Shown: in pieces, positions 1 to 64,000 of the stretch | Numbering within the stretch: the first letter of the stretch is position 1 | How the letters are laid out: every line of letters starts with the position of its first letter | Assembly: GCA_048013815.1 (NCBI GenBank) | Contig: CM106586.1 | Location: 5,890,001-5,954,000, forward strand | DNA from: Setoptus koraiensis | Taxonomy: Eukaryota; Animalia; Arthropoda | Direction: 5' to 3' | DNA: 64,000 nt | Program-made: the position numbers and the translations under genes | The notes under the pieces: generated by a model | Seen by the model: the letters and a program-made list of their open reading frames with translations, nothing else | Database searches by the model: none | What the model was told of the DNA's origin: nothing

Positions 1-444
1 TAATGGTAGTGCAAAGTTTGATTTGCATTTGTCAGAATCAACTATTTATCATAGTGGAAGCGAAAAACTATTCCAACGTGACGAGAATTTGGAGAAATCA
101 ACCAGTTCTATCGATACACCCGAACAATCTTCGGAATCTAATCGTACGCAACAGAAGGATAGTAATAGAGACAACTGATGTATGTCAATGATTGTTATTT
201 TAATTGATTTACTGCTGTTATTATGTTTGCATAAACCATGAATCATCATGTAACAATTTCGCACAAGTTTACCTAATGAATCTCGGTGAAAGCCGGATTA
301 TTGATTTCACCGCGGATACGTTTGTTATCTTTTTTTTTTGTACATGGTGCGATGTGATAAAAAGTAAAGAAAACTTTCAACAGATTGCTAGACATATAAC
401 TTAATAAGAACTGTACAAGATGTAGTGATTGGATTAGAGATGTA

Positions 445-3400
445 TCATCGGGCAGTTGTTTCTGTCACGCCGAAGAAGGCCTTCTTGGCCTCTGAAATCT
501 TTGATCTGAGCTGGAATATATCATTTGTTTGGGCATCATTCAATTGCGACGAGGACGACACCGATAACGAGTCACTCAATCCGGTGTTGTTGTCCAGAGA
601 ATCCGATGCATTATTGTTGTTGCCTGTTGAATGATCGTCGGTGTTGCTGTCGATCGCTTTCAGCACCACCAAGTCATATGAGGAATCGTCGGACGTGGAC
701 GAGCCACTCTGCTGGCCAGCTTCTGTTGGGGCGCCAGTGTTGTTGTCCTGCCAATTATCGGACAATTGCGAGCCGCTGTCGCAACTGTCGGCCATTCTCA
801 AGCTGATGTTGTCCTCTTGATGGTAATGAGGTGAATCATCGATTTGTTGCTGTTGCAGTTGCAAATATTGTTGATTGTCGTTGTTGTCCGCGATTGGCGC
901 CTCTATTGGGGCCTTCATGAATTCAACATCGACCAGACTAGCTGTTGATTTGGCCAAATTATGATCTAATCCGTTGGACATGATCATATTTGTCTGACGG
1001 CTCACATTTAAACCTGGCGTTGCGACACTAGTCGACACTTGAATCATTGTGGGAGTGCTCGCGTATCTAGTGAGATTGGCCTGATACTGTTGTTGCTGTT
1101 GTTGTTGTTGTTGCTGTTGTTGTTGGCCAGTTGTGACGCTTATCGAGTCTTTGCTGGTCGACAAACCATTCATGGTGAACTCATTGGCTACGGCGAACGC
1201 GATCGGACCCCTCTTCGGTTGGTTGTCCATTAATTCAAGTTTCGGGGGATCCATGTGAATTTGTTGCTGTTGCTGGTGATACTTGTCGTAGATCGCTTGC
1301 TTATCCCTGTTGTCTGAAGCAAGCTGAGCTGTTGTTGTTGTTGCTGGCTGACCAACGGTGTCCAGCGAACGGTAATCAGGCGGATTGGCGGCGGCAACAT
1401 AGGCTCTCAAATCTGGGCCAATCTCTATTTTCAGATCAATAGTGGTGCCCGGTTGCTGTTGTTGTTGTTGCTGCTGTTGTTGTGGTTGAGGTTGTAGTAG
1501 TTGCGTTTGATACAAGGATGAATAGGGACAACAGGCGCTTAGTTGCGGCATGAGACAACAGCCTGTAGTGATAAACTGTTGCTGTTGCTGGAAAGGATAA
1601 AAACCATTGAGCGATGATACATATTGCGGACATTGTGAGCTATACACACTTTGTTGGTTGTTGTAACAACAAGCAGCAGGATAATGATAATTGTAGGAAG
1701 CATGCTGTTGTTGGCCGGTTGTTGTTGCTGTTGTTGGCATTAGACTAGCGTGTGGATTTGTTGTTTGGCCGGTGGTAGCTGGAACGCAAGGACATTGTTG
1801 TTGCGGCGAGGCGACAACAAAACTAATGTTGTTGTTGTTGTTGTTGTGCGTTAGTGGTTTGCACGACATTTGGCACTCTTGTTGTTGTTGTTGTTGTTGT
1901 TGTTGATCGCAATTACAATAAATATCTCGGCAAATAAATTTATCTGTCAGCGCCATAGACGACGAATCAATAGAATCGCTGGGCGCTTGTTTGTCGCTTG
2001 ATAACGAATCTCTGCCCGAGGAGCTCCTATGTTTGCTCGATTTACTGCTACGTCGTTTCTTATGGTGTCTCGGCTTGTCGCTTCGATCTCTGGCCGGCCT
2101 GTCTGTCGCCACCGCTATATCGGCTTGCCGTGGTTGCGTAATATCCGAGGCAGATTCTGTCGCTGTAGTTTCAATTGAGTGATTGTGTTCGTCATATTGG
2201 TCTTGAGCCTGTTTATAAATATGGCCGCTAGTGATGGTGTGGTCGTTGTTGTCGGCGGCCGTCGTGCCGCTTGTTTGGCTGGCCACAAACCGTTGTCTAG
2301 TTAGGGTCGGTACGCCATCGTTGTTGTTGTCCGACAACGATTTGTAAATGAGATCTTTGGCCGCATTGTCGGCCGTTGCAATTGCATTGCTATTGGCCTC
2401 AATTCGGGCGCTGGGCTCGCCTGAGCCGCTTGCTGGCAACACCAACAACGGAACGTAAGGCTCGTAAGGTTCACATGTTTTTTGTTTACCATTCGTCATG
2501 ATGGAGTCAGATGTTATTGTTGCGTCATCATCATTATTATCATCATTAATAGCGCCATTAATTATAACTGTTGCCTGTTGGGGATTATTTGCAAAACCGG
2601 AAATGGTTCGTCGCGTTCGACTGAATCGCTGCAACGAATCGTGCTCGGCTAAATCGCCCGCCCTCACCAATGGGTCGAGTGTGGCCAGTTCGTGGCGTCT
2701 CATTAAACGGAACGACTTTGATCTTGTGTGCGATCTAATTAGCTTCTGTTGTTGTTGAGACGCAACAGATTTTTGTTTGCGCAACGAGTGCCGAGAGGCC
2801 TGACGCAACACCTGAATACTGTCCAGGAATTCCTTGTCTTTCTCGCTGCTGCCCATGGGGCCCCTGTTCAATTGGCAGGCCTGGTCGAGTCGCTTGCGCA
2901 ATTGTCGTGACACGGTTGAGGCCGACGAAAGTGTTGAGCAGCAACTCTCACTAGACGTAGACAGAGACGCTCGTCTGTCGTCAAAATTGCGCCCTCTATA
3001 CGATCTGTTAATTGAGCCTGAATACTCTTGTTGGCCCTGGTTGATATGTCGCGTTCGTTGGGGCGCCTGTTCGCTGCCACTGTCGGCCGTTGTTACTGAC
3101 CGGTGGTCGCCCGTGTTGACTCGCTGATTGTGTTGGCTCAATTGTCCGCTAGGCGACTTGTTGTTGCTGTCATTTGCATTGTCTCTATCGCTGGCTTCTA
3201 TTGAGTCCGCTTGCGCGCCACTCAGTATCTCGATGAGAGAATCGCCCGAGTTGTCGCCAGAATTCTCTGTTGGCGTACGACGCTGTTGACACCTAGACAA
3301 CGCGCTTAGATCGCCATTTTTCAGCTGATATTCCGTTAGTTTGAGCTCTAATCTGGTCCTACTGTCATCCGACAACAAGTGTCTGTTGTCGGAGTTGACC

Positions 3401-4160
3401 AGTGTGTGTCTTGCCAGCAGACTGTCACTTGTTGCTGTCAGCGACAACTGGCTACTCTGACTGCTCGTTGTTAGGTGACTAGTGATTGTGTTGCTGTTGT
3501 TGTTGTTGTTGTAGTTTTCGTCTATATAATCGACAACATCGACACTCTCGTCCTCTGTCGATATTGTGCGAGCTCGTCGGGCCTGATGCAAATTGGCGGC
3601 CGCGTTCCTGCCCAGGGGTACCCTGTGACTGGGCTCAGCGTACGCTCTCACCGGCGACAAGTTGGCCGCTCTCAAGCTCTGACTGATCGACGACGGATAG
3701 TGAGCGGAAACGACGGCATTCATAGGAAAATTGTTGGCTTGTTGTTGTTGCTGTTGTTGTTGTCGGTGTCGTTGTTGTTGTTTTGGGGCCGAAACAATCA
3801 GCTGTTTGCCGGCTCGTTGTTGTTGCTCGTCGTCGTCGGAAGGTAGCACCACCATGCCCACAAGATCGTTGTCATACCAGCTAGATCTCTTCCAGGCGTC
3901 CCTGGTGCCGGTGCCCAGAGTGGCGCTCGCAAGGCCCAATGCGCCCTCTTGGGCCGCCTGTCTGTCCATCGATTGCGATCGCATTAATTTTCGCGCCAAT
4001 TTGCTATCGTGGTTGTTGTTGTTGTTGTTGTTGTCATGATGCAACGGCTGACCAACGTGACTGTGGCTGGCGCAAGTCGACAGAGACTCGTTTAGACGCT
4101 GCTGCTGCTTGCTTGTCTGGTTGTGCGACCTGGTGAATATCTTTCTGAGAAACGAGCGAG
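445..4160 (-). CDS. STOX1: Storkhead-box protein (STOX1/knockout-like), terminal coding exon 3; low-complexity Q/N/T/S-rich C-terminal region
   Basis: Lies in the 1256-codon ORF 445-4215. Acceptor gtgtAG|CT at 4162-4161 is phase 1 and joins the G|GTTAGT donor at 4284 in frame, giving ...SHPERK-A-RSFLRKIF.... Ends ...SKISEAKKAFFGVTETTAR* at 445. No recognisable domain in this exon; assignment to STOX rests on the splice join. Confidence 0.8.
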
Positions 4161-4284
4161 CTACACAAACAGTGGCACAGGTGAGAGAAGAACGGAACAA
4201 AGAGAAGAAAGACAACAGGTGAGTACAACAGTGCCAATTGAATGGGCAGTAATTGATAATGAGGCAATAATTATGCTAACTAAC
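4161..4284 (-). other. STOX intron 2 (124 nt, GT-AG, phase 1)
   Basis: Minus strand reads AAG G|GTTAGT ... pyrimidine-rich tract ... gtgtAG|CT. Removal fuses the two long ORFs in frame. Confidence 0.8.
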
Positions 4285-6923
4285 CCTTTCGCTCTGGGTG
4301 GCTGGCCTCGGGCTCGGCGCTGGCGGCCGGCCGGCGGCTCGAACCGCTCGGGTTGCCGCCATCGGGACCCGCCGACGAGAGTTTCGAGCGACCCTTGGCG
4401 GCGGACGAACTGGTGGCCGGTGTCGCGGCCTGTTGTGTTGGCCTAACGAGATAATCAATTGTGAGTGTCTTGTTCCAGTTGCCGTTGTCGCTCAGCAGCA
4501 GTTGATGTATGCCATCGCTGCTGATGTTGTTGTTGCCGTTGTTGTTGCTGTTGTTGCCGATGTTGTTGCCGATGTTGTTGCCGATGTTGCCGTTGTTGGC
4601 ATTAATTGTGGCCGGCTCGGCGCCACTAATCACTTGCAGAGCGGACTGACCGCCGGCCACCGGTTGTCGGCCGGCGCTGTTTGCATTGGGCGCCTTGAGC
4701 CATTTCGATCCGTATCGATTTGTTTTATCATTTCTATCATTATCGTTGCCGTTATTGCCGCCGCCATTACCGTTATTATTAGTATTAGTGCTGTTATTAT
4801 TATTAGTGTTGTTATTGGTCTTGGCGAGTGGCTGGTTTGTAGTTGGCGTTATCGTTGCTGTTGTTGTTGTTGCCGCTGTTGTTGTTGCTGTTGTTGCTGC
4901 CGTCGGGAGCGGCTTCCCTTGTTCGGTGGCTGATGAAACAATAACAACATCATCATCGTTGCCATTGTTTGTAGCCAATGGTGCAGCAGATGTTGCTGTT
5001 GTTGTTGCTGCTGCTGATCTACATTTAGATCTTTGCGATCTGTTGTTGCTGGCCTGGTGTTTGCCGGCCGTCGTTGTTGTGGGATTGTTGTGCAATTTTA
5101 ATTGTGATTGCATTGAATTAACACCGGCGAGAGTGGCCGCCGACGACGACGACGAGCCCGATGACGACGCCGCCGACGACGAGGGCAGAATACGGAAGGA
5201 TAATGAACGATTGAGAATCCTACGTCCGAAGAACGACGAAACATTTTTCTTTTGGCCGGCGTTGCTCGTAGCTGGCGTCGTTGTTGTTGCTGTTGTTGTT
5301 GGCGCTGTTCCTGTCGCAGGCAAAGTCAAACAGGTCGCTGCCGGGCCAGATTGATTAGTTTGTTGGCGTTGCTGCTGCTGCTGGCCCAATAACGAATTGC
5401 TCCCAATCGAATTCGGATGGGATTCTTTGTTGTTGTTGTTGTTGTTGTTGCTGATGGTCGCGTTGTTGTGTTGCTGTTTTGTTTGCTGGTGTTGCACCTT
5501 GTTCGCGGGCTTGCTCTGGCACACCGAAGACTGCTTGTTGGGCCACTTCTTGGAAGCCGCGTCCGCCAGCGACGGCGTCGACGAACTGGTGGCCGTGCTG
5601 GCCGTTGCGCTCGGCGAGGATCCGGCCGAAGACGAGGGGCGCGATGGCGATTGAGATCGCAGCGAATCGTCGTCGTCCGATTGTTGCTGCAAGTGGTCAT
5701 CGTCGTCGTCGTCGTCGTCGTCGCCGTTGGCCGCGGCGAAAAAACAATTGAACCGGGCCCGGCCGCGACCGCCGCCGTTATTGGTGGCCGTCGCTGGTGG
5801 CGCCACTGTTTGTTTGCTCTTTGTTGTTGCTGTTGGCTTGCTCTTTTTATCCTTTGAGCGCGAACTGGCCAGCGCAGATTTATCCGGCTTATTTTGCTGC
5901 TGCTGCCTTTGCTGCTGGTCGCTGCCTGGCGGCTGCTGCTTGGCAACCGGCGTTTGGTTCGGCTGGCCGCTCGGGCCCCCGTGACGGTGATGACGGTGCA
6001 CATGAAGATTGTCCGACGAGTAATTTCCGCTGTCGAGCGTAGTGCTCTTGCTCATGCTGCCGATCGTCTTACCGTTGCTCTGGTTGTTCACCTGGCCGCT
6101 GGTGGCAGCACCGCACCGGTTGCCGCTGTTGATCTCGTGATTGATGTAATCCAAACTGGCGCTGTCGTCGTCCTCCTCGCCGGTGGTTGTGCTAGAGAAC
6201 AGACTGCTCGCCTTTTGCTGCTGCTGCTGCTTCTTTTTTCGTATAATGCCCCTCATAATACCACCGGCGTTATTTGCCGGCGTGTTGTTACTGGCAAATA
6301 TTGTCAAATTGTTGCTGCCGCTTCTGTCGCGATACCAGCCCGTTTTGGCACTGCTGCTGCTGCCGCTGCTGTTGTTGCTGTTGTTGTTGTGCTGATTGTC
6401 GGTGTCATGATCGGAGGCGCAGCTCGACGAGGCCAGAGTGGACTCGAGCGAGGCACACAAATGGGCCCCCTTGCGGCCCGCCGGCGTTGCCTTCGTTGGT
6501 GGGGCCGAAAGCGTTTGAGCTTGTTGTTGTTGGCCGACGGTGTTGTTGGCACATACAGTTGGCACAAACAACAGCTGATCGTAAAACACAGAATCTAACG
6601 GATTCAGCACGGCCGCCAATTGATTTAGGCCGACAGTGGTGACACTTTCGCTAGTTAGGCTCGACGAGCAAGTTGAGGAAAAATGGGGCGATTCAGTGAG
6701 ATAATTACAGTCGCTTCGGTGGTTGTGATTGCGGTGATGGCTGTGATTGCGGTGATGGCTGTGATTGTGGCGATGGTGGCCGCTGGACACGGGCGACGAC
6801 GCATACGAAGAGTTGAAACTGTCGGGCGACGATATTGGCGGATCGCGATCCGCCGATCCGATCGTGTCCGAGGCTCGAGGCTTGTTCGAGCCAGTTGAAT
6901 ATTGTTGTTGCTGCTGTTGTTGT

Positions 6924-6955
<32 letters not shown>

Positions 6956-7392
6956 TAGTTGTTGTGCCGCTTGCTTGTTGCTGCTACTCGATATGTTAGG
7001 ATAGGCGAGCAAGAATTGATTTGACGACATCGGACAGGTGACTAGACGATTGTCTTTAAGTAAAAAATTGATTGTTTTATCTATCATGGCCATAGTGGGC
7101 TGACACGTATTAATGGACGCTTTTCCATACTGTTGCGCCGATGCCAACTTGTCCAGCAGTTCACCTATTGAGGCGCCCCCAAGTTGACCAGTGGCCCATT
7201 GCAAGTTATTTGTCAAGGAGGATAATTTTTCACTTTGCACCTTGCTTACGCACTCATAAACGGCCTCAGCTAGAGGCTCGACAAGGCTCGCTTGTTGTTT
7301 TGATGGCGCAATTGAATTTGTTGCTGTTGCTGTTGTTTTTGTTGTTGGCTTGATTATGGGCAAAAAGTCAATTTCAATTGACTTGATATCGC
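4285..7392 (-). CDS. STOX1: Storkhead-box protein, coding exon 2: winged-helix (storkhead) domain followed by a long low-complexity region
   Basis: Lies in the 1090-codon ORF. Acceptor attcAG|GC GAT ATC at 7394-7393 is phase 1. Translation GDIKSIE...EPLAEAVYECVSKV...ASIGELLDKL...QPTMAMIDKTINFLLKDNRLV...NQFLLAYP aligns by eye with the STOX domain pattern GDV..V.M...PLGEVLCCAIS...QESLLERL...[20 protein letters not shown]...GYFIVTP. Confidence 0.8.
6998..7392 (-). other. STOX1: Diverged storkhead winged-helix DNA-binding domain (within exon 2)
   Basis: Motif order matches STOX1/STOX2/ko as recalled from family knowledge, with insertions in predicted loops. Not confirmed by a profile search. Confidence 0.65.
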
Positions 7393-7662
7393 CTGAATTG
7401 TTTGTTGATTCGTTGTCGGTGGTTGGGGGTGCAACGGTTGTCGTCGCGGTTGTTGTTGTTGTTATATTTGCGGTTAAATGGTCGAATTGTTGGATTGGTT
7501 GGTTGAGTTTCAGTTCAATTGTGTTCACGTGTAACGCCGACGGCAAAGACAATGGAGGGCAAGAGATTGTTTTTGTTATAATTATAATTCATTCTGACAA
7601 GTGTTTTTTTTTTCGTAATGATTGATTACTTGTGATTCTGTTCAGTTTGTTCAGGGTTCGCT

Positions 7663-7760
7663 CTAGATATAACGCACTAGATATAACACACTAGATGTAA
7701 CTCACTAGATGTATTTCACTTGATATAACTCACTAGATATAACGCACTTGATATAACTCA
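7663..7760. repeat. Tandem repeat, 14-bp unit CTAGATATAAC(G/T)CA x7
   Basis: Seven contiguous degenerate copies read directly. Confidence 0.9.
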
Positions 7761-10700
7761 CAGGTATTCACGTGTGAATGCATTTACATGACGTAATTGT
7801 TTCACGCTATTTTTCACGAGAACTCTCCACTCTGTCAAATGGCTCAATAATGTGCAGCACTATTGCGAGCAATTTGCCGACTAAACTGGCGGACTAAAAT
7901 AGATAGAAAACACACGATTCAGTTTATAAATAATGTACAAGTTGTGTCTACATGTGCATCTAATTTGCATTTGGCTGCGCTTGTTGCGCAATCACTGTGT
8001 GCAATCTGACAATTGTGAGATGCGGTCAGATTGCGCATTATCTCACTACATTCAACTATTGTTCGTTGCCATGTCACCTGACTTGTCGAGCTGCTGCTGC
8101 TGTTGTGGTTGCGTCAGGTGATGTGGACAGCAACATGACACGACTCAATCAATTAAAATCACCGGCAAGCTTGTTGCTGGCTGGCGAGTGGCAGTCAATA
8201 AAGGGCAGTGACAACGATGTTGTTAGGATGTTGTCAATGCGCTTGTATCGCCAATTAAGGGGAGCTTCATTGCACCGTGTTGTAAGCGGCCTGTAGTGAG
8301 CCATTTGAGATGAGTGCCATTTGAGCCAGCTTGAGTTGGCCACTAACTAACTGGCACTAATCGCCTGGCCAGACGCCACCAGCAAGTTCAAGCAAAATGA
8401 GCGATAAGTTTGTGTTGTTGTTCAATAATAATTCTTGGCACAATCTCTTGAAAGTGAGTGAATCTAAATTGTAAGCTGACTGACTCAACTGAAAGTTGCA
8501 AGCAAAAGTTGTTGATGAATGATGATTGAATGCATGCGCCGCAATGGAAAGTGATTGCCAGAATTGATATGTTTTATGAATTACTTTATTACTATTATTT
8601 GAGTTGTTTGCCGTGGCCGCTGTTGTTTGCTGTGGTTGCCGTTGTTGTCGTTGTTGTCGTTGTTGTTGCCGTTGTTGTTGTGCGTGGGCGATCCTCTCGG
8701 CCAATCTCAATAATTATAACAGCACGCTCTAACTAACTAAAAATTCATTCCAATGCGAACGCATTTCATTTCGTTTCGTTTCATTTCATGCCATGCGCGC
8801 CTACCGACGCCGACCAACAACCACCGGCAAGCCGACAAGCTCAAAACTTGTGCCAGCCACTGGCGAAATTTCCGAGAATCGCCAGCCGGCGAGACCAGAC
8901 ACACAGAGCAAGCCGATAAAGGGAGCCGAGAAGCCGAAAACAGGTGTCGAGCGACATTTTCGAGCGCGCCACCTCTCGCCAGCCAGTGTTTCGAAGGGCT
9001 CGAATGGGCTCAATCGGGCTCAACTGGGCCGAGCGGTCGTGTGTGTCACCTGTCGTCTGGCAATTGGATTCGCGTTAGCAACTTGTTGCCATTGCAACTG
9101 CTCTCTCGTATAATGTAATTATATGTGCGTCTCGTTTGAGATGAGATATGTTTTCATTAATGGCCTGATCATGCCAATAGGCGAAGCCAACGAGCAAGCG
9201 ACGTGCAAACAACAACGCGCCCCAAAGATCTATATCTGGGCTCGCCGGACAATTGGCCGCAGCGGCCAGTCGGTGCACCTGCCCAACACTGTCAACTGAC
9301 AATACTGTCAACTGGCACTGCTGTCAACTGGCACTGCTGTCAACTGACAATGCTGTCGAGAGTGGCCAGTTTGGGCCGACCACGTGACTTGGGCCGGCCG
9401 CTGGTCAGTTGTGGCGGCTGGTCAGTTGTGGCGGCGGCTCGTTGGTCGCTCGATTATCGCTCGATTATCACTCGAGTATCATGATATTATAATGATTTAA
9501 AGTGGTTTGTGTGTCGCTCGTTGAATCAGTCGTGTCTCATTATGGACAAAACAAAAAGCGAGTTCATTTGTCGGCTGAAAAAGTCGCTGCGTTTCAGTGG
9601 ACGCTCGCATGCTCGCCAACGAACGGACAGCAACAAACGGACGGCAACAAACGGACGGCAACAAACGGACGGGGGCCAGCGGACAGAAAAAGCAGTTTGC
9701 AACGGCTGTGGCCAGCCACTAATCTGGCGAGAGAATGCATTTTCATTAAATTTATCGCCTCCAATTGAGAGGCAGCGCTAAATTATTAATTACACTATTA
9801 AATTAATATTGTTAATCCGCAGCTCGACACACACACACAAACTTGGCTGTCTCATCCGCCAGTTTAACCTTTTAATTTAACCACTTTTGCACTGTTTGCC
9901 TGTGTGCGCCAATTACAAAAGGGCAAAAAATTTCGTTTAGCTCACAAGTTGTAAGTCGTACAAATTGTTAGTGGTGATAATTGTCACACCATTAGGTCAT
10001 GTTCGCGAGCACTTTTTTCCTCTCATTCATGCCTGCGACTTCATTGCCCATTTGGCACGGCCGTCAGGGCCCACTGCTCTACGATTTTGACCATTTCGGC
10101 CATTTCGGCCACGGCCCACCGACAGGTTGTCAGTGACAACACGACTGTCGATAACAGTGCGTTATCTCATCTGACTGGCCGAGGCGATCATTTGAACATT
10201 GACAACACAGTCCAATGGCGAGCCACAGTTAAGATGAGGCGAGCTCGTTGTCTTAATCGTTTCAACAATGTCAATCATTTTGCTGGTCACTTGCTGATGA
10301 ATTTCGGGCATTTCGAACAAGTTTTCGACAAACGGGCGCAAAAAACCAACAATCAGCAAGTTGTCAGTAACAACTGAAACACCCCCCATCGATCGGCGCG
10401 AAACCAACTGACACTGGTGTGAGTGTTAAGTAACAATTAAGTAATCTGCTTATCGCCAACGATGAAAGCATCGGCAAAAACATTGGCTCACAAAAGTTGC
10501 CAAAAACATCAATTAGCGTGCGATATGTCGACAATGGGCACCTGTCGGTGATTAGTGCGAGCTCATCACCGGACATCGTTTGACGTCGTCTCGAGCCGCT
10601 CGAAAACAAACCGTTGAGTTGTAATTACCGTTGCAACTCGTAGTGCATCTGTCGGCCGCTAGATGTGAAATTATGACCGCTCACAAGTGAGTGCTGTTGC

Positions 10701-13700
10701 TGTTGTTGCCGATCGATCGATACATTCCATATGTATGCGCAATAACAATAATGGCAGTTGTTACATCATCGTGGCGCTTTCAAATAACGACCATGATGAC
10801 CATCATGACAATAACGATGACGGCGAGACCACGATAGAAATGATTAATGATTTACGGTTGAGCACAATGTTGTCGACAGGTTGTTCACATATGACGCCGT
10901 ACATAATTGGCGCTGCTCGCCGCGGATACATACACACAATGACATCGTCTATTCGGACATTGGCTTTTCGATGGCCCGAGCGTGGTCAGTCAGCTCACAA
11001 GTCAGTTTTTGGTTGGTCTGACTAGTGAGTACGAGAACGGCCTGAGTAGCGGTTGGCTTGCGCCCATTAGCGAATGGCCAAAAACAAATCATCATCAATT
11101 ATTCCTATTTCGTTTCTTGCTCGCTGCCATACGCTCTGTGTATGTATTTAGAGTCATGTGGCACTGGTCAGTTTTGTTGTGTCCAGCCAGATTGTGGCCA
11201 AAAAGAAGCCTCGTCGGCGCTTCTTGGCGCGCTCGCCGTCGCTTCCTTGCGAAACGAATTGCGCAACAAGCCGCCGAGATTGGCTTAATTTGCACCGAGC
11301 CAGACACAGCACAATTTTTCGGCCACAACTAACTAACTCGCATAACTAGCAACTATTACGAGTGCGGCCCGAGAAGCCGCAAACGCAGCAACGCTAACTA
11401 ACAATTATGCTCGTATCGCCGATGGAAACATATTGAACACTGCTCGCAACGAACTCATGAAAAACAATTGCAACTTGACCAACTCTTTGCACAATTGTAC
11501 ACAATCGCACACAATTGTCGGTGAGCCCAAACTTGAAATTTGCCCCAAACGAAATTTGCCAAATGTAAATTTGCTCAGTTTGTGCAATTTGTGCCCATTT
11601 TAAAAATGTGTGAGTGCAATGCAATTATTGGCCTGGCGAACATAATAGGCGAACATGGATAGGTGACGCTACTGCAGCGGGACTGGATTACGTTATCGGC
11701 GGATCTCGTTGAGCGCTCGGGATGGCGGAGTTTGAGAGAAAACGAGACAAGATTCAGCTCGGCGAGGCCGGCTCTTTGTCGAGCTGACCGATCGGATGGC
11801 GATTGCGCAACGCTCTGTCCAATAGCTATCGGGTATGATATGCGAGAGTGCATCAATTAGCTAATGAAGTCGCCTAATGAACGCAGACAGCAACAGCAAC
11901 AACCGGCACCAACAACCGGCAACGCGACACCGGCCGGCCATTAACAAGCCACGGTCATTGCGCAACGCATTATGTGACCGCACGTTCATTACGTAGGTGG
12001 CCTATTATGTTTTGTTGCGCAACGCACCGCACTGATTATATTACATTGTATCGTAATGATCATCGACGATATGATGCAAAGCAGTTAGATTTGCAGCGAT
12101 ATTTGTCCACTTATTAGTGAGTCACACACACCGTTAATAACGGTCAGCTGTTGTGCGTTGCATAACCGGTCGTGATGGGACGTTACGCTCATTTATGCGT
12201 TATTTGTAGCACTGTTAAGAGCATGTTGGCGTCCCCCTGGCACGGCCACACAAGCGAGAGCGACTGGCCAACAGGTTGTCGCTGCCGAGAGTAGACCAAT
12301 AATCTGTTGTTGTTGTTGCCGTTGTTGCTGGTCAGCTTGCTGTTGTTGCTGCTGTGACGCAACAGCAACTGCAACCACACTGGCGGATGTGCTACGGCCA
12401 GACGAACGGTCGAGAGGCCTGAGAAGCGCAATTAATCCGGCGAACATAGCTGCCCGCTTATCTATAACCGCTATCAAATCGATGGCGGTTGCTCGAGTTG
12501 CCAGTTGCCTGTTGCCTGTTGTTTATATCCGGATATCGGCGCTTGTGTCCGGCCGGTGCCACTGGGAGTGCCCGTAATCCGACTACTGTCATGCGATCAT
12601 CATTTAAATGGCGCGCCGTTCATTATCAGCTCGGTGAGCTCATCATTGGCCGCTTCCGCTTCGGCTCGTGCGCGCCGTCTTAACTGAACGTCTTTTGCAG
12701 TTTTTTGCGGAGTGCGGACACACAATGCCAACACTGACATAATCAATCGCACACTGACAATTAAATGGTTGCCAGCTTACGATGATTCTCACATGATCTG
12801 ATCGTCATCGAGTCACTCGTCGTTGCCAATGAGACCACAGTCCGGTCTCGACACGCCACAAACGCCACAGACGCCAGATATAACGAAACGAAAAGATGAT
12901 GATGATTGTGCCAGCGAATCGGCCAATCAGCAAGCAAAATCAAAATTTATTAAATGTCTACAATTAAATGCGAGCCGAATGATTGATCACGTTGTGTAAT
13001 ATACACACACAGTGTTACTAATGGTCAGATGCTGCAACGGCCCGTCATCACGAAGCTCGTCTTATCTGGTCGCTGGGCTTACGTTGGCTGATTCATTTTT
13101 TGGTAGATTCATTTTTTGGGCTTGTTGTTGTTGTTGTTGTTGTTGGCGTTGCCCTCGTGAGAATGTTGCACTTGCCAACAGGTGGGTGACCTAACACAAG
13201 TGGCAGCATGTTCAAGGCACCGACAACAACAACGGCAACCACTCGCAACAGCAAGTGATGAAAGCGACCGATAACACAAGATGATAATAATAATAACAAC
13301 TGTGCGGATACAACAACAGCAACAGCGGCAACAGCAGCAACAACAACAGCAGCGGCAACAACAACAACAACAACAACGGCAACGTAACGGCGCCAACAGG
13401 TGAGTTAGCCAAGTTGCAGTGTCCACTCACACAGTGTCAGTGTACGGCCTGCATGAGACACCCACCTGACTTAGAATGAGCGTTGGTGAGGGGCTAATCG
13501 AGTTATCACCTTATGGCAAACAGATAAATGGCAACAAGCGAACGAGTGCCATTCATTGTAATCAATAATAACAATAACTTATATTGTCTTAGCACCATTC
13601 TGCATAATGAAAACAAATGCCATTTCCAGCATAAGCTCACTCTCACCCAAAATATGGGTTTTGCCCAAAATATGGGCAAAAATCTCAGAATGCTCGACGC

Positions 13701-14785
13701 AAACAATCTTGCGCTGTGCAGACTTTAGATTTTGGGTTTTGCAATGTTGTTAGATGGGCCCGAGTTAGGCGACCTAACTCGTCACACCGACAAGCTCTTT
13801 GCAGCGGCAACACGTGCCTCCATTCATTGTTCCATTCATTCGTGCAATGTTGCCGAGAGGGCAGCACTCGCATTAATTTTGGCAAGCTAATAGTTTTTGT
13901 TTTTTTCGGCAAAGTTATCACATCGCTCATGCAATTTGAATGCGCCAATTTGAATTTAAATTTAAATTTAAATTGGCGAGCATCGCCTGACCCTAATTGG
14001 TGTTACTGCAGGCGCCGTTATTATTATCACCGACAACCACGGCGACGAGCATGCAAACAACAACCGACAACAACCGACACGGAATGTAGGAAGAGCCCGC
14101 CAAATGCACGGTGGCATCACCGTGGCGACACACGGTTGTTGCTGCTGTTTGTGTTGTTGTTGTTGTTGTTGTTGCTAGTGTTGCCAAACTAACCGGAGGA
14201 GAGATCTTGAAAGCGATAACCATCCATCATTTTGCAACTGCGTTTATAGCTGCCAATGTTGTTGTTGTTGTTGTTGCTGTTCAATTGCCTTCGACAGCTT
14301 TCAGCTCATCAGCTGATACAATTAGCCAGAAAGTGAGTGTAAGAGAAAGTGAGCGCGTGGGCGGCTAACTCAGTTACTGCAACGTGGTGGTGGTCGTCGT
14401 CGTTATTAACTTGCCTCAATTAACCGTTATACCGCACAGTTGTAAACACACACACACACACTATTGACTTCCCTGAATAGACTTTCCGCAAACTGTTTTG
14501 TTCCGCAACGAAGCGCCGCCACTGACTGAGCTATTACGCAACAAGCTATTAGCTGCAACGCTTTGTCTTCCTACTTACAATTGTTAATACGCAATATTCA
14601 ATACTTGTTGCTCAATACTCAATACTTGCTGCCATACATATCTATCGTCTATCATTAACTTTTAATTAGTCAACTTGACCAGTTAACTTGATTTGCACTT
14701 GCACACCGGATGCACAGGAGCAACAGTGACCGGAAACAGCTGATACAGCAACACAGCCTTTGCTTGGAAGCTTTGCGGTGCTCAC

Positions 14786-14841
14786 TTATGAGTCACAAGT
14801 TTATGAGTCATGAGTTGTGACTCATAACTTATGACTCATAA
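14786..14841. promoter_or_regulatory. Cluster of four AP-1/TRE-like sites (TGAGTCA x2, TGACTCA x2) in a palindromic 14-15 bp array
   Basis: Sites at 14789, 14804, 14818 and 14832. The motif match is direct; function is inferred. Confidence 0.45.
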
Positions 14842-15367
14842 TCTGGACTTGGTGGACCAATTTACTTTTAATATGGCGCTAATTGGAGGCTCGGCTTCGC
14901 TGGCGAAACTGAGGTTTTAGAGAATGCAAAAATCAAATTATCCGACTCAAATAGCAAGAAAAAGAAGCTGCCCAAACGAATATGCCCACCGACCGATGCA
15001 AGCGAACGAGTTGGCCCATTTGTCCAGCTACACGCGTCCGCACTCGCACGTGCTACACGTGCGAGCATGCGTCCATGGTTTCCTGTTCAGCTGACCAAGC
15101 CTATATATATAAGCCCAATATACGAGCTGTGCGAGGCATGGCTGTGCGCCTGCATAATCATTATTGTTATTATGCTGCTGATTCGAGCCTCGGCATCGTG
15201 AGTCGATTGATTGCAATCAACTCAATGGATAAATTAAATTCACTTAATTAAACAACTGATTTAATTGGACGAATGCATCTGTGGGCTTGAACCTGAACCT
15301 GAATGCGCTCACTGGTCAGTGAGCTGCCTCAGTGAATTAGCTCCGATGGAGCGACACAAACTGCACC

Positions 15368-15428
<61 letters not shown>

Positions 15429-15429
15429 G
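15368..15429. repeat. (TTG/CAA)n microsatellite, about 21 units
   Basis: Pure trinucleotide run. Confidence 0.95.
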
Positions 15430-15886
15430 GCACTAATGGCCGTCACACAAGATGAGATGAGATTTAGATTGGGTATCGCTCAATGTTGCATAATTAGCAG
15501 ATTTTTATCTACTGGGTAGCCACAATTCACGAAATACCCACTGCACTATACAGGCTGCATGGCATCTAGCGAGATTTATGAATTTCTTGCACTGATTCTC
15601 TTCTTCGGCGTCGCTTGTGGCAACGCCTGTGAAAGGGCCTGTGAAATCTCTGGCAAGCTGGCTCGCTCCGTCGGTTTGTGCAAGCAAGAAGGATGCAACA
15701 GAAAGCTGCAAATGATAGAGTGAATGAAATCTGGCTGGCCTAGATTAATTATTCATGGATGGATTATCCTGTATGCCGTAATACCACCTGCTGGTGCTGC
15801 CGTTGTGTCGCCTGTTGTGACCTGTTGTCATTCAATCTAATTATGCACGTTGTCTGGCGAGCGCATCGCAGCACTAGCACTAGTAC

Positions 15887-15931
<45 letters not shown>

Positions 15932-16441
15932 AGTATTATATAAGTATTATGTAAGTATTATACGAGCATTATGTAACATGCATGTGAGGCATGTGTGCGG
16001 TTGTTGGCGCAGAAAGTGTTTCGCTATCGCAAGTGATTTAATTTGCAGCTAACTATTCGCTCTGGCAGTTTCATTTGCGCAATCGAGTCAATTTGTAAAC
16101 GGCGACCAAGTGACAACAACATCACTAAAACTTGCCTCGGGCTCATCCAGGCCAATACTGCTGTTGTGCACCTGTTGTGCTTATTTTGCAAACTATCCAT
16201 CATATAGCTCCGATGCGTTTGTTTATATTTAGCCGCTATGTGGCGCATATAATGCAACGCAATTAATACATTACGTTACTGCAATAAGTTACTGCAATAA
16301 TGCAGCGACGCAAGCGGCCAGGTGAGCAAATGTGAGCAATGGCCCGTCGCTTAATTTTGCATCTATTATCTATTTGTGACCGTTTCATCGGTTGTTGCAG
16401 TCTTAAGTGTCTAGATGGTTATAACGGCGATTGCTTTATTT

Positions 16442-16514
16442 AATTGAACGCTGCCCAATTCATTGCGCTGGCGATGAATATTGAATTGGGCAGCGTTCAA
16501 TTCAATATTCATCG
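16442..16514. repeat. Overlapping inverted repeats (21-bp pair and 17-bp pair)
   Basis: 16442-16462 is the exact reverse complement of 16482-16502; 16472-16488 is the exact reverse complement of 16498-16514. Confidence 0.9.
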
Positions 16515-19500
16515 TCGCAGCAAATGAAAATTAAATCAAGTGACATCATTTTTGTCCATTTATTTTAACACACACAAACAAACAAGTCGCTCGCTACAAG
16601 TGGCCACAAATCACGCCATCGTTCGCTGTCGAAATGGCATTCGCTCCGACAAGATTATTATTATTCCATTAGCGCTCGGCATTATCCGTCATGCGTTATC
16701 CATTATTATTAGTTGCCTTGTTCGCATGAATAACTAAATAGTCTGGCCCAATAAATTGTTTACAACTAACCGTTGTAAGTGGCGCCGATTGAGCGTATTT
16801 TACAATTTAAGGGCCGCTCTTTTATCGCCGTGGCTCTCCTCATCAGCGTGGCTCCTTCATCGCTCGCTGGCCATCTTTATCGCCCGGCCAGCTCGCACAT
16901 AACGACTGGCCGAGATTGTTTAGTGCCGACTAAACGGACTATTAATTTGTAGTCCAATTGTAATGAATAAAAACAAACGACTCTCACTGATAAATACTCA
17001 CTGGCGCATAAGTATTTATGGCGAGACTGCGAGCAGTCAGCTGACACCGGCGGCAACAGATTGCGTTTAGCCCATGTTTGGCTGGTATGCGCCGGCCAAA
17101 CACAATCAGCGGTGTGAGCACGGTGATTGTGTTTGGCCGGTGCCAGTTGCGTCACAAGTGACCAAACAAAGTGACCAAACGAAGTGACCGAACAAAGTGA
17201 CCAAACAGTTGGCCATAGTTGTGAGCTTTAAATTTGCCGCATGATGGCGGAAGAAGTCCGACGAGCGAGATTTATTTTATGGTGTTGGCTAGGAAATGCG
17301 ACCTGTATGTCGCATGCGATACCTTTGGCCGTCACTGTGTGTCGCTGATAATTAGAGTGCAATTTAATTTCATTAATTATCCGAAGCACCGATTGCCTAA
17401 TTGATGAGTGTGTAGCTGTTCGTTATCAAATGGACACTCTCACTGGAATGTGATTTAATCATCATTATATCTGCTGCTCAGCGATTACTTGTCAACAGAG
17501 TCATCTTTTTCGCCATCTTGTTTGCCGGCAAACAACAAGCAGCAAGCGACAAGCAACAACAACAACAGCAACAACAACAAGCGACCAACGACAACCGGTC
17601 AACAACTGGCGCCGACCAACGACAAACAAGACGATGACAAAGTTGTTTGTCGCTCGCATGCATCCACTCGGCAACACTGCAATATTTATAAATATAATGT
17701 TTGTGTATTTTGCAATTACACAAGCATTGCTTGATCGTGGTCGGGAAACGCTAACGGTTACGACAAGACGGCGACCAGTGTGCGGCTGTTGCGTAACTGG
17801 TCTGGCCGGCGGACAGTTGCGCCACAAGATAAAACAACGCAAAGTGGCCGTTGTACACGCCAATATGTTACATAATATTGCCGTTGTGTGACGATGGCGC
17901 ACGAAATTGGATTTAGATCTTGGGCTCAAGACACAGAGATTGCATGCGATTAATTAACCCTTTATTCGGCAAACACCAATCCAATTGAGCGGCCGATTGT
18001 CTCGCCGAGCGGCCAGACGATAATCGATACTTAAGCTCGCTGTCCAGCGGATCGAGACTCTCGATTCGAGAGTGTCCGCCGGTGCCTCTGTTTTCGGTGA
18101 GACAAGTTGCGAGCTGGCAACAATTGAAACAATAATTGGCCGACACCGCGGCACCGAGCTCCATTGAGACTCTCGCTTCGAGAGTCTCGAGCCAAGACTC
18201 GATTCGGGACTCGCGATTCGCGATTCGGGACTCTCCATTCGCGATTCGGGACTCTCCATTGGAAGGCGCAAGCGAGACGCAATTATTGCAAATATAATAA
18301 ATGAGCGAGACCAGATTAACGTTGCTGGCCGCTATCCGGCGCTATCTGGCGCTATCTGGCGTCATCGTGGCCATCTGAAACAGGTGAATTATTGCATGCG
18401 GCCATTGATTGTGGCAGCGCCGGCCGGCTGGTAATTATGATGGCAACATTGCATGATGCGATTGATTAATGTTGCCACCAGTTGCAACTTGGCGCAGTTG
18501 CAACTGCATTTCGCATATATGCCGCTATCACACGGTATGTATCACAGTTGTCCTAATGATAAAATACCAATGACTAATGAGCGAGCGCTGCTGTGATCTG
18601 GCCAGCAGTGTCTTGCCAACATACTGCTGGCAATATCTGGCCAACATAATGCTGCCAGCCGGCAACACAGCGGCTTTTATCATCACCCTGGGCGCGGATA
18701 TTAATCGCATGGGCACTATTAATAGCCCATGTTGTGTTTTGTTTAGCTTGTTTTGTTTGGGTTGTGTTGTTGGTGTTGGCCGGCTCAACAGCGTCCCGGC
18801 CCAACAGCGTCCCGGCTCAACTGCGGGCCGGCTCAACTGCGGGCCGGCGATAGTGACTTGTAAGCCGCAACGGTACCAACGCAACCAATACCAATTTAAT
18901 CCGGATTTGTCGCATCGGATCGCCATGACGATCGGTACACACAGAAACAATCACTTGCACTTGCTGGCGCCCTTTAATCGCGCCCTATTGGCACGACACA
19001 ACAGCGCTCCCTGCAACAACATTCATTACAACAACATTCATTGCAGCAACATCTGTTATGTAACAGCGACTATTATTCATCGGTCATTCCGCGACAAGCA
19101 GCCAAGCGATTTCTCTTATCAACTTTGCCTGCCCAATTCAATTGCCGGCCCGAATGTGTGATCGTGATTTTTGCATTCGCGCCAGGGATTGAGAGCTGAG
19201 ATTTTATCATCATGGTCGTGTTGTTATTTGGCCCGAATGTCCGCTTCGGCGATCGACTGACTGTGAGTGGCGAGTTGCGAGTCGCCAGTCGCCAGTCGCG
19301 AGTTGCCAGTGAAAATGTCGACAACAGCGAGCATCATTACGCAACATAAGTACATAATACCCATACCCGTACAAGTATTGCTGCAATGTTGCGCGCCAAC
19401 ACTTGCAGCAATACGCAACAATACGCAACGATATGCAACGATATGCAACGATATGCAACGATACGCAAGTGTTACTGCACGGTCAATCCCCGTTGGCCAA

Positions 19501-22500
19501 TCACAGCACTGGCAAATATTCATGCTGTTATATAACAAATGGCACCTTTATATCACTCACGCTCACCTGAACGCTCACCTGAACGCTCACCCGAACGCTC
19601 AGCTGTGGCTCACGTGGGCCAGTTTGGTCCGGTCTTGCCAGCCAAGTGACTGGCTTGTGGGTGCGAATAACGGTCACATGACATGAGACTCGAGGCTGTT
19701 TCTTGGCTTCTTATTCTTGTATTTGTATTTACATTTGTTTGCTTTCTCTTTTGTTCGCAACCCCGTTCACCTGCTCACACTGGCTCGCTCACAATGGCCA
19801 GGTGATGTTTGCCAGCAGCACCTTGGCGCCAATATGCCAATATGTTTGCCAAGTGCACACGTACACGCACAACTCGAGCCTCGAGGTGATGACTGGCCTA
19901 GACACTGTCGAGTGGACGCTGGCATTACACACTGACATTATGCAGCGATATTATGCAGCGATATCATACACTGATATCAGTGTTATGCAGAGCCAATAAC
20001 AGTTGCACAGTGACAGCTCATTATTACTGTTATTACTATCATTATTATTATTATTGTAAATATTATTGTTATTTTAGCTGTTGTTATGTAACTTTAGTTT
20101 GCGCACCTCGATCGCTATATCGCTGTATCGTTGCTATTTAGTTATTACGGTTACTTATGCAACAGTTACTTATGTAACAGTTATTTGTGTAACAGTTATT
20201 TACCTGTGCAGCTATGACCTTGTTGGTGAGCTCACTAACTTGCGCAACAATGATCGCTTATGGCGCAACAATGATCGCTCATGACGCATCAATTGGCCAC
20301 AACAAATACTGGCACAAGTGTGACGCAATTTCAACTTGGTGTTGTTAGCGCTGCAATGGCGCATCTTATTGACGCTGGCTCACAGGTGAGTCACAGGTGA
20401 GTGCTGATTGTGGCCTACAATAACTGTAGTGAAATTGCGCCAACAATGTTCAATTTTGCCAACTTTTGCCACTGTTTGCTGCTTGCTATTTCACTATCAC
20501 CAATTCATTTCACTATCCATTCAGTATTTACATTTAGTTCATATTTACATTTGTTGTCATATCCTGCAGCGATGTTGCTGATAATTGCCGATAATTGCTG
20601 ATAAATGAACTGACACAACAGGCACTCTCCAAAACGCCAATACGGCCAATATGAAACGCCACGCTATAGCAATATAAGCGATAATAATCTGGCCAGCTTA
20701 ACGCTGGCTTGCTCATCGCCTCTAATGAGCAGTTTGCCAACGTGTTAACACTTGTGCTGCTGGCCCCACAACACACAAGCTGGCCCCATTTGGCGCCCAA
20801 TAGCATAACAAGGCCGAGCACGTCACGTAACAAGTGGCTGTCATATGTACAACATGTAGTTATCGATCAGTCAGCTGTTCAATCAGCTGTCATAAAGGGC
20901 ACTGACAGCAACAACAACAACAACAGTTGACAGTTGCCACTTGTCACTTGTCACTCACAAGTTGTGACTCACAACAACAACAACAACTGCATAGCATTGA
21001 CAAGCATTGCAGCAGCTAATTGTCATCAAATATTGTCAAATTGTTGTTGTCGACATTCATGTCAGCTGATTGTGACCATAAAATCAGTTTGTTGTTGTGC
21101 AAACAACAACTAACTTGCTAATAAATACTAGTAAATACTAATATGATGCAATCAACTTGATGGATTTGCTGGCCTGCTCATGCCCGAATCGGCGGATATT
21201 TTGTGGCGATACTGGGCGCACCATTATGTTGCGCCGGGTTTGTCCGGCACACACTCGCCTTATTTGTATATTTGATTGGTGTGAGAATCATTGTTGTTGT
21301 TGTCGCTGTTGTTGTTGTCGCTGTTGTTGTTGTCGCTGTTGTTGTTGTTGTTGTCGTTGTTGTTGTTGTCGTTGTTGTTGCTGGCTTCACACTTGGCTGA
21401 CTCACTCACTGTTCAGCCGTGATGAGACACCAAGGCGTCGATTGCGGCTGGTGAGCAGCACCTTGTCAAACACAATTACAGTTAGCCATTAATTGCATGC
21501 CAACACAACCCAAAGTGAGCGGCGATTATGACGCATGACGCAACAGTGGGCGAAAGCGGGTTATTGTTGTTAACGAGCTCACAATCAGCTGAGACCTTGG
21601 CGCTCACAAGTTGTGCCAGAAAAGGGGAGCGAGCTGCCAACTAATTAGCAGCAACTGTTAGCTATTAGCTAACCAGTTAACATTAACTGTTAGCTTGTTG
21701 ATGCCGATCAGTGTCAGTGTTTCATTGATGTTGGCCACATTTTTGCAATTTTTACATTTTTCGGCATTGGCAACAGCAATGATACACTTACGCAATTTGC
21801 TTTAATGCCGACAATGTGAATGTTTGACCAATTGAGCCAACACTGACAAACGGTGAGTTAGTGTTGCACAGTCAGCACACAAACTAAACTATCATGGCCT
21901 ATAGCGACCACCTTGCAACAATCACTGTATCGAGCGACAATGTGAGCTTGCCGGCCTCGTCCAGCTCGCATCGTGGCCTCGTCCAGCTCGCATGGTGGCG
22001 TTGCCAGGTTAACAGGTGCATCATCACTTGTTACTAACAAGTTGTTAGAGTTTGATTAGTTTTAATGTACGCCGGCGACATTGCGCAACACAAATCGCCA
22101 ATGTTACGCAATTGGTCTATAGATACACTCTGTTATACAGTCTGTTATACAGTGTGTATATAAACAGCTGTAACTGACACGGATTAGTTAAGGGGTATGT
22201 TGTGTATGTTTGGGTATGTCGGCAGTGGTGGCAGGTGGTGCAGCTTGTCAATCACGCAAACAAACCGATTTGTTTGCGCTCGCTCGTTCTCATTTGTTTG
22301 CGAGCGTGCACTTGTTGCCATAACTAACTGGCTTGCAGTGAATTTATTAGCGCAATCGCCAACAATAATGCTGCTCATCAGCAACAACAACAACCACAAC
22401 AACAGCAGCAACAGCGACAACAGCAGCAACAGCGACAACAGCGACAACAGCAACAGTTGCAACTCTCTCTCTCTCTCTCTAATGAGATGTTACTTTATAT

Positions 22501-24021
22501 AACCGTTATACCTTTACGTAATACACTTGCGAGTCATCATGCGTGTAAACACACACACCGTTGGCTGCGGATAAACTCAAAACTAAAACTAATGGCTGCA
22601 ACAGCGCCAACCAACGACGACGGCATCATGTTATCAAGTTTCACTTTGTTGTTAAATCACAACAAACTGCAATGAATAAACAAAACATCTCATTGTCTCT
22701 GGCAACGAGTGTTGCCGTTGTTGGCGTCGTTGTTGCTGTTGGATACTCTGGCGCTGGCATTAATGATACTGACATGGCAATAATTAGAGTTCTCGTGAGC
22801 TGGTGGCTCGCAAAGATTGCGCAAGATTAAGAGTTGATTCATTCAAATGGCCTGGCAAAAATGAGCTTAATTAGACCAGATACACACACACACACACTCG
22901 CCAGAGAAACTATTCATTCGCAACATGTAACAGAGTGAACACGAAAAAACACAACAACTGTCCAAGTATTGTGAGCGTTTCTCTCAACTTGCTCCAGTTG
23001 TTTAGTTACATAATGCCTGCGCAGTGGTAATATGATCATCATCACAATGGATTAATAATGAAATGGCCACCTGTAAGTAATGAGGTTAAATCCACTCGCT
23101 TTATCTGTCTGTTTATCTGTCTACTGATGCCGCTTGTTTGCGTTTGTGCGCTGTCGGCCATGCTGACCGGCCAACCGGCCGACCGAACAACCGGCTAACT
23201 GGTCACTGGTTGCCAGTGCCACTGCCACTGAGCCTGGCCATCAACGCAACAAGACAACCGGACAACCAGACAGGTAGACAGCGAGCCAGTGAGACGGTGA
23301 GACTGTGAGATGATCAACAATGGAGCGACAACAACAAGTGTGTTGCTGCAACACTGTTGCACCAAACATACGCACAAACAGATGGAAGGTACGTGACGCC
23401 GTTTGCACCGTCATTAATATTGAGCCACCATTAATATTGAGACAGGTTGCGCAAGAGATGCGACGACTCGCCGACGAGCAAGTGATTGTAACAATCGCAA
23501 TTTAAATAAATAGTCTATTTACATTTATTGTTAACAGATAAACAAGGGCGACCAATCAGCGGCTTCTGTTGGCCAGACAAGTGCAGCGTAAAGTGCGAGC
23601 CGGCGCGACAAGCGTCTCGCCAAACTCACAATACCTGTGACAGTCACTGTGACAGTCACTGCAGCCGTGACTGCAACGGTGACTGTCACTGACCGCCAGC
23701 GACAGTTAACGAGCTTGCCGCTTGAGCAGCCACTGAGCAGCCAACTCGAACTGTGGGCACAATCGCCAGTTTGTGCTGACCAGTGGTCAGTGACCACACA
23801 CAGCTGAAACAATGAGTGTGTGAGCACAACACAAGCAACAACAAGAGTAACAATGTAAACCTATTACCGTAATAGTATTACAACGACCACGGACCGTTCC
23901 TCTGACAACCTGTCAACCTGTTCACCCGTTGTTAATCTCGTCAAAATGAGGATGCGTTTCCGAGCGGAACATCTCTAATAGAGAGTCTCTATCTGCATAC
24001 ATGTGTCTCTGTGCCACTCTA

Positions 24022-24082
24022 GCCAAAACAGTCTCGCCAACAGAGTCTTGCCAACAGAGTCTTGCCAACAGAGTCTTGCCAA
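24022..24082. repeat. Tandem repeat, 14-bp unit GCCAACAGAGTCTT x about 4
   Basis: Read directly. Confidence 0.85.
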
Positions 24083-24638
24083 AAGTGTGCTGAGTTGCGC
24101 CGCCGCTGCCAGCTGATGAGAAAATGGCGCTGGCGCTAATTAAATTAAACAGCCCCGGTGACAAGTAATAATTAAACTCGTTAGGTTGTGCTCATTAATC
24201 AGATTTTAGCCGCTTTCCGTGCTGGGCCGTGTGTGTGTGTGTGTGTGTGTGTCCGTGTCAGTTTGTGTTGTTGTGATGATCATTTTCTCATGATTAAGGC
24301 CAACAACGACACAAGGAAGAGAGTGAGAGAGATTCTCTCATCTTTTCGCCACAACTTGACCAATTGTCCCGCTCGCCAACAATATTTTGCGCGCAACACA
24401 GCATACAAACACTGCAAATGATGCGCCTCTGAAATTGCAATTGCCCTTTTGGCCACTTTGCCCGACAAATGACTCATTGGAAATGAGACGAGACGCCACT
24501 GAATTTATCCATTCACTCACCTATCCAGTCATACATTTAGCGATGTTTGTGCCCATTGGGCACACAAGAGAATTGGCATAATCTCTCGTGAGCGATCGAT
24601 TCATCTTGTGTCGACCACATCGGACACAGGCCGGCCAA

Positions 24639-24759
24639 ATTCACGGACGATTCACGGACGATTCATGGACAATTCATGGACGGTTCATGGATGATTCATG
24701 GACGATTCATGGACGGTTCATGGATAATTCATAGATCATTCATGGATAATTGATGGATC
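24639..24759. repeat. Tandem repeat, 11-bp unit ATTCA(C/T)GGACG x11
   Basis: Eleven contiguous degenerate copies with no spacers. Confidence 0.92.
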
Positions 24760-27700
24760 GAACAGTCCGACTCAGCAACTATGGCACAGTGACCATAGTT
24801 CACCAACAGGTTGACGCAGTGAACTGTCAATATGCTAACTAGGCTAGACGGCGCTCACCTGTCAGCGAATTACGGGCAACAACATCGGGCAACAAGTGTA
24901 ACAATTGTGCAACAATTGCAAGTGAGGGGGATTACGTAAAAGGAGCATGTATTATTGCATAATAGGCATTGAATGATACGCAAGCAATTGTAAGCAGGTA
25001 CGCGCAAGATGATCAAAATGGGCAATGCGAGCAAAATGGGCAATGCGAGCAAAATGGGCAAATGAGCGAGCGAGCAAGTATGATGCAACACAATTGAACA
25101 CACGACCGGCCAGCCAGCACAGTAGCGAGTTGCTCGAATGAGTGCTCTTACGTGTCGTTGTGGGCACACTTGAACTCCACTTGAACCACCGTTATGCCAC
25201 CGTTACATCAGCGTTACATCACCGTCACACCACCGTTACACTACTGTCATACTACTGTGCGCTCTAAACAGATTTGTAGATATTACACCGTTACTATAAC
25301 GTCGGTATGTTTGCCAACACGACGCATGCGCTGCCCTTGCGCAACGGTTGTTACAGGTTGTTGCTGCATACTGTTGCTGCAACAGGTGAACAGCAACAAC
25401 AGCAACAACAGCAACAACAGCAACAACGACAGCAACAACAACAGCAACAACAACAGCAACAACAACAGCAACAACAACAGCAGCACAGGTGAGCCAAGTC
25501 AAACAAAAATGAGCGACAGGTGTAGAGATGGAGAGCGAGCCAGATTGAACTTGACAATCAATATTTTCGTTGTGAGTGCATGCTTGTGAGCAACAGCAAC
25601 GACGGCCAGATTTGTAGCCAGTTTGTAGCGGGGCGAACAGGTAAATAATGGTTCGCACAGTTGTAATAGCCGCCGCGGACCTACTAACACGGTAACGGGC
25701 GTTCAATCGGTTGCGTCACAAGGTTGCCAATGGTTGCACACACAAGTGGCATTATTTAAATTTTTGCGTCTAAATATAGCCTAAATGAGCTGGCATGCTG
25801 GCAGGTGGTGCGCATCTTTTTCTCTCTGCTGCTCGCCTGCTCATCTTGTTAGTTGATCATCATTTCATTTTGTGTGTTGTGTTGCCTCTATTTCATCATG
25901 TTTATTATCATGTTGTTGCATCATGTTCATGCTGACAACATGTCGTCGTCGTCGTCGTCGTCGGTGTTGTTGTGCCGACCAGCTGGCCGGCCGGCCGGCC
26001 GTTTATGACGGGCAATGTGACGGCGCCACAGTGACGGGCGACCAGTTTGCTCGGCCCGCTGGCTCGGCGACGCAGCGCCGTTTGGCCGCCAGCCCGCGGG
26101 CTACTGGTCAGGCCAAACGGTCTTGCCAAGCGGCGTCACAAGTCGCCGTGTGTGTGTGTGTCATCTGCTTGTTAGTAGTCGCTGGCACTGTTAGTGAGTG
26201 TGATTGGCATCACGGTCACTTTACGGCCAGCGAGAGTGAATAATAAACAATTTAATAACACACACACAAACGGCATTTATGCGATATATGGGCTATACAT
26301 CAACTTGAGCATTATCAAGCATTATTGCTGGCTGTGTGCTCTTGAGTTTGGCCGTACCTGTTGAATGTGAGCTCGCTTGTATTATACGACAGTGCTAGCT
26401 CTGTCAGTTGTACTCAAACTCAGTACATCAAACTCACACACCAACCGGCCCTACGAAACTGACAGTCGCAATGACGCAACGGCCAACTGTCAGACAATAC
26501 AAATGTCTGGCGGCCACAAACGATGATATAAATAGTTTATTGATGCTGCCGAGGATTCACATTGCGACTAACCTAGCGAGTGCGGCTATCGTTTGCACTG
26601 TTTAACTAACTTACTTAACGTTACTTGTACGCTCATTTTTGCAACTGTGCGCTAATACTGCACTAATACTGGCACAGCAATGCGCCAATTACATAACAAG
26701 TTAACGTTTTACGCTGACAACAAGTAAGCAATGTTACGCAATGTTACGCAATGTGTGTTCGCGGCATGCGGATCGTCGGCATCAGCTGCCGACGATCGGC
26801 ACACACACACACACAGCGAGTGCAAGTGCAGCCGATTGGGGCCAACGAATAAAGCGGCGCAATGATCGATTGTTGTGATTTATTGCGTCGGGCGGCTGAA
26901 CTTTGCACTTGCAGCTCTCACATCTCGCACAGCTGACGAGCGCTTGACTGTTGTCAGATGTTGCGTATGAGTCGTCTGTGCGCGTCAGCCAGTGTTACGT
27001 CACACGGTCAGTCATTCGCAACTTGCGAATCACAAGTCAGTCAGTCGGTCAGTCGAGTAGCGCGAGTGTGTGTGCCGGCTGATGCAACGAGTCGGTTGTG
27101 CTGCAGCGTTGTTGTTGTTGTTGTCGTTGTTGTTGTCGTTGTTGTTGCACATCATCTGACGACCGACAATGCAAAACAAACGACTGCATCATTCGTTTGC
27201 ATTACGTAAGCACAGTGAGTGCACAATTACAAACAGTGCACACGCTGCAGACAGTACAGACAGCATAGACAGTGAGCAGTAACGGTCGCCAATGCGAAAT
27301 GAACGCCAACTTCCTGTCGACTGTGTGGCTGTTGCGCAATCTCGCGTTACTGTAGCGCATCGTTTTGCGCTAGCGATGCAATTGATTTGAATTGCAGTGA
27401 TTTTATTTATTTATTATTCAATTGTTCGCTGGCTGCTGGCAGTAACGAAAGTAACCAAAGTGCACGACTGACAACATTGCACACTCACAATCGCCAATCA
27501 GCAACGTGTGACTCGACTTGCAAGACTCATTTGACTGACCAACCGACTGGTCGCTTGGCCTCGCTCTCTGGTCCGCCGATCCGCCGATGCGCCGAGCGGA
27601 CAAAATGGCTCAAAACGGCTCAAAGTGACCCAATATCGCACAAAATGGCACAAAATGGCACAATATCGAGCAAGATGGCACAATATCGAGCAATGTCGCG

Positions 27701-28478
27701 CGATATCGGTCAGTGCCGGTCAGTGTCAGAAGTGAATTAAAACAATGAGCATGACAATAAATTTTGATGGTGCACTAAGCAACAGTAATGCTAATTAATT
27801 CATGTACCGTTCATTAATTCATGTAATTGTGGCGCGACACCGAGCTCGACAATGGATCCATTTGACAGGAAACAGACAAACTCTAGATATTGCTCTCACT
27901 TTCAATGCGCGCCATCGTGTTAATTTAATTAATTGGCTGATTAAAGGTGACGCAATATCTAGCGTATGTTTGTTTTTGACAGATGACAATTGTTATCGCT
28001 TGGCATTATCGGATCATTGGCACCACTATGCAGTTTGATGCGCAAACGCACGCCTGACAATAAGTGAGCCACATAATAAGCAATACGTAATATGCAACAT
28101 GTATTACGCGATAGGTATTACGCAATAGTTATTACGCAATGTATGCAATACGTGCAATCTGTCTTGGCGCCACCCAATCCAGCTACATGCGCGATAATGT
28201 GCGCGACGTATAACGACATAATAACGGCGCCGGCCAGCCAATAAACAACAGCCATTCAAAGTGACAGCCATTCAAAAGTCAAGTGTGTGTGTCGGGTGGG
28301 CGGCCGACGCAACGCCTTGTTAGCCTTCAACGGGCGGCCGGCACTCAACCTTGGCTGCCTACGACACACTGTCCATATCTATTCACGTATTGAGTGTAAT
28401 AATATATTAATAATTGATTATCATCCTATCGTATCAAGGCTCTTGGTGGGCGCGCGCAAACGCGCAACGTGCAACGGC

Positions 28479-28563
28479 CAACGCAATACCAACGGACAAC
28501 GCAATACCAACGGACAACGCAATACCAACGGACAACGCAATACCAACGGACAACGCAATACCA
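28479..28563. repeat. Tandem repeat, 18-bp unit CAACGCAATACCAACGGA x4.7
   Basis: Four perfect copies plus a partial copy. Confidence 0.92.
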
Positions 28564-31500
28564 TCGGCCGATTACGTGCCCGTTACAATATTCATACTTG
28601 ATGGTGAACAGTTAATAGTTACGCAATTAATGCATACGTTTGCCCATTCATGTTTGCAAACGCCAGCAAGCCAACACGTTGCCGTGTATGTGTGATTGTC
28701 ATTTTTGGTGTCGTTTAATTATCGCAAATTATTACTCGCACTCATTACAACGAGTACGAGCGCCAACAACGAAACGCGGTGTCGCCGTTGAGTGACGGGC
28801 CGTGATTGAGTTGCTCTCACACAGCGCCCATGCTCACGACAATGCCCACACAACAACACTAACCGTTAGTGACTAACGAGCCAACGCGAGCTAATGCGAC
28901 AAGTGGCCAGCACAAACAGTCAGAAATTCACTGCTGTTTGTCAGTCAATTTGCACGCTCACAGCAGCGAGCGACATTGCAAACATGCCGCTTTGATAATC
29001 AAATTGATCAATGACCAATACAAATCACGACAAACCCACGAGCTGGCCAGCGCGGCCAATCCAACAATGTCAACAAAGTCAATAAGGCCAATAGAGTCAA
29101 CAAAGTCAATGGAGTCAACAAAGTCGATGGAGTCGCTGGAGCGTGACACCGTGATCGCCGGCTACCGTTTAATAAACGGCGTTTATGCGCCCGATAATCG
29201 ATTGTGCGATCCATGTATCGCTACCGGATGAAGTTTAGCCCACAAATGAATGTGTGAATTTATGGGATAAATTGGCGAGTGGCGCAACAAAAGTGGCGCC
29301 ACTTGGCCGGCATCATTAGCATAACGATGCACGCATTGCATAATTTGTCCAGTTGCTGGGCCGGCCAGCGGACAGGTGCGCTGATAGATCAGATACAAAT
29401 AGATCAGATCCGATCTGATCTGATCTGATCTATTTGTTTGTTTGTTTGTTTGTTTGGGATTGGATCGTTGCTGACAAACGAGCAAGAGTGTGTTGCATCA
29501 TACAAACAATGCACAAAACAATTGCTGCTGCTGCTGGTGCAGTGTTAATGCAATAACCTGTCGGTGCCGTTGCGACCGACTGTCGGACAGGTGAAACGAG
29601 CAACGCCGATGGTTGCAGCTTGCAGTGGTCGCACGCCGACCAGTGTCGCTGTCGGGCATGCCGAGTCGGCTGCTGGCCGTTCTCTGCTGGCCGTTCGCTG
29701 CTGACCGCTCGCTGCTCAGCGTTCGCCGTTCGAAAGTGGCCGTTCGAAGCCCGAACTTGGAAGCGATAGAGTTCGGAAACGAGCGGCGCCGATAATTGAG
29801 AGCGCAGCGCTCGCGGCTCCGGCCAATCCTAGCCAGTGCGTGCGTGTGTGTGTGTGTGCAAACAACAGGTGCCGTGCAACGATTGCGAGCGGCGTGTAAT
29901 AGGCGCATCCGAACTCTGGACTGCGGCGGCAACAATTGCGCAATAGCAGTAATTGGCGCAAGCGCGATGGCAAATGATAATAATTAGCGTTGTCGGTCAG
30001 CGGCAACAGCGGCAACAACGCCAACAACAACAGCAACGCCAACAACAACAGCAACGCCAACAACAACAGCAACGCCAACAACAACAGCAACGACAACAAC
30101 AACAATGCCAACAACATCGGCAGCGTGCCCATTGCGGCTCCGTGTCTTTGGTGGACTGTGCACAATCTATACAATGCGCAGTCTGCAGCGCAAGCGTTGC
30201 CTGCCGGTCGAGCGGAAAAATGTCTATTTTTCAGCTATTATCCTGCGCATATCACAGGATCGGGTATTACGTAACACCAGAGCCAGTGCGTTTGCGGCAG
30301 CAGCAACAATGGCAACAACAACGCCAACAACAACGCCAACAACAATGTTGCCAAAACTGGCCGCCACCCTGGCCAGTGTGGCCAGTGGCGCCGTTGCCGC
30401 CAGCGCGGACCCTAAACGATGCTGCGATGCGGATGCTGGCGCGCTTCTTCTCTTTCGCAATCATCCCTTCTCGAGATCATCCCTTCTCGAGATCATCCCT
30501 TCTCGAAATCATGCCAGTTCGAGAGTGTGGCGAGCATCTGCGAGCAATGCGTCCACTGTTTGTGAGCAAAGTGGCTCAAGGCTCGATGGCCGCGATTAGC
30601 CGCGCGCCGCGAATGAACGCGAACAAGTTGCACGCACATCTAATTATTTACCTTGATCTGGCCAGCTTCTGCTTCGGTTCGTCTGGATGCAGCTGCCGCT
30701 TCTTTTTCGGGCGATATCTCCGTTGCTTGTTTGCCGAATAATTGTTAGTGGCCGGCGAATGTCGAAGGCTCGCAGTGCCAAGTTCGAGCTGGCCACTGGA
30801 AGTGACCAGGTAAACGGATCAGAGCCGCATCAGCCACTGGCCAGTGTCCATGGCCGTGCCACACAATCCATGGCGGCCGTACAATATACGGCTCATAGTA
30901 TACGGCTCATAGTATACGGCGTATTGTGCGGCGCAGAGCCAGAAGAATGGGAGCAGCAATTGTGAGTGTGTGAGAAAGCGTGATTGACCTCGTGGCGTAA
31001 TGCAACCATTGCATGCCGCATAATCACCCAATCAGCTAGTTATACGGTCTTATGCGGCCTTATATCCGCCTCGACATCGCCGAGTCGGGATGCCGGCCCC
31101 AACGCTGCCGAGTCAACAGCGACAACCGACAGCCACAACCGACAGCGACAAACGCAACAAACGGCGACGGAGCAAACGAAACAATGAAGAACGAAATGTC
31201 TCTCCAGTGCCGTGATTTGCTGTTTTGTGCGCTCGTTGGCCGGCCTGACGTGACGGCCGGCAGTGCAGAAAATCGCCAACACTGGCGATGATGTGTTTGT
31301 GTGTCCCAAATTAATTGTGTTGCAACAATGTAACACAAACAGGATGCCAACGACAACCACAATCGCCGCTATCAACTCGACGGTATCAAGTGGCCTAAAC
31401 GACCGCCAAAACGGTGGCCTAAATAAACAAACACCGGTGGTCCGCTTGCGAATTGTGCGAATATCTCAATGCGCCAACAAATGCAACAAGCAAATCCAAA

Positions 31501-31655
31501 CAGCAAATGTCTAAATGGCCCAATGATGCACATGCCGGCGGCAGCATGTCAGCGGCGGCTCCACCTTGCGCCGCAACCAACTCTTACGCAAGCTGACACT
31601 TTGTGAATGCGAAAACTTTTGTAAAATTTCTATTTGTAACACACAAATGGAAATG

Positions 31656-31693
<38 letters not shown>

Positions 31694-31767
31694 CGGGCTT
31701 GCACTTGTATCAATCACGGCCAATCATATAGCACACGTCGGCAACAATGCGCGTATCACATGACATG

Positions 31768-31826
31768 CCTATCATATGGCACCCGTTGCGCCAATGTCAA
31801 TGGCGCCACGGGTGCCATATGATAGG
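31768..31826. repeat. Near-perfect hairpin: 26-bp stem (1 mismatch), 7-nt loop
   Basis: CCTATCATATGGCACCCGTTGCGCCA / ATGTCAA / TGGCGCCACGGGTGCCATATGATAGG. Confidence 0.9.
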
Positions 31827-32119
31827 GGTCCACTCACAACAGTTGTCCACTGTTACCTGTTGGGCGCTTGTTTGGGTGTCGAGCAAAATGTCGCTGCCAT
31901 GCAACTGACCGACGAGCCCAATTGTGGCGACTAGACACTTGACACCTCACAACAAACTTTTGTTCGTTCCGCAAGCTTGCCGGTCACATTATTCGCGTTC
32001 CGCATTGTTGATTTGTTATTTATGAGATGCCACAATACGATTCACTATTTATGCGATGCTACAATATGACGATTTGTTAATTATATCATACAATGCCAAT
32101 ACAATCTGTCGTTACTTAC

Positions 32120-32579
32120 CGATCGTGTCGATGATGTAGCCCGGGGGCGCTCGCAACAGTCCCAGTGACCAGTGGCGCCTCAAACATTCCAACTGGCTCA
32201 GCTGGCCGGACAATAATAGCCACGTTGGGTACAGATAGCCGGCGAATTTTATGTCGGACAGGGCGCTAGAAACTAAATGATTTGCTTTGTTGATCTCTGT
32301 CAGATCATTGTATAGTTTGAGCGCGGATGATTGTCTCAATTCGTAACTGTTGTCTTGATGCTGTTGTCTAATGGCGCTTGCTGTTGTTGCTGCGTTTGAC
32401 AATTGCGCCAATCGATGCTGATCGTTTGATTCTCTTGATTGTCGATGGCTGCACTGATTGGCGTCGGCCAAATAGTTATCATTTTTTGCACTGTTACTTG
32501 TATTAACTTGCTTGCTGTTCGTGCTGCCGCGATAGTCCACTGGCTTGAAACTTATAGCCAGACACTGATTGAGTATCAT
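32120..32579 (-). CDS. STOX1: Storkhead-box protein, first coding exon (conserved STOX N-terminal region)
   Basis: True ATG at 32579 (aaaATG). The C-terminal part KFAGYLYPTWLLLSGQLSQLECLRRHWSLGLLRAPPGYIIDTIG resembles the STOX1/ko segment ..GxLxPxxLLLSG....L...R..W....L(R/K)xP.G(F/Y)xI...G that precedes the winged helix. Strong donor G|GTAAGT. Confidence 0.82.
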
Positions 32580-33457
32580 TTTGGAGCAGTTTTGGGGCTG
32601 GTTTGTCGCGCAAATAACGATAATACCTCATTGGCTGGCTGGCTCACTCACTGATTGACTGGTGCAACAATAAACGCACTCGCAGCGATTACTGGTTGAT
32701 GTAATTAATTGATTTGCTTCAATTGAACAATCGATCAATTGCGTCGATGCGATCAGCAATTGTCGTCGAGGGCGCTACTCACTCACTTGTTGAGCACACA
32801 TCCTGCTTAAAGATTGACAATATCCTCTCACAATTAAAACCAATTGTCCATTTGAATTAGTTGTGGCAGCAATTGATTGTTGACCATAACAACAACTTGT
32901 TGGAATAAACTTGGCAAGACCACAAAATAGAGAGCGTCAGTTGATGCTGTTGTTGTTGTGCGAAGCGCATGCGCGCAGGTAACAACCAGGGAGGAGCTTG
33001 TATGAGCAATGGCAGCATGATGCAACAATAGCGACAGTTATATCATTACACACATTTGTGTGTGCATACTGGCAGGTGCAATCGTGAGTTGGATTGCAAG
33101 CAAAAAAAGAACAAAAATGAAAACATTCGATGGAACAGTGTGCCTTTGGCTGTGTATTTTTTAAACGATGCCAGCGCCTCTGGCGGATAATTTTCAAACC
33201 AGATGCACAAGCATTGGAAATTGCGCACACAGTACTAATAGAAGGAGCAGAAGAGAACATATGATTTGGAAAATAGAAGAATAATCAAAATATTGAAAGA
33301 AAAAGCAATGGAAATGAGAATTTATCATTAAAATAATACTACCAAACATGAACAAGATCATCAATATATTTATGCTAACTAATCAATTGTTTAAAAATTG
33401 TCATTTTTATAGTATATAATATAATTTAATATTAATTTAATTCAAATTTCACATAAG
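32580..33457. promoter_or_regulatory. Divergent (head-to-head) intergenic region between STOX and ING3; probable shared promoter/5'UTRs
   Basis: 878 nt between the two ATGs on opposite strands; strongly AT-rich from about 33240 to 33457. Transcription start sites not determined. Confidence 0.5.
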
Positions 33458-34483
33458 ATGATATTTCTAGATGATTATTTTGAGTCCATTGAATATGTAC
33501 CCATTGAGCTCAGACAAGGTTTTACATCCATACGGGAACTGGATTTGCAGGTTCACAATGCCATGGACTCGTTGGGAAAAAATTTTAAGGAATTCTTCGA
33601 TAAGGTACATACACTGACACCACAACAGAAACAAGACCAATACAGTAATTTGTTAGTTAAATGTGATGAAGTTATGACTGCCGCTAGCGACAAGGTACGT
33701 GTCGCAGATAGTCTACATGAACTAATTGAAAAATGTCGACGCCATTTAGACATTGGCCTGGAAAAGTTGCGCGAGGACCTCAAGGACGGCGATAAGGCCG
33801 ACATTATTGAAGAATTGGAGAGGCGATCTAAAGAGGAAGATGATCTTTATCAACAACAACAAGAACAAATGATTGCACAACAGAAACAACTGCAGAAACA
33901 ATTGCAACAGAAACAACAACAGCAATTAGCATTATCGCAAACCTCATCCAGAGCGCAAAATAACACTACAACAACGAAAAATACTACTAGCTATAAAAAT
34001 CTGCTGAAATCGTCACAATCGCTCAGGAAAGCCGATGCCAGACGACAATCGTGCCACCATATTATTACATCGTCAGGTGACAAACATACACTTGTTCGTC
34101 CGTCAATCAATAACAAACAAACCCCATCTAATCAATCTCAACTATTCAATTTAGAAACGGAAGTTACAAATGTTAATAAGCTAGCCATTGGTGACCAGCA
34201 GTTGTTGCGCAACTCGCAAAATACTTCTGTCACAAACTTGGAACAACAACAACAACAGCCATTAGGTCGCCAATCATCTCTGGCGTGCAATCGCGCAACA
34301 GCAGCAAATAATAATAATATAGACAGCGGCCCAGTAACAACGGAACAACAAAACAGCATACAACAGCAGATAACACCACAGTGTACGACCCCAATTGTGG
34401 TTGTTGGAAACAAAACAGGCGTCGATCCAGACCCCAGCAAAGTCTTCAGAGAACAGGTGGAGCCCGCGGTCACACAAGATTGG
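33458..34483 (+). CDS. ING3: Inhibitor of growth protein 3-like, exon 1: ING N-terminal helical domain, poly-Q, then a Rhes-derived segment
   Basis: MIFLDDYFESIEYVPIELRQGFTSIRELDLQVHNAMDSL...DKVRVADSLHELIEKCRRHLDIGLEKLREDL...IIEELERRS matches the ING3 N-terminus (MLYLEDYLEMIEQLPMDLRDRFTEMREMDLQVQNAMDQL...). Donor TGG|GTGAGT at 34484. Confidence 0.92.
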
Positions 34484-34762
34484 GTGAGTAGCTCGAACGC
34501 AAACACTCGTTCATTCTTTTGTTTGTCAATCTGCTCCAATTTCGCTCAAGTATATGAAAATCTAATCAAAATACTTTCCGTCTCACATACAAACAGGGTG
34601 TCTCTTTGGTTGATTGCCCAACCAAGGAAGACACAAACATCAATTTGGTCTTTCAGGAGTTGCAGGCTAGGGCACGCCAAAAATTAAGTGATATTGTCAT
34701 TAGCAACAATCAACAACGTAGACAATCTCTGCCAGGCCATGAGGTGCTATCCAATCAACATG
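34009..34762 (+). repeat. Left arm of a long inverted duplication (Rhes gene fragment copied into ING3)
   Basis: Reverse complement of 36541-37304. About 45 mismatches over about 626 aligned exonic nt (about 93%, hand count); includes a homologous intron. Confidence 0.97.
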
Positions 34763-35134
34763 CTTCCTCTAAAGCTTACATGATGAATAGTTCCATGATT
34801 CACGGGCAGACTAATCTGGTGCAAAATTCTCCATCATCGGCCGCCCACCTACATTGTCATGATCCTATTGTTGCTGCAGCATCTCAGGCAATAAATGCTA
34901 CTCAACAAATGCAACATGGACGCCGGACATCTAGCTTAAAGGCCAGTTACGCCGCCGTCAATTCAGGCGGCCTACAAAACATCTCAAGTGGATTGTTGGC
35001 ACCATCCCAACAGCAGTCACACCAACATCATCACAACCTCCAACAACAACAGAAAGATGGTAGCCCTAACACCAATAATCCCCTATCGACATTCAACTAT
35101 CATCCTTACAATCAAGAAACCTTAAATCATCAAG
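34597..35134 (+). CDS. ING3: ING3-like exon 2: Rhes-derived degenerate G5 segment, then the ING3 central motif
   Basis: Acceptor aaacAG|GGT at 34596 is phase 0 and in frame. Contains PIVAAASQAINATQQMQHGRRTSSLKASY, matching ING3 AAAQAVQATAQMKEGRRTSSLKASY. Donor G|GTAAAA at 35135. Confidence 0.82.
34761..34819 (+). repeat. 59-bp direct repeat, copy 1 (splice acceptor plus AYMMNSSMIHGQTNL)
   Basis: 53/59 identical to 35268-35326. Confidence 0.93.
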
Positions 35135-35267
35135 GTAAAACTGACCCCACAAAAGTTTCACCCAGTCTACTAGCTATTCATAATTTGGTCAAGTAGCTTA
35201 ATTTTTTTTTTCTTCATCTCTGAACTTTTTTACTGTATTCAATTTCAATACCATAAAATTCTTCGCC

Positions 35268-35326
35268 TGCTTCCGTTAAAGCTTACATGATGAATAGTTC
35301 TATGATTCATGGACAGACTAATTTGG
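35268..35326 (+). repeat. 59-bp direct repeat, copy 2 (functional acceptor of ING3 exon 3)
   Basis: 53/59 identical to 34761-34819. Confidence 0.93.
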
Positions 35327-35841
35327 AAAATAATAGAGTCCCACCGTTACACATATCACTCAAAGGACCCCGTGCCATTAAGAAGCTCAAACAGCAACAA
35401 GAAACGTCGCCCAATGGCGGAGTATACACTTTTGAAGATGTCGAAGGCGACTCGTCCTCTCATTCGCAATTATTTAGTTCCGCCCTTGGATCGCCCAGAA
35501 CACCTAAACAGACAACATTCGATGTGAGACAGCCAGTGTCAATGAATATGAATCATCATCTGATGGGAGACAATAATCAACGGATGATGATACACAACCA
35601 TCAAGGCAGCGGTGGAATAATAATGTACGACGGAGTTGGCGGCGGCAGTGGACTAATTCCATCTAATGAGGTATATTGTTATTGCAGAAAAATAGTGTTA
35701 GGTGCTGATATGATAGGTTGCGACAATCCAGATTGTTCAATTGAATGGTTTCATTATGAGTGTGTCGGGATAACAACGCCACCAGAGGGAAAATGGTATT
35801 GCGACGCCTGCAAAGCTGACCTGGCTTGTAGATCTCAATGA
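35282..35841 (+). CDS. ING3: ING3-like exon 3 with C-terminal PHD finger
   Basis: Acceptor ttaaAG|CT at 35281 is phase 1 and in frame. YCYCRKIVLGADMIGCDNPDCSIEWFHYECVGITTPPEGKWYCDAC is a C4HC3 ING-type PHD finger. Stop at 35841. The three exons total 2124 nt (707 aa). Confidence 0.9.
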
Positions 35842-36263
35842 GACGAGATGCAAAAACGACGAAGACTACTATCGATTGATTAATTGACTTGCGCGTTGCG
35901 CAAGATATGATTAGATTAAATACTATCAGTTCAGTTATTGAGTTAGCTTATACCACCATCATGACTAAATCTAACGCTGCTTCATATTGGTAGCCTCATT
36001 GAATTATGCCAAAACTGTATTACTATACTCTTGTTAGAGCTAATCAGCTCAGGTGAGACCAAGCGACAAACTGAGAAGAGCGAGCTGATTATACACGTCT
36101 ATCGAACCGTTAGTCATTTGATAAGCGTGTAGGTGTTATATGTACAATTTTAATTTTCTTTACAAACAAATCGACCGACCAATTACTAGTTATTGTAGTC
36201 AGTTGGTCACTCTTTTTTGACAACCATTACATTTGATATATACACTATCGTCTCGTCGTTTCT

Positions 36264-36269
36264 TTTATT
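36264..36269 (-). terminator. Candidate AATAAA polyadenylation signal of the Rhes-like gene
   Basis: TTTATT on the plus strand, about 165 nt downstream of the stop at 36434. Position only. Confidence 0.35.
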
Positions 36270-36433
36270 TGACGCAATTTGTTTTTACAGTAACAATATT
36301 GGTAACAATGTCGTCTTGTACTATTGTTGTCGCCCCGGGATTTGCTTTGTCATAACAGACAAAACATTGTGTACTGAAGAGCGATGCAAATTGATATTGG
36401 TGCCTCCATTCAATTAGGTAATTTGACTCCCAT

Positions 36434-36712
36434 TTAAGATATAACACAATTGTTTAGCTGATTAGCATTGGCGGCCGTCGTATCTTGCTTGTTGTTGTGT
36501 CTATTGCTGTTCAATAGGCTAATGTTTCTCAATCCTTTAACATGCTGATTGGATAGTACCTCATGACCAGGCAGAGATTGTCTACGTTGTTTATTATTGC
36601 TAATGACAATATCACTTAATTTTTGGGGCGCCCTAGCCTGCTTGAGCAACTCCTGAAAGACCAAATTGATGTTTGTGTCCTCTTTGGCTGAGCACTCAAC
36701 AAAAGAGACGCC
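36434..36712 (-). CDS. RASD2: Rhes/RASD-like small GTPase, last exon: G5 (ECSAK) and CAAX box (CVIS)
   Basis: Acceptor aaacAG|GGC at 36713. [26 protein letters not shown]...NNCVIS*. Confidence 0.9.
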
Positions 36713-37304
36713 CTGTTTGCAGGTGAGTGGCAAGGTTTTAGTGTGTCAAGTAGGTAGTAGTTTAGTTAGATTTAGTTATTGGCTCGAGATAAATTGGAAC
36801 AAGTTGACAAAAAATGATCGATTGTTTGCATTTGAGCAACTCACCCAATCTTGTGTGACCACGGGCTCCACCTGTTCTCTGAAGACCTTGATGAGGTCCG
36901 GATCGACGTCTATTTTGTTTCCAACAACCACAATTGGCGTTGTTATCTGCTGTTGTATGCTGTTTTGTTGTTCCGTTGTTACTGGGCCGCTGTCTATATT
37001 ATTATTATTTGCTGCTGTTGTGCGATTGCACGCCAGAGATGATTGACGACCCAATGGCTGTTGTTGTTGTTCCAAATTTGTGACAGAAGTATTTTGCGAG
37101 TTGCGCAACAACTGCTGGTCACCAATGGCTAGCTTATTAACATTTGTAACTTCCGTTTCTAAATTGAATAGCTGAGATTGATTAGATGGGATGTGCTTGT
37201 TATTGATTGACGGATGAATAAGTGTTTGGTTGTCACCTGATGATGCAATTATATGGTGGCACGATTGTCGTCTGGCATCGGCGCTCCTAAGCGACGGCGA
37301 TGAT
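36541..37304 (-). repeat. Right arm (donor copy) of the long inverted duplication
   Basis: Matches 34009-34762 in inverted orientation. Confidence 0.97.
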
Positions 37305-37680
37305 GATGTCCGACGCGATTGATTTGACCTTGTTGTTTGTGAAATATTGTCGCTGTCGGCGGTTGATCGATTACTTCCGGTTGCCAGTTGTTGTTGTTGT
37401 TGTTGTTGTTGTTGCTGTTGTTGCTGCTGCTGCAGATACTGTTGCTGTTCCTTTTTTTCCTCTAATATTAATTCTCTTAATTGTTTCACTTCTTGCCAAG
37501 ATCGTGCATCTTGAACAGAGTATACTAATATAAAGGCGTCGCCCTTTTTAATAGACAATTTACGCATGGCAGGAAATTCAAAAGTGCCCGAAGTGTCCAA
37601 TATCTCGAGATATATCTCGCCCATACCGGGTATAATGTATTTGTTACTGTGCAGTTCCTCCACGGTGGGTTTGTGCGTGT
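36845..37680 (-). CDS. RASD2: Rhes/Dexras (RASD/Di-Ras family) small GTPase, internal exon: G2-G4 with an insertion of about 170 aa; 5' exon(s) not located
   Basis: Branch-like CTAAC and acceptor gcaacAG|AC at 37681. PTVEELH (G2), LEILDTSG (G3), [19 protein letters not shown] (RASD/DIRAS hallmark), [10 protein letters not shown] (G4). Donor TGG|GTGAGT at 36844. The exact paralogue name is tentative. Confidence 0.88.
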
Positions 37681-39235
37681 CTGTTGCACGTGGCCAGCAC
37701 GTTAGCATCATGATGATCATTAGCATGCGAGTTGTTGTTGTTGTTGTTGTTGCATCGTGTGGTTGTTGCGTATTGTTGTGCACAGGTGATTTATTTGGCA
37801 TTTATCACGTCATCGAGGGGCGCGCGAGTTTATTCGGATGCAGCATCGCACAATACACGATTATACGCGCGTTTCGTGTATATAAAATAGAGTTTGGTCG
37901 CATTATATGGTTGTGGTTGATGCAAGTTGTTGTTGTTGTTGTTGGACGTAACAACATGGTGAGTGCGGGCGCGAGTGTGGGGATATATAGATTAAGACGT
38001 AGGCTGGTTAGTATTAATGGTTTTTGGGGGCTACATTTTTGTCGGTCGCTTGCTTGTTGGTCGCTCGCTCGTTGGTCGCTTGCGAGAATCGGCATTGCGC
38101 GCCGGGCAAACGACAAATTTTGCAGTATTGTTTGTAAGTGACATTTGAATTTGCATGCAATTCGAGCATTCTCTCGAAGCGGACGCAGCACCCCCATGTT
38201 AATCATGACAATAACCGATTAGCGAGCGCAACAAAATTAGTTAGCGGCACTCGAAGTGCCGCTCTAACGGTTACACTCCAACCGTTACAGTGTGACCGTT
38301 AGAGTATTCGTACACGGACTCGCCCGTGTATCGTGGGCTCACCTGTGCAGCGTGGGCTCACCTGGCCACACGGTGACCGACAATGCACGGTGGTCATGGT
38401 GAAAAAGAAAAGTGTACACTGTGTGCACTATGACCATCATCAATATTATCATCATCACCCGCACACTGTGGCGCGCTAATAATAATGATGATGTAATAAT
38501 GATTGTGTTGCGTTGTTGTGTCGCGTGCAAAACGACACACACACACACACGCCAAACAAGGTGAGCAGTTGTTATTTGGGCTTGTTGTTGTTGGCAGCTA
38601 GGCGCATGCACCGGGCCAGTTGTTGTTGTTGCTGCGCTCAAGAACAAAACACAGACAATGATGATGTAACAGCTTGCCAATGGCCGGCAATTGGTCGTGT
38701 GTTCAACATACGCGCCCAATGGAATACGAGAAATGGAAAACTAGCAACAAAGCGACAAACACACACACACACACAAAAGTGACAAGAGAAACAAGAAACA
38801 AGTGGCAAGAAAAAACAATGGCGACAGGTGAACCTGGCCACAGTGGCGCCCAAACTGGCGAGCCGTTTTGAGCTGGCTGCATTTGGCCATGAGTGAGATA
38901 AAATTTGGTTGTTGCTGTGACTGGTTCGGGTGCCGAGAAACTCAATTATCTATTTGAGCTGATTCGGTTGGTTTGGATAGCGCATTGATCGTGATTAATG
39001 GTGATTAGATCGTGATCAGACGGCAATTGTATTTCTATTGTGATTATATTGTGGTCAGACATTGATCGATTGTTAGAATTGGCTGTCGCTGTTTGCTTGA
39101 GTTATTATTGATAAGATGATGGCTTGGCTGAGCCGGCGACAGATAGCGGCTAACGAGCGCAAAAAGAATTGCAAACAACGCAAACACATCCTCGTCTCAT
39201 GTGACGCATCAATAAGTTTCTATTAGATCAGCTCG

Positions 39236-39361
39236 TATTTGACAGTTGCTATTTGACAGTTGCTATTTGACAGGTGCTATTTGACAGGTGCTATTGGACA
39301 GTCACCATTGGTTAGTCACCATTGGACAGTTACTACTGGACAGTTACTATTTGACAGTCAC
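39236..39361. repeat. Tandem repeat, 14-bp unit TATTTGACAGTTGC x9 (degenerate)
   Basis: Nine contiguous, stepwise-diverging copies. Confidence 0.9.
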
Positions 39362-40728
39362 AGTTTATGCCGGGTGTTTGTGTACTGAGTACAATAAATG
39401 TACCACACAACATATGTTGGCAGACACATTAGTGTCCGCCAATGATTATCAGGTGAGCGTCGAAAAGTGACCACGTGTCACCGACATCAAATGTGCAGTA
39501 ATGTCAAAAACAAACACTAATCACTGGTCGACATCGTAAACAATTGTCAGCTGACTTACGACTCGCGGCTCAGCTGACACAAGTTTGTCAGTTTCGAATG
39601 GACAGACCACACATAAAAATGAAGCATCACAGAATCATCACAGCCTATGATTGACACCACAACCTTTGTTAATTGTAAAATCCAATTGACACCGCGCATC
39701 GATTTCTCGTATCAATCGCGCCAGCACGCGCACCGATGACGCAACTGATGCGGTCCGACAGTGACAATTGGAACAGGTAACGACGCCATGTGACCATGTG
39801 ACCATGTGACCATGTGATCATGTGGCCATGTGACCATTTGACGTTACCGTCTAACCAGTTATCTGTGCTGTGCAAGCAATTGTGCTGCGCACATTCGACA
39901 CACCGATGTGTCTTGCCAACAACAAACCGCTTGTTAGCCTAACAATGTTAGAGGTCAAGTAGAGCATTTATAAATACAAGCAAAACATAACGTGCACATG
40001 AGATGCACGCGTATGTGCTGAAAGAGCCGACAGGTAAACGGCACAATTTCTCATGTGATAGATGCAGGCTGGCGCTGGGTGTCGCGTCAAACGATGCGAT
40101 ACACATTGTGCGATTAGACGCCATGACATTAGCAGATTATATCCCGCAGTTTGTTGCGTCTGGTTGGGGGGCCAGCGACGACATTTGTTTTGTTTGATTA
40201 TTACATCTTGTGTGCTCGTATTATTGCCACCATTGGCACTATCTGTCTAGACTGCTCTCTAGACATAGATAGGCCGGCGAGTGACCTTGCCAGTTTGTCG
40301 GCCAGTTTGTCGGCCAGTTTGTCGGCCAGCTTGTCGGCCAGCTTGTCGGCCGGCTTGTTGGCGCAAGTGCTCGCCATTGAGCAACGAGCGGCCATTGTAA
40401 TTGAAGCGAAGGCGAGCTCAGGATTAGCGCACTGGCATTTGTAGTCCGGTCGTGTATTTTGCGGGCTGTGCGCGCTGGCTGTGCCGAACGGGGCCCCACA
40501 CGGCGCCCCAAACGGCACACAAATGGTCAATGGCACGTGTAAACTAAGGCTGAACAAGCATCACACATCGACAGGCACTGTTGGCGCTGGTGACACTGTG
40601 GCCGCAGCACGCGCACACTGCCCAGCGGTCACTGTTCAACAGCCACTGCCGGACACACAGCTCAGGTAAATCACCTGTGCGTGCATTGTTGTGACTTGTG
40701 CTTTTTGTATGGTTGCGCTGTTGTCGTG

Positions 40729-40729
40729 G

Positions 40730-40785
<56 letters not shown>

Positions 40786-40786
40786 G
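40729..40786. repeat. (GTT)n microsatellite, about 19 units
   Basis: Pure run. Confidence 0.95.
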
Positions 40787-43423
40787 CGGCGGCCCCACTG
40801 GTCATTGGGGCCAGTTGCGTTCGCTGCGCTGCCAGCACACACTGGTGGCACAGCTTCTGTGTGCGACATTGCACAGATTGCGTCATCATGCGTTCGTATA
40901 ACTGTAGTGTGGTGCTTGCAAATGCAAGAAACAACAACAGCGTCAAGAGCAAATAAATGGAATTGCTCACCTTTAATTGTCACACAATAGTATTGTGTTA
41001 ATGGCCGTTCAATTCAGCGCCCCGGCGTGCGTAAATTGTGCGCTCTACAAGCTCTGGCTGGTGGCATATGAAAGTGTCGAAAAAACTGTTTGCAACCATC
41101 GAATTGCGCGCGAACAGGCCCAATGTTCAATTACGTAATGGTGCCAAACTGAAAACTGTATAACACACCCGCTATAATAAGCCCAAATAATGACGCAACC
41201 CACAGCCGGGCACAACAAACATACAGACTTTAAAGACTGTATGATACGGGCCACAAAGTAAAATGGGCTTCTGACGCTTTTCTCGAAACGGCCCCCCCTC
41301 GTTCGTCTCTGTTGTGTCCGTTGTCTTGGCGGCTCATCAAGATCCCGCAATCCGCACTCTGGATGAAAGTGCGCCCAATGGTTGCCACTGCAGCCGCTAG
41401 GGCCGCTGGCTGTCGTGTCCTGTCGTATCGTCAGGCCGGATCAGCGGGCCAGCGCGTGACACGAATATCGCCGTCAAGTTTGTTGTAAAAAAGATTATTA
41501 GTTGCGCAATTGATGCGCTCATTTGATCGCTCGCCTCGTTGATATTCACACACGCGCACTATTTCAGAAATAGTATTTCTCAACACAAGCATTTGTCAAA
41601 CTGGCGCCCCGATATCCATCCATGAATAGCTGGCAGATAAATGTGGGCCTGCAGCAAGCAACAGCAAGCAAATGTTGGCATGCGACTCACAAATTGTACG
41701 ACTCACCAAGCGCGCGTCACACGATTGCGATTAGCAAACAACACAAAACAAAACAAAACAAACTGCGGCCACACCATCATTAATTATTGCCCCGTTTCCG
41801 GTTGATTTCATTTATCCGATTATCGCGCGCAAGCTGGCCGCTCGTGTCAACGGACACAGGCGAACACTGTAGCCAGTTCGCACGCGTTTCACTAATCGCT
41901 GTTCGCGACACTCACAGCGAATCGCATTGATCATTAATTTCTCTCTGTCTGTCTGTCTGTCTATCTGTCTGTTTGTGTGTGTCCTTTTTTGCGGGCCGAA
42001 ATTTCGCTGATTGTTGCACAACTGCGAATAAATGAAAAAGAAGAAGCCATGCAAAAAACGGACCAAAGGGTTGCGCTTTTCATTGTGCTCGCGGGGCGCT
42101 ATTTACGCGACCAACCAACACTGTCGGTGCGACTAAACGAAGCCAGCGCCCGTTTTAGGGTTATTTCGTTTGGCTGGTTTAATTCATCGACAATTGTGCG
42201 TGTGTCCATTTTTGTGTCCTGTGACCCAACAAACTGCGTGTCTTGGCCACTGTAACAAGAGCGGGCTCGCCCAGGCTGGTCAAGCGTGTCAAGTGGACAA
42301 AAATAGAGATAAAAATGTTGCGCGTCTATATTCAATTTGATAGTCGCTGGCCATGCTGGCCAGCAGAGCCAGCGAGCCAAGCGAGCATCCATCGAAGCTC
42401 AACAGGACATCGCCAGCCATCAAATAGGTAACTGTGAGCTGGCCAGAAATAGCGCCAAATAGCGGATAAGTAGCGGCCAACAAGACGGCTACTGTTACCA
42501 TGTGATAATAGTGATAATAGTGATAGTAATAATGATGTAATATGTTGGAGTGCGTAGACGTATGCCCACAAGAGGCAGGCCGAGCAATGGGAGACGAGAC
42601 GAGAGCAGGGGATCAAATGACATGTGAAAAGAGAGGGCCACACATCCAGATATTATTGTACGTTACATCAGCTGATTGGGGTGACATTGTTATTGTCGCT
42701 GTCCTATTGTGTGTGTGTGTGGGCGCCACCTAGATCCAATAGTCTGATTTTGGCTGGAGTGGCCAAGTGTCTAGACCAACTATAACGCTGCTGGCTCATC
42801 CAATTTGTGGCCCACTCGTGAGCCTCACGAGGAGCCTCTTGTTGGCTGATGAGCAGCTCGCGGCCAGAAGCAGCCAGAAGCAACCAGAAGCAACCAGAAG
42901 CAACCAGAAGGAGCCAGAGAAAGAGGCTAGTCGACTGGGCTATCATATCAATATATCCTGTCTGAGGGGCGGGGGGCCCAACTCAAGAGCGACATGACAA
43001 AAGCGCCTCATTGATGCGCGTCTCGATCGACCTGGCTTCTCAGCTTGCAATCAGTCAGCTGTTATCAGTCAGTCGAGCCGAGCCAATCCAATTCAATCCA
43101 GCGAGACAGCTCGCCAACACTCGTGAGGCACACAACAATTCATCACAACCATATCACAAGATTGCCTGCGTTATAACGTAAGCGTACACACTGAGCATGC
43201 CCGATACAAACTATACAATGTCCGGTCATAATGATAAATGGGGCCCCTTTGAATCGATTATATTCACACATGAATATTCGACACTGACAACTTGTGGGAC
43301 AACTTGAGACTCTCAAGTTGAGAGTCGTTCACCAGCCTCAACCTTTTGGCTTTTGGCCCCAAAACAGCAACCAACCTTGATTGTGTCTGTTTCCGGCAGC
43401 TAACTCATCACAACAAGCACCAG

Positions 43424-43465
43424 TTTATACTAGTATTTACGAGTACCTGTAAATACTAGTATAAA
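43424..43465. repeat. Perfect 17-bp inverted repeat with 8-nt loop
   Basis: TTTATACTAGTATTTAC / GAGTACCT / GTAAATACTAGTATAAA. Confidence 0.9.
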
Positions 43466-44134
43466 TGGCTGCCGACGGCTGCGCGAATCGATCGCGTGCA
43501 ACATTCATAGCTGTTTGTATGGACGAAAAGTTACATAAACAGTTGTGATTTATACGGATATTCATGCGTGAATCGCTGATTTTTAGTTGAAATTATTTCA
43601 GTGATGAGCGAGGAGTTTGTGTGACAACGTGAAACGTTTGCTGGCCGGACACGCCAGAGTCTGGTGACTAGACGGACACACCAGCATGCCGGACACACCA
43701 GCATGCTGGTCATGTCCGGCGATCGGTGTCTTACTAAAACAGTTTTAGGCGATAGACAGCGAGAGAGTATAAAAGTCAGAGACAATAATCGCGCTCACCA
43801 CTTACAGTCAAAATAAAACAGTTATTTTGGCGCCAAAAGCCATCAATGCCGCCATGAGAGAGTGGCATTATTATTATTATTTTTGCTTTAACGCCCAAAC
43901 TTTATTGTTAGTGAGCTGGTTGTCAAGTGAGTGCAAATGGGGCCCCTCATAAACTACCATCAACCATCGCCCGCTTCTGTCACCGAGCTGGCCAAGCGCG
44001 CCAAACAAACTCGCCTTTGGACTTTGCTCTGCACTTTGCGCTGCACGCTGCTCTGGACGCCGCTCTGGACGCTGCTGAGCAGCGCTGGGGCCCGAGCCCA
44101 GTGACAAGTTTAAATGACGCTCGCCGGGGCGGCC

Positions 44135-44234
44135 GTGTGCGGATATTTGGCCAGTGTGCGGATATTTGGCCAGTGTGCGGATATTTGGCCAGCGCGCGGA
44201 TATTTGGCCAGCGCGCGGATATTTGGCCAGCGCG
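44135..44234. repeat. Tandem repeat, 19-bp unit G(T/C)G(T/C)GCGGATATTTGGCCA x5
   Basis: Read directly. Confidence 0.92.
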
Positions 44235-47200
44235 AGCTGGCAAAATGAGCGACACACACATAAACACAGATTTGAATTGTTTGAGAATTGTCGGCCGATG
44301 GTGCCGGCCAGCCACACAAACAAACAAAGCTGAAAGCAAGAAAAGAAACAATCGCCAGCAAAGTGAACTTTAATTCTTTGCCACTTTGATATACACGCAC
44401 GCACAAATACACAGCGGCGAGCAAATAATGGACAGAATAGTAATAATAATAACCAGCCAGCGAGCAAAACAAAGTCAGATAATAATAATCATTTCGTTTA
44501 GCCGCCAGCGGCCAGCAGTGAGGCCGGCAGTGGGGCCAGTCAGCAGTGGGGCCAGCTTAACCGTGATTAGACAGACAAACAAAACTAAGAGAAAAGAAAA
44601 CCAACAACAACACTGGACCAAACTCACTCATCTGTGATTCGTTGTGAACGCGTCACTTGATTTATTAAACTAGTCCCCAATGCCACTGTTCGGCGGGCAG
44701 CGCCACTGGCGCCCCTGCCCGCAACCGTCGCAGTTTAACAGTGGCTGGCTGGCCGCCATTTGTCCGCTTATAAGCTCGCACTAATAGCCGGGGCCTGCGT
44801 CTGAGCTGGGGCCAGACTGGGGCCCGCCGACTCAGACAGAATTGTCTTGCGCGCGCGGGACGACGCCGCGCCGCTGGCAACACCATTCCATTAGATGAAT
44901 ACCTCGCTCAAGAGAGATTGCGGCAATCATACGAGCGAGAATATTTTCCAGTCTCACATGTTGACAATCATCATGCGGGCCCGCGTACTTTGCACTAATT
45001 GAACATGGCAATTTCCAGCCGAGCCGAGCCGCGCCAAGCCAGGCGAGATCCATTGGCCCCATTCTTTATCTTATTATTGCTTATTGCCCGCTATGAGACT
45101 TGTATTGGCCGGCGACTGCTCACTGTGGCCAGTAGCTGTTCACTGTGGCATCACCGAGCCAGTGGCTGCATTTCGGCCGGATGCATGTCGAAAGAACAGC
45201 GAATAAACGGCAAAGTGAAAAGAAAGAAACAGACTATTATTGCTACCATTATGTGAGCCGAAGAATGCCGGCCCAAGGTACGATTAAAATTGCATTTCCA
45301 CTTCCGCCCGCGACAGCGTCTCAGTCGGTCAGTCGGACCGCGACTGCCCGACGGCGGCCCCCGCTTGGCCTCACATCGTGCGAGTTACGCGGCCAAGTGA
45401 CGCGCTGCATAATGGAGCGGTGCGCCATGAGACCGGCTTTAGAACAAAACAAAGCCGACGAGAAACGTTCATTAGGCCCCACTCAGTCAGACAATTTTCA
45501 CACACTAAATCGGCGCCCCAATAAATGGGGGTCGGCGTTGCGTTTTGGCTTACACTGTTACGATTCTTTAACGCGGACCCCTTTATGCCCATGGCAGAGC
45601 TCTCACAAGTCGCAAAGCTCTCGCGGAGCCTAATGATGCCAGCCGGGCGATATTTACATTGACTAGGTCCATTTGGCAGCCACTTTCTCGGCCACTTGTC
45701 GCCACTATTGGCTCGCTTGGGCGCCATCATTCGCTCGATGAGGTTCAGTTATTCGGCTGATGGCGCCCATTAGACGCGTGCCAACCATTGCGGCAACCAA
45801 CGGCCAAAATGGCCGGCCCAAAGGGCTCAAATGGGGGCGCCCTTGAAAAGGCAAATCATAGCTGCCCAATTCGGGCGCTAATGAAGTTTTTTGAGGCCCC
45901 AAACGACTGTATGGATTGTACAGCGCGAGTATAATAGCACAACTTGGCAGTGGACGGAGGCGCAAGCCCCAACACGCCATCAAATGGCAACCGTTGGATT
46001 AGGTGTGTTTGTGGGGCCCCGGCGAGCCGACGGCAAACGCACAGCGGGAAACAAAAGATCGCAAAAAAGTGTTGCGAACAAATCAAGTGTGACACAACGG
46101 CATCTTGGCGCTGTTGTTTATTGAGCTGAGGGGCGAATCAGCTCAAATCGGCTCAGCTATCGGGCTCGTCTCATCAATTGCACTGACGGCGTTGAGAGAT
46201 AATTCACAAATATAAATAGTGCGTAAATAGCGTATAAATAGATAGATTAGATTAGCGATGGCATGATGATAATGACAGTACAAAGTCACGCTTAAAACTG
46301 TTATTATTATTCCACTTGGATAGATGGAATTGGTGTTAGTTTTGATTTCGAGCTTATTTATCTCGCTCGCTATGTTGGCATGTTTTGGCGCCCCAAACAA
46401 TTGCCTCAAACGGGGGTGTGTGTGGAATTGTTTGTGGGGCTCGCGATGGCCGGCCGTTGCTTTGCCAGCCAGCCAGTTTGTGGTCATGAATACTTTAAAA
46501 CTGTTCAACAGTGAACGCAGGCCTCACTTTTGCCGCCGGCGGTACCTCGGGCGCGAGCGGGGTACCGCCGGCCTGTATGCTGCCAGCAAATTATAGCTAC
46601 GGGCCTGGTGCCCGTTATCGTGCCCGTGCGCTCGGTGTGTACCCACTGAGGCGTCAACTATTATATCTGGCGGCCAACTATTGTACCGAAGCGGGCGCCG
46701 CCAACTGCGACTTTGAAGCGGGCGCCCACTGCGATATCGAGCCGGCTACAATGGCGCCGAACCGGCCTGTGTTTTGCTCGGCTGCCAGGGGCCTCCCGAT
46801 GGGCCCCTGGTAGCCGAGCAAAAAACAACAAGCCAGCGGTGCCAGTGTATTAGTTGGTTGGAGCTAATTTAAAATTTAGATTAGATGGCGACGAGCGATA
46901 ACATCGTCACAATATTAGGTATCAGTTGGCCATTTGCGACTATCTCTTTGCGATTGTGTAATAACTACTCTTTTTGTGAGCGAGCGGGCCGGTGCGAGGG
47001 CGCCGCCACCTAGGGACTGGAGGCTGTTATTTTTTCTTCTTCTTCTTTTTTTCATCGCCTGCGCGCTGGCCCCTTTTCAATCACACTGATTTACATTTAT
47101 GGCCCACGATACGAGCTAACATCGCAGTGGCATCCGAGCATCTGTGCACAATATCCCGCCAAATCGGGTATCTGGCTGTCGGGTGCCGCAATACCCGACA

Positions 47201-50200
47201 GCCCGGCCCGATTTGCCAGCCTGCCAACAAGCCAGCTATTCAATACAGTTCAATGAAGCTGCTATTGGCGGGCTTTTTTCGGGCGCGCGCATTTGTCGCC
47301 CGCTCGGGAAACTTTGTCAACAGGCGCCAACAGTGGGGGCGCCCGAAATTGGGATTGTCCCAAGGGGCACCAACGTGACAATCTCACGAGGGTTCGCCAT
47401 TGTGCTCGACAATGCGGCTGAAAAGGCAAATTCATTGAGGCGCCGCTGCCTAGTGTTGCGAAGAATTCGGCCCGTTCGAGCCGCACGGCAGCCGCGCCAG
47501 TTCGCAAGCGCCGACAAAACTGTCTTGCCGAGCAAACAAACGGAGGCGCCCAGTGTGACCTTTTTTCCGAAAATTCCGCCGCGCTGCTTCGATTGGGCAC
47601 CAAACGAACGACAGGGCAAAAGTGGAAAAAATTGCACTGCTTTTTTCTTATCTCTCTCGCATTTCTTTGCAATGTCGTGGTCGGTGCAGCGCCAGAGCAC
47701 GACATTTGCCACTTTTCAGCGCCACCAGCAGAATCCGCTTTGTTCCGAGAACCGCATGTCGTGCTGACTCAGCCCGACCCGTGCGACTCTGGCGCCCTTT
47801 TGAAGAAAAACGGGGTATTACTGCGCTGTGACATGCCCAAGCGAGAGGCGTCAAAACGGGCCGAATGGGGGCGCATGAGGGCGCACGAGCCGAGTAGCTG
47901 AGGGCACGAGCGAGCCAGTGATTTTCATCGCGACGGGCATTATGCGAATGAGCTGTTGGCAAGTGTTTCGAACCGACTAATGGTCTATTAGTGTGAGCAT
48001 AATTAATTGCAACTAGTCCTCATTGTCGGCGCTCTCTCTCTCGGCCGCTCGGCGTGCGAATACCGAGCTCGGTATTTGCGTCAGGTATTCGCAACATTGT
48101 CAGTGTGCGGGCCGCGCACCCGACGATTAATGCCCGCCCATTTAGCCCGTTTACAAAGCGGACGGCCATGAATGGGCACCGATTGATACCCGGCGCTCAC
48201 TGCCCGGCTATTATTGCCCGGAGCTCACTACCCCGGGCGGCGGTCATCAGAGCCGCCGCCAGACGCACACGTGGGCCGGCTCCACCGACAATGAAATTCG
48301 AGACGGCCCCACGTAGGCCCACATCGACTCGGTGCGGGCACCAACGGCTCAGTGCGCCGGATATTGTTCGGGCAACATCAGCGGGCAACATCAGCGGGCA
48401 ACAGCAAACCGGCGGCGAGCCGGAGCGGCGCGGTTGCGGGCGCCGGCCGACAGACATATAAGCAGGGATATATATGGGTGTTGAGGCTTAATTGAGATTG
48501 GTTCAGTTGGTGGCCAGTTGGCAGCGAGTTGTCAGTTGTTAGTTATGGCGAAACAGTTGCGTAACTTACGTTGGCGACACTTACAAGCAGCACAACAACA
48601 AACTGTCTCGACAGCAACCATGACATAATGTAATGCAGAATCAATTTGCATAAGAACGCCATCTTGTACGAGAATGGCCAGCCAACACTGTGTTTTTGTG
48701 GAGTAGACAGACCCGACTAATGGCTCTGGCACGATGTGATTCGGGCCCCAACTAATGCAACTATGTGCACGGGTGTGTAAATACTTTAAAACGGGCTGGG
48801 GCCCCTGCGGCTCGCGGGCCGAGATTTCGCTTGCTTTTATTTGCCGGCGCGCCAATTCAAGTTTCCAGTTTTGGTAAGCTGGTCGGAGGTAATTGAGGCA
48901 ACAACAATCTCGGCATTATCCGGGCCCCTTATCAAACGATGCAACGTGCTCTCAGGACGCCGGCCCTGAGAGACCAATTCACGCGCCGGCGTCTGTATGT
49001 ATTATATATACAATATACTGTTGTATTATATAATATAATATAATAATATGATGCAATCGTTTTATTGTTGTAATGGCTAAACGCCAAGTGATATGATTAT
49101 TTATTATATCGCGCCGGGGGCCTCCTTGCCCCACACGCACGCACACGCACGACAACAGCAGCAACAGCAGCAACAACAACAACAACAACAACAAAGGCGA
49201 CTGCGCTGGCCTGATAATAATTGCATTACGCAGCCAAAATGTTTTCTGTGTCAGCAGTTTAAAGTTGCAGCCTTTTTCCGGGGGCCCCGACGACGGCTCG
49301 TCGTTGCTGTCAGCAATGGCGGCCTGACTCTTGAATCTTATCTGTGCAGGTACAGCCGCCAGCGGGGCCCCCGAAACGCCGGCTCGCACACAATGAGCGG
49401 GCCTCTGATTTATACAATATAAATTTATCTAACAACGAGTGGCCATTTCAATTGAAACAACGACACGATTTTGCAGACGAAAAGAAGCGATATCATTGAC
49501 GAGTTTGTGCGACTTAGGCGAGCAAGCAACGAATTGTCAAGATGCGGATAGAAATCGCAAAAACTGTTGTTGTCTGAACCGTTATTCCGGCACTCCCGTT
49601 CTTTGTTGCCCGTGTGCGGATAATCCAATCAACTATCATTGTGAGGCCATTGGATGGCTGGCCATTATTGTCGCATGACAGACAGGCGACACTATTCAAT
49701 TTCTGGCCCATCTCATGCCGTTCGCCGGCCGGCGCGGCACAAGTGCCAGCGAGCCAGTTTCTCGAAACTCTCGATTCGAGAGTCTCGAAGCCGTGCCCGG
49801 GCCGGACGCGAATTTCGAGCGATAGATTCGAGAGAATTTCGCAACTTTGTGTGCTTGACAGGACGCCGTTTCGGAGGGGCACCTTTTGCGTTGGAAGCCG
49901 CCTGTCTTGTGAGTCACAAGTAGTGACGATTTTCGGCTTTTTCCAGCGGCGCCAGTCCGCGTCGCGCCAGTGACGTGGCTCGAATCTCGAGAAAAGACAC
50001 GGCCCCGGCAGGGGCGAACTGAACCGAAAACGGGCGTCCGCCGGAACGGGGCGCTGCGAGTCGCCACGAAGGGGCGCTGTGATGAAAATTGCGCTGACTC
50101 GGGCGATTTCAATATTGTCAAACACAACAAATATGCCTCAGGTGAGCCTCCGAGTCGGCCGACCTTCAACATCCAATGGGCGCGCCATCACACGACGGGC

Positions 50201-50336
50201 TGCCCAAACCGTGAATTGGCCCCTTGGAGGCCGCAGTTCGTGGGGCGCCTCGCACCAGTGAGCTCGCTCGCGAAATCGGGTGAGTGTTTGGGCCTGGCAC
50301 TTGCCAATTGGGCCGAATGAGCCGATGGGGCCCATT

Positions 50337-50364
50337 GGCCCATTGGCCAATTGGCCAATGGGCC
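50337..50364. repeat. Perfect 28-bp palindrome GGCCCATTGGCCAATTGGCCAATGGGCC
   Basis: Self-complementary. Confidence 0.9.
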
Positions 50365-53300
50365 CGCTCAGTGCGCCCGCAGTGAATTAGCCCAGATGAA
50401 TGGCGATTGTCATGCCATGTAATGGAAATTGATGTGACTAATGAATTGAGACGACAGTCGAAAACAATGGGACGATGCCCGAATAATATGCCAACATGGT
50501 GCCCCAATTGAGCTCGAAACAATTGCGGCCCGCACTAGACGAAATGGGGCACCTGAGCAAACCAATAAACTAACCGTCAGTGGGCCTCTGGTTATTTGGT
50601 TGTTTGGTTGTTCGGTTGTTTGCAAGTTTGCAAGAAAAGCAATTGTTGGTGTCGGCTGCTCCCAATTGCATCCAATCGCATCGCTTGTTTCCGACAGGCA
50701 AATTATGTTGCGATCAGCAGTCCTGGCAGCAACTTGCGGCGAGTAGCAAGTCAACTCTTTCGTTTAGCTCGCCAGGTACAAACAATCTATTTGACACACA
50801 CACACAATGGACAGCGGTTTGTTTGTGTGCGGGTCTAAAATGCAATAGTATAATAGTTGCGGGGCCCCAATTTCGGGCGAATTGCATTTTAGATTTGGGC
50901 AGATTATGGTAATTGGAGGTGAGATGAAATAGCTCACTGGCGATGGAAAGGCTGGCAGCGGCTGGTTAGCGGTTGTGTCAGCGTCGCCTTATTTGGGGCA
51001 AGTCGCCAGCTCGATGATGATTGATGCAAACGATGATCAGATTTAAGTGGATAAAGAGTTCTTCGCGTTCTATTCTCCCGTTGTGTCGGCGCTCGTTACG
51101 CTAATGGCAAACATTTAAACTAACAGCCGGCCAGTTTAACGATCTTGACCACCAACACCAACAGCAACAACACCAACAGCAACAGCAACAACAGCAACAC
51201 CATTGTTGCGCATTGTGCGGCATGTTGTTCGGCCAGACCGTTGGCGCACTTATTTATTATTCAATTTCCAGTTTACTTCATTCTGGGGGGGGGGCCTGTC
51301 TCCCGCGGGCCGGCTCGCAAGAGAAGCTTCGCCGGCCGGCCTCATCGGCTGGCCGCGCCGGCCAATCAGACACGGGGCCCTCGGATGGTCGCCTTGAGGC
51401 TGCGGGCAGCCGCTGTCGAGAGTCTCGAGTCGAGACACAGGCCGGCCGGCGGCTGTCTGGCAAGCTAGTTAGGCGCGCTAGTTAGTTTGGCCAGGTCAAC
51501 CGAGTGTGTGTGTGTGTTGGGGCCCGTTACGTGCTTAGTTGCGTGAGATATTCATATAAATATCGACGCCCAATGGACACGCATGAATAATAATGGTCAG
51601 GGCATGGTCTGCGATGATTTATGGAGACCCCCCTCGGACGCGCTCGATCGATGGCTCGCCGTTTTCTCGCCCTGTGAAAGGTCACTTTTGCGATCGGCAA
51701 GAGTTGTTGTGTTTGATCTGAGAGAGAGAGAGAGAGAGAGAGAAAGTTGGTTAGTTCAGCAAAACTAACATGGGCTTGCCAGCCGGCCGATTCAATTGGG
51801 GGGCGCCGCGAATCAATGAGCAGGCAGCAAAAATTTCTATTTCTTGTCTGACGCAGGCAGCTATTTAATCTTTTGAAACCCCCGTTGAGCTTTCAAGTGT
51901 GAAAAATCGCCAGTCAGCTCCGGCGACAACGCGCTGCAAGTTGTCGTTATTGTGGGCCGACCCGAAAAGGGCGACAGGCCAGCCAATTTCCACTGCTTGT
52001 CTAGACATTTTTATCGAGGTGCCGGCGGCCGGAGAGCGAGCCAAAGAGCCAGAGAGAGAGAGAGAGAGAGCTGAATTCAGCAAAAGGCAGCCAAATGAAA
52101 TGTTTGTTTGTGTGGTGTCGGTGGCTCATTTATCGCCGATTAGAATCGCCCGCGCCCCGCCGTCGCTGAAAGAGGAGCCAAATTTAGAGAAGTCAGCGAA
52201 GGGTTCGCCTTATTTATATCTCTTTATTTTTGCTGCCGCTTGCGTGTGTATCCAATAATCGCGGGGGCATCTCGCGCGATGCGATCTCGCCCAGATCGGC
52301 AAACATACAGTCTCAGTGTTTGTTACACACGCCATTGCGACTCGATACTATCGAGTCGATAGATTGACAAAATTTATCCTCATCATGCTGCCGCAGAGCT
52401 ATGGAAATAAATGGCAGAAAGTTCGCGCCAGCGAGCAGCCATGGGGCGGCACAGTGGCACCGATAACTCGCGCCCGATGACTCGCGCCCGATAACTTGGC
52501 CCCACAAACGACCAGTCGTCGGGCCCCATAAACGACGAGTCGTGGCGCCCCCATGGTTGCGGCCGACGAGCGGCGGAAACCGGCGGCTCTTGAATCAAGA
52601 GTTGGCCCGAATTGCGCTCTCAGCCCAGCTAATGTTTATTGCACAAGACACTTTGTTGCTATAAATAGAGAAATTCCAGAAGGTCGCCGCACGGCCGCCA
52701 GTCTCAAGAGTGCGCCGGCACCGAGGGCGCCCATTACAATGCGCAATTGTCACACTCGCACTATTATTGGGTCTACCTGGCGGCGAGCGACGGTAATGAG
52801 CGCGCTAGTAACCTTGTAACCTGCAACAAGCATGATACGAGCACAACGGTGCTGACAGTGGGCCCCAAATAAGTTGCTCGATTATCCGGATATTTGAGCG
52901 GTAATCTCGAGTTTGTCGGGGGTGTGCAACCTTTATGTGACAGGCGGGGGGGGGGCCCGCTCGTTGGTCGTTTGAAGTGTGGCGCATTCATTAGCCAAAT
53001 TACTGGAGCTTAACAATGATTAATTGACACGCTTATGTTGCTCTCAATTACTTGTGTGTCGCGCGTCTACGTTGCGTCGGGTCGCGTCGCCATGGTGAGA
53101 AAAAGAAGAAATAAATCATTGTCTCGAGAGAGAACATTAATTTGTTTTTAGTTGCCGGCCCGGCGCTGCTTTTCTCATCATCACTCGCTGGCATGTTGGC
53201 CGTTATGTTGGTGGGGCGCGCATTATTAGTGTTGGCCATTATCCACGCGTGGATAATGGCTGAGACGGGCCCACGAGCCAGACACAGATTACTCACCACT

Positions 53301-53970
53301 GATACTGCCTACTAATAATCTCCATGGGAAATACCTAGCCAGACAGGATATTGGAATTTTGTGTAATTATGGTTTAAGCCAATACGCCGTTACGCATACG
53401 CCAAGCCGGCACAACATTGCCAGAATATCGGCTGGCCTCTTGTTCTCGTGGGATGGAGCCAGCTCCAAGTATCGCCGGCAAGCGGTTGTTTTTTCGCCAT
53501 TTGCCAATTCGCCCTTGCGCGGCCTTGCCAAATGGGGCCCATTCTAACAACTTGTAATCCCGACTTGTAGACCATTTAACATGCGCGCGCCCGGCAAAAA
53601 ACGCTTGCTCGTCTCGATCGTCTCAAGGCCGCCGCGCGCCGATAAGAACATGGCTGATATTTAGCATAACAGCTAAATTCCGGCTTATTTATCCAGCCAT
53701 TTGAGGCGCCCGCACGAGAGCGGCCCAAGATTACATGTGATGCCTTTATAAGAGGGCCATAATGTTGTTGTGTTGTCTCGTTGTCGCGCATGGCCTGTGG
53801 GTCTGGCGATGAGATTATTATCGGTATCTCTGGGGCTCGTGATTCGCGCCAGCCCATCACAGCCAACAGCCACAACAGCGGGCCCCATTCAACTGGCCGC
53901 CTCCGCAATACACAGTCTGTATCTGCTGACTGGTGCAAGCCGCTCGAGAATTCCCTCAGACTCTCTGACT

Positions 53971-54048
53971 GTTAGACTCCAACGGTTAGACTCCAACGGT
54001 TAGACTCTGACGGTTAGACTCTGACGGTTAGACTCTGACGGTTAGACT
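53971..54048. repeat. Tandem repeat, 14-bp unit GTTAGACTC(CA/TG)ACG x5.6
   Basis: Read directly. Confidence 0.92.
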
Positions 54049-57000
54049 GTAAGCACGTCAATGAAAGATGAGATTGTTGAGATGCCCGGCGCGACCAGTT
54101 GAAAGTGCCCAGATTAGTAGTATTGACGATCGCCGGATGGCAGCCATCCGCTGGCAAGCTAACCAGAGACGATTGTGCACACAAATGGCAAGACAATCGA
54201 ATCAAATCGCAGCGCACTGACTGATGTTCAAGTGGATAATCGCTGCCGGCACTAATGGCATATCCAGCTATCCGGTTGTGTTTTGTCGTCAGTTTGCACG
54301 GCCCACACACACTCACTAATTGATTGGTAGCCGTGACACTTGAGGTTCGCGCGAACCAAAATAGCGCGCCCATGTGAAGCCATACTCAACTATTCGGGGC
54401 GCCCCGAATGAATTAAAAAACGGAATTATGCTCGCAGTGTTTTTCTCCATATGTTTGCCAATGTCTATAGGGGTTTTTATGGTTTCTAGCCACTGGGATG
54501 GCTGCAAATATTCAGCAAATGGCTCTCTGTTGGCCAAGCCAATGCCAAGCTCGCTTCGAAATGGCACCCATTCAGACGCATCTTGGCGCATGTTGGGCGT
54601 CGGTTGAGCGTTAGAGGAATGATGATAATTTAATCACGAGGGCGCTTCTCTGACAAGACAGACAGACAGACAGACCGAGTAACGTCTTGAGTTGTCGTCT
54701 CAGTCGTCTCGGCGGCTGAGACGATCGGACAAAAAATACCCAAAACAAATGTGGGCATGATTGATTTTTAATGGCATAAATCGAGGCCCCGACAAGCAAG
54801 CCACAATGACGCAAATATCCAGCCATCGGTGTGTCAGTGGCTGTTGCCGTTGCGAGCTGCCACAAACGTAATCCCTGGCAGCTCGCTTGTGTGTGGCCCG
54901 TCACAGCAGTGGGTCAATGTTGGCCCCAACTAATAGAACATTGATCTCTGCTGCCATCAGATTGCTAGTCTAGTAATGCTACACTAACAGTGTTAGCGTC
55001 ACACGGGGGCCCCCTGGCGCGCAGCGTCTCGTCAATATTTGCGCCACGAGAGTGGCGCCTAGACGAGCTCCACACAAAAGCGAGCCGGCGCATTTTGGCG
55101 CGGATATTTGACAATATCCACAGCATATCCAAATGCACCTGAGCCGCACAGCCATCTCACAGTCATAAACTGGCCAATTTGATTTGTCACTTTTGAGGCA
55201 AAAGTTTCGCCCCTCGCACACACACACACTGCCGACCACGTATCAGTGATACGGTCGGATGTGAGGGCCAAATACTGAGGCCCGGCAACCGCATCGATTA
55301 TTCCGTTGGCCTCTCTCAGAGAGAGGCTCTCAAAGAGGCGCGCTGAAAGCAGCTCGGCTCGCGCTCAAGTCGAGCCGGCCTCGAGGAGCCCCACGCCGAG
55401 ATTGGCCAATTCCGGACAGCAACGAGCCGTGACATGGCGTCATCAAACTAACTGGCTCGCGTCTCACACGCGAGACAGCGAGCATCGGTCTCGGCAGTGG
55501 ACGCTCCAGTTGTTGGCTCGAATGGACACTTGTGATTGGTTGTTGAGCCCAAATTTAGATTTGAGTCGCCGGCGCCGCGCGAGCGTTTGTGTGCCAGTGT
55601 GCCAGTGTGCGAATTGCGAGGGGCCCCAATTGCGAGCTCGTTTGCTCTGCTCCAACTCGCTGCTGAATTGGACGCTGGTGAAATTAGTTGCGCAAATTAG
55701 AGCGCCACTTAACAATGGATGCTGCACGTCGTCGTGGCTCGCAACCCGTCCGAACGGATAACCCATGACACAAGCGAGCCAGTGTGCCAATAATCATCAT
55801 GGGAGCCCCAATTATTGGCCTGTGCGTGTGTGTGTGTCGCTGTGCGATAACTATTGTCTAAACTTGTCTATCGCCCAGGGCCTCACTGGTGCCGATTGCA
55901 TAACCAGTGGTTGCCATGGCCACTGGGTACGCAGTGGACATTGGGTACGCAGTGGACATTGGGTATTCAATGGCCACTGGGTATGGAGCGCGCGATATTT
56001 ATGGCAACCTAGATTCGCTGCTTCACTTTTGGCCCGCTGATCTGAATTTATCTGCAACGAGCGGCTAGCCAAGCATTCAACTGGCTGGCCGACGGGCCGG
56101 CCGTTGAATGCGGCCACGGGCCAACTGGTGCGGCCAGCGGCCTGCCGCGAGCCCCCCGAGGACCAGTTAAGGGGGGCCGAAAATAATCCAATTTGGAATG
56201 ATGTCGCCTTGAGATTAAAGTGGCAATTGTCCAATGATTCCGGCCCAATGAGCCGGCCAACCGGCCAGCCAGCCAGCCAGCCAGCGGGCAGCCACTTGAA
56301 TTGCAATCATCGCATCGTTTGGGCCAACTAGGCACCACACTGCTCGCGCGATTGTCATTGATATCCATCCAAACTGGCCCTTGCGAGTGCCCAGTGCGCA
56401 TTCGTATTGGCCGTCGTATCGGGATTGGGCCGTCGGGATTGGGGCCGGAAAGCGGCGAGCATGCTGATATGGTCCATCATGGACCCACCAAGATGCCGTA
56501 TATGATAAATGGATGGTCCAGGGGCTGGCTGGTTGCGGGGGCCGCCACCTTGGGCGCGGGATTATTGCTCGAGAAACTGAAGAAATTTCCATGCTGCTCT
56601 TGCCGGCAGCTCCAGCGCACTGATTGAGCGATGGGCCCCAAATGGACGACGCTGATTGCTGCTCGCAGCGCCAGTCTGGCCACAGTCTGCTAGTGGCGGG
56701 CACCTGTACACAACTGGCCACCATTATATCTGGCTGTAAGTGTGGCTTGCAGCTTGCGAGCGCTGTGAGAGCAAACGGATAATCTGGAATAATCACAATT
56801 CTCATTAGCCATCTCGCACTGTCTGGCTACGTGTCTCGGTTGCTAGACGGTCTATATCGCGATATATCGCGATGACCGATACGCAGAATTGGAGCGCCCG
56901 ATGCATGCATTCGGAAGGGTCGATTCGTGCAATTTGACGGGCCCCCAGAATGGGGCCCGGCGGGCCGGTGCTAGCCAGCGAGCGGCAAGGGCAAGCGTCT

Positions 57001-57751
57001 GGCCGGCATCGAGGAGCTTGTCTTGTTCGTATGGGCGGCAGATATAAACAATGATGTGCTCAACGGTATGCAAATATAACGGCGGTCGCATAAGTACGGG
57101 CCGACGGCCGGATCACTGGCCGGGCCGGAATCAGTGCGAGTGGCCACGACTCAATCCGCGATCTATTCTCGATTATCTATTTATTTTCTGTAATAGAGTG
57201 ACGACGCTGCTGCTCATTTGGATTGTTGCCATCGGCTGGCCCGCAAAATGGTCTGGCCCGATGGTTCGGCGCAATGGTCTGGCGCACTGGTGTCGGTGGG
57301 GCCCGCATTGAGCTCTCAATGGGCGCAATGAGCTGGCCTCTTTGTTATTATGTGTGTGGGGGGCCGGTCATATCAGCGGTCACATCAACGTCATATCGCA
57401 AGAAGAAATATTGTCACACGATGACAAACACACACACACACAAGATGGATTTGGTGGTGACTCAATGATGTGCACCGTCGGACACAGAGACGATGATTGA
57501 AACTGTTTCAATGGAACTGACACTGGTCGACACTGGCTAACACTGGGGCCCTCCGCTGGGGCCCAGTGTCGGCCCACGCACTGTCGTCCGCTTCAACTTG
57601 TGACTGGATGTCTGACGCTCTGTCTGGCTGGCCGACTGGCCGGCCTAAACAATGAGCATCGTCATTGATATTGATGGCGATCATCATCATTCATATTGCG
57701 CCGCTGACGAGTGGCCCCAACAACGAGCTCATTTGTGACTCGGTGTGTAGT

Positions 57752-57772
57752 TGTGCGTGTGTGTGTGCGCGC

Positions 57773-57805
<33 letters not shown>
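57752..57805. repeat. Alternating purine-pyrimidine tract (GT)n with a (GC)4 core; potential Z-DNA
   Basis: 54-nt alternating tract. Z-DNA formation is inferred. Confidence 0.8.
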
Positions 57806-57807
<2 letters not shown>

Positions 57808-57936
57808 AGATATAGATAACAAAATATAGAAATTGTGCGGCTAACCAAACAAGAAAGAACCCTGATAACAACAGATAAATGTGGGCACGAGCTGGCCCAC
57901 CTGAGTTGTTGTTGTTGCTGTTGTTGATGCTGTTGC

Positions 57937-57967
<31 letters not shown>

Positions 57968-60900
57968 GATGCTGTTGCTGTTGTTGCGGCAGCAACAACA
58001 ACTGCACAATGGCTCGCTGGCCACAAGTGAATACACACGCGTATTGGCTGGCTCACCTTGAAAGCACCTTCAAGGGGCACACTAGACTGCACGCAGTATA
58101 GAGGCGATCGTATAGAGCGAGATGAGGACCCGGCGAGCGCGCAGCACAAAGGCCCGCTGTGGCTGGCGTCGCTCAAGCTCGATGCCCGAACCAAAGAACC
58201 AAACGAACTGAACGAATCGAAGGCACCCAAAGAAACGAGAGAACAGAAAGAAACGAGAGATCAGAAAGAAACGAAACAACTGAAAGGATCTACATTGAAC
58301 ATTCGAAGCCACACACACTCGCCAACGCCAGACACTGACGAGTCGCCATTTGGTACCGATTGGCTTGACACCGGCGAGTCACTGTTTCGGGTCTGGCGTT
58401 CGCGCAGTGGGGCCAGTTCGACCTTTGCCGGGCAACTCTCTTTTGTCTGTTGCCCAGCAATACTCCAAGGGGCCCCTTTCTGGCCCCACCATTTATACTG
58501 TTGGCCTCGGCTTTCATGCGGCTGGCGCCAGCTTTTATGCTGCTCGTATCGCCATTTAAACCGCTGGCCGGCTTGCCGTGGGCAGTCAGCTTGAGCCAGC
58601 AGTCAAGTGAGCGCTGGCTCAAGGGCGAGCTCCGACAATTGGTTTGCCGGGGTTCACTCTTTTCAGACGCACAGCGAGTCTGCTCGTTGGGCGGAAGTTG
58701 CGCGCCGGCCAGTCTTGAAGAGCGTGCGGTCACGTAGCGGCACGCGCTGTAATGACGACGACAACTAGACCGTTGCGAGCTCACCATTGACACATACCCA
58801 GTTCGGTGTGCCGGTATCTCGTTAGCCGGGTATCTCGTTAGTTGGGCACGTCGATGTTGCGTTAGCCAACTGTTTAGGCTAGGTATTTAGGCTGGGCATT
58901 TCGGCTGGGCAACAGCGGTGAGTGGGTAACTGGATGGCAGCGGTTGTGCAAACAAAAGTAATGTATGCAAACGAGACACAGCGAGCGAGCGAGCACAAAT
59001 CAAAGAGACACGCAGCCCAGTCATTGGGTCAGTTGGGGCACAACGGAAACACGTTGTATAGGTGGATATTGACCGTCAGTGTGCGTTTGTGTGTGTGATG
59101 GGGCCTAATGAGCTGACCACTGGCCAGAGGCTTTTGTTGTGTCGTATTGTTGTGTTGTGGACAACAGAAGCAACAACAACGATAACAAATGATTTAGTCT
59201 GGCCAGTTGCTTACAACAACAACAACAACAACAACATGCCGGCTAACAAACAAACGGTCATCATCGTCACCACACCGGGCTGCATGCAAATGTCAGCTGA
59301 TTTGAGCAAGCTTGTCATGTTGTTGCTGTTCATTCATAAATCATGACCGACACTGAAACTGGCTCAATCTCAATATCTGGCCAACAGTGTTGTGACAGTT
59401 ATTCGTCCAGTTAAGCGAGTGTATTCAACACACACACACACACTCATACGCCAATGTGACATGTAGTACAGTGTGTTATATTCACATTGGTATTCACAGA
59501 CAAATTTGCTGCCAACAATATTAATGGGCGACAGTTAGATTATTGCGCAATAATATAACTATTAATATCACAACACTGATGATGATGCCATAAAATAAAT
59601 GCCGTCGCAATAAACTGCGCAAACAACAACAACAATCAGCGTTTTACACGACAGACGCAGCAGCAACAACGACACCAACAACAACGACAACAACAACAGC
59701 GACACCAACAACGACACCAACAACAACAACGACAACAACAACAACAACAACAACTCTTTATTACCTGAGCCATAAGACTACCGTTAGCGGTGAGACAAGC
59801 GGCCGCATAACAACACTTACCCGCTTCTTTAATCTAATTGCCTGTCGGCCAAAACCGGCCCGAATCTGGGCAGCGCAAACGACGCGCCTGTAGCCAGTGG
59901 CTGACGGGCCCCATAACACAACTGTATGGCTTCCTCTTTTTGTTGTGGGCACCCGCCGGCAGGTGACCGACGCAACGCGGCGGCCCCACAGCGTAAACAG
60001 TGGCCCACGGCATAAACAACAACCCCAAAATAGTTTGTAATAAGCAGCGACATCCGTTTGCACTGATCCGATCCGAGAGCGATCAATAAAAATTGGTAGC
60101 CGAGCCACTGACAGCGATTCGGGCTTTATCTGCACACAAACATATTTGATGACGGATACACCGGCGATCACAACAAGCGATATTGCTTGCGACAACACAA
60201 ACCCATCCCGCCATCTATTGCTCAAAACGGAAGCGGCCCAATTGACAACAAGTTATGCTCCTATCGTCCGCTTATTCATTACTGCTCTTATCTGGCTTTT
60301 GTGTCGGCCATTTATTTTTGTTCGCTCGCTGCCCGCTGCACGTGATGAAATATATATTTGTGAGATATATGTGAAATGTATGATGCTCCAGTGGAATACG
60401 CTGGCGCCACCGACCGACAGTGTCGCGTTTCAACTGGTCGCTTTGTGTCACTTTTCAATAATGCTTGCGCCTTTCCAATAATAAGCGGGCCCCAGATCGC
60501 TGTGAGCGCCTTCTAATCCCTTCCCAAGGCCACAAACATCCCATGGCGAGTCGGCCCAGCGGCCAGCTGATTGGCCGCTGGGCTAATTTCGGCAAGAGGG
60601 GGCGCGCATAATCCCAAAAGTATGGGGCCAAATGGTGCTCGGCCGATGCAAACTGTGCCAATCACTTTGCAGGCCAACACATGCGACAAAAGTTTTATTG
60701 AAAGGTCACAAACGACCACGAGCCGGCAACAAATGACCCAATGTCGTCCAGTCCAAATTAAATTGGACACCCCAGACAGCAGAGCGCCACAACAGTGGGT
60801 CAGGTGCCGTTTTTAACGTGGTTGTTGTTGTTGTTGTTGTGTCAGCACAGCGTCCAATTTGCATATCCGCTGTGCACGAGACATTAGAATGTAGCGATGT

Positions 60901-62448
60901 GCATAATCCGCTGACTAGATGACGTGTGTGCCTTTGGTGTCGATTGTACACAATTGCTTTTTGCTTCTTTTTCATCTCTGACAGGGGGCCCGCACTCACT
61001 AAGCCCGCTGTATGAGCCGCACAAGTCATTCTGGGGCTCACTCAATTCCTGACAATTGTCAGTCTCACTCACAAAGAGAAAATGAAACAACAGTGGCATC
61101 GTTTTTTGTTTATCCGCTCACTTGTGCTGGTTATCCGCTGTTTGCTGAGGCTGCCATGAGCCGCATTCATCACAGTTGATGCGATTGGTATTTTTGTTCA
61201 TTTATTTTTTTTCATTTACAATATTCAAACTTGAATCTGTGGCGCCACTGGGCATTTTTGATTGAGTCTGGACAGTTTGCAGCTCACCCGACAAGAGTGT
61301 GCATAATAACAATTGAAACAACTCACCTGGTTAGATGGGGCCCAGCAGTTTCAAGTGACACGGCTTGTGAATAGGGCTGATGAAATTGCACGCTCTTTGC
61401 GCTTGGCTTTGGCCCAAAAAGCGATCTAGTCACTAGATCGCTAGTGGATCGAGTGGCGCCATCGGTGAATATCGATTGTGAAATTCAATTTTTGTCTTGT
61501 CTCCTCGTTGGCCACTCATGCACTTGTTGTTGGCTTGTTCCGTTGTGTCACTTAAGAATAAAGTTTATACTCCACACTGACACAATCTCTCCAGCGAATG
61601 ACAGGTGACAGGTGACACTAGACCAGAGAACAATTGTGGGCGGCCTAAACACTGACAGTGGCTCATTGCTGGCCACTTAATGAGTCAACTCGCGCGCTAC
61701 ATGCCAATATATCAATAAGCTGCACTGTCGTATTTGACGGCGACAATGGTCTGTCGCCAATGTCACCACAATGCTGTGGCTACTCTGGTTGAGACAGTAT
61801 TTTGATTAAAAAAGTGGCCTCATCAAGTGCAAGAAAGACCATCTAACAAGGTAACCTTGTAAGACAAGCTTAGCGCTCGCGACGTGACGTAATCAAATAA
61901 ATCTGTTGAGGTGTGTTATCATGTCACAGTATTCAGTAGTGATATCGTGCATTGTTTTGTTGGCAGTTATGGGTCTATCAATACAATTCATACTATCAAT
62001 ACAATTCATACTATGTTTGCGTTAGCCGCTATCTGTTGCAACAATCTCACGGTCAATCATAACACAAGGCAGTTGCGCCACAATTAGACGGCCCACAATT
62101 GTGTAACTGTGTAACACGCAATTCAGTATAGTTATAGTTTGCGCTAACAAAACGGCAGAGCAAAACGGCTTAGCAATTCACTATATTTACAGCGATATTT
62201 ACAACATGGCGCAATATGTTTGTAAACGTGGCATAAAGGCTTGCCAACACGAGCCAGCACGAGCCAACGCGAGCCAGCTGTCATATATATTGCAGTTAAA
62301 AGTGCAGTTATATATTGAATGGCAGTTGCACAGATAAGCAAAGTAATAATAATTGTTTGCACAAGCGACCGCTAACTACTTCCGGTCTTGCCTATAACAG
62401 CCTGCTGCTCGATAACAGCAGCGGCAGCAACAACAACAACAGCAACAA

Positions 62449-62449
<1 letters not shown>

Positions 62450-62525
<76 letters not shown>
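62450..62525. repeat. (AACAGC)n hexanucleotide repeat x12
   Basis: Pure run. Confidence 0.95.
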
Positions 62526-63637
62526 CACTAAAATGTATGCTGCAAAATGGTGGTTGCATAATGTCGCCACTGTTTGGTTGTTTGGTGTGTGTGTGTGTCA
62601 CACAAGGTGCGAAGGCAACTAACAGACAAAAGCAATGACAATGCCACCCACACAACAGCTGAGCTGGGGCCCCCTTTGGGGCCATTTGAGTGGCGTGCCT
62701 GGCAAAAAAAGTCAAGTCCCGTGCAGAGGCCATCGAGCGTGTGTGTGTGTGTGTGTGTGTTTGTGTTGGTTGGTTGGACAAACTAGCGGCAAGTATGAGC
62801 AAGTGGCAACTCAGTCTTAATGAGACACCCAAGCCACTGTTGGAATAGGCACACAACGGGCCCCAATTTGGACGTTAAGTAGGACAGGTAAAGTATTGGC
62901 ACGAGCTGGGCACGTTGTAGTCAAGTAGTCACGTTATGCCAAGACACTGTGTGCATGCCAGTGTCACACAAACACTGACAGGGCGCTGACAGTGTTGTTG
63001 TTGTTGTTGCTGCTGCTGTTGCTGCTGCTGTTGCTGCTGCTGCTGTTGCTGCTGCTGTTGTGAGCATAAACACACTGTCAGTGGTGTCGGTGGTGTCAGT
63101 GGTGTGATTTAATTCCTAATGCTCGTCTTAATTCTCGCCACTAACGACACACAACAACGACAACAACCGACCCACATGCACACACCGAGACGCACTTACA
63201 AGGTAACCTAGTTAGGTGGCGCCACTGTTGTTGATGCGACACTCTCATTGTTGACTCATATGATATGGTCACTGCATATCATATGAGTTAACGGCGACAG
63301 TGGCTCGGATATGAGAGACGGCAACATGTTTGCCCGTTCACTTGACACTGAAATATCTGCCAGTGTGCACACTGGCAGATATTTCCATTTTGTAGACGCG
63401 AATCGTATGAGACGCCGCAACAAACCGACGCTGGCCAGTGATCGGGCGAAGCACGACGCTGTTGTTGTTATGTCATCACTGGACCCATCAGCTGTAGCAG
63501 TGACAGCTCACCTGTCATTACTTGCCTGACCAGTGCGTCTTGTGCAGCCTGTCAGCCACTGGTGATGCAATTGGCCAGCCAATCAATTGCATCATCATTG
63601 TGCGGTCATCGTTGGTGCGATCTGACGCCTACAGTCT

Positions 63638-63704
63638 GCATCGTCTAGTGGGCATCGTCTTGTGGGCATCGTCTTGTGGGCATCGTCTTGTGGGCATCGT
63701 CTAG
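63638..63704. repeat. Tandem repeat, 14-bp unit GCATCGTCT(T/A)GTGG x about 5
   Basis: Read directly. Confidence 0.9.
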
Positions 63705-64000
63705 CCTGCATCATTTAGTCTACATCATACACAGTCTAGACGGCAATACACATGCGACAGTGCCGACAGTGCCGACAGCACCGGAAGTGACCGTCAATTG
63801 TCAATTGTGAATTTGGCGGTCATTTGTGCGAGCAAAATATTAGCTATACTGCATTGGCATGTCAGTGTTTACTTTTGGGCCACTGTTAAGCCACCATACC
63901 ATACATTACGTACACTACCTATGTTATGTTACGTAACATCAGCAACATATCGGCGTGACATTGGGCCCGTTATGTTATTGCTATAGCCTAATAGTCGCTA

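Follow-up and report, generated by a model that had tools for sequence, protein, structure and literature searches.

The ING3-type gene at 33458-35841 of the window (the whole 64,000-nt stretch of Setoptus koraiensis DNA analysed here) carries, between two conserved ends, a stretch resembling the GTPase gene that lies downstream. ING3 (human ING3, Drosophila Ing3, yeast Yng2) is an H3K4me3-reading subunit of the NuA4/TIP60 acetyltransferase complex, and the locus raises the question of whether a reader of this type has exchanged part of its coding sequence for that of a neighbour, by what process, and with what consequence for the protein. The following features were delimited in this gene, here termed ING3b, and in the GTPase gene:

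33458..34483, plus strand: ING3b exon 1, with the native N-terminal ING domain and a poly-Q stretch, then the first portion of the captured GTPase piece; the frame is open from the ATG at 33458
33951..34006, plus strand: diverged start of the native linker, with about 60% leftover similarity to positions 1163-1215 (approximately) of contig L003 from the nearest sampled relative, ending at the 5' breakpoint (about 34002-34009)
34009..34762, plus strand: inverted copy of GTPase positions 37304-36541, spanning the last part of exon 2, the intron and the first part of exon 3; it reads in the sense direction and in frame, contributing about 210-214 residues
34139..34378, plus strand: central tract of the copied arm, 97.9% identical between copies, with probable recent gene conversion
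34484..34596, plus strand: borrowed intron of 113 nt with GT..AG ends, which an RNA-like contig of run X7 shows removed
34761..34819, plus strand: second templated piece (D1), a direct copy of the 3' end of ING3b intron 2 and the start of exon 3, reading through as ASSKAYMMNSSMIHGQTNL
34810..35134, plus strand: native central part of ING3b, collinear with L003 from its position 2197 on and ending at the intron 2 donor
35135..35281, plus strand: ING3b intron 2, 147 nt, GT..AG, phase 1, placed by frame logic and by zero X7 depth in bin 35084-35240
35282..35841, plus strand: third exon of ING3b, which encodes the PHD finger of the C-terminus (about 35662-35820) and includes the stop codon; the 59-nt copy was taken from 35268-35326
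36434..36712, minus strand: last coding exon of the GTPase, with G5 (ECSAK), the CAAX box (CVIS) and Pfam Ras positions 133-160; 36541-36712 lies within the donor stretch
36713..36844, minus strand: GTPase intron of 132 nt from which the borrowed intron derives
36845..37680, minus strand: GTPase exon 2, with G2 (PTVEE), G3 (DTSG), about 170 aa of inserted low-complexity sequence and G4 (NKID), matching Pfam Ras at 49.6 bits over profile positions 26-127; 36845-37304 lies within the donor stretch

The spliced ORF of ING3b (33458-34483, 34597-35134 and 35282-35841, plus strand) comprises 707 codons with zero internal stops. Residues 3-104 match the Pfam ING domain (PF12998) with 67.6 bits against a cut-off of 23.9, and the top solved match of the N-terminal domain is human ING3 (8cok, E 1.4e-17), versus 1e-9 for ING5 and 1e-7 for ING4. 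The motif GRRTSSLKASY, which we take to be the ING3-specific central motif, maps to 34918-34950; it is kept in all ING3b relatives and reads GRRTPSLKASY in the canonical paralog. The PHD finger matches the solved PHD structures of ING4 (E 3e-21), ING3 (3e-19) and ING5 (also within 3e-21 to 4e-19). The Pfam PHD and PHD-1st_NSD profiles score marginally below their cut-offs at this C-terminus, and alignment shows all the Cys4-His-Cys3 zinc ligands in place, together with the cage Tyr and Trp. The predicted 707-aa protein hence begins with an ING3 N-terminal domain, continues with about 230 residues of foreign origin and ends with the ING3 central motif followed by a PHD finger. The foreign residues encompass the low-complexity loop of the GTPase, a defunct G4-G5 half-domain and residues read from what was once intron. 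The captured piece corresponds to the G4-G5 half of the G domain only, rather than to a complete G1-G5 set, with G4 as NKTG and G5 as CPTK, and no Pfam Ras domain match was obtained on the ING3b pieces.

The earlier note had called this gene ING3. The ING3-type assignment holds, but a gene on the other chromosome (G000:C1:8917877-8919997) matches human ING3 better, with 96 bits versus 67 for ING3b, and the identity between ING3b and this canonical ING3 of the same genome is 41%. Judged from these sequence comparisons, ING3b is a divergent, lineage-specific second ING3 paralog and not a one-to-one orthologue of the canonical animal gene. It shares with ING3 the N-terminal ING domain, the ING-type C-terminal PHD finger and the central GRRTSSLKASY motif, and differs from it in the approximately 230 linker residues derived from a Ras-family gene.

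The derivation of these residues is well defined. Repeat searches and local alignment identified 34009/34019-34762 as the reverse complement of 37304/37294-36541, in five collinear blocks of 85-98% identity, in agreement with the source proposed in the earlier note. The other details of the copy given there are likewise reproduced. The GTPase intron was carried along, with its GTGAGT...AACAG ends kept in both copies (113 vs 132 nt), and is more diverged (80.6% identity over aligned bases, with 29 gap columns) than the exons, which differ at 41 sites in 612-631 nt (93% identity). The three exonic indels (+3, +12 and -6) are all multiples of 3; NKID has become NKTG and ECSAK has become DCPTK in the copy; and the CAAX box (CVIS) lies outside the copied stretch. 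Exactly two copies of the GTPase stretch exist in the 48.8-Mb assembly, and the captured piece is nearer to the GTPase of the window than to that of the relative (76-85%). Because the GTPase gene is transcribed convergently, its inverted copy reads in sense within ING3b, and, since the captured piece joins ING3b in frame on either side and its intron splices, the mRNA encodes 707 amino acids.

The donor gene had been described as Rhes-like, an assignment that comparison with solved proteins leaves tentative, the closest of these being Rap2A and Di-Ras (Di-Ras2). Exon 2 of this gene opens at an acceptor at 37681/37680 (caacag|AC). A scan of the minus strand of the window up to 64000 found no first exon, and an assembly-wide scan with the Pfam Ras profile located the P-loop exon (GSSAVGKTS) some 34 kb upstream, beyond the window. 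A Protein Atlas look-up for the GTPase returned 'Ras family' and nothing finer. Like the Di-Ras, RasD (Dexras1, Rhes) and Rap GTPases, the donor presents G2 PTVEE, G3 DTSG..FPAMR, G4 NKID, G5 ECSAK, a CVIS CAAX box and the GSSAVGKTS P-loop; unlike them, it has about 170 aa of low-complexity loop inserted between helix 3 and G4, and its N-terminus is extended by about 300 aa. In a distant contig that bears ING3b (L016), the convergent gene downstream is unrelated to this GTPase, indicating that the adjacency of ING3b and the GTPase gene is not ancient.

Comparison with the nearest relative, one of the checks suggested in the earlier note, defined both what was gained and what was lost. Positions 33427-33950 are collinear with contig L003 at 90% identity, and collinearity resumes from 34810. 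Between these points the relative has 1034 nt of ordinary linker, versus 859 nt in the window, and its ING3b has no GTPase piece. The L003 linker keeps the motifs common to 15 other ING3b proteins (KKRERKRL..IFNRNSR and AKQPI-LTAIDAAHAVSP-ATNSDKL), and the ING3b protein of the window has none of the clade-conserved linker motifs; a search of the assembly for an L003-type linker elsewhere found none. The alignments hence indicate that the captured GTPase DNA replaced about 1 kb (some 330 codons) of native linker, as opposed to a simple insertion. Since the GTPase of the relative has the shared sequence and its ING3 does not, copying must have run from the GTPase gene to ING3. The direction assumed in the earlier note is therefore confirmed, as is the GTPase origin of the segment, but its simple capture is not, given the loss of the linker and a second templated piece that had been overlooked. 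The alignments identify both donor and recipient, the outgroup gives the direction of copying and the donor intron is kept, which defines ING3b as a DNA-mediated chimeric gene. Together with the 707-codon stop-free frame, this agrees with the DNA-mediated, in-frame chimera of about 707 aa put forward originally.

The hybrid gene is real, in frame and transcribed. Independent DNA assemblies span both junctions: runs X2 and X3, which come from separate studies, yield contigs covering 33200-34060 and 34634-36675 or 34634-35836 with 0 differences. An RNA-like contig (X7, record 29) runs from 34342 to 34482 and then from 34596 to 35056 with 0 mismatches, and extends past 34762 into sequence exclusive to ING3; it thus displays the 34483|34597 joint (GT..AG), the first of the splice junctions that the earlier note had proposed to look for in RNA. 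This RNA evidence consists of one contig of depth 4 from a single run, X7, which is RNA-like and has no library type on record. Coverage in the same run is present over the ING3b exons and absent from the intron-2 bin, the intergenic spacer and most of the GTPase gene. No joint that changes strand, as an inversion between the two arms would leave, was reported among the contigs, although these break within the arms and fit either orientation. Within these contigs, the 5' junction is covered in RNA by separate contigs only, and neither the intron-2 joint (35134|35282) nor a full-length ING3b transcript was seen. A protein search with the exon-2 piece for transcript-derived proteins spanning the splice junction returned no matches.

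The junctions carry further information on the process involved. Adjoining the inverted copy is the 59-nt direct repeat D1, in which 34761-34819 matches 35268-35326 at 90% identity. The relative has only the downstream copy, and four of the six differences are derived in 34761-34819. The 3' junction presents ACTAATCT(G/T)G, 9-10 nt common to the ancestral linker site and the exon-3 source, and the middle junction a 2-nt microhomology (TG); the 5' junction is too diverged to read, and no third template for 33945-34012 was found within the window. Two nearby templates, one inverted (754 nt) and one direct (59 nt), hence replace about 1 kb at the target. Junction microhomology of 2-10 nt points to template switching, and the extent of copy-specific change (6.8% in D1, 5.9% in the arm flanks) argues that the two pieces are of the same age. 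We infer a single event by template switching from these scars, although divergence at the 5' junction hides any microhomology there.

The explanation that we consider probable is that a single complex repair or replication event, drawing on local templates by FoSTeS/MMBIR-type template switching, struck the central linker of ING3b after the split from the nearest sampled relative. This event would have removed about 1 kb of linker, some 330 codons with all the clade-conserved motifs among them. The gap would have been filled from two sources: the convergent GTPase gene 2.5 kb downstream, which supplied 754 bp in inverted orientation (last part of exon 2, intron and first part of exon 3), and the ING3b intron-2/exon-3 boundary 0.5 kb downstream, from which about 50-59 bp were copied directly. 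In the resulting spliced, in-frame chimera, the captured piece probably acts purely as a flexible spacer that holds both ends in one protein, rather than as a GTPase module.

The earlier note had also considered the event young, which the divergence data do not uphold. The central tract of the arms (34139..34378) shows 4-5 differences in 240 nt, whereas the flanks have diverged by about 10% (permutation P < 0.001). Between the GTPases of the two species, this tract is also the stretch with the lowest conservation (81.9% identity, 48 gap columns), and site patterns within it number 4 for ING3, 1 for the GTPase and 38 for the relative. Since the tract is poorly conserved between the species, its identity within the window argues for gene conversion and not for constraint, and this 240-nt tract has probably been homogenised in that manner. 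The inverted arms would thus still be exchanging sequence. The arm flanks, for their part, have diverged nearly as much as the GTPase orthologues of the two species, and the low overall divergence stems from the converted-looking central tract, making a young event doubtful. Estimates of the age of the event are noisy and, according to the measure used, range from one third to three fifths of the time since the split.

Patterns of substitution differ between the native and the captured parts. Compared with the relative, the N-terminal part of ING3b shows a dN of 0.017 and a dS of 0.60 (omega 0.03), and exon 3, with the PHD finger, an omega of 0.12 (dN 0.054). Some 0.08 synonymous changes per site have accumulated since the event; neutrality would predict about 30 replacements in the ING part alone, and 6 are observed over both lineages. 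These rates indicate that the ING and PHD parts are still under strong purifying selection, and with both ends constrained the captured piece is most likely a spacer. On the branch of the captured piece, 16 replacement and 11 silent changes were counted (5 and 8 on the GTPase branch), with the replacements clustering on former G4/G5 residues. Its omega of 0.4-0.6, from the comparison of copies that had been suggested, yields P = 0.02-0.13 against neutrality, and with the observed transition bias allowed for (P = 0.13) is not distinct from 1. The inference of a frame-selected chimera had drawn on the in-frame indels. All three are indeed in frame, but polarisation by the relative reveals +3 and +12 to be deletions in the GTPase gene, leaving only -6 as having arisen in the ING3b copy. 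As two of the three arose in the GTPase and omega is not clearly below 1, the case for frame selection is weaker than claimed.

These results bear on three other readings of the locus. It is very improbable that the inverted copy is an assembly or haplotype artefact, a mis-join of GTPase reads. The published assembly was built on noisy CLR reads from over 100,000 pooled wild mites (PMC11920263), a setting in which such errors could arise; yet divergence between the two copies reaches 7% in exons and 19% in their intron, the ING3b copy retains ancestral states lost from the GTPase gene, and contigs of other studies cross both junctions mismatch-free, with a spliced RNA-like contig specific to the ING3b copy. 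A dying paralog, in which the linker functions were destroyed, canonical ING3 covers the essential role and the frame is open only for lack of time, would account equally well for the loss of every clade-conserved linker motif and for the presence of a more canonical ING3. The captured piece, furthermore, changes at about double the rate of its source, its omega is not clearly below 1, and a stop-free frame is expected in about 30% of neutral histories with 27 substitutions. We nonetheless regard this outcome as unlikely, given that the dN of the ING part (0.017) and of the PHD exon (0.054 in total) lies far under neutral drift since the event, that every zinc ligand and both cage aromatics (Tyr and Trp) of the PHD finger are intact, that the sole copy-branch indel is in frame and that the borrowed intron still splices. 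Gene conversion would, moreover, make the event older than it appears, which strengthens the case against decay.

Somewhat less likely again is a gain of function, whereby the captured GTPase loop would constitute a new regulatory or binding module, for instance through its two RRQS sites, and gene conversion would keep the modules of both proteins matched. Both RRQS motifs are identical in the ING3b copy, in the GTPase of the window and in that of the relative, and one of them, RRQSLP, presumably represents a 14-3-3/PKA-type consensus, a short motif match; the central tract is still 98% identical, and the point estimates of omega are below 1. These motif matches are nevertheless short, and the conserved tract is of low complexity and poorly conserved between the GTPases of the two species. 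The corollary that the loop and its RRQS/RRQSLP sites couple the chromatin reader ING3b to a Ras-type signalling input, with conversion matching the modules, is equally improbable. Template-switch replacement of the linker, with the captured piece serving as a spacer, thus remains our preferred account.

The locus provides a well-resolved natural case in which foreign coding DNA has taken the place of an internal protein segment, apparently in a single step, and in which donor, recipient, an event-free outgroup, junction scars, a splicing borrowed intron and probable later gene conversion can all be read. It also shows that about a third of an ING3-type reader, with all its conserved linker motifs, can be exchanged while selection on both end domains persists, which bears on the importance of the ING3 linker. 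Were the captured loop active, a chromatin reader and its neighbouring GTPase would share a regulatory module. Literature searches for an ING3 chimera, or for ING3 together with 'chimeric gene', found no paper, and for chimeric genes of such kind in eriophyoids found a passing mention only.

ING3b is a clean example of chimeric gene formation by sloppy DNA copying, and not an unprecedented one. In Drosophila, chimeric genes have reportedly arisen by partial duplication at the DNA level, as with Quetzalcoatl, Sdic and those in the catalogue by Rogers and Hartl. These resemble ING3b in that a partial copy of a nearby gene is fused in frame, with introns kept and the fusion transcribed. They mostly combine, however, a 5' portion from one gene with a 3' portion from a second one via tandem duplication, whereas in ING3b an internal segment was swapped for an inverted copy and both native ends were retained. 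Compared with the disease cases attributed to FoSTeS/MMBIR, ING3b stands apart as a fixed germ-line event that gives an expressed coding chimera, with a mechanism inferred from scars only. It shares with those rearrangements (DUP-INV, human genomic disorders, tumours) the use of short templates within a few kb and in both orientations, a deletion at the target and, at the two junctions that can be read, 2-10 nt of microhomology.

A repeat search of the window linked the ING3-type gene on the plus strand (ING3b) to its convergent minus-strand neighbour, a Ras-family gene according to Pfam, through five collinear inverted blocks of 85-98% identity connecting 34009-34762 with 36541-37304, and local alignment merged these blocks into a single match (34019-34762 versus 37294-36541). 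The exonic identity of the two arms is ~93% (41 differences), with indels of +3, +12 and -6, and the embedded intron (113 nt in ING3b, 132 nt in the GTPase; 80.6% of aligned bases identical, with 29 gap columns) keeps its GTGAGT...AACAG ends in both copies. Spliced as 33458-34483, 34597-35134 and 35282-35841, ING3b encodes 707 codons without internal stops. Pfam assigned its product an N-terminal ING domain and a C-terminal PHD finger, and detected no Ras domain in any of its pieces. The earlier note's claim that an inverted GTPase copy lies, intron included, inside the ING3 frame is hence upheld by the repeat search, the alignment and the open frame. The segment is present in these two copies only in the assembly (48.76 Mb, two contigs searched).

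The published assembly of this eriophyoid mite (N50 24.53 Mb, two-chromosome layout) derives from DNA of a pool of wild mites and was annotated without RNA data (PMC11920263). Four public sequencing runs were compared over 33200-37900, with X2 and X3 originating in different studies and X4 duplicating X3. Contigs from X2 and X3 match the window with no differences over 33200/33393-34060 and over 34634-36675 (X2) or 34634-35836 (X3), and end inside the arms, as expected of repeats. These contigs confirm the insert's two outer junctions independently of the assembly, and the arrangement is therefore not the assembly artefact that the earlier note had considered.

The remaining run, X7, whose library type is unrecorded, behaves like RNA: it covers the ING3b exons, and its depth is nil in the intron-2 bin, the intergenic spacer and most of the GTPase. 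One X7 contig of 602 nt aligns without mismatches to 34342-34482 and 34596-35056, omitting 113 nt with GT..AG ends. Within 34376-34467 the ING3b and GTPase copies differ at eight positions and by a 12-nt indel; the contig carries the ING3b-specific differences and extends 294 nt past the end of the copy, and the chimeric gene is therefore its sole possible origin. On the evidence of this contig the chimera is transcribed, and the predicted borrowed-intron junction 34483/34597 is spliced. No contig of these runs over 33200-37900 showed the intron-2 joint or spanned an ING3b transcript from end to end. The two 754-nt arms and their 1.8-kb spacer (34009-37304) would yield a long hairpin if ING3b transcription entered the convergent GTPase; the spacer has no X7 coverage, and hence nothing at present favours such read-through.

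A protein search identified a very close relative, P0001, whose N-terminal part is 97% identical; it is encoded on the 4.9-kb Logan contig L003, where the same GTPase gene again follows ING3b in convergent orientation. Collinearity between L003 and the window extends to 33950 and resumes at 34810; in the interval L003 presents an ordinary coding linker of 1034 nt, versus 859 nt in the window. Aligning the window protein with its spliced counterpart from this relative (813 aa) and with 15 more relatives, each 530-630 aa long, revealed several conserved linker blocks in the ING3b family (HR-RNNST; KKRERKRL-NS-M-IFNRNSR; Q-FL-SSP-TP; AKQPI-LTAIDAAHAVSP-ATNSDKL-LFSSN-NGD), which the close relative keeps and none of which occurs in the window protein. 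A search of the assembly returned no copy of the replaced linker elsewhere. The comparison indicates that the GTPase piece replaced the native linker, a replacement that the earlier note had missed together with a second templated piece.

Between GRRTSSLKASY and the PHD finger (34975-35660; ~2350-3100 in L003), ~130 aa and intron 2 occur in both the window species and the close relative; the 15 other relatives lack this stretch after GRRTSSLKASY and are intronless there. On a more distant metagenome contig (L016), the convergent gene downstream of ING3b encodes an unrelated 365-aa protein with no Pfam hit (8612-9709, minus strand), and the pairing of ING3b with the GTPase is therefore confined to the window species and the close relative.

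The second templated piece is a 59-nt direct copy at 34761-34819, immediately after the inverted copy. Its source (35268-35326) is the 3' end of ING3b's own intron 2 and the start of exon 3, and the copied polypyrimidine tract and acceptor are now coding and read through; L003 has the downstream 59-nt copy only. At the 3' junction, ACTAATCT(G/T)G is common to the ancestral linker site, as in L003, and the exon-3 source, and TG is common to both templated pieces at the junction between them. The 5' junction (~34002-34009) is too diverged to be read, and the search returned no further template for 33945-34012. Copy-specific divergence is alike in the 59-nt piece (4 changes/59 nt) and in the arm flanks, outside the central tract 34139-34378 (23/391 nt). 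These junction scars point to template switching of the FoSTeS/MMBIR kind, in which both pieces would have been laid down in one event.

Since the duplicated stretch lies at the orthologous place in the relative's GTPase and is missing from the relative's ING3, copying ran from the GTPase to ING3. When the indels were polarised with the relative's GTPase, the +3 and +12 differences proved to be deletions in the window's GTPase, and only the -6 arose in the ING3b copy, which therefore retains four ancestral codons gone from the GTPase. These four codons, at 34376-34387 (versus ~36940 in the GTPase) and also present in the relative's GTPase, make the ING3b copy a fossil of its donor. Substitutions were also split by branch.

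Substitutions by branch over 204 codons
ING3 copy branch: 16 replacement, 11 silent, omega 0.4-0.6
GTPase branch: 5 replacement, 8 silent, omega about 0.2

Replacements on the copy branch are concentrated on former G4 and G5 residues. Comparison of this branch with neutrality gives P = 0.02-0.13, depending on the assumed transition bias, and ~30% of neutral histories of its length show no stop codon. The exonic indels are in frame, as the earlier note had stressed, but two of them arose in the GTPase and, with these values of omega and P, the case for frame selection is weaker than was claimed.

Differences between the arms are unevenly distributed: the central tract has 4-5 (97.9% identity), whereas the flanks differ by ~10%, a contrast with permutation P < 0.001. 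Because the GTPases of the two species are least conserved over this same tract (81.9%, 48 gap columns), gene conversion between the inverted arms appears likelier than constraint as the source of its identity. Three-way site patterns in the flanks (ING3 copy 23, GTPase 12, relative plus stem 29) date the event to about one third to three fifths of the distance back to the divergence of the two species. The claim of a recent origin is weaker than in the earlier note. The synonymous distance to the close relative is ~0.5-0.6.

The closest solved relatives of the donor GTPase are Rap2A, Di-Ras2, Di-Ras1 and Rit1, and these matches do not establish its former 'Rhes-like' label. No P-loop exon was found for it within the window; a Ras-profile scan of the assembly placed a fitting exon, which covers profile positions 1-28 and includes GSSAVGKTS, ~34 kb upstream, and its donor phase agrees with the acceptor at 37681/37680. 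Its position, profile and phase suggest that this exon probably joins the GTPase.

Features of the putative upstream part of the GTPase gene
G000:C2:5961534-5962565, minus strand (L015 735-1766), ~7.5 kb past the window end: probable first exon, encoding an N-terminal extension (~300 aa, low-complexity) and the P-loop GSSAVGKTS and terminating CCAA/GTGAGT
38530-38790, 39250-39340, 39790-39860 and 40270-40350, minus-strand reading: short tandem arrays in the putative large intron, with TG/CA runs, a ~12-nt unit 'tgtcaaatagca', 'cacatggt' and 'ggccgacaa(a/g)ct'

The position of this exon implies a ~34-kb intron in a very compact genome, and long ORFs are few in the window at 38-64 kb.

A second ING3 gene of the assembly, on the other contig at G000:C1:8917877-8919997 (loci L006 and L011), encodes a canonical-type N-terminus, the GRRTPSLKASY motif and a PHD finger. 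It has at least two introns, one splitting a motif between ...AATQQ and MQQGRRTPSLKASY and another inside the PHD finger. This gene matches the human ING3 N-terminal structure with 96 bits, versus 67 bits for the window gene, and the two are 41% identical; the window gene therefore represents a divergent paralog lineage, ING3b, of which a protein search found members in 16 or more further sampled genomes. The data hence indicate that Setoptus koraiensis carries two ING3 paralogs.

Selection on native parts of ING3b, window versus close relative
N-terminal part: omega 0.03 (dN 0.017, dS 0.60)
Central native part: omega 0.08
Exon 3: omega 0.12

Since the event, ~0.08 synonymous changes per site have accumulated on each arm. 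Neutrality predicts ~30 added replacements in the ING part alone, and the two species differ there by a total of 6 residues. Purifying selection has therefore continued to act on the end domains after the event, which is possible only if translation crosses the foreign segment and reaches the PHD finger. Most likely, then, the captured GTPase sequence serves this spare ING3 paralog as a spacer in place of the native linker. A literature search found no paper on an ING3 chimera. The window's ING3b is a genuine chimeric gene, fixed and transcribed, of an evolutionary kind that is already known.

Follow-up and report, generated by a model that had tools for sequence, protein, structure and literature searches.

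The window analysed here is a stretch of 64,000 nucleotides on contig CM106586.1 of the mite Setoptus koraiensis. It contains two convergent genes, ING3 on the forward strand and a Ras-like GTPase gene on the reverse strand, and two inverted copies of a single sequence bracket the PHD end of the former and the CVIS end of the latter (Table 1). The general layout of ING3, a NuA4/TIP60 subunit, is recognizable in the order of ING domain, central motif and PHD finger. The ING domain is matched by Pfam PF12998 over residues 3-104 of exon 1 (E=1.6e-18), and the central motif GRRTSSLKASY is shared by the window and 16/16 mite ING3 orthologues. PHD-type matches fall slightly below the curated cut-offs (PF23011, 25.8 bits vs 27; PF00628, 23.4 vs 24), and the exon shows 88% collinearity with its counterpart in L001, a syntenic contig regarded as orthologous and as coming from a sister species (dS about 0.5-0.6 against the window). 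Two conserved linker motifs, present in 14/16 and 15/16 mite ING3 proteins, are missing from the exons of the window. Exon 1 is an open reading frame that ends at a phase-0 donor (TGG|GTGAGT), and splicing of exon 2 to exon 3 is predicted from the frame, the splice signals and a layout conserved in L001.

Table 1. Features of the convergent ING3-GTPase locus (positions in the window)
Feature	Position	Strand	Description
ING3 exon 1	33458..34483	+	ING N-terminal domain, short low-complexity stretch, GTPase-derived codons from ~34012
ING3-side arm	34012..34762	+	inverted GTPase copy: part of insert + G4 exon, intron, part of G5 exon
Gene-conversion tract, ING3 side	34142..34375	+	234 nt; partner about 36941-37171
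Captured intron	34484..34596	+	113 nt, GT..AG; copied along with the GTPase exons
ING3 exon 2	34597..35134	+	G5-derived piece, 59-nt patch, central motif GRRTSSLKASY; phase-1 donor
59-nt patch	34761..34819	+	90% copy of the ING3 exon-3 acceptor and its first 45 nt
Spacer	34763..36540		rest of ING3 exon 2, intron 2, PHD exon, 592 nt between stops, GTPase tail
ING3 exon 3	35282..35841	+	PHD finger and stop codon
GTPase last exon	36434..36712	-	G5 (SAK), conserved C-terminal stretch, CAAX box CVIS and stop
GTPase-side arm	36541..37304	-	source copy; sole copy present in L001
GTPase intron	36713..36844	-	132 nt; source of the captured intron
GTPase large exon	36845..37680	-	G2 (PTVEE), G3 (DTSG), long low-complexity insert, G4 (NKID)
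Collinear inverted piece 1	34009-34254/37059-37304		92% identity
Collinear inverted piece 2	34245-34375/36941-37071		98% identity
Collinear inverted piece 3	34370-34519/36809-36958		85% identity
Collinear inverted piece 4	34570-34663/36646-36739		85% identity
Collinear inverted piece 5	34662-34762/36541-36641		92% identity

Motifs G2-G5 and the CVIS ending are present, and the GTPase may be one of the Rhes/RASD-like members of the Ras family. Its closest solved relatives are Rap2A and Di-Ras2, its database relatives are often named Rhes or RASD, and in the alignment the CVIS ending is common to the GTPases of the window and of L001. The exons were searched singly, and the GTPase query (36833-37678) included four intron codons at its end; Pfam Ras was matched by the large exon (E=4.2e-13) and by the last exon at profile positions 135-160. 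Neither a motif search nor tblastn with the Sarcoptes and Dermatophagoides orthologues revealed a P-loop (G1) exon on the minus strand of the window; it may be located outside this stretch.

The arms (34012-34762 and 36541-37304) are about 750 bp long each and align over 781 columns with 71 mismatches and 50 gap columns, giving 90.3% identity, a value at the low end of those reported for human cases of NAHR inversion. Their inner ends are 1778 nt apart, and when each arm is translated in the frame of its own gene, the same peptide results. Thus, the arms of about 760 bp, their spacing and the common reading frame described in the initial annotation were reproduced by repeat search and translation, and its account of the spacer, with the ING3 central motif and PHD finger on one side and the GTPase C-terminus (CVIS) on the other, agrees with the ORFs and Pfam matches. 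The stop codons of ING3 (35839-35841) and of the GTPase (36434-36436) are separated by 592 nt. Because the remaining inverted repeats of at least 80 nt in the window are all low-complexity sequences of CAA type, none longer than 100 nt, the match between the arms stands far above chance.

Inverted duplications are a known artefact of long reads, and a chimeric or fold-back read might have produced a false one here. This explanation is extremely improbable in view of the 10% divergence between the arms, with six indels, and of independent DNA runs that hold the private variants of both arms at a depth like that of the flanks. Public sequencing data were examined as Logan k-mer contigs of 16 runs, one of them (X7) transcript-like. 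DNA contigs of run X2 and of runs X3 and X4, the latter two apparently one data set, reproduce the private variants of each arm without a mismatch, which refutes an artefact, and a single 2042-nt contig of X2 (34634-36675) spans the whole spacer with zero mismatches. The ING3-side variants are also carried by an RNA contig.

The origin of the repeat becomes apparent from the comparison with L001, which shows the same convergent gene pair with the spacer in the same orientation. Three segments of L001 are collinear with the window on the plus strand (642-1162 with 33427-33950, 2197-3385 with 34810-35947, and 3538-4894 with 36074-37414), and for L001 1163-2196 the window has no equivalent. L001 possesses the GTPase arm only, and its ING3 carries a canonical linker of about 1.03 kb. 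The ING3-side arm of the window, missing from the ING3 of L001, matches only the GTPase of that contig, and does so in reverse. In the window, the canonical linker has therefore been replaced by an inverted GTPase copy followed by a 59-nt copy of the exon-3 acceptor; relative to the outgroups this state is derived, and its donor is identifiable as the neighbouring GTPase gene. Alternatively, L001 could be a paralogous segment of the same genome. This is less likely, because an exact look-up of the PHD ORF of the window returned no record in the collection holding the sample of L001, although the argument is indirect. The same look-up with the PHD ORF of L001 returned L001 alone. A word search with the chimeric exon-2 ORF found no second chimeric ING3 in that collection, from which the species of the window seems to be absent; the matches were confined to fragments of the ING3 central motif of other arthropods.

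The 59-nt patch lies between the arm and the resumed ING3 sequence, in direct repeat with its source at 35268-35326. In comparison with L001, its junctions display microhomology (TG at 34761-34762 and ACTAATyTkG at 34810-34819), and it is here that the rearrangement has its second and third junctions. Its outer junction (about 34000-34012) falls in low-complexity sequence, where microhomology has no definable extent. Taken together, the inverted repeat is most probably (about 80%) the footprint of one complex, multi-junction, template-switch-like rearrangement in the lineage of this mite, the mechanism being read from the scar. During repair or replication of the large ING3 exon, synthesis would have switched templates three times. 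The first switch would have led to the opposite strand of the convergent Rhes/RASD-like GTPase gene, of which about 750 bp were copied, comprising part of an exon, a whole intron and part of the last exon. The second would have led to the acceptor of ING3 exon 3 (59 nt), and the third back to ING3, so that about 1 kb of the canonical ING3 linker was replaced. The patch may be in frame by chance, or the preserved frame may be the reason for its survival.

Splicing removes the captured intron from ING3 RNA (34483/34597). The GTGAGT..CAG intron ends are kept in both arms, and a 602-nt contig of X7 links 34482 with 34596 across GT..AG ends and without a mismatch; it covers 34342-34482 and continues unbroken over 34596-35056 into unique ING3 sequence, and this joint is lacking in the DNA runs. 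Further transcript-like contigs lie on exon 1 (33781-33978 and 34077-34304, besides 34342-34482), on the PHD exon (35360-35802) and on the last GTPase exon (36316-36559), with none over the exon 1 stretch 33979-34076 or over the exon 2-3 splice. The inner part of the ING3-side arm is present in X7, and the GTPase-side arm and the 5' exon of the GTPase are absent, a pattern that fits the spacer orientation of the assembly. The chimeric ING3 is thus expressed, as documented by a splice contig shorter than a full-length transcript.

Alternatively, the chimeric ING3 might be a decaying or redundant copy, with a canonical ING3 elsewhere and an open frame left over by chance, in which case the ING3-side arm would be dead weight. 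The loss of two conserved linker motifs and the decay of the GTPase motifs in the arm (NKID to NKTG, SAK to PTK), where the frame is nevertheless kept, could be understood in this way. This interpretation is unlikely in the light of the substitution pattern. The lineage-specific changes in the ING3-side arm comprise 12 synonymous and 16 non-synonymous ones, corresponding to an omega of 0.38 (P=0.012 vs neutrality), and the lineage-specific omega of the GTPase side is 0.18. The ING3 N-terminus, central motif and PHD exon are under strong purifying selection, with omega of 0.02-0.11 (0.11 for the PHD exon) at dS of about 0.5-0.6. Between the arms, the coding indels (3, 12 and 6 nt) are all multiples of three and the intron indels (5, 2 and 22 nt) never are, so that frame-keeping is confined to the coding parts; transcription with correct splicing likewise speaks against dead weight. 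Coding constraint acts on the captured codons, and selection maintains the chimeric ING3.

Gene conversion has acted between the arms since their origin, over at least one tract of about 230 nt. Within the tract, which holds perfectly identical runs of 95 nt and 80 nt, they differ at 4/213 sites (1.9%), compared with 43 and 39 differences from the outgroup (18-20%). In the other coding parts, 41 differences between the arms stand against 55 from the outgroup (Fisher P=1.8e-5), and the arms differ by 13.8% in the outer segment. Permutation of identical run lengths gave P=0.001 and <1 in 20000. A reciprocal exchange through a past flip and flip-back was also considered and found no support: in every segment it is the ING3-side arm that carries the decayed GTPase motifs and the surplus of amino-acid changes.

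The initial annotation had gone further and proposed that recombination between the arms flips the spacer and thereby exchanges the tails of the two proteins. As far as the reading frames are concerned, this proposal was borne out. When 34763-36540 is reversed in silico, the ING3 exon is joined in frame to the CVIS tail, and the GTPase exon is joined in frame to the central motif, with its donor directed towards the PHD exon. Because the gene-conversion tract shows that the arms meet in recombination, a crossover that flips the spacer is mechanistically possible, and as for NAHR, the spacer is flanked by inverted repeats of high identity (90.3%; 98% in the tract) between which gene conversion has taken place. 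The flipped form itself was not seen. The assembly and L001 share a single spacer orientation, which is the ancestral one, and the contigs of four runs contain no strand-changing joint, a result that leaves crossovers within the 95- and 80-nt identical runs invisible. K-mer contigs break at identical runs (34171-34207, 34325-34346, 34634-34659 and their partners), and a flip through such runs creates no new 31-mer, to which these contigs are consequently blind; inversions at low or even moderate frequency in individuals would escape them.

A regulated or maintained system, in which germ-line or somatic inversion of the spacer would alternate between the standard proteins and an ING3-CAAX and GTPase-PHD pair, is very improbable. 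In its favour are the in-frame flip on both strands and the recombination of the arms since their origin. Against it, the only orientation seen is the ancestral one, the arms have diverged by 10% and share no identical run longer than 95 nt, and purifying selection acts on both genes as they stand; an inversion would deprive ING3 of the PHD finger and the GTPase of the CAAX box on that chromosome. The repeat, moreover, has a sufficient accidental origin. A Pfam scan of long ORFs revealed no recombinase-like ORF within ~14 kb. The nine ORFs of at least 180 aa in 20000-52000 comprise those of ING3 and the GTPase and five others, and the latter have no recombinase or transposase match in Pfam, a search that split eukaryotic genes could escape. 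The borders of the spacer are 750-bp diverged copies of gene sequence rather than short specific inverted sites. For the switch proposed in the initial annotation, the analysis accordingly gives no support, and for the claim of an invertible switch as a whole the result is mostly negative. There is a slim chance, hardly greater than that of a maintained system, that continuing recombination of the arms may flip the 1.8-kb spacer at a frequency visible in populations or tissues, so that some chromosomes or cells would produce an ING3 N-terminus ending in a farnesylation tail and a Rhes-like GTPase bearing the central motif and PHD finger of ING3. If true, a chromatin reader and a membrane GTPase would here exchange their tails naturally, in the nuclear genome of an animal.

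A role at the RNA level is as improbable as a maintained switch. A read-through RNA with both arms would form a duplex of about 750 bp, and siRNA or editing could then co-regulate ING3 and the GTPase, as the convergent genes, the inverted arms and the short distance between the stop codons might suggest. However, the transcript-like run has no contig over 35805-36305, and the arms exhibit no differences of the A-to-G type.

Among known systems, bacterial invertible switches and shufflons, in which inversion sets alternative 3' ends behind a fixed 5' part, are how the proposed tail exchange would work. Such systems require a site-specific recombinase of their own together with short specific sites, both of which are absent at the locus, and no shufflon-type system is known for animal nuclear genes. 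In the IDS/IDS pseudogene pair and at F8 intron 22, a crossover with a nearby inverted partial copy turns the interval around and thereby disrupts the gene. The copy in those cases is a silent pseudogene or an intronic repeat, whereas in the window it is a translated part of a second gene and both flip products would stay open; such pairs of a gene and an inverted partial pseudogene have been described previously (PMC12632684, PMC11610362). Inversions through gene-internal inverted repeats are themselves known, which lends the flip some plausibility. The human polymorphic inversion HsInv0241 exchanges exon 1 of AQP12A and AQP12B through inverted repeats with breakpoints inside two genes (PMC3961182); its partners are near-identical paralogues and the exchange is almost neutral, whereas an inversion in the window would trade a PHD finger for a prenylation tail. 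The flip/flop region of yeast chromosome XIV likewise consists of an inverted repeat of coding sequence, homogenised by gene conversion, in which recombination can invert the segment (PMC9731477). That repeat is 4 kb long and almost identical, contains whole paralogous genes and is documented in both orientations, in contrast to the 0.75-kb, 90% identical arms inside two unrelated genes seen here in one orientation.

In mechanism, the locus resembles FoSTeS/MMBIR, in which serial template switching makes complex rearrangements (MMBIR model in PMC2621351). The locus shares with it several junctions, nearby short templated patches (one of them inverted), microhomology at the junctions, and a deletion combined with an insertion. 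Most FoSTeS/MMBIR cases are de novo alleles in human disease; the product described here occurs in all samples examined and is expressed and selected in a chromatin-reader gene, with a mechanism that the scar can only suggest. Since the rearrangement, the GTPase motifs in ING3 have decayed and the arms have exchanged the tract of about 230 nt, and the spacer sits in its ancestral orientation. A crossover between the arms would be an ordinary NAHR inversion, probably rare and probably harmful as it strikes both genes, and no programmed switch.

ING3 of this mite is thus a chimeric gene, and its inverted repeat can be regarded as a by-product and a possible NAHR substrate rather than a demonstrated switch; the capture of a gene piece accounts for it fully. 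One crossover would suffice to exchange, in frame, the functional tails of two unrelated genes, which makes the locus a simple test case for the frequency of inversion between short, diverged inverted repeats in an arthropod genome. The ING3 linker that was lost (~1 kb) included two motifs kept across mites, and its replacement brought in a working intron. The locus is a cleanly resolved natural example of how a conserved chromatin gene can be remodelled by one copying error in several steps.

A search of the window for repeats identified two inverted arms as five collinear pieces, at about 34012-34762 (+) in an ING3 gene and at 36541-37304 (-) in a convergent Ras-family GTPase gene, with a gap of 1778 nt between their inner ends. 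Pairwise alignment of the arms gave 90.3% identity (781 columns, 71 mismatches, 50 gap columns), and the remaining inverted matches of at least 80 nt in the window were all CAA-type low-complexity sequences of at most 100 nt. Both arms encode the same peptide, each in the frame of its own gene. The spacer carries the ING3 central motif, PHD exon and stop codon on the + strand and the GTPase tail ending in the CAAX box CVIS on the - strand, so that repeat search, alignment and translations agree with the layout proposed in the initial annotation. An assembly artefact was ruled out, since DNA contigs from independent runs (X2; X3/X4) reproduced the variants private to either arm with no mismatch, at a depth similar to that of the flanks. 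X3 and X4 come from different studies and bear different organism codes, yet have near-equal record counts and identical contigs; they look like a single set filed twice and should count as one.

Each arm spans the distal part of the GTPase insert, G4, the entire intron and the portion of the last exon that encodes G5. The copy in ING3 retains the splice signals but has NKTG in place of NKID and PTK in place of SAK. The closest solved relatives of the GTPase are Rap2A and Di-Ras2, database relatives are often named Rhes or RASD by their sources, and the long insert is common to mite relatives. Neither a motif search nor tblastn with the orthologues from Sarcoptes and Dermatophagoides (both with GSSAVGKT) located a P-loop (G1) exon on the minus strand of window positions 37680-64000; the first exon is missing, has diverged beyond detection or is situated over 26 kb away. 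One relative from Sarcoptes scabiei (P0044, 460 aa, Ras domain with GSSAVGKT) bears the source name 'ubiquilin-1 isoform X2', apparently a misnomer. A tandem array (39229-39358) of the 14-nt unit TATTTGACAGTTAC, with about 8.8 copies and 86% matches, is located some 1.5 kb past the large GTPase exon. In the ING3 gene, whose exons were searched singly and unjoined rather than as a spliced protein, the ING domain was recognized by Pfam PF12998 (E=1.6e-18), and PHD models scored slightly under the Pfam cut-offs. Upstream, a 262-aa ORF (29953-30741) adjoins CAA-type tandem repeats and weakly matches PF10238, the E2F-associated phosphoprotein C-terminal domain (E=0.002, below cut-off).

The origin of the arms was addressed with L001, a 4894-nt contig from one Logan sample, reached via a word search with the ING3 exon-1 ORF and encoding a 669-aa protein with 97% identity in the ING domain. 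L001 and the window are collinear, and all three of its matches are on the same strand; L001 therefore has the convergent pair and the same spacer orientation. Positions 1163-2196 of L001 (1034 nt) have no counterpart within the window; they encode the canonical ING3 linker, two motifs of which occur in 14 and 15 of 16 mite ING3 proteins, respectively, and are absent from the window's exons. The ING3-side arm matches L001 in its GTPase gene only, reversed. Because L001 ING3 has the canonical linker and the arm matches only the GTPase gene, sequence comparison indicates that the inverted copy in ING3 is the derived state. L001 is treated as the sister-species orthologue of this locus (dS about 0.5-0.6); it could instead be a paralogous segment of the same genome, the sole evidence against this being that the collection with the L001 sample has no record of the exact window PHD ORF. 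The polarity of the capture is independent of this choice.

On its inner side the ING3-side arm directly abuts a 59-nt patch (34761-34819) that reproduces the exon-3 acceptor of ING3 together with the initial 45 nt of exon 3, at 90% identity (source 35268-35326); the scar as a whole has three junctions. Serial template switching (MMBIR/FoSTeS; PMC2621351) is characterized by multiple junctions, microhomology, inverted orientation and short patches templated by neighbouring sequence; since the scar shows these features, such a process would probably be the source of the rearrangement. The copied acceptor (TGCTTCCTCTAAAG, 34761-34774) now lies inside ING3 exon 2 and could be a cryptic or regulatory 3' splice site, because its joining to the phase-0 donor at 34483 would give a frameshift and an early stop; the one RNA contig there reads straight through it.

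Coordinates of gene features, matches to L001, junctions and arm segments
Feature	Window position	Strand	Details
ING3 exon 1	33458-34483	+	gene model
ING3 exon 2	34597-35134	+	gene model
ING3 exon 3	35282-35841	+	gene model
GTPase large exon	37680-36845	-	G2, G3, long low-complexity insert, G4
GTPase intron		-	132 nt, between large and last exons
GTPase last exon	36712-36434	-	G5 and CVIS
L001 642-1162	33427-33950	same	
L001 2197-3385	34810-35947	same	
L001 3538-4894	36074-37414	same	
Junction 1	~34000-34012		ING3 to inverted GTPase copy; within low-complexity sequence
Junction 2			inverted copy to exon-3 acceptor patch; TG shared
Junction 3	34810-34819		patch to ING3; ACTAATyTkG shared
Tract	34142-34375		arm vs arm 4/213 sites (1.9%); each arm vs outgroup 18-20%
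Outer coding segment	34012-34141		arm vs arm 13.8%; each arm vs outgroup 13.8-14.6%

The contrast between the tract and the outer coding segment is significant (Fisher P=1.8e-5), and the two identical runs, 95 and 80 nt long, are too long for randomly placed differences (P=0.001 and <1 in 20000). These patterns indicate that the arms recombine, at least without crossover. As the outer segment is diverged to about the outgroup level and the tract so little, the capture is only slightly younger than the split from the lineage of L001, with the tract of about 230 nt homogenized much later.

Run X7 behaves like a transcriptome: its contigs fall on exons and leave intron 2 and the intergenic stretch empty. 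A 602-nt X7 contig joins 34482 to 34596, skipping 113 nt with GT..AG ends, and passes the inner end of the arm into unique ING3 sequence, to 35056, without mismatch; another covers the outer part of the arm (34077-34304). The captured piece is used in ING3. With lineage-specific changes polarized by L001, the ING3-side arm had 12 synonymous and 16 non-synonymous changes (omega 0.38; P=0.012 against neutrality) and the GTPase-side arm 8 and 5 (omega 0.18; P=0.0025). Coding indels between the arms measure 3, 12 and 6 nt, and intron indels 5, 2 and 22 nt. By outgroup comparison, the ING3 copy lost the 6 nt, and the GTPase lost the 12 nt (36941-36958 / 34376-34387) after the capture, four codons just before strand beta-5 and G4 that read PQCT/PQWT in the ING3 copy and the outgroup; the ING3 copy therefore keeps the older state there. 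Elsewhere in ING3, comparison with L001 indicates strong constraint (omega: N-terminus 0.02, central part 0.08, PHD exon 0.11).

The initial annotation had read the arms as a potential invertible switch exchanging PHD finger and CAAX tail. Its geometry held, as did recombination between the arms: in-silico reversal of 34763-36540 ends the ING3 exon in the CVIS tail and extends the GTPase exon, its frame preserved, through the central motif of ING3 to the donor there, an automatic consequence of the copy being exonized in the frame of its source. The switch itself did not hold, there being no sign of flipping. Spacer orientation is identical in the assembly and L001, and k-mer contigs of the four runs contain no strand-changing joint, although they are blind to flipped molecules because a crossover in an identical run of at least 31 nt makes no new word. 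X7 yields contigs from the ING3 N-terminus, the two parts of the arm in ING3, the central motif and the PHD exon, and none from the GTPase 5' exon or from the GTPase-side arm beyond 19 nt, a presence/absence pattern that fits the standard orientation in bulk. No recombinase-like ORF occurs within about 14 kb, and a flip would strip ING3 of its PHD finger and the GTPase of its CAAX box on that chromosome, both genes being under purifying selection. Rare flips by NAHR may occur; that tail exchange is maintained or regulated as a system is very unlikely.

Among known systems, the locus would resemble MMBIR/FoSTeS products in origin; in its present state it is like pairs of a gene with an inverted partial copy (PMC12632684). 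It also resembles inverted-repeat inversions with breakpoints inside genes, such as the AQP12A/B exon exchange (PMC3961182) and the yeast flip/flop region, homogenized by gene conversion (PMC9731477), and lacks the defining features of programmed inversion switches. Unlike these known cases, its arms are short and 10% diverged, one orientation only is known, and the copy belongs to an unrelated gene, where it is translated and under selection. Given the spliced RNA, the omega values, the indel pattern and the constraint on the remaining ING3, the chimeric ING3 is most likely a working gene.
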